A stretch of DNA of 62,912 bases, the filler included, from Collodictyon triciliatum (lineage: Eukaryota), in the NCBI GenBank assembly GCA_043381765.1. It is 8 parts of 8 records of this genome, joined end to end, with 100 filler letters (N's around TTAATTAATTAA, not from the genome) between each part and the next. Parts side by side here need not be neighbours in the genome. Positions count along the whole stretch, not along the records: positions 36,684 to 46,065 come from JBHJMP010003042.1; 7 more parts are not named here. One strand, given 5' to 3'. Every line of letters begins with the position of its first letter. Position 1 is the stretch's first letter. The translations under genes and the position numbers were made by a program. Below are positions 1 to 62,912 of this stretch, piece after piece. Under the pieces are notes generated by a model, which had not been told where the DNA came from, made no database searches, and saw nothing but the letters and a program-made list of their open reading frames with translations.

Positions 1-51
<51 letters not shown>
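1..51. repeat. (TG)n microsatellite
   Basis: Perfect TG run at window start. Confidence 0.95.
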
Positions 52-55
<4 letters not shown>

Positions 56-128
56 ATGTGATGAAACAAAGGGTTCTTCGATATGTTGGTCGCAGTAAAT
101 TCTAACGAATGCCACGAGCCCAAGTATG

Positions 129-2400
129 TTATGGAGTAAGAATTGGTATGAATGAAGAGGTGGAGTAAGGATGCCTATTTGTTTTGTCTCCCAAGCTGAA
201 AACCGTCGTTATCAGATAGGCAGAATGCGGAGTGGAGCATGGAAGCACTGCATGCTAGGGTTTACTTGACTAGTTATATTTTTTTTTATCTAAGTGAGTA
301 AATTGGACAGTGTACTAAATAAATAAAAATACACCGATTGCCTCAGTTTGATATAATATAATGAATCCACCATCTTTCAGAAATTGAATTGAAGAATATT
401 TTTTTTAAAAAAAATATAGAAATTAGGAACATTCCAAACCTATGAAAGAGTGAATGATTTCGTTTTCGATCCTAAAGATACTCCACTGACAACGTCTAGT
501 ATGAAGTATAGTTAATATTAGCACTATCCAAGGGGAAAGAAGCGCTCAGTTCTGCATCAAATAAACCAACCAGTAAATAAATGCGTCTAATTCCATCTCA
601 TAGTATATACATGACAACTCACCGAAACAGCTCCAGAGCAGCAAGAAGAAACACAAACATTTCGTGCTTGAATCCAACCAGCGAAAATGCCGCGGGAGTG
701 ATAGTCAATGTTTTCGCAAAGCGTAGGAGAAGATTGCTGATGATGGCATACCAGTAAACCTACGATAATCTTTATTTTTGAATGGCATCTATGAAATCAT
801 GTATTGAGGAGCTCTCATATTTGATGTGATTAAGACATGATATTGTTGATGACATACCCAGTGGCTTTTAAAAATTCGATTTTCTCGAATAAATTTCTTC
901 GAGTTCAAATCAATCATTCTCCAATCGACAAGAATGTCCCAGATGAAAGCGTAGAGAGTGCTCCCGAAAAAGAGAATCAACCAAATGATGTATGGTGTAG
1001 ACCATGCGAGATGAGGAGAGACTGGGAACAGAGTATATGTAATAAATGAAACATGAATACAACGCCATGATAGAATGAATGCTAAAAAAAAAAAAAACAA
1101 TCAAGGTAGTTATTCATGCCTGAGCGATGTCATTGTTAGGTGGTTCAAAAAATACAGAAAAGGTAAGAATTAATAAACCTACCAAAGTCTCCATAGAGAC
1201 GTCCGTATATGACTGCTAAGATAGAGCAGAAATACTTCCCAGCATTGGCAATATGAGGAAATAGTAGCCCGGAGTAATAATACCCGCGAATGCATTGCAT
1301 AAAACGAAGATAGAGGGGTAGCGCTGCTAGGATGGTAAGGATTACTCCGTTTCTGTCGTATTCTATTGAGTTAAAAATTAGATAGAGAAAAGAAAAAATT
1401 GGATATTGTATGGCACCATGATAGGGCCGGGCGGTGGGCAATTTCCTTTTCACTTTTTTCTTTTGCTCCTTTATATTTTCACATATTCTGATGGCTATTG
1501 TAATATGTCCACCTCGAGACCTTTGTATGGCATAACCTCGCTACACTTTGAATCGAATAAAGGAAAAAAAAATGTCCACCTCGAGATGCACGTAGTATAA
1601 AATATTACCACTTGAATACCAAATACACATCACAATAAGGTGGTTGCAGTCGAAAAGCAAACGTGGCATGCTAGTAATGAAGTCTGCCACGAAATTTTCG
1701 GCAAAGGAAGTTCTTCCAAAAGGTGCCATAATAATCTGGACTATTGTTCTGGCGAGATATGACCTCAAATCTGAAGGCCACAGCATCGCGACTAGCATAG
1801 TCATGGTGATAAAAAATAGAAAGTCGTACGAATGGGTCAAAAACAGCTGATTGTTGGAAATCATGGCACCGGAATATGTAACGACGCAAAAGATCCAAGC
1901 AACGCTCAAAATATTGGACAACTAAAATGCATGGCATAAATTATCTTGTGAGTGTCAATGCGTTACAGAGTGATTGAGCAAAGATTAAACAAGCTGGGAA
2001 CCTGAATCTATGCATAGAGGATTTTTATGTGGCATTCTCATACCTGGATTATCTCCCCAAGGAAGTTCTCTTTGTTTGAGTGGATGGCCACGCCCAGCAG
2101 TTCCTCATATGGCACTTGGTAAATGTGAAAAATGCTAATCACAATGGACCAAAACCAGAAGAGTAGGATCGGCAACAGAAACGCGCGAAAGACCGGAATC
2201 ACAGCGAGGACAAGGCTGATATTCGGCGTTGAGTTCGTCCCGGGTAGGAAGATGAGGACAAAATAGCTGTATAGCGCAAGTACTATGTAAATGGCCGGGA
2301 AGGAGAAGCACCAAGGCGGAATCCAGTGCACTAGAAAGCGAATGTCGAATTGTTGAAGCCAACGACGGCGGCGATGTCCGTGGCTTGTGTATGAACCCAT
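129..2400 (-). CDS. EXS (ERD1/XPR1/SYG1) family membrane protein, multi-exon
   Basis: Spliced exons give EXS motifs FAENFVADFITSM, LPLYLRFMQCIR, PHIANAGKY, STLYAFIWDILVDW, ISNLLLRF, LELFRRCQWSIFRIENE. ATG at 2400; the last two exons and stop at 129 are inferred from phase-compatible GT-AG sites. Confidence 0.88.
1520..1571 (+). mobile_element. Family A retroposed insert (52 bp) in an EXS intron
   Basis: CCTTTGTATGGCATAACCTCGCTACACTTTGAATCGAATAAAGG(A)8 between perfect 15-bp direct repeats ATGTCCACCTCGAGA (1505-1519, 1572-1586). Confidence 0.88.
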
Positions 2401-2835
2401 CTAGTGTGGTTGATAACTTTGCTACTTAAGTCACAGGAAATATGTATCTGAGCTATCAGGCTGCATATTGCTGGTCTTGTGAAGATATGGGAGCGGGTGT
2501 GGTCATTAATTGAACAACTCAGCGATAGGATGTTTTAGGAATTACACTTGTATATAGCCCACACATAGTGATATGGTGATGTAAGTTATATAACACAAGG
2601 AGATAGAAAACTCTGCAGGAATAAACTCTTTCTCCGCTCAATCTCCTTTAATTTCTTTTTCTTTCCTTTAAAAGGGCTAGGAGGGAACTATGGTACAAAA
2701 TGCGACTTCTTCATATACCACGCGGGTGACTAACTCATAGGTTTGCCACAAAACGAGACTGTGCAAGATTAAAGCGTGAGATTCCAGCACTAAGTCAGGG
2801 CAGGCAGGAAAGCTCACCGATTGTGTGTCCATGCG

Positions 2836-3026
2836 TTTGTTGTTGTTTGTTGTTGTTGTTTGTTGTTTGTTGTTGTTGTTTGTTGTTTGTTGTTTGTTGT
2901 TTGTTGTTTGTTGTTTGTTGTTTGTTGTTTGTTGTTTGTTGTTTGATGTTTGTTGTTTGTTGTTTGTTGTTTGTTGTTTGTTGTTTGTTGTTTGATGTTT
3001 GTTGTTTGTTGTTTGTTGTTTGTTGT

Positions 3027-3118
<92 letters not shown>

Positions 3119-3184
3119 TATGTTTAAGAGGGCGCGTATATGTATGTGTATGTGTGAGTATATGTATGTGTATGTGTGTGTGTG
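2836..3184. repeat. Compound microsatellite (TTGTTGT)n/(TTTC)n/(TG,TA)n
   Basis: Simple repeats seen directly; source of spurious ORFs at 2795-3339. Confidence 0.92.
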
Positions 3185-4609
3185 CTTGGGACTCAAAAAC
3201 GGATCGTCAAGCAGTGTTAGAACGTACTTTGCCCGTGATAAAGAGCCCGTTAACAAGGTGCGGTCTGTACTCACCTTTATATTTTGCTTTTAGGGCTGGT
3301 ATACACCTCCCAATATCGAAAAGAAAAAGAAAAGGATGACGAATTAAACCCCTGGATAAATGAAGAAATATGAAAAAAAAAAAATCTGGAGGCTGAAGTT
3401 CATAGAGCATAATACTATTAGCTACTGAGTTCCGCCCGTTCGTAGAGCGCGGGCAAGCTGCCAGGCTTGGATGACCGCTCTGAAATAAGTGACCATGAGA
3501 AGGAGGCAAGAAAATTGGAGAGAGGGAAAGAAAAAAAAAAAAGAAAAAACAAAGCGAGAGACAACGAGGTGTTACGGCCGGTGTCCGTTGCAACTTGTAC
3601 GAGTGATAAGATTCTACTTGATCAGAAACATGACGGCCGGAATGAAGCGCCCGGGGCAAAGGGCAGCTATTTTAGGTGCTGGGCTGGGTGGCAGTGGTAC
3701 TAGAGGGTGATGGAACACTTAGGAGAATTGCGCAGGCAAGGCACAGAGAAGAAATGCTAATTAATTGAAACTAATAATATATAAATATGCAATGTATATA
3801 TTACACATATGTACATATGTCATATAATATATTTATTTTACGATATATATTATAAATTCCGTAAATAGATAAATGAGACTATCCTATTATAGAATAGAAG
3901 CATCTAGAATCTTCTGCGCACAAACCCAAATCCATCCACACGCCTTGCGCCGAGCCTGTTGGATACCTGCGTGCCTTTTTCGAAATTTCAAACATTTGAA
4001 TTTGCCTTCACCACAACATAGACCCACAGCCAATAGCAGACGAGCCGCCGAAGCATCTAGCGATTTTACTTCGGACTTAGCGCTGGAAAATTACAAATCA
4101 CAAACATGGATGAATGATTTGGTCACACCAGTCACAGCACGCCCAAGCAGCATATACCTTGGCTTGCTCACCCACATTCTCCAACCCACTTCACCCTGCT
4201 TGTCTACAACCCTGAATCTGTTGAGTAGCTGCTCGTTTAAATATAACTTGAGTCTCAATGCTTTTGGACACTGCGGAGCTGCTACAACTAACTATTTATT
4301 TATTTATTAAATCATTTCCCTCTTGCTTGTCCGCCAAGCACCTTCCAAAAGCTCCCACAAGTCACAAACAAGGGACCTTTGCACAAAAACCTCTCCTTTT
4401 CTTTCTCTTCACCCCTAACTCTGAACTATCTTGCAAACAAACTTTCCGATCGACCCCTTGAACTAACGCACCTCCCTTTTGCCAGTTTGTCTGCCTGTGT
4501 TAACAAAAGTCTGTTGTTGAAACAAAGCCGAAAGAATTTTTCTTTCCTTCGCCTGCCCTTAAGCAGTATTTTGTATAGACACGACTTTCATTCTTTCCGT
4601 CCCTCTACG

Positions 4610-7600
4610 ATGCAAGCAACCGAAGACAGCCTCATGGGCTTGGCCAGACTTCTTCAGCAAACACAAGAAGCCGACAAATTGAAACGAACGGAAGGTAAGC
4701 AGTCGGAATCATCATACAAAAAAAAGAAAAAGAAAAAGAAAAAGAAAGATGAGTTGGACTCTAACCTTAATCTTTCAGCATGCTCAGTCTTATTTGACTA
4801 CACCGTTTACCCTCTTGTGTGCCTTAATTATGAGAATAGTCCGCGTTAGACTGTCTATATTTTCAGACACTACTCCGGCCTCCTCGTCTCTGTATTTTTT
4901 TTTTTGATGAAGGAACTTACTGATTTTCTCGCCTTCCCCAAACTATGTTAGCCGAAACTTCCCTAGAAATCCAGAAAATATCTGCTGGTTTCCCTCAGGT
5001 GATCTTGGCACTCATTTCCCAACCAGGGGCTCCCATTCCTCTCCGCCTCACTGCGGCAATTTTCTTCAAAAACCTTGTGAAACATCACTGGGGCCAGGTA
5101 CTCAATCGACCTTTTTAAGTAATTTCCACACGTTTAGACCCCAAAAGATCTTACTCAACAAGAACCATGACTCTGTCACACTTATCTAAACATAGTTCGT
5201 TCATGCCACCCTCTGTATCTTATCGCGCTCTGCGCCCACGAAAATACTCTGTTCACAAACATCATTCACCTAACATGTGAAGCTGTCTCTCATGGCCCAG
5301 CCCCTTTTATTAACTCTCGCTCTGTAGTCTGAAGACCAGACGTTCTCTATTGTTGAGACCGATCGTGAGGCCATTCGCTCGCAGCTCATTGGGATATACC
5401 TCCAGGTAAGTGTTCTTTACTTCTCGTTAAGGCTTAATAAGAATATCAGAAACTACACTCAAAAGCCGTGTAAGTTTCCACATTCCCATATCGTCGTTTG
5501 GACCATTTCCTTCAATTATTCACCCTTTTTTTTTTATGAACTCTTAGAGCCCTAGCAACATTCAAAGCCAACTAGCCGAGGCAATAGCCCTCATTGGAGC
5601 CCATGGGATTCTAACCCAATGGCCTGGACTGATGCCGGTATTTGCCTTCCCAATTTTTCTGCCTTATCTCATGGACGATTTCACCTTGCTTTCAACTCTT
5701 CAAACCCTCTATTTCCGCCACGAGAAGTCATCTGATAAGAAAATATAGGAAATAGTTGGTCGCATGTCATCGAATGATTTTGATACCATCTTTAACTTGC
5801 TGAAGATATGCAATTCACTCTTTAAGAGGTTCTCCATTACCCGAATATTCAAATCACCTCCCCTTCCCATCTGTTAACCCAATAGGCTGACACTACTTCA
5901 TCTTTGTCATTACCCACTCCATTCCACAATCTTTTCACTAAGCTAATATCCTTTTATTTTATCTTGATACCTGAAGAAGTTCTTATTTTTGTGTTGAGTT
6001 GTCTACAATCTTCAAAACAGCTTTTCTATCATACCAACTGATATTCGCCTAAGATTCACTTTACTCCGCATTTAGATATCGTTACGCATTCAAGTCTGAT
6101 GGCCTATGGAATGAAATTAAGGTCGTATTGGAGCATCTTCAAGTTCCTCTTCTGCAATTTACTCAGGCAAGATTCCACAATTTACCTTTTGTATCACATC
6201 TCATTATATAAATACGCCTCATTCAAAATCGCGAAAAACTCTGAGATAAGTTCAGAATTACCCATTTACTGTAACGTCTGAAATATTCAACTAAAGCAAA
6301 TTCAAACTGTTGTTATAGTATGTCAGCAGTCTGGTGGATTCAAATGCCCAAAATAAGCAGGTTTGCCCCACTTTCTGAGAGTTTATTATATGGGGTAAAT
6401 TTTTTAAAATTCATGCCTTACATTTTTTTTATTTCGGAATACAGGCCCTCCAAAAGCTCTTCGATGCACTTATCATCTGCCTGAAGTTATTTTTCTCGTT
6501 GTGTGCGCAAGAGTTGGCCTCCTTCTTTGAGGAACATCTCGCTGACTATGTCCAAATATTCATCAAATATCTCACCTACCAGAACCCTATCCTCTCACGC
6601 GAGGTAAAGTGATATATATTTACACTCTACCTTATTGGTATGACCCGCAACCCTACTGCACGCTCGTATAATATTTTATAATATATATATTTATTTTTGC
6701 CATCCCACTAAGAAAAAGTAATGATTTCACATAATCCATTACCCATAAAGCAACACATAACTCGTTTCTTTCTGTTGAAGGACCCTGACGTACCTGGTCA
6801 CATTGAGAAGATCCAACACAGAATTTGCCAGGCTCTTACCCTTTGTGTCGAGAAATATCTGGAAGATTATGGTTAATACCAATATTATGTCGTTGAATTT
6901 TTGCTCCGTTTCCTCCTGTTGAATCAGTCGTACAATCCTAAATCCTGCTTCAATCCCTAACGATCCATAATGATTTCAGATTTTGACAAATACGTGGGCG
7001 GATTTGTTCTTACCATCCGCCAATTACTCGTCCGGCTAGATGCTTCAGCTGGAAATGACAAGGTTTGCAAATGAATTAATTAAACCACATTCTGGAGACG
7101 ATAAAACTGCCCCACTTGTCCGCTCGATTACGAGGTAATCACGCATATTGCACTCTTAACTTACATGAATCTCCACAGCTGACTACAGGCGCAATCGAAT
7201 TCCTGTCTGCTGTTAGTAAGAGTTCTCATTCCACGTTCCTCCTTGAACCAGGGGTTATACAAGAGATATGTGAAAGAGTCATCATTCCAAACATCGTTCT
7301 TAGAGGTAATCTTAGCAGAAACAACGTACTATGCTAACGAAATCAGGATGTGTTTCTTCTCTTTTTCTCACCAGATTTTAACTAAATCTCAGAAAAAGAT
7401 GAAGAGTTGTTTGAAGATACTCCGTCCGATTATATTCGTCAGGATTCTGAGGGTTCGGATGCGGATACCAGGAGGCGAGTATCGAGCAAACTGATAAAGG
7501 TATCACCATAAACGTAATCTTATATCCTATAATCAATCTGCGACAGGATGGAGACTAGACATTCTGGTGTTAACAAATATATCACCGCCATAGGCTATCG

Positions 7601-8138
7601 GGAAAAATTACCAGGCTGAGGTCACTCAAATGTTCTTAACCTACATCATTGGTTTACTCCAGGTACTAGCAAACTTCTTTATAAAACATGATATTGCAAA
7701 TAACTTTAGGATTCTAATAGCTCATTCAGACCGCTATCATGATGAGATTTTTACATGCCAGTGTAACTCTTTTTCCCCTTTCGCCTCTTATACGACCAGA
7801 AATATGAGTCCAATCCTGTCGCAAACTGGAAAGATAAAGACACTGCGATATATTTGACTACATCACTCGCTATAGAATCTAGCACAATAAATCGTGGTAT
7901 CACAGCAATAAACCAACGTGTAGATGTTGTTGAATTCTTTCAATCTCATATTATGAAGGAACTTAAGGTTTGTAACCATACTTTATTGACATCACACACA
8001 TCACACACATCACACACATCACACACATCACACACATCACACACATCACACACACACACACTTGCCTTTTCGCTCTATGACTCTTTTTTTTTTTTTTTTA
8101 TTTTTTTCCCCTTGCATTAGGTTGTTTCATGTTCTTTT
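4610..8138 (+). CDS. CSE1L: Exportin-2 / importin-alpha re-exporter, multi-exon, 3' end cut by scaffold end
   Basis: Exons give MQATEDSL, RLTAAIFFKNLVKHHW, RYRYAFKSDGLWNEIKVVL, ELASFFEEHL, ICERVIIPNIVLR, DEELFEDTPSDYIRQDSEGSDADTRRR, NWKDKDTAIYL, all matching CSE1/CAS. Confidence 0.93.
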
Positions 8139-8238
8139 NNNNNNNNNNNNNNNNNNNNNNNNNNNNNNNNNNNNNNNNNNNNTTAATTAATTAANNNNNN
8201 NNNNNNNNNNNNNNNNNNNNNNNNNNNNNNNNNNNNNN
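8139..8238. other. Artificial scaffold spacer (N44-TTAATTAATTAA-N44)
   Basis: The same 100-nt six-frame-stop linker recurs at 17626-17725, 27105-27204, 36584-36683, 46066-46165, 55539-55638 and 60912-61011. Confidence 0.97.
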
Positions 8239-9012
8239 TTTTGTTTTTTGTTTTTTGTTTTTTGTTTTTTTTGTTTTTTGTTTTTTGTTTTTTTAACGTC
8301 GTTTGTCCATTGTGAAGAGAGCTATCCAGCTTTTTCCCTTTCGTCATATGCACCTGTCAAACTCTGTGTTGTCTTTTCCTCTGCTTATGTTTCTGTCGAT
8401 GGAATTTCGTTTCTGTGTTTGTTATGCAGCGAACTCGAAAGGAATGGGAATTATAAAAAATTAATTTTTAAAAAAAAAAGCAGATTTAATCGGGAGCAGA
8501 ACAATCCAGATTCCTGAAAACCCCACTTTATGCAATCGGGATTTCTTTCGCCCCAACCCGCAATTTTTGTTTTGTTGAGGGAGGAGTGTGCATCCAGTAA
8601 TCTTCAAGGCCGGGGATGCAAGCGGCAGAGAGAAAGAGCAAAAGCAAGAAAGTGGCTCAGCGCGAAACACAGCGCAGAGTTTGCGGGCAACGCGGGCACT
8701 TCAGGCGATTCTCTTGATAAACGAAGCAGGTCAACAACACAAGAGGCTCTCTTTTCTTCCGTTTCGTTTATTCGCTCGCCAACTCACCCGCCAAGCCTTT
8801 CGATATGTGTCTGTCGCGATGCAAAACAACCGAGCGAGAGAAAGAAAGGCATGGCAGGTTAAGAAGGGTGTTTGAGAGAGAATGAGAAAATGCGAGTGAG
8901 AGACAAAGAGAGTGAGAGAGGAAGAGTGCGAGTGCGCATACACAGCCAAACAAAACAAAGAAAGGCGAGTGGTCGCACACGGGGGTCGAAAGGGCGATGT
9001 GCCTCGCGCGGC

Positions 9013-9835
9013 CTAAGCTGTGGACGGCGCATCGGAGGCGGCGGCGGCGGCGGCATTGAGCTCCTTGGCGGCAGCGGCCACGCGGGCCTCGAGCGCCTTT
9101 GCGTCCTCCAGCAGGGCGAGGACATCGGTGGTGTCGAGCTGAGTCACGATGCCGTGCGTGATGCGGTCCGCAAGAGCAGGCTCCTGCTTGTGGACCAGCG
9201 GCTGCAGCTTCTCTTGCAGGACGCGCTTCTGGTCGGCCTCGGGCAGGTTGGCCAGCGCATTGAGCGGGCTGGACGCAGCTTGCTTGGCGGCATCGGTCGG
9301 CACTGCGGCAATCGGGATGGTCGTTGTGGTGGTAGTCTTCTGCGCGGGGTTTGAGGACGACGTCACGGTGATGGTCACGGTGGTTGCGCTCGCATTCGCG
9401 CCTGCACCTGTGCCTGTGCCTGTGATTTTGCCTTTGCTCTCGGAGGCGTCGTGGCCTGCAGATGAAGTTGGAGTTGATATCTTCGTCACATACAGACATG
9501 CATCTTTATCATTGATTTCGTATCACACCATACTCGCAGATGGAGCCTGCTTGTTCCCACGAGGAGCATTGGTTGAAGGAGCGATGCTAGTCGCGACGGG
9601 GCCGCGGGGCTGGTTGCGCGGGGCGGCCGCATAGGCCTGGGCTTGAGCGTGCGCTTGAGCTTGAGCTTGGGCATGAGCATGAGCCTGAGCCTGAGCCATG
9701 ACGACAGAGGCGTAGCTGGGGCCACCATGGGTCGTGCGGATTGACGGGCCGCCGGCATTGACGACAACGGTGTTTGGCACGACGGGATTCCCGCCGACGG
9801 CAGGCTGGACAGAGACTGGAGCCACAGCCGACGAT

Positions 9836-9867
<32 letters not shown>

Positions 9868-12307
9868 GGATGGAGACGGAGCCACAGCCACAGCCATAGC
9901 CGGGGCGGGCCTCATGTACGCGTGGGGGTCGTGGTAGATGGAGCGCGGGTAGAATGTGGGGACGCCAAAGAGGTGGGCGGCATGCGGGTGGACGGGGCCC
10001 ATGTGCTGGTGGGCGGGGACGCTGTGGACGTGCATATTGTGGTGATGGACGTGCATCTTGTGCGGGGCCACGGGCGGGGCGGCTGGCAGCGGCACAAAGT
10101 GGGCGTCCGGGCGGTGGCTGCGGTAGTTGTAGATGGTCTCGAGGTGTGCGCGGCGCTCGTCGCGGCGCTGGTGGATGGTCACGTAGAGGCGCTTGGAGCC
10201 GAGCATCTGGTCGTGCATGGCCTGGATGGCGCGTCCCGCCTCCTCCTTTGTGGAGAAGCAGACGAAGCCGAAGCCCTTGCTGCGCTTGGCCTCGTCCAGC
10301 ATCACGGCTGCACGCACAATTGCTCCGAAGCGGCCAAACTCCTGCTGCAGGCGTGCTGTGTCCACGCTCTCGTCCAGGTTCTTTACGTAGATGTTGGAGT
10401 CCTGTGGAGAGTGGGCGTTGATTATAAGTATATTGTTATGGATGATATTATTTTTTCTATTGATGTTTGGGTGGTCGCACAGACTTTATTCAATGTGATG
10501 TGAGGGAGAGGAGACAAATGGATTGGACTGGGCTGTGCTATATTACCTTATATTTGCGATAGTTCTCGCGCTTGCGCTCCTCGTATTTGGATCGCAGAAG
10601 AGATGAACGCTCTGCTTTGGATTGAGCACGGGCGACGTAGATGTTTTTCGAGCCGAGTAGCTTCCCGTCCATGTTTTCGATGGCCTGTGTGATTAATCGC
10701 GCGTGTATGAATATGAATGCTCCTTTTTTTCTTCTTCTTTTGGTCGTTTGATTTTTTGTGAAATGATGATATAGAGTTATAATTAAGAAGACGCACAAGC
10801 AAACAAGATTTTATCTTTCTCCCTTAACAAATGTAAGGGTGGCATGAATGTTAAAATAATTAAGAAGTTCTTGTGATTGATGCCAGTGTGATACTTTTTG
10901 TTGTTTGTAGTCAGAGGATAGAAAAAAAAACAATATATAAGCAAAAGAGGAGGGGTAAAAAAAAAAAAAACCTTGAGGGCACACTCATGGCTGGAGAAAT
11001 TGACAAATCCGAATCCACGGGACGCGCCAGTTTCGTTTTTCATGATGATGCCACTGGTAATTTCGCCGAATTGGCCAAAGGTCTCATTAAGCTACAACGC
11101 GGCTTGGATTTAGCATATAGAACAATAGTCGAAAAGTAAACACAGAAATAAAAATAATAATAACATATATGCCAGACAAAAATGTGTTGGATTAAGCAAC
11201 AAGCAAATAAAATAAACTACGGGTAACTAGCATCTTTTATAGCCAATAACTGTATCTCAAAATGGAATAGGTAACATAACGATTCACAGACTTGTTGATC
11301 AGTAAGAGACTCATCCAGGTATTTGACGTAGACGTTGGTGAACTTAATCTCGCTGGGCTTCTTGCGAGGGATGAACTTTGTAACGACAACCTTCATGCCG
11401 TTGATAAGCATGCCGTTAACCGTATCGATGACTTTCTGGGCATCCTGCTCGTTTTCGTACTGGACATAGCCGAATCCGAGGGAGCTTTGGGTATCATCAC
11501 GCTGAATCATGCAGGAGAGGATCTTGCCGAAGGTGGAGAATGTGTCGTAAAGAGCCTTTTCGTCAATAGTGCGATCGAGGTTCTTGATAAAGACGTTGCC
11601 TTGGCCTGACTTGCGGACAGCCGGGTCACGTTGAGACCACATGAGTCGGCAGACTTGGCCAAGGATCGGTGCGTAGTTCAGGGTGTCCAACACACGCTGA
11701 GCTGTTTGGTTGATTAATTGATTGGTTGATTTGTTGATATGTAGGGACATGTGAGTACAGAAGCAAACTCGTTTACTTTCTCTCTTAAAACCGTGAAGGA
11801 AAAAGAAAACGAGTTGGGGCTACGGAGCTGATAATGAAAAGGGGATATTTGAGGGAGCTTCTTAAATTTTTGTTATTACTTCCACCTTTTTTTTTTTTGG
11901 CTATTTTTTTTCTTGCTGTATGGTATGTTCTTATTCGTTCTTTATAAATACTTTGTTTTATGATTTATATATTCTTATGTTTTATAGTTATTTTTTTCTT
12001 GTGCTATGTAGACATGAGGACGGGATTCAATGCAAATATGATGTTTTATGAAAGTGATATGAAAGCGCTAAGGTGGGGATATGAACAGAACGCAGCCACA
12101 AAGACAAAAGAACGAATACAAACCGTCTTGTTGAGAAGTGAAGTTAACATAGCCGTATCGAAGAGAAGCGCGAGTGATGCTGTCACGGCAGACACGAGTC
12201 GAGGTCACGAAGGCAACGGAGCTGAAGAACGTGTAGAGATCCGTTTCAGTCACTTCCGGCTTGAGGTTTCCCACATACAAGGAGGGGATAAAGTGTGGGG
12301 TGGCCAT
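9013..12307 (-). CDS. PABPC: Cytoplasmic poly(A)-binding protein (4 RRM, low-complexity linker, divergent MLLE/PABC domain)
   Basis: [78 protein letters not shown]-terminal [13 protein letters not shown]...LLED. Confidence 0.95.
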
Positions 12308-12449
12308 GGCTCGGACTTCCTTTTTATTTATCGCTTCTTGCTTCTGGGTGGCAATTGACACTTAGTTGCTTGTTTAATTTATGCGTTTGCTGTATTTGAG
12401 TTTATTACGCATGTTTATTGGGTTATTTCTTCGTTTTCTTTTGGTCATT

Positions 12450-12628
12450 TTCTCTTTTTGTTTTTCTGTTTTTCTGTTTTTCTGTTTTTCTGTTTTTCTG
12501 TTTTTCTGTTTTTCTGTTTTTCTGTTTTTCTGTTTTTCTGTTTTTCTGTTTTTCTCTTTTTCTCTTTTTCTCTTTTTCTCTTTTTCTCTTTTTCTCTTTT
12601 TCTCTTTTTCTCTTTTTCTCTTTTTCTG
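12450..12628 (-). repeat. (GAAAAACA)n/(GAAAAAGA)n A-rich array upstream of the PABP start codon
   Basis: 8-bp tandem units, A-rich on the PABP sense strand, about 140-320 nt upstream of the ATG. Confidence 0.9.
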
Positions 12629-13626
12629 TTGCCAGAGTCCGTCGGGATTATGTTTCCGAAGTGTGTCTTTGATTTTAGAAACTTGCCACCCCTTATTCTG
12701 AATTTTTGAGTTCTTGGAGTGATAACAGATGCAGTCCAGAGTATAATTACAATAAATAATAATGTATTGTGTGTGTTTGAAGTCAAGATCTGGTAAGATT
12801 CAGGCACAGCATTTGTATTTAGTGCTAGGTTTCTGGGCGTAGTAAAGAGTGAGTTTGAACAATTCTATTGGAGGAAATTCTCATGAAACTCGAAACAAAC
12901 CAAAGCGATCAAAGAAAAACTAGGCTGTTCAATGCCGCTAAGACAGACTTCATAGGAAATAGTAAAGGCACTCGGATGAAAAAGGCCGACTGACTTCAGT
13001 ATGCCCAATGCCCTCTCAGGTAATTGTTTCTTTTAACTTTTCTTTCCCTTCTTTTTCTTGGTTATTCTGAAGAACAGTGTCTTCTTTTTGATAAAACATG
13101 CAAGCCACCCGCAGAAGACCCAAATGATCTCACGGCCCAAGCAAGATCGGCTCGAGTCACAAACAAAAGACTTTCTGAAGGAGGCTCAGCAGTTACCAAA
13201 ACCCATCCTTTACTATGACTAGAAAAAATAAAAAAAAAAAAACCTTGTCGAAAAAATCGAGATTCTATCATCATTGCCACACAGATAACGTCGAAGAAAA
13301 ATATTCAGATTCATGATGTTTGGAAATCGAGGCGCAAAGTGTTGTGGGTTGTGCAAATGATTGCAGGAACACACGAACTCACGCGAACGAACCCACAGAC
13401 CACGAGCTTTTTTCCACAAACGGTGAATGGAATACAAGATGAAAAATATATCGAATACTACATATTATGTACTAAACTTAATGCAGTAAAATATGATTCA
13501 TGAAAAAATGTGCCTATTAATATTTAAATTATTATACTTTCCGAAAATGTAAAAACTCACTTTTTTTTTATTCCGTTGCGCGCTTTTTGTTTTCTTTATC
13601 CGCAAGCATTCTTTTTATAAACAAAG

Positions 13627-16491
13627 TCACGCTCCGAAACAGAAATCCAGGTGGTCTAAGAGGTTGAGAAGGAAAGGCCCACCATCGAGTATGAGAACAT
13701 GGGCCTTCTGTCCGATGTACGAGCTGAAATCCGATTCTGTCATGCAATACGCAATCTCAATGCTCCGGGTGTTTGTAGACTCCAGTGACTTTGACAGGTT
13801 TCTATCCATTTCCACGAGGACGGGGTCTATTGTGATTGAGCGTTGTATAAAGCTGAGTAAAATATAAATATTTGGATGGAATAAGACGAGTCCACATTAT
13901 TCTTGTTGGATATAGAATTATTATGCTGCCTAAAGTTTCTTTCCCCATGTGTATGTTTTAAGTACAAACGAGAGAAAGAACAACATAGAAATTCTATCTA
14001 CGTCAATTATTTTTCTTTTTCTGTACTGCAATCAAAAGTGGCGGCAAATAAGCATCGGTTACCGTCAATATTCCTTGCGTTGATTTTTGCAGAGTAATTA
14101 GGAACATATCCATCTTGAGGTGATGATACCAATACGACGTTGCGAAACCGGTCCAGTTCTTGTCAGGTTGATTTGATTAGTGGTGGGCTATATTTTGCAA
14201 AAGTATATGCGATGGCTTGATATGTGTGACTAACACGGCTATCAACGTGAATGGAATATACATAAAAGGATGATTTGTAGATTATAGCTAGCAAGATACC
14301 ACTATTCCGCGCCAGATCGACCAAATATGCTGGTTGCTCTGCACTTTCATCCTTCAATAACAGCTGCCTGAGGGAAACGTTCTGCTGAGAAGCGAGTCCC
14401 ATAAATAAAATTGCTAGATATAATGAAAAATAAGACTGAGTGATGATATTAAACTAAGGGAAATATAATTAAATATAAAAGAATTTATGCTTGTTTCGCT
14501 TTTTTTTTTTTTTGGAAATTAAGTGAAATAGGAAGAATCTTACAAGATGAAACAATAAACCGATTTAATCTTGTTGTGCCGAGATGTGGAGTGCAAAATG
14601 ATATGTAAGAATATACGTAGGGAAGAAAAGGCTGGAAGTTTGGAGTTCGAATGGCTGAACGAATTATGATTCCTCCTAGGGAAAATCCCACAAAACTACA
14701 CAAAGTGAAAAATTGAGTTTTACACTAATACATCAAAGATTAGAATGCGGGCGCACAGTATCTGGAAGCGTGCGACTCTTTCAGATAATTTAAATGGATC
14801 AGTTGAGAGGGATTCAAGAGAGACAAACCTTATTGAAGGACAGCCTCCTGTCCTTTGCTCAATTTTTTTTATTTCTTCGCATACTTCTATTGATAGTCTT
14901 TCGCCTTGCTTTCGGATGTCATCTTTCGTCCCACCCTCGTTTGACGTGGATATGTAATGAATATGCTCGGGATACAGAATAGTCATCGCACAGCGAATTG
15001 CTCTGCAATCATACGGGTTACCTACATACAGGCAATATCACTGAGCAATAAGCTCAACACGATATTCAACAAGCGATGCCTGCACAAGCAAAACTCATAT
15101 ATTACTCGCTGGATAGCAAGGCCCGCTAGATTATATTTATAAAAAAAAAAAAAAAACCTTCGTATCCGTGGACATAAATTACAATGTGATTCTTGGTCGT
15201 GCTCTCGGGTTGAATGACATTGTGGTAGCAATCTTCAAAGAAAATCGGACTGTTTGTGGACCCATGTTCGTGAATTTCGAATGCATCCTATGATTTTTAG
15301 CGGTTTTTTTCCCTTTAAGAAAGAGTTCAGTTGATGATAAACAAAGACAATAATAGGTGATATTCTAAATTATAGTTCGCTCACATGAGTGTCAAAATTT
15401 AGAGCTTTTCTTATGTGCTCAGCAAGGGAAATGTTTGAAATTTCATTCGTCGTTCTGGTTTAAAAAAAAGACTTTTTCAGATTTTAGGAATATTTAACAA
15501 TACTATAAATTAAGTGACAATTTTTACATTACTTAAGTTTAAAATTCTGTTGATAAATATACTAAAAATGAAAACCTCCTGGCAGAATCAGGCATGGGTT
15601 GCCTTGATGAGTGCTTTTCTTGGAATATTAATTTATTGAAGTCTTCTTTATTTTGGGTTCTCCATTGCTTTCGCAACATCTTCTTTATTTCTATGTAAAC
15701 ATCTGGGTACAGTTCCTTGAGATTTGCCCAGAGTTTACCGACCTAATGACACAATAATGCTCAAGCGGTGATGGCAAAAGAATGCCATTTAGGGAAAAGT
15801 TTGAGGAAAAGTGCATCAAACCTTTTCTAGGACACAATCAAGTACTTCTTTTTCAGATTCTCCTGTGTGCTCCCTCTCCTGTAAAATCGTTTGAATCTCA
15901 TTAGTTCTCGTAAAATTGTAAGGACCCATTATCTCTTCCAATATAGCATCGAATATTTGGCGCAAAACGTACGGTATATTGGCTAATAATTGTGAGAATC
16001 ATATAACGCTATTTTATTGTCGGACATCCGTTGTTGTTTTTTCTTTAAAAAAAAAAAAATAGAGAATTTTGGCCCGATGTATGAAATTTCGTACTTTCAA
16101 CAGGGATTTGACTATTTCTGAGGTATTCTCTTCAGACCAGACATTAACACTGCTGCTTTCTTGAGAGATTTGAATATTAATCCCGTCATGGTCTACCTCA
16201 GGCCCCTCTTTCAATTCAACTCGCCGGGTTAAAAGTTGAGGTGTGTACATCTTGCCTAATTTTGAAGTGAGAACATCTATTGGCAAATTCTCTGTTGAAA
16301 ACCGGATGATGTTGGTCAGCCTGGTAAAGGACCTTACAGCGAAGTATAGTGCTTGATTTATATCTTTATTCGACTCATATTCCTATTGTATTAGATAAAT
16401 GCATATCAACACTTGGGAATTATATTATTGATTTCGTTGATCATTTCCTCTTTTAATTTTCCAAAAGACTCTATTGAAAAGAAGGATGAAA

Positions 16492-16554
<63 letters not shown>

Positions 16555-17515
16555 AGACTGAAGGGCCTAAGAATTCTTTTAATATAGCCCACATACTGAT
16601 ACTGAATCTGATTGGCTGATTGTCAATTCAGTATGATCTTTTCTATGCTCTGTGTTCCGAGGGAAAAAACACCCCAGCCTGGCTGGAAAAAGACACACCC
16701 TTCTCAATATGGATTCGTCATGTCTGTGGTAGAATTAAATAATAGAATATTATATTATTTCAAGACACGTAGAAGTTCTGATAACTGAATAATGATATGA
16801 TTTCTATCTATTTCACTATGATTCTTACTGCTGGGTATGTTGGATTGGCGTAAACTTTTTCATCACGGTGTGAATCACAAGGTCGTAGGAAGAACTATCT
16901 ATTCCGTCCGAATATAACGGCCAATACAAATTGGTTCCCTGACCCATGTTGTTTAGTTGTATGCTTTTCTTTGAAAATGGCGCTTCTCTTGATAGACTAA
17001 AAATATAAAATTTTAGTTGTGGTATTGGATCTAAACTGCATTCTAAACCTTCCGAATATTTGAATATTTGAATATTTCATAAATATTTTCTGAGAACTGA
17101 TGGCCATATGATCAATTTGTTTATCTGTATATATGCTTGGCTATATCAGCGATGATAAGAGAAGGTACTCTGGCTCTTTAGAACGAACAAACTCGAAGTG
17201 GAGAATGACTGGCGTTCCTATTTCAATCTAATATATTATATTGATCAAACCAGTATGCAGATGAGTATAGACTGGTATTTGTAGATGCAGAAATTTCTTG
17301 TATTCTTTTACAGATGACTGTGACTTATATGACAAAACGAAACTTCAACGTTACGAATAACTATATAAAAATCACCTCAATTTCAAAATATACAAAATCT
17401 TGCATGTGATAGTTTTCTTTCTCGTATTCTATCCAAACTGCTGATGATAGTACAGTTTTCCCATCGAAGAGTATTTGTGCAAGCTGGGGCGGTTTCCCTT
17501 CTACATGGTCTCTTG
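13627..17515 (-). CDS. FAM135: FAM135/DUF676 alpha-beta hydrolase (putative serine esterase), 5' end cut
   Basis: HIVIYVHGYEG, STSNEGGTKDDIRKQGERLSIEV, SFVGFSLGGIIIRSA, YISFCTPHLG, FRNVVLVSSPQDGYVP, IGQKAHVLILD. Confidence 0.85.
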
Positions 17516-18828
17516 AGTTGTGATCTGTTGTTTGTTTGTTTGTTTGTTTGTTTGTTTGTTTGTTTGTTTGTTTGTTTGTTTGTTTGTTTGTTTGTTTGTT
17601 TGTTTGTTTGTTTGTTTGTTTGTTTNNNNNNNNNNNNNNNNNNNNNNNNNNNNNNNNNNNNNNNNNNNNTTAATTAATTAANNNNNNNNNNNNNNNNNNN
17701 NNNNNNNNNNNNNNNNNNNNNNNNNTTTATTTGGTATTTTATTTGGTATTTTATTTGGTATTTTATTTGGTATTTTATTTGGTATTTTATTTGGTATTTT
17801 ATTTGGTATTTTATTTGGTATTTTATTTGGTATTTTATTTCTTCACGGATACATGAAGTGACCAGTTGTTTCTCTATGATTCCTTGTCTCCTTCACATTG
17901 GGAATTGCCACAAAGGCCGAAGCGCTTGACAACGCGGCTCGATCGGCCTGGCGTGTGTTTGAAAAAATAGGGGTTTGGCTTCTCCTTTGCTGTGTTGTGT
18001 TTTATCCCGAAACGACCTTTTCATATGTGAAAGTGAGGCTCGAGAACAACAATTTGTGATTACTGTTTTGAAATCTCATTATTGCCTCATTCAGGATATC
18101 TTGATTGTCGACAGATTGGCAAGAGAACAGGGTTAGGACTATCAGCTAGAAGATTCATGAGTGTTCTATGCCATATACATGATTTTATAATAAATTCCAC
18201 AAATAAAACACAAAAGAGTGATATTCCCAATATGCCATATTTGGTCTCCATTTTCCACAACGGGCGAAGGACGCGAACTCATACCTATTCGAAGCACGAG
18301 AGCCTCTTGTTTTTGGAGGGCTTTGCAGCAATTTGCAGCAACCGCGACGAGCTTCGAGTTCTGCCAGGAAAACGATGGAGCGTAAAACCCTGTCTGATGT
18401 CCCACTATGCAAGCCGAGAACAATCAAATATCTTGCGTTTCCTACTTTGACACATACCTAGGTGTGTGGGTTGTGTGGGTTGTGCTCGCATCTGCGGATT
18501 TTTATTTGGTGGGAGTACAGAATTGACTCCGAGAGGTACTCTATTTCGTGCTCTGGAACTTAGATACTATGCAATAAATGCAAAGGAAGAAAAAAAAAAG
18601 GCTGTGTGATTTTGGACAGTTTTCAAGGGATATCAGCTCCATTTCAATCTACTCATATTGGTTCGACCAAGTGAGCGAACAACATCCCGCAATAAAGATA
18701 CAGCAACCCAGCGACAATTCACTACCAAGGTCGGACGCTTTGCGCACTATTACATTTGTGTGTTTATTAAAAATATTCTCGCAGATAAATCATGAAGTCT
18801 CTCACCCAACAGAAATAACTAATAAGCA

Positions 18829-19696
18829 GGAAATAAAATCGCCAAGGATAACAAAACAAGGCGAGACATAAGGCATGCTCATGGAAAGCGGTCCAGAGAA
18901 CAGGACAGAAGCTCCATATTTTTCAAGCTCCAAAGGGAGGAAGAGACAAAGAGCACAAAGATTCACCAGCGTTTGCGAATTCCAACCAATCATGAACGAA
19001 AAAAAGGAACGGGTATGTCTTTCTCGCCAGCACCTCATTCACGTACGCGTATACGGGCTTTGTAAGCTGCCAATAACGCCGAAGTGATTGAAAAAAATCA
19101 TGTACGAGGAAAACCCGGTTCTAGCTGAGTCCATTCCTGCCTCGATGGAGTGCCCAAGGAAGTCTGAGATTTGCAGACCTTCTCTAGACTTTGCCAACTG
19201 GCAGTTCATGAGCAACAGTAGCATTTCTCTTACATATCAGTATGGCAATTTCAGGAAGAAAAAATAGACCAGGAAAAGGTAACCAGAAAAAAAAAAAAAA
19301 AAAAAAGGAAAAAGACTGGTGTGTGGATTCGTGCGCAATGCGACGCCCTGAAACGAATAGTTTGTAGACAGCTGGTACATACCCTCAGCAAATTCTTTTC
19401 TTGACTTTCTTTGGAGCTCCATGATGCGCCAAAATCCAACCTCCCATCCATCCCACGCAGGTGTTTGCCTTTTTTATTTTTTTATCACGCATATATATTA
19501 TCACAATGCGCGAAGTGTTCATACATCTGAACTTAGCTCTCTGTTCTAATGCATGTTGTATGTTGTTTTATTTTGTTCCTCCCGACGTTTGCTAATCGTG
19601 CTGAATTATGCCGCAGTTCTTGGAAAAAGGGACCGATTTGGATGGAGTGACTCTGCTGCCAACAAAGCGTTTTCAGCACACCTTCTCCAGTTCTGA
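18829..19696 (+). CDS. Possible multi-exon hypothetical protein (3' part)
   Basis: Phase-compatible chain of GT-AG exons (about 18829-19012, 19115-19229, 19373-19460, 19617-19696) ending VLGKRDRFGWSDSAANKAFSAHLLQF*; no recognisable domain. Confidence 0.3.
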
Positions 19697-19709
19697 TGGA
19701 CGTTTGTGC

Positions 19710-21925
19710 TTAGATGGTGTGGACGGCAATCAGGCCATCCCATGAGCCACTCATCAGGTCGAATTTGGAACCAGACAGAATCCAAACCACCGAGCGGACA
19801 AAATCTGAGTGATACTGAATCTTTTCCCTGTATTGATGGTGGTGATGATGGTGGTGATGATGATGATGATGATGATGATGAAAGAGCCCGAAATGTATCA
19901 GTACAAAAAGTGTTTAATTGGGTGAGACGTGTAGGAAAATATACGTGGTTTCATCCGCCAGAGAAATGACCGAGACAATAAAGTCGTCACCGCCGCTCGC
20001 AATCTTGGAACCATCGGGGGAGAACGATATGCATCCAATAGAAAAGTCGTGTACAAACTGTGAAGTCCATGAACATTTCATGAAAAGTGATTCGAATAGT
20101 TCCGCATGAAAAATCGGGACCCAATCAAACGTTATATTTTTATGCGGTGCGGTTGAATACTAGATTGAATGGTGCTATGGCGGTGTTTCAAGACACTCAC
20201 AAATGTTTTAATTGTAGATGTTTCCCCTCCAACAGCGATTAAGCGCAGCTCGCCGTTTTCAAGACCTTCAACAAGAAAAGCAATGATTCTATCAATTATG
20301 TGAATCTGAGACAAGAAAGGATTTTCCTTTTTTTTTTTTCTAATATTACTTATTTATCAAACTTATCAAGAAACCTATCGCAATTTGAGTTGGGTTCACA
20401 GGATTCCAAGAGGACGCTGTGATTGGGCAGCCAGCATCATATATAAATACGAGGCCCGATTTTGTCACATCTGAAACCTTTAAATACCCATCCTATTATT
20501 TTACTTTGGTTATTATTGTATAGAATATCTCAATTTTTTCCTTCAGAAAGAAAAGGACCAGGAAGAACAGGACGGACAAAGTACATTTTCGACGCCACGA
20601 TATCCCGAAGAAAAATTGCGAATGATTTCAGGACAGAGACAAAGTTATCCTGTCTCCGAGAAATAATACACCCCACTTGAAAAATAAAAAGTTCAGATAA
20701 GTCACATCCTCCACTCAGACTCTCACCTGGCCGGTACTGAGAAATAAGTTTGCATCGGTCGGGTGCCACTGAACCTGAGTAACGTTTCCGATGTGAACTG
20801 CAGATACAACTCATCAACTCGATAGTAAAAGTAAAAGCAGATATATATCAACGTGATAATGTACTTAAGGAAAATAAATAAATAAATAAATAATGAAAAT
20901 AGTAAAGAAGCAAAAGAAATGAATAGAGCATCACCATTGCAAGCTTTTTGGACTCGAAAGCCGTTGGAAAAGTCCCACACTTTCACGCTGTATAGGTTAT
21001 AAAAGAAAAACATACGGCATCACGAATCGGTCACCAAAAATAGTCTTTATTTACAAGCATAAAAACAGCACAAATGCAACGACGAATCCAAATAGAAACA
21101 CAAATAAATCAAATAAATCAAATAAAATCAAATAAAAACAAATAAAAACAAATAAAAACAAATAAAAACAAATAAAAACAAATAAAAACAAATAAAAACA
21201 AATAAAAACAAATAAAAACAAATAAAAACAAACAAAAACAAACAAAAACAAATAAAAACAAATAAAAACAAATAAAAACAAATAAAAACAAATAAAAACA
21301 AATAAAAACAAATAAAAACAAATAAAAACAAATAAAAGTAAATAAAATGACGAAATAAATGATAACAAAAAAAAAACCCTCCGTCCGCGCCACCACTGAG
21401 CAGCAGCGCCCGTCGAGCAGGATGCGAATGCAGACACGAAACGGCCTCATCGTGAGCGACAATAGCCTTCTGGCCCGTTTCAACCTGCTCCACTCTCGCG
21501 TTTGCCTTTGCCGCTGCCTTTACCGCTGCCTTTGCCTTTCCTTTCGTGCTTGCTTTTGCAGTTGCCTCTTTGTGAGCCTCGTCCTTGTGCGTCTCGCCTA
21601 GGTGAGTTTCCGGCGCACGAATCAGATGCAGAAACCCGTCGTCTCCGCCCGCAGCTACAAAGAAGGCGGCCCCGCAACGAACCCACGCGAGACTCGTCAC
21701 GCCAGCCGGAATCGCCTCTTCAGAGGCCACCGCAAACTCGGCCTGCTTTGACTCCGAACTCGCGTTGGCCTCACTTGGCGGCGCAATGATGGCCACGCGT
21801 CCCGTCCAAAGCTGCCCGCTCAGCGGCGACGAGGCCACGGCAAAGCAGTTGTGATCTGTGTCCTCAGCGATCGCGTCGATGTGGCGTGCAGTTTGCAAAC
21901 TCAGTGTGTGGACGGTCCGGCTCAT
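19710..21925 (-). CDS. WDR77: Methylosome protein 50 (WD40), multi-exon
   Basis: N-terminus RHIDAIA...ASSPLSGQLWTGRV...AGVTSLAWV...GDDG...HDEAVSCL...GGVKVWD parallels MEP50 (ASSLSGRCWAGS, AGVADLTWV, HDDIVSTV); ends HSDFVRSVVW...SGSWDG. Confidence 0.85.
21120..21335. repeat. (AAATAAAAAC)n 10-bp tandem repeat in WDR77 intron 1
   Basis: About 21 near-perfect units. Confidence 0.92.
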
Positions 21926-22111
21926 TCTGGCTTTTGCACAGGGATTCTATTCTTCTTTTTTTTCTACTTTATTATTTTTTTTTAATTTTTTAATTTATTT
22001 TTTTTAGCTATTATTTGCTTGATTTGATTTGTGGTCTTCTGGTCGTGTGTCAGGATCGGCGAGGTTGATGTGTGTTTGTGAGCTTTTCTCTTGCGTGCAG
22101 CAGAAGGAGGA

Positions 22112-22453
22112 ATGAGTCCGAAGATCAAACGGGCGGCGGTTGTGGGCTTTTGTCAAGTGTGTCGCAGGAGCCATGAGATGGGGCGGAAGCATATATACAC
22201 GCCGAAGCACAAGGCAGAACTCGGGAGACGGCTGGATCGTGTGGGTTTTTATCTTCATTTAATCTATTTTTTTTATTTAATTTTTCTTCTATACATTTTT
22301 ATTTTTATTACTATATCATTATAATCATTATTATCATTATCATTTTATTTTTCTTCTAAATGTTATTATTATTATTATTATTATTAGTATTAGTATTAGT
22401 ATTCTTTTCTTCTATTTTTTTACCCTTTATTATTATTTTATTTTTCTTCTGTA

Positions 22454-22521
<68 letters not shown>

Positions 22522-25429
22522 GTATTGGCATTATTTTCTATATTTTTTTTCACCTTTTATTGTTATTTTGGGGCTCACAAGGAGTGTTTTAGGAGTCAGA
22601 AAAGATCAGAGAGGCCAAAGGTTGTGCAAGAAAGCCAAAGTTTGAGGTTGTTGGAGAGGCTTGTGGGAAGGAAAAGCAGTGGTGCTTGTTTTGTAGCACG
22701 GACATAACAAAGGTTGACGGGCAAAAGTTCTCTTGGTATGATATCATTTGTTCCCTTTTTATCCCTTTTATAACATCATTACATTACATTAAATATATAT
22801 TATGTTTTGTTATTTTTTTAAATGTTCATGCAATATTCATCGATTAATTTGTCAAGTCGCTAATTTTTTTGTTTGATTATTCTTTTTAAATAATTCTTAC
22901 CGCAGTTTTCTTACATAGCGAACACATAATCCGCCACATACACAGCAAAGAACACATACAAAATGTTCGCAAATTCGCACATGATTATGGCATGGAGGAA
23001 GAGAAGATGAATACTTATATCTTATCCGATGCAGACTTCATGAATGTATGTTTCTTTGTATGTTTCGCCTTCAATCTTGCTATTTCTTTTATCTCACATG
23101 AACCCAAAGTCAGAATTGAATGAATGGTCGCCAACTCTGCATTTTCCTCTGCCCCAAAACAGTTTCAAATCGTTAGTGGGAGAATGTGGAATGAGCACTT
23201 GGAGAAGTTAGAAAAGTCCGGCCCACTCGACATACAACCCAAAATACCTGAAAATCAGGTGAATAAAAAAGCGGTAAAAGAGTCCTCTGTATCCACACAC
23301 ATAATCTTTGCTAATGCATAATATATCTATTAACTTTCCGAGGTGAATACATTTTCGGTCATCTTTTCGATGGACATTTTCATGACGACGATTTTAAATT
23401 TATATCTTAAACATACCTGTTGAACTTGAACAACTGAAATAAAATTATGGGAAATATAACCAATTTTCTTGACTGAATGAGTTCATTACCGAATCGCCGA
23501 AACACCCGAAAATAATAGCTTGAACCGGGAAATGAAACGAACACTGTACCAACTCTACACAGTGACCAGCCAATCACCCGCAAAAAGAGTAATTATGCGC
23601 AAGATTCATTTCCTAACCATAAAAACCAACATCTGTACTGGTTTTTAATTGATTATCAAGTTACCAAAAAAGAAAGAAGAAAGGAAATTGTTTTTAATAA
23701 AAAAAAAAACTCTGTTTAAATCCTTTTTCTCTATCTAATATCGTCGTATGTTAGAGGGAAAAATGCTTGTTTTTGATACTACTAACACTAACGTGTCCAG
23801 AATGTCCTATCGAGGGTTATCACACCATGAAACTTTTCCTTTTTTTCCCTTTTTTTTCGCATTCAGCCTACAGAACCATCTCAAACCAGCATGGTGTTAG
23901 GCAGAATCCCACAGGCAAAGATGAAAATGGAGAGCGTGTTTGGGGCGGTGGCATCATAAAATACCGCAACTTGGATAATTGGATTTCTTGGCCGATTGAT
24001 AACGTAGAGTGAAAAAAAATTTACAAGAACGATTTGTACTGTATTTCATTCATTTTGTCAGACTAGAAAGAATTTTGTTTTTGATTTACAGAGTCTTTCA
24101 CTCTTTGAACTTTTTCATCACCCTGTGTTTTTACGAAACCAAGGATAATGAAGGAGATGATAACATCGCTCGCATGGGAAACTGGCATACAAGAAAGAGA
24201 GATTCAACAACCCCACAAGTAGAAGAGGAAAAAGACGATAACGAGGATGTTGACGATGAAGGAAATGCAAATGTGTACACAGTATCTGCGTCCGGAGGAG
24301 GTTGCTCAATTCGCTATTTTTGAAAGACAAAAAGAAAAAGAACCAATGGGAAAATCGAATATGCGCTTCAATTTTCCCATAGAGTCTAAACATAATGAAA
24401 TAATGATGTTATTTTACTCTATGTGTTACCTAAAATTTAAAGTGTCGAATGTTGAGGTGTAAATAAGTTGACAGCGATTAGTTCACGTATTTTTAGCAAA
24501 GATGCTGATACTGCCTCCAATATTTTCGATTCTTTTTAATTTATTTCATCCCTCATCTCTTTTACATGTGAAACCATGACGAAACCAAAGGTGTCACGTT
24601 TATTGCTCCCAAAAGACCTAGAGCGGGTGAAGGAAACATTCATACAGGCGCTGTTCCACCGTGGCTCATGTCAAGCAACGACGATGAAGACCAAAACCGC
24701 AAGATGGAAGAGAAAGATCAGGATGAAAACGCAGCCCAAGAAAAAGCATTCCCTACTTTGCGAAATGCTCAAGGGATGCCCATTCCTTTTGTTTTTCCAG
24801 AGCCACCAAAGAAACCCTCCGCCTCAGACAAAGACAATCAAGACCCAAACTGGTTGCCAAACTTTGGAAGGGTGTGGCAATCGGGAACACGCAGAGACAC
24901 TCAGAAGGAGTTTTCCAAAGAGCAACGACAAAGGAGGCAGCACAACGAAGCTGTAAAATCTGCAAATGAATTGCTCTCGGTAGCTCACTCTTCTCACTTT
25001 TCTATTCTCCCTTTGAATAGTCGCGATAATATATAATTTTCTCACGACACGCGGATTCATCGTCATGCATACTTCACAAGAATACCAAAGCCTTGCCATC
25101 CGCTACTCTATATTTGTGCTTGTGCTTGTGTCTCATTCAAATATTTACCATTTCCTGCGTGCATGTAGCGAAACGAATTGGAAGCATCGCATCTACAAGA
25201 ATCGTCTGCGAGCAATAGTTTGTCTCAGCACGGCGCAGCCATGACGTTCATATATCACAATCCAGTATATGTTTACCCACAAGAGAACAGCGAAGAAACT
25301 AAAAGTCGAGAAACTGATGCCGCATCCGCTCAGGAGGCACAGAGCCAAGAGTTGTCGAAAATCAATGAGTTGCTTAAGCGGAAAGAAGCTCTGAAGGCGA
25401 AACTTCTGAAGAGCCGAAAATTATCCTGA
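22112..25429 (+). CDS. CCDC84: CCDC84 / CENATAC minor-spliceosome factor, multi-exon
   Basis: Two zinc fingers (FCQVCRRSHEMGRKHIYTPKH; WCLFC...IIRHIHSKEH), GNIHTGAVPPWL and WLPNFGRVWQSGTRRDTQKEF are CCDC84 family motifs. Confidence 0.9.
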
Positions 25430-25913
25430 AAATATCTTTTTGGTCATGGCACATAAAGTAGCATGAAAAAAAAAAAACAACGTTAGAGATAATTTGTGAT
25501 TTGATGCATAAATTGAATCTTAATATGCAATCAATTAATCCTTTAGCTACCCGCTGTTTTAATACTGATTGCTACATCGACAGGATTTAAGCGGCTCTTC
25601 CTTTTCAAAGGATTAACCATGAATAGGTTTTTTTTTCCAATTTCGATTTTCTTCCTGAATATTTAAAGAAAAGAAAGAAAAGAAAGACCATCTTGTTGGT
25701 AATACTTCAGAAAATGGCGATTTGACAAGAATTCATGTCCAATCAAGAATGAATGTTCCCATAAAGCCTTGACGGCGTTCTGCAAGAACTTTAATATCCT
25801 TTTTTTTGTTTTGTTTTGTTTTGTTTTCATTCATTTTATTTTGCCATCTTTGATGGATTTTATCGTTGAAGAGATTCGTTATTATTGCATCATGATTAGA
25901 ATGCCGCTTTTGA

Positions 25914-27029
25914 TTATTCGTTGAGTTGTGAAATGTCCAATAACACAGCATAGTTCTTCATCGTTCCGTCCTCCTTCACCAACAGACCGGTCTCTTGGGT
26001 GAAATGCCCCTATCCCGTTTATGCACAAAGCGTCAACACAAACAGCAATAGTTTCGATTGATTCGCGACAATAGTTTTAAATAAAATCATTCAAGAAAAA
26101 GGAAAAGCAGAGAGAACCTGGTCCCACCATCCTTTCATCTCGTCGAATGAGAAAGGCCCGAAAATCTGTGATGCATCGCCAGACCATTTGTAAAGCCACT
26201 TCTTCCGACCTTTCGACGGGTTTTCTATAATGCAGGCATGGATGAATAGATGATGGTTTACTCTTGCATCTGCAGCATCATAATCCAATTAAGCGACAGA
26301 CACAAGGTAGCCAAAGACATACCAGACTCGACCAGCTTGAGAATAGCCTCACGATTCAGTTCGTAGATATCTGAAGATAAATAGTGAGCGTTCCCAGAAA
26401 CTTCAAAGATAGAGAAATCAACAATAAAAGAATAATCATAAAACTAAACATGTATGTATAAACATTCAATCTTTTTTTTTTAAAAAAAAAGAATAATGAA
26501 AACCATGTGCAAATACAAAGAATAAAGAATCCACAGATAGAACTCATAACGAAAATGCAGTATTTTGTGAATAAAACAGACTGTGTTTTCCGGCGTACAA
26601 AGCGCTATCAGCAGCTTCAGTGAGTTTTGCAAAGTGTGAGACTTGGGCCGTGGGCGAATCCGCTGCTGATTCAGTCTCGCTAGGCAGCGCTTTCGGCTCT
26701 CCAGCCTTCCTTCTGGGCCGGGTGGACGGCGGCGGCTTCAATCGCTTCAGTGCCTTCAGCACAGTTTCATTTTCCTGCAGAATCTCGGCTATGGCTTGCA
26801 AGTGTGCCTTGAGTGGAACATTCGGCTCGTCCTTCGTCTCGTTTGCCTGCATCGGCCTCTTGGATGCATCTTGTGTGTCTGCATCATCTTCATCCATTGC
26901 ACGGCCGCGGCGCTTCTTCTATGGTAAAAAAAAAAAAAATGGATATGACAGTCAACTTCATGAGTGGGCAAGGAATGCGTTTACAAAAAAGATACCAAAG
27001 AATTGCGGTATCGTCGGATACTCTGAGGA

Positions 27030-27030
<1 letters not shown>
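25914..27030 (-). CDS. CD2BP2: CD2BP2 / U5-52K / Lin1 (GYF domain), 5' end cut
   Basis: ILQENETVLKALKRL, LTEAADSAL...NIYELNRE, WLYKW...IFGPFSFDEMKGWWDQGHF (GYF fold, GHF variant). Confidence 0.88.
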
Positions 27031-27104
<74 letters not shown>

Positions 27105-27204
27105 NNNNNNNNNNNNNNNNNNNNNNNNNNNNNNNNNNNNNNNNNNNNTTAATTAATTAANNNNNNNNNNNNNNNNNNNNNNNNNNNNNNNNNNNNNNNN
27201 NNNN

Positions 27205-27302
27205 TAATCATAATCATAATCATAATCATAATCATAATCATAATCATAATCATAATCATAATCATAATCATAATCATAATCATAATCATAATCATAATCA
27301 TA
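27205..27302. repeat. (TAATCA)n microsatellite at scaffold end
   Basis: Perfect hexamer run. Confidence 0.92.
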
Positions 27303-27650
27303 AACATAATTGTAAAAGGAGAAAATAAATCGTAGGCATATTAAGGCCGAGTTCGTGAGAAACGATCGATGAAGCACCCCTCCAGATTTTCTCATACCTT
27401 CACGCTTTGGGCTGACATTCTCGATCTGCTCCTTCAAAAAAGCCTTCCTGTAAGGGTTTGGGACAAAACAGATGATTAGCTTCTGGGCAAAGGAACCCGC
27501 CCCAACGCAGTTGTTCTGATCCAACAAAAGTTCTCCAGCCATTATGGCCGGTCTCAGCGACAGTGACCCGGGATCCCCGCTCGACGAAGACGGAACAGAT
27601 CGCGCTGGAAAGCACAAAATAAAAATCTAGACAGTGGACATCGCAAAAGG

Positions 27651-39743: not shown

Positions 39744-39791
39744 TTTTTTTTTTTTTTTTTTTTTTTTTTATTCTTCCTTTCAATTTTGTGC
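39704..39791 (-). mobile_element. Family B insert with about 68-nt poly(A) tail
   Basis: Long T-run plus ATTCTTCCTTTCAATTTTGTGC between perfect 16-bp repeats ACCAACTGAGAGGCTT (39688-39703, 39792-39807). Confidence 0.9.
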
Positions 39792-39805
39792 ACCAACTGA
39801 GAGGC

Positions 39806-42800
39806 TTAGTGGCCGCCGAACGGATTGTCAATCGAGGGAGATAGAGGACCGAAGAGCTACATTCCATGCGGCAATATTTCACATTCGTCAGTATACAGCC
39901 CACCCAGCAGAAATAATGGTGGTTAAATGAACACTGCTTCTGAACACCAAAAACAAAAAGAAAAACCAAAAGAAAAACCAAAAGAAAAACCAAAAGAAAA
40001 ACCAAAAGAAAAAAACCAAAAAAATTAACAGGCTATCACGATGATAATGAAAATAACTCACAATGAGCCCATCCTTTCCAACCACAGCTACTTCTTCCAG
40101 ACGGATTCCAAGCTCTCCAGTAATGTAAATCCCTGGCTCAACGGAGAATGTCATTCCTTTGTGTGTCATAGTGACATATATTAGTAATGAAGACAGAATA
40201 ATGATTGCGTTGAATAAAAATGGCAAATCCCGTTCGCCACGAAGAAAAATAAATTGGCTACCTTCTTCAAGGACAGTGTTGTTATTTCCTCGCACAGCGT
40301 AGGGCTCTTCGTGTCCCTGAAGGCCGATTCCATGGCCCAGACGATGAGTAAAGAAGTCATAGTCATAGCCAAATCCAGCCGCATCAACAACGTCACGCGC
40401 AGCCTAATTATGAATATATGTAAGATGAATTGCATTTTTTGACTATGTTCTGATTAAGCAATCTGAAAAGAGAAAATGAAACCCATTTCATATTTCCAAA
40501 ACTTCCCAATATCTTTTTGTTCCGGAAAAAAAAAACAGGTTTATTCTCAAACATGATTCATAAACGATTGGTTGAATTTCTTTCTATCGATCTCTTGATT
40601 AATTCAAGGCAAAATAGACATGTTTATAAATCAATATTGAAGACCTTATCAATATCAGCGAACGTAACACCTGGTCGTCCGACTCTCATGACAGCCTCCT
40701 GCGCTTCCTTCACAACGTTCCATATATCACGACTATCATTTTGTATTTATATTCGGCTGCAGTTAAAATTGGGACGTATCCAAGAGAATCGATCCGTACA
40801 TTACACTTTTCAGGGATTATGACCACACCTATACATTATTTTTATTGTAAAACCATGAGATGAAAAAAATTATTTTTTTTTATTGTTATTCATACGCTCT
40901 TTGTGTGATTGTACCGACAGCGAACGTGCGAGTGCAATCGGACTGGTAGCCATAAAGCTCACCTCCAGTGTCAACAAGGACAAGGTCACCATCAACCTAA
41001 GTGTTTGGAATTCATACCTCAAAATCAGATCAATAGATATAGTTAAAAATTGGGACTATGATGTCTTTCTGATAGTGTTGACAACATTACAAGAGCGTGA
41101 CTCGAGCCAGAGCCGTGCGGGAAAGCAGCGTTCGGCCCTACAATTTTTTTTATTTTGGTTGAGGGATAAGAAAATAGCATTTAGTTGGAATGAATAGGGC
41201 CTGGTAAAAAACATGAAAAAGTAAACATGAGAAAAAAAAGGAAAAAAAGAAAATGTTTCCAGTCCACGAATTATGCCAAGATATCCTACCAAATAGAATC
41301 AATGTCCACGTGTTTGTCAACCCAGCCGCAGACAAAGCGCTATGCATGATTGGGCTTAATTCCGATTCGATCATTCCAAGCTTGGCATGCTTCGAAACGG
41401 CAGCAATACTGTAATAGGCAAGATTTATTTTTGTATGAAATAAAATTTTAGCATCAAGATTTTCATTTCATATATCAGCTGTATAATAATATAAGAAAAA
41501 GCGTGGGATTTATGCATATAACAGTTTCCTTTATCGGCACTAAGATGCTACCTAGCCTTAGTAGCACGCTCGGCACAATCAAGAATGGCAATCTCAGCTG
41601 ACGATTTAACCATGCGTATCTGGATATAGATAACTGTAATTTTTCTTCTCTTTTCCCTTATTTCTTTTTTTTTTTCAAAAAAAAAAAAAGAAGAGGGTTA
41701 TGTATAAAAATTCCAAAAAAAATATTGTTCTTGTCAGAGATAACTTGAAGTATTTACCTCGCGAACGATTTCGAAACCATTCAAAACGGAATAAGAATGG
41801 GACAACTTTTTAATCAGACCCAAAAAAAAATAATAAATAAAACGATAGTTGGTAGCTTTTAAAAAGTCATAAAGTTATTGTGCAAGTCGAAAACTTTCGT
41901 TTTAAGTTAAAAGCAAAATACATTTGAAAACTTTGGCTATTTTTCTTTGAAATAGTACAGTACCATCGGCGATAAAGAATCGTGTTTCAGATTCGACATA
42001 GACAACTCCCCTTGTAGAAAAGCTCTTCAGGACTTGTTCCACCTACGAATGACATAAAATCGGTCCTTGAATGAGGGCAATAAGGTCAAACTACTTCAAA
42101 GTTACATTTTTGGAACATTTCCCTGAATTGAAGAGTTTTATCCGCAACATAAGTTCAACCATTTAAACGATATATTTCTTTTTTTTAAATAATAATAAAT
42201 AAATAATAATCATACGACAGTGTACGGGCTCTCATCCTCCTCCCACGTGTAAATGACTGCATCTTTGCCCAGCTGCAGGTTATTCATTTATTGAATTATT
42301 TTGGTACAATTCGTGAATTTCAAACAAAAAAATATTGGCGATGAGGGATATACCATCGCTCGTGCTTTGCCCTCCTCGAAAGACGGAGTCACAAAAGTAA
42401 CAGGGATTTTGGTGTCTGCTGGGATAATCATCAGGAAAGGACGTTCGCTGGGATATTTCCAATTTCAAGTGATTGATAAAATCTCAGAGATTTCACAAAG
42501 AGCAAAAGCAAACTGCGACTTCAACCACTCGCCTTACCTAAGTTTCCATGTGGCGTTCACGAAATACTTTAGAGTTGCTCCTGGCTCAGAGACGAAGGCA
42601 ATGGCGTTGAAACGGTGAAGATAGCTTCTCATTCTCTACATAGGATTTTTGCAAGGTATGAATCGCCATGCGAGTGTGAATCTTAGCAAACACTTGAAAG
42701 ATACACAGGGGTCTAAAAATGCCATGAGGAATGAAACTCTGAAGATGAAAAGCTTACGTCTTGGCGTTGGACAAACTCATGCGCACTGATGGGGGGAACT

Positions 42801-43106
42801 TGGCTGCAATACCCTTTCAGCTCGTCGAAGTTGTAACTGGTGCTATTGTGAAAGAAAAAAATAAAGGATGAAAAAACAATTCAGTTGCGAGATTGATTGA
42901 GTTGTACATAATTGATGGGATAATGATAGCGGCAGTGATATATACATATTATGAAAAGAGACACTAATTTTACTTGAAATATGGGATATAGATGTTTGTA
43001 AAAGAGCTCCGGATGAGCCAAACCTGGACTGAAGCCGAAGCGGGACGGCAACAGCTGCTCCAATCGCAAAGACAAAGACAGCTGCGAAAAGCGTCACGAT
43101 CCTCAT
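39806..43106 (-). CDS. Secreted M24 metallopeptidase (Xaa-Pro dipeptidase-like), multi-exon
   Basis: Signal peptide MRIVTLFAAVFVFAIGAAVA; SERPFL, THRLGHGIGLQGHEEPY, GMTFSVEPGIYITGELGIRLEE; ends LFGPLSPSIDNPFGGH*. Confidence 0.9.
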
Positions 43107-43478
43107 GCTTTTCAATTGTATGTTGTTTACGAGTGTGTGGGAAATAATAACGAGTCTGAAATAATAAACAGCCAGGGCCTCAAGTCACACGTGGACTTTG
43201 CAGCTGATCTTACTGGACTTTGGAAGGTGCGTCTCTTCATGGCGTTTCGGCTTGGACAAAGAATCGTGATCGGCTTTCAGAGGTTTTTTCTGCCAGCGGA
43301 AATGTTCGGAGGTGCCAGAAAAATCCACACATTTACTATTTGTGGAAAATTCATCCTATTAAATTTGTAAATGTGGAAACTATTCTCTCTTTTTTTTTCA
43401 GGCTAAGGGCTGTTGTTGGTGCCTCAGTCACGTGTTTATTTCGTTTTCTTGGCGCCTTGCTTCAGCCACGTCGCGTAT

Positions 43479-43504
43479 TTTTTTTTCCTTTATTCGATTC
43501 AAAG
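43479..43504 (-). mobile_element. Family A minimal insert (26 bp)
   Basis: T8-CCTTTATTCGATTCAAAG between perfect 17-bp repeats TCAGCCACGTCGCGTAT (43462-43478, 43505-43521). Confidence 0.9.
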
Positions 43505-43740
43505 TCAGCCACGTCGCGTATGACAGGCGCAAAAAGGGAGATTTGAAGGATTATGAAGTGGACTATTTTTTCTTTTGGAGAGATCGACTTTAGCAAAGTC
43601 ATATTTATAGACGTTTCCTTCGGTTTTCATCTTGAAGCTTTCCCTTCCGATTGTGTGTCGGTTGCGAGTTGGAAGCGGCAGAAACTTTTGAGTGGAAAGC
43701 CGCGATACCTCAGGATGACAGGAGGCATTGTGTGATGTAG

Positions 43741-45875
43741 TTACTCATTAGCAGGGCGAAGGACTAGTACCGATGGGTCCTTCTGACCAAAGAATCCGTC
43801 CACAAGATTGATGAGAACATTTAGATGGGGCAAGCACTCATCATCGCGGGTTTGCTGTTTGAAATGAGTCCATTCAGTTCAAATAATTCTTTAAGACTAA
43901 TATTTATGAACGAATCGAGAAATATTACAAAGAAAATACAGATAGACTTTTGGAAACAAAACAACAGAATATTTATCTCTTCATTTTCATGTTGGCAGTT
44001 TCGTCGAACAAACCAATCGCGAACGAAAGAAGGCACATCGACGCATGAGTGACATTAACTCGAACTGCGTGTCTGGATCAAGAATATTATCGAGCATAGT
44101 TAGAAGGGCATAAAGCCATGATCCTCTGACTCGCGGTCTATAAAATTGTGGGAGTTCCATGATCCATTCGATATGCATGCTGAGTAGACGCTGCACGTTA
44201 ACCTGCAAATTGGGCAATTAAAATCTCTTGTCTTTTCTCGAAAAAGAAACCAGGAATTCAACCACGGTAAATTTCTTTTGTCATTGATTACATGTTTCAA
44301 TTAAAAGTATGTCATATATCTACGCGAAAATCACATGTTAATCTTAGCAAGTAATGATTCAACATAATAGAGACCTGATCGAGCTGGCTTAATATGGATA
44401 TCACTGGCATGTTTTCTTCGGCGGGGATAATTTCAGGCCAGGATAGCACTGGGGACTCGGGTTCCTTCACCCCGAAGCAAAACACATGCCACGCTGATGA
44501 GTTTCTTGTCGATGGTATTTTGATCCCACTCCCATTTCTTTGGTTTGTGCCGTTCATCATTTTTTCCATATTCTATCAATATTTTACTTCTTATAGAAAC
44601 CAAACGACCACGTTTATAATAATGTGTAAATTGATGAATAGCAAATAAAACAAAACAAAACAAAACAAAACAAAACAAAACAAAACAAAACAAAACAAGA
44701 TAAAACAAGATAAAACAAGATAAAACAAGATAAAACAAGATAAAATAAGATAAGATAAAATAAGATAAGATAAAATAGGATAAGATAAAATAAGATAAGA
44801 TAAAATAAGATAAAATAAAATAAGATAAAATAAAATAAGATAAAATAAGATAAGATAAAATAAGATAAGATAAAATAAGATAAGATAAAATAAGATAAGA
44901 TAAAATAAGATAAGATAAAATAAGATAAGATAAAATAAGATAAAATAAGATAAAATAAGATAAGATAAAATAAGATAAAATAAGATAAGATAAGATAAAA
45001 TAAGATAAAATAAGATAAAATAAGATAAAATAAGATAAAATAAGATAAAATAAGATAAAATAAGATAAAATAAAATAAGATAAAATAAGATAAGATAAAA
45101 TAAGATAAAATAAGATAAAATAAGATAAATAAGATAAAATAAGATAAAATAAGATAAAATAAAATAAGATAAAATAAAATAAGATAAAATAAAATAAGAT
45201 AAAATAAAATAAGATAAAATAAAATAATACAAAACAAAATAGAACAAGATAGATACAACAGCAGCAAAGGAAGTCTAATGAAAAGGGAATTTGAAATGGC
45301 ATTTTCTTTGCATTCATGTTTTTTCCTCATAAAATAAAAAAAAAAGGACATATATGCATAAATAACCGTACAAATCGAACGTTCCGGAACTCATGCAAAA
45401 GCAGGCCTCGCCAGTCCGCCGTGGGAAGCCAGGACGGATCCAATGCGTCTGCACCAGGCTTCTTGAGACCCACGCCTTTCAAGACCGAGGGAATATAGTT
45501 TGTCTGCTGCTGTGTGAAGTTCTTTGGGTCCAGTCCAGAGGACATGTTGAAGGGGATGGACTTTGCCTCGGCCCGCACTCTCCGCAGATAGTCCAGCCCG
45601 TCAGACGGCGGCTCGTTCGGGTCTCCACTTGGAGCGCCGTCCACAGCAAACGCTCGCGGCAGCAAATGCGGATCGTTTTCTTCCTCGTCATCGTCATAGA
45701 AGTCGTCGTCGTAGTCATAGTCGTCGTCGTCTTCTTCGTGCTCTTCTTCGTCGTTGTAGTTGTCGTTCTCTTCATAGTCTCTATCAAACGTCTGAGTCTC
45801 GTGGGCGGAATCCTCGTCGTTGCTGTCTTTATCGCCCCTGCGATTCTTTGCGTTCGGCTGCGTCCAACGTGACAT
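43741..45875 (-). CDS. GEMIN2: Gemin2 / SIP1 (SMN complex), multi-exon
   Basis: PPSDGLDYLRRVRAEAKSIP, WLPTADW...F, PVISILSQLDQ, GSWLYALLTMLD...LMRRC, LNVLINLVDGFFGQKD. Confidence 0.9.
44645..45240. repeat. Compound pentamer array (CAAAA/TAAGA/TAAAA)n in Gemin2 intron 1
   Basis: About 600 bp of interleaved 5-bp units. Confidence 0.93.
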
Positions 45876-46365
45876 TCCTCCGGGCAACGAGCGTTTTCTT
45901 GTGGTGATCTTCTGTCATTTTTGTGGGCGTTCAAACCAGCTGATCAAATTGGCTCAACTTCAAAGAAGCTTTGGCGCTGGCTTTCCACAAAAAAGCCATA
46001 AAAAAAGCCATAAAAAAAGCCATAAAAAAAGCCATAAAAAAAAGCCATAAAAAAAGCCATAAAAANNNNNNNNNNNNNNNNNNNNNNNNNNNNNNNNNNN
46101 NNNNNNNNNTTAATTAATTAANNNNNNNNNNNNNNNNNNNNNNNNNNNNNNNNNNNNNNNNNNNNAAGAGAGAGAAAAAGAGAGAGAAAAAGAGAGAGAA
46201 AAAGAGAGAGAAAAAGAGAGAGAAAAAGAGAGAGAAAAAGAGAGAGAAAAAGAGAGAAAAGAGAGAAAATGAAAGAGAAAATGAAAGAGAAAATGAAAGA
46301 GAAACCATGATTTTATAATGAAAGGAAAAAGGATGATAAAGTACAAATTGAAATATACAAACCAC

Positions 46366-49300
46366 TAATCAGCCATTTTCTTTGTGGATCAAGTAGCAGC
46401 TTATGAGGCAAGCCAAATGGAACGCCATTCTTCAATGTCCATGAGCTGGAATTCGTTCGTAAATCCCATCCGTGAATATTCGATTTTGCTGTGGAAAAGA
46501 CGAGCATGGACTGAGGGTCTTCGTTAAAATGCTCGACGGCGATAATCGAACCCTCATGACGGTAGTTTGAAGTTGCCTATGATTGGTGATAAAGCATGAG
46601 AGTTATCAAGGAGTTCAAGCGGCGGTTTGGATCGAATCAATAGAGAAAGGGGAATGCGGTTTAAGGAACACAAAAATGTAAACATGATTTTTATTTCATT
46701 CAGTTAAAAAAAAAAATAGAACTGGAATAACATTGATAATATTAATGTCTCCACTTCTGGACACTATGATTTCTTTGAAATTGAGTGTTACTGGTGATAT
46801 TTCCCGAATAGTTGTTGTACTAGTATATCGATGTGCGCGGTCATTGGTGGCATAATCGAGTCTGAATACATGCACAGAACCGTTTCTGGAGTGTGGTATA
46901 ATGCATCAAAGTGTTATTTAACCCTTGGTATTCCATGTTTAATTGCCATAAGGTTAAGGGAAATGCGAAAGTAACAAAACAAAAACAAAAAAAAGCCACA
47001 ATTGGTCAGATAATTAATACAAAGATTTAGAAGCTTACTCTGACGCACAAGCAATGCTGTGGGTCCCTTCACATATAGTAATTGAGTTGATGCGGCCTCC
47101 TGAAAGCATATTAGGAAATTAACTAAAGAACTGCCTATTTATGTATTTACTCCTGCTGTAGAGAATGTGGTAAACTGTATAAAAAAATTGACTATCAACT
47201 CAAAGTAAAAGAAAAAGAAAGAGAAAGAGAAAGAGAAAAAGAAAGAGAAAGAGAAAAAGAAAGAGAAAGAGAAAAAGAAAGAGAAAAAGAAAGAGAAAGA
47301 GAAAAAGAAAAAGAAAAGGATGGGAGGAAGAGGGAACCTTGTGATTCATACGTCAGAACAGATCGATTGGTCGTATTTTTATCAATACGCTGTCATGGAG
47401 TTGATTTCGAGTTACTTGACAGGATGACATTCGAACTTAAGACGCATGCAGTATCTGCATATTATGAAAAGGAGGCTAACAAACCTGACAATCCCATATT
47501 TTAACTTTTCCATCATCAGAGCACGTAGCAAAGAAAGCGTTATCCTCTGCCACACGTATCTGACATAATTTTAGATCAATATTGGGTTCTTTTTTCTCTT
47601 TCTTTTTTCTTTTGAAGACAAAAGAAGTCTTCGTGTGATTTTTTTCCCTTTATTCGATTCAAAGGAAGTCTTCTTCATGTGACATTAAAGTAAAGCTTAA
47701 TTTTTTTCGGAGTCATCACAACGGAGGGGAAGAGTGTTAAATTAGCATCAGTATAGAAAGGCGTGAATACAAATAGGGAACTAAAGATGAGGTACGTAAT
47801 CGATCTCACCTGATTTATGGCGCCTCTATGGTCGACAAGATGACCCACAAGAATGCCTCTCGGTCTCCACGAGGCACTTCGGTTGAACGTCCCACTTTGG
47901 AAGGGAAGATGAATTTTGTCTCAAAACAATATAATTCCAATCCAAGTACGCGAAATGAAAATAAAAATGAAAATAAAAATTGAGAAATTGAGAAAGAAGC
48001 GTGGTCAGAAACACTCATCTAGCATTAATTCAATCCATATCTTAGGTATTACAAACCCGACTGGGATAGATGGTGCCATTCGTATTTGTTTCATGTCAGG
48101 GAGCGGTGGGAGTGATGTCTGGGCGAGTTTTGCTTGAAGAGCTTGACTTGCCTCCTGATCCAATGTATTTGAAATTTGGTTGTTGTTGGTATTGTTTTAT
48201 TTTGTTTTGGTGAGTTAGAGTCTCATGATCAATTCTAAACTCTTTTGCTTCATATCAGATAGATAATAGTATATGCTGATTTCCTGTCGTAATTACTTGA
48301 TTCAAAGACACAAAGTTCCTGAGAGGGCGGTTGAAAACAGGAAAAGATTGGTCAAATCCTATCTCTGTTGTGTTTCTATGAATAATAGGAATTTATTCTA
48401 CATGTTTTCCCACGTAAGTGCTTTTAAAGAAATATTTGACCCTTGTTCTTAATTTTCTCTTTACCTGCTCATCACATTTGGAGTCCTGAATAGATCCATT
48501 CATAAAATTTTCAAGTAGCATAGGAGAGGAAGAAGAAGAAGAAGAAGAAGAAGAAGAAGAAGAAGAAGAAGAAGAAGAAGAAGAAGAAGAAGAAGAAGAA
48601 GAAGAAGAAGAAGAAGAAGAAGAAGAAGAATAGAGAATAAATTAGGTCTTATCTTCAGAATGTAACATTTCTAATTCCCGAACTGACAAAATCTATATAT
48701 AAAAATACCCGCTCTGGGAGCTAAAATGGGGTGGTGTATGGAATTGTATTAGTTGGGAAAAAAAAAGAAAGGGAATTGATTGGAGACGAAATTGATGTAT
48801 TATACCAACTTTGGTTGATCATTTGGGTGGTAGGAACTAGAATATCCATTTTACATATAAATTTGGCTGCATTGCAATAAATAACTTACAAAGACCCGAT
48901 TGATTGGGCGATGGATTTTCTTGTCAAACTTGTTCCGGATTTATTCTATGATTGAAATTTAAAAGCGGTTCATTTTATCAACCCCCGTATATCATCGATA
49001 TGGAAAAATATAAATTATGTAAAGGTGATTTATTACGCTTGTATTGTCCGAGAAAGTTTCATAGACTGCAGAACCAACTTGAACAGTGTAATGTTTGACA
49101 TGCTGAGAAAGACTTCGAAAATGGTTCAGTTCTTGACTTAACTCGCTTTCACCGCCCGGCCCCGAAAACTGTTCCCTTTGTCGATTGATACTACAGTTTT
49201 GAAAAAAAATTAGTCGTGTATATAAATTTACATATTTATATAGTCAAAGAATATTGATGATATTTTCTAAATGAAGGTATTTATTTCGCTCGTTTATTAC

Positions 49301-52300
49301 GATCTTATTGCATGCGAAGTGGATTCTATGTAAGTTTGTATGGAGTGCAAGGCCACTTCATCAGCCTCCGACATATAGTCCGAATGAATCGTAAGCTGCT
49401 GGTTGTATATGTTCATCGGATATATCTATATTATTATTGAATGAATAATTCATTATACATCACAAATGCATGTGTAGTTTTTTTTTGAATTTTTTTTATT
49501 AATATCAAAAATCCTATATTCAAGTGTCTGCTTAAAATGGGCTATCTAGACCAGATCGATAGTTTTAAATGAAATTCATGAAAATATGGCTCATTAAATG
49601 TATCCACAAACATTCTTAAGCCGCCTTTCTTGAATATTTGTCTCTACGGCATTGGTGATTGTGACAAAATCACTGTTTGATCGAGCAAGCAGAGATATTT
49701 ATTAATAATTGTTCGAAAATTTCTATCAAAAGTGAGATAGGATTATGCAACTCTGAAATTATTTTAACAATACGGTTGCTTTTCAACAGGCTCTTGGAAC
49801 TTGTTTGGTCTCTCAGTTTTGTTCTCAATGGATAGATTCAACGCGTTTAAGAATGCTGTTCTTGATACCTTATTACGAAATAGTATTTTCCTTTCAGACC
49901 ATCAGTTTCAATTCTCGAAATTTACAGCTATTATAAATGGTAGATGATTCATTTTGAAAATGAATTCAATTATTCACCGGCGTTTTCAAGGCATTAAGCA
50001 GAGAAAGCTCAGTGACTTCTGATATATCATGTATCAGGTAGGGCTTTATACACGGGAGCAAATACGCGTGAATATCTATCAGCGGAAGTTTACTAGCGAC
50101 AGATGCAACAAACCCAACAGCAGCTAGTCAAGTGATCGATTAATTTAAGTGAAGAGAAAAAATAGGCTTTGAAGAATTAATTTTCAATGTAAATAAATGA
50201 ATAAACAAATGTCGGTATCGGTCTCGCAAGTTTAGCAACATAAAATAACCCTACCGTGTCGAATCCACAAATTTGGATGAACAAGGAGTAATACAACTTT
50301 CTTGAGTATTTCTACAAGAGTTGAAGTTCGAAAAAGCCCTAAATCTGAAAGGGATGCAAGGCAGCTCAAGCTTTTCTCCACCGCAAACTCTTCGTCATCT
50401 GCAGTATTTCATTTTATTTTTATAAAAAAACATCGAAATATATCGATTATATATCCAGAATATATGTACATGCAAAATGGATATGCATATATGGCTTTTA
50501 TATAAAGAAACAATGAAAATCATGATAGCATAATCTCTTACCTCCCAAAGCCTGTATTATGCAAGGTAAGATATAAGACTCTAGACTACTTCGACCCACA
50601 AAAGTACTCAGTCCAACGATATTTTGGAAAAATGCGCAACGTAACTGGATGAGTGATAATGAAGTGTGTCAGTCTACAGGAATAAAATGTAAAAATTATA
50701 CGCATAGGATACATTTTGGCTTTTGGATATCTCAAGGGTAATATCAATCAGATTTATTGGACATGTCTAGAGAGAATTAAGAATGGTAAATAACCTCCCA
50801 ATCTCTTTCATTTAAACTTGTAATTAGGCTTGGCAGTAGATATTCATCCGTTCGCTTTCGTCCAAAGAATATACATAATCGAGTGATGTCCTAGTGAATT
50901 ACAAAATGTTTAAAGATAGACTTTGGTCAAAAAATAATAAAAAAAAATGATGATTTGTTTTTGTTTGAAGGAATATGAAATTTCGTGTCGAATTCAATTG
51001 TTCTCATATCAAAATTCATTTATCCTTGTGGTAGATAATACATAATTATCGAATAAAGAATTCTGTACTTCTAGAATTGCTCGGCGAACAATAGGACTTC
51101 TATCGATCAAAACTTCTTCAATTACGATGTGCCGAAATATATCCTTTAAGTTTCTCAGGGCTATATCATAGCTCTCCTGAAGAGAAGAAGAAAAAAATGA
51201 TTCATTTGAGAATCAAATTGTACTTGCCAGTTTCAGACAAAAGGATATTGTTGATTGAGTCATAATTGAAAATTACCTGAACTTGAGAGCCAGCCTGTTT
51301 TTCGGATGCAACTGTGGCCATTTTTCGGATGGACTATGTTCATATGTTGCAAAGAAAAGATATGTTAGGTTAAATCTGGCCGACATACTTTGAATACTTG
51401 ATATAGTCTTCATATAGGAGGAATTGTTGTGCGAGGGTGGAGGGAAAACGACAGTCTGTGTGTTTTCTTTGTTTTTGTTTGTGGTTGTGGTTTTTTTCCC
51501 TTTATTCGATTCAAATTTTTGTTTGTGTTGTTGTTTGTGTTTTTGGATATATGCTTCAAACCTGAGCTATTTCAAGAAAGTTGCGAGCAATTTCACCAAG
51601 GCGGGCTATATTTTGAGCAAAAGCAGCTCTGACAATTTCGTCTGCGTCTATCGGAATGAGTGAAAGCGATGATATGATATATTCTTGGAAAACATTTGCA
51701 TCACTTAAAGGGAACGACTGTACCATGGCTAGCTGAATATAATTATGACATATTTTGAGAATCAAAACATTCATGACGCCCTTCAATTATTGTATACATT
51801 TTTATATAAAATCTTGATTTTTATAGAAATCACTGTATTAATAAGTGCAGACTCTTACCAAATCCACCAGTATATTGATGGCCTTTGCTTTGACCAGCGA
51901 GTTTGGGTCCAGTAACATGGATGCAACATAAGGAACGAGGCGCTATCGAAACCATTTATGAGTATTTATATATGTAAAATAAGTGTTTATAAATCACCAA
52001 AACCGTTTGTACAACATAACCGATAACATTTTTCATAATTCAAAGAGAAATGGACAGATATTGATATGATTTGGATACATTAAAAAGGACGTTCATTTTC
52101 AATTATGGGGAGTATATAAAGTCTTTACTTGGGTTAAACTTTTTTACCTGGAGTAAGTGTTCTCCTTCTACATATCTTGCAAAGTTCCATATGACTGTGA
52201 GCGCCGCTCTTTTTGAACTGGGAAATCGGACGTTTCGAATTGAACAGCAAACAATATTAAGGAAAAGAATGATGCTCTGGCCCCTCCTATGATCAAATGT

Positions 52301-62912: not shown

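Follow-up and report, generated by a model that had tools for sequence, protein, structure and literature searches.

In heavily 5′-truncated LINE families such as CR1 and L1, most copies are short 3′ fragments that cannot move again. To our knowledge the truncation lengths in such families are broadly distributed and do not peak at one base 19 nt short of the end. For Alu, 5′ truncation points are known to cluster at hairpins and just 3′ of the SRP9/14 sites (Wildschutte et al. 2015, PMC4666360). In the part of that report used here, its authors attribute the clustering to pausing of the L1 ORF2 protein (ORF2p), and microhomology accounts for only a minority of truncations among Alu and L1 insertions. 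Counted from the 5′ end of the 300-nt Alu element, these clusters fall at 45 and 170 nt, and they take in ~16% of copies (PMC4666360).

Two further systems are close to the one described here. According to the portion of the structural study by Thawani et al. (2023, PMC10830416) on which we draw, a C-terminal segment of human ORF2p holds a stem-loop, with ~15 nt of single-stranded template leading to the active site, and unpairing of the held stem results in products of heterogeneous length. Some L1-clade LINEs have a conserved, structured 3′ end beside the A-tail and are described as ‘stringent’ in their recognition of it, in the part consulted of Ohshima (2012, PMC3472496). A literature search, which was not exhaustive, returned no description of LINE stubs that pile up ~19 nt from the tail.

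The window analysed here is a 62,912-nt stretch of DNA from Collodictyon triciliatum (GCA_043381765.1). It is eukaryotic DNA of 38.5% G+C, with intron-split genes and many microsatellites. An earlier note had placed short independent inserts at 43479, 47639, 62444, 62500, 51491 and 34516. All six were present at these places, and their exact limits agreed with the starts given for them: CTTTGAA on the element strand for the first four, TTTGAA for 51491 and TGAA for 34516. The inserts, which we call stubs, are 23–27 nt long, and consist of 16–19 nt of unique sequence followed by 6–8 A. As they lie between target-site duplications (TSDs) of 12–17 nt, the description of each insert as barely longer than its own TSD was also correct.

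Four of the stubs, all on the minus strand, begin at the C of CTTTGAA (below, the boundary C). The insert at 43479-43504 (span 43462-43521) is 26 nt long, begins on the element strand with CTTTGAATCG, ends with eight A and has a perfect TSD (17/17), the two copies of which lie at 43462-43478 and 43505-43521. Those at 47638-47664 (span 47624-47681) and 62443-62466 (24 nt, span 62426-62483) also begin with CTTTGAATCG. The former looks older because its TSD, of 14–17 nt, has a 3-nt indel; the TSD of the latter is 17 nt with one mismatch (16/17). The fourth stub, at 62500-62525 (26 nt, span 62483-62542), begins with CTTTGAAATA, has three differences from the 20-mer core of the family and is flanked by a perfect TSD (17/17). 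Two stubs start just inside the boundary. The element part at 51491-51515 (minus strand, span 51472-51527) begins 1 nt inside it with TTTGAATCG (TTTG), and its TSD matches exactly over 12 bases, in a CAA-rich target that is prone to slippage. The insert at 34516-34538 (plus strand, 23 nt, span 34499-34555) begins 3 nt inside the boundary with TGAATCG, and its TSD is perfect (17/17).

Two of these stubs are close neighbours. At 62426-62542 (minus strand) they differ internally, have the same orientation and occupy target sites that adjoin one another or share up to 3 nt, which marks either a local endonuclease hot spot or one complex event.

The stubs belong to a larger family, family 1. Its 20-mer core occurred 11 times in the window at up to 3 mismatches, compared to 0.00 expected from 100 shuffles, and a shorter probe detected a twelfth copy, at 33217-33245 (minus strand, span 33206-33256, TSD 10/11). 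This 29-nt insert is ~8 nt longer than the stubs and is the shortest of four longer copies with usable TSDs, which span 29–123 nt. The copy at 1520-1571 (plus strand, 52 nt, span 1505-1586) has a perfect 15-nt TSD and sits in an intron of an EXS-family gene. The copy at 32641-32752 (plus strand, 112 nt, span 32628-32765) has a 13-nt TSD and begins a little before the TAG stop codon of the parent open reading frame (ORF). The copy at 34074-34196 (minus strand, 123 nt, span 34059-34211) has a diverged 15-nt TSD with three mismatches.

Two remaining copies, both on the minus strand, are less clear. An old copy at 28258-28305 extends ~20–27 nt beyond the core and lacks a clean TSD. At 31764-31874 the TSD is weak (14 nt, one mismatch), and likeness to family 1 is confined to the stretch between roughly the stub boundary and the tail, the 55 nt upstream being unrelated and vaguely like those of a second family described below. 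This copy could be a chimera, a stub inserted beside an older tail, or a member of another family that shares the tail module.

When aligned from the tail, all 12 copies shared a common 3′ end and had 5′ starts that ranged from 16 to ~125 nt, which is the signature of 5′-truncated retroposition. The largest copy in the window is at most ~125 nt. Nine columns of the 12-copy alignment were invariant, showing that the tail is conserved. In 10 family-1 copies, and in 2 copies of the second family, the A-tail was followed directly by the TSD (11–17 nt). The analysis supports the view that the inserts are independent and retroposed. The copies are unevenly spread: six retroposed tails, five of family 1 and one of the second family, lie within 2.8 kb at 31764-34555, compared to one per several kb elsewhere in the window.

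What was the parent of these copies? An exact-pattern search with the 20-mer core gave 10 matching loci in metagenome contigs, of which one (L002) was a true family member. By contrast, none of 9 matching loci in prokaryote genome contigs and none of 3 in viral contigs was a true family copy. The unique part of the copy at 1520-1571 (its last 44 unique bases) is identical in L002. Upstream, L002 has an open frame whose stop lies ~95 nt before the tail and of which the last 72 residues are visible. An exhaustive, profile-free protein search with this fragment gave two matches: a near-identical fragment of 45 aa, and the C-terminus of a 253-aa protein (47% identity, E 1.5e-7, last 70 residues). 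The 253-aa protein carries zf-RVT, a domain of LINE reverse transcriptases (PF13966; 36.4 bits against a curated cut-off of 27.5). The presence of zf-RVT in this homologue indicates that the parent of family 1 was very probably a LINE, with an ORF2 that has a zinc-binding C-terminal region. Word-indexed protein searches found no longer relatives of either the L002 fragment or the 253-aa homologue. A reverse-transcriptase domain was absent from every ORF in the window, and the reverse-transcriptase and endonuclease domains of the parent were not seen directly.

The family also has the hallmarks of target-primed reverse transcription (TPRT): a 3′ A-tail, TSDs of 12–17 nt and variable 5′ ends. 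Copying by TPRT into staggered nicks explains TSDs of this length, which, together with the loose target sites, are compatible with an APE endonuclease without being diagnostic of one. Therefore, given a 12-copy family and an ORF in L002 whose homologue carries zf-RVT, the six inserts are very probably extreme 5′-truncated, dead-on-arrival LINE 3′ tails made by TPRT. A different origin, as a DNA transposon, was rejected: the terminal inverted match is only 4–5 nt, the TSD is 17 nt and the length of the A-run varies. Family 1 resembles the stringent LINEs in being poly(A)-tailed, with the last few dozen bases conserved and perhaps recognised by its own reverse transcriptase (within the part of PMC3472496 consulted). 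Unlike those LINEs, which often share their tail with a SINE, it had no partner SINE sharing the tail in the window.

The 5′ starts are not spread evenly over the tail. In the 10 copies used for statistics they lay 16, 18, 19, 19, 19, 19, 27, 44, 105 and 125 unique nt before the tail, the last four being hand estimates in consensus numbering that precede the exact insert limits (insert length minus A-tail gives about 22–24, 44, 105 and 116 for these copies). The copies at 28261 and 31784 were left out, as their TSDs are not clean. Thus, of the 10 TSD-bounded copies, 4 share a start at the boundary C and 6 begin within 4 nt of one another; among the six stubs, four start at the C of CTTTGAA, one at +1 nt and one at +3 nt. 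The test is driven by the four starts tied at 19 and is unaffected by the re-measured longer copies. In simulations, a fitted geometric model produced at least four identical starts with a probability of 0.0007. The value was 0.0025 when the geometric model was given a floor at 16, and 0.008 when six short copies were distributed uniformly over 16–27. The claim of a pile-up 18–19 nt from the tail instead of a smear therefore holds as a non-random common boundary (p 0.0007–0.008, rising to 0.077 under the steepest model considered below).

Such a cluster could arise if only copies that contain the motif were detected, as the earlier note recognised. This objection was weakened by a motif-free scan of the window, which looked for an A-run of at least 5 followed by a repeat of sequence found up to 130 nt upstream. 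It gave 10 matches (nine from families 1 and 2, one of low complexity), compared to 2 in a mirror-image control, and recovered 5 of 7 known stubs. It found no insert in the window with <16 nt of unique sequence, and probes for the last 11–12 nt of the tail found no shorter TSD-bounded copies. As no shorter inserts appeared in the motif-free scan, the pile-up is not purely an artefact of detection; inserts of that kind, if as common as stubs, should have appeared several times, which points to a real lower bound as well as a spike. The pile-up, with a smear of longer copies above it, is real within this one 63-kb window, a small sample of 10 TSD-bounded copies that include just six stubs.

The stubs and the Alu and L1 insertions are alike in their use of TPRT, in their TSDs and A-tails, and in having 5′ ends clustered at fixed positions (as far as the part of PMC4666360 used here describes them). 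They differ from Alu in where the cluster lies, which is 19 nt from the 3′ tail and defines a unit of ~25 nt, and in its share of copies (6 of 12 in the window). The stubs are an unusual and extreme variant of the known non-random 5′ truncation of LINE-mobilised copies; the data do not establish them as a mobile unit of a new kind.

We looked for an RNA structure at the boundary. In the youngest consensus (the 1520 copy plus L002), a hairpin with a 6-bp stem and an 8-nt loop is predicted immediately upstream of the spacer, and its last paired base, the 3′ foot, is exactly the boundary C. The three start positions of the stubs lie at this predicted foot or 1–3 nt 3′ of it, and none lies inside the stem. 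The hairpin just 5′ of the boundary that the earlier note envisaged is therefore present as a prediction, but it is weak: its energy of −4.0 kcal/mol is equalled by 14.6% of shuffles, and in the two diverged long copies it is not the minimum-energy fold. Across four copies the pairing is kept in 22 of 24 cells, with one compensatory pair, but 240 of 500 column shuffles match this, and the comparison is hence uninformative. The same is true of an alternative outer stem, in which the tail would pair with another occurrence of the same pentamer that lies 30 nt further upstream (40 of 44 cells pair, no better than shuffles). The copy at 1520-1571 begins exactly at the 5′ foot of this predicted outer stem, which, to judge from that one copy, may be a second preferred truncation point. 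A hairpin within the stub itself was rejected, since it folds at −0.3 kcal/mol and 97 of 200 shuffles do equally well.

A second LINE tail family in the window, family 2, has a different tail sequence. One of its copies, at 39704-39791 (minus strand, span 39688-39807), is itself a stub: its unique sequence is 22 nt long, the A-tail that follows measures ~65 nt, and the flanking TSD of 16 nt is perfect. Its boundary thus lies 22 nt from the tail, compared to 19 nt in family 1. A similar distance in a family of different sequence, albeit in one stub, favours geometry over an accident of sequence. No hairpin was found adjoining the family-2 boundary (z-scores 0.12–0.41). The long A-tail, which is interrupted by a single C, and the perfect TSD together suggest a very recent insertion. 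This stub adjoins exons of an M24 peptidase gene.

The other two family-2 copies, also on the minus strand, are a 63-nt copy at 34242-34304 (span 34228-34318) with a perfect 14-nt TSD, and the tail of a diverged subfamily near 27777 (27772-27845). The A-run of the latter ends ~53 nt upstream of a tRNA-Glu(CTC) gene in the same orientation (27649-27722), the only tRNA gene in the window. LINEs that target tRNA genes exist in social amoebae. The position of this tail recalls them, although as a single case it may be a coincidence.

What gives rise to the common boundary? The reading that we tentatively favour, at a little below an even chance, is that cDNA synthesis has an early checkpoint, marked by the shared start, at which the enzyme must leave the 3′ end that it holds. 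The LINE ORF2 protein would grasp the 3′ end of its own RNA and begin to copy at the junction of tail and unique sequence, proceeding through the single-stranded spacer of 18–19 nt. The anchored RNA upstream, which in family 1 may be the small hairpin with its 3′ foot at the boundary C, would then have to be released or unwound. If this failed in a large share of events, a short cDNA would be left, which host repair would attach to the upstream DNA end. As a consequence of the anchoring, the end point of the stubs would, we infer, be a stop of the polymerase rather than an end of the RNA.

Such a checkpoint is plausible in light of the clustered truncation of Alu and the anchoring of RNA by human ORF2p. 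The spacer of 18–19 nt between the predicted hairpin foot and the tail is similar in size to the single-stranded template described for human ORF2p, at least in the part of PMC10830416 cited above. Whereas human L1 has the poly(A) tract as its spacer and an Alu stem as its anchor (PMC10830416), the spacer in the stub family would be unique 3′ UTR and the hairpin is a weak prediction.

The strongest rival places the end in the template instead. Here the LINE RNA would be trimmed or cut from its 5′ side down to the footprint of a protein bound at the 3′ end, which could be the ORF2 protein or a poly(A)-binding protein, and the remaining 19–22 nt plus tail would then be copied in full. Two families of different sequence have their boundary about equally far from the tail (19 and 22 nt), no convincing RNA structure accounts for it, the junctions are clean and without microhomology, and no insert with <16 nt of unique sequence was found, all of which speak for a protected template. 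However, family 2 contributes only one stub to this comparison. Untemplated bases at 5′ junctions often mark copying to the end of an RNA, and the stubs have no extra untemplated bases there. We regard a protected template as unlikely, albeit the most serious competitor to a checkpoint.

Less likely again, and in our view improbable, is that the tie of four starts is a coincidence. Truncation might be steep because early processivity is poor, and joining might require a minimum length of cDNA. There are only six stubs, from one window, and under the steepest such model (floor at 16, mean excess of 4.6 nt) a set of 7 short copies contained four or more identical starts with a probability of 0.077. 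But the mode of that model is at the floor and not at 19 nt, and the probability that it places four starts at exactly 19 was 0.003. The other smooth models gave 0.0007–0.008, and a floor would itself still require a mechanism.

The earlier note had also raised the possibility of a discrete, very small polyadenylated RNA as template. An RNA of this type, with its own transcription start or released by a ribozyme or endonuclease, and mobilised in trans as a mini-SINE, would account for the sharp common 5′ end of the stubs, and there is an AATAAA close to the tail. Several observations make it very improbable. The stubs contain only 16–19 nt of LINE 3′ UTR, with no SINE head or internal Pol III promoter; 19 nt is too small for a promoter, and DNA copies of 25 nt therefore cannot be sources. 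Stubs carry both GG and GGG variants before the A-run, as do the long copies, which indicates more than one LINE source and not one small master. In addition, 2 of the 6 stubs miss the boundary, their starts being displaced inwards by 1 and 3 nt. No Rfam family, including self-cleaving ribozymes of the HDV-like and hammerhead types, matched the 3′ region of the parent. The suggestion of an unusually small mobile unit is thus unsupported by these data. Ribozyme processing was also rejected as a source of the boundary by a permissive Rfam scan of L002, in which the best hits (E 2.6 and 6) were to unrelated lncRNA models.

In microhomology-mediated joining, a short match lets the nascent cDNA pair with the upstream end of the target, which sets the truncation point. 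L1 and Alu are known to be truncated in this way (in the part of PMC4666360 used here), but it is scarcely credible for the stubs. Their six targets differ, and on inspection the end of the TSD overlapped the element sequence upstream of the junction by 1, 0, 1, 0, 0 and 0 nt, which is about chance. The microhomology raised in the earlier note is thus absent, and the end point of the stubs is independent of target sequence.

Several other features of the window were recorded. Runs of N occur at 8139-8238, 17626-17725, 27105-27204, 36584-36683, 46066-46165, 55539-55638 and 60912-61011. They are paired, with exactly 44 N each and 12 bases between, and the pairs recur approximately every 9,480 bases, several of them inside microsatellites. 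This regular spacing looks like an artefact of masking or assembly and unlike ordinary gaps. Tandem arrays at 44643-45241, 56050-56728 and 60815-60911 comprise a 600-nt pentanucleotide array and long hexanucleotide arrays inside ORFs, where the latter encode dipeptide repeats. A frame of 1,535 codons at 56360-60967 encodes TMEM132-type Ig domains.

A bolder reading is that stubs of 19–22 nt are an in-genome footprint of the LINE initiation complex, such that the last 19 nt and a short A-tail are what the reverse transcriptase holds of its RNA and by themselves suffice for recognition, copying and integration. We consider this possible but doubtful. If true, the stubs would be the smallest retroposed unit described, and ordinary genome sequence would become a record of how TPRT passes from initiation to elongation. 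If the spike proves to be genome-wide, it would be a single-base mark, made in vivo, of where a LINE reverse transcriptase or its template preferentially ends, 19 nt after the start. The passage from initiation to elongation and the joining of the 5′ end are open questions, which would become testable with a family that records this step in half of its insertions. Retroposed units of ~25 nt are invisible to standard repeat annotation, and small insertions, A-runs and duplicated 15–17-mers in introns and intergenic DNA may in part stem from such uncounted units.
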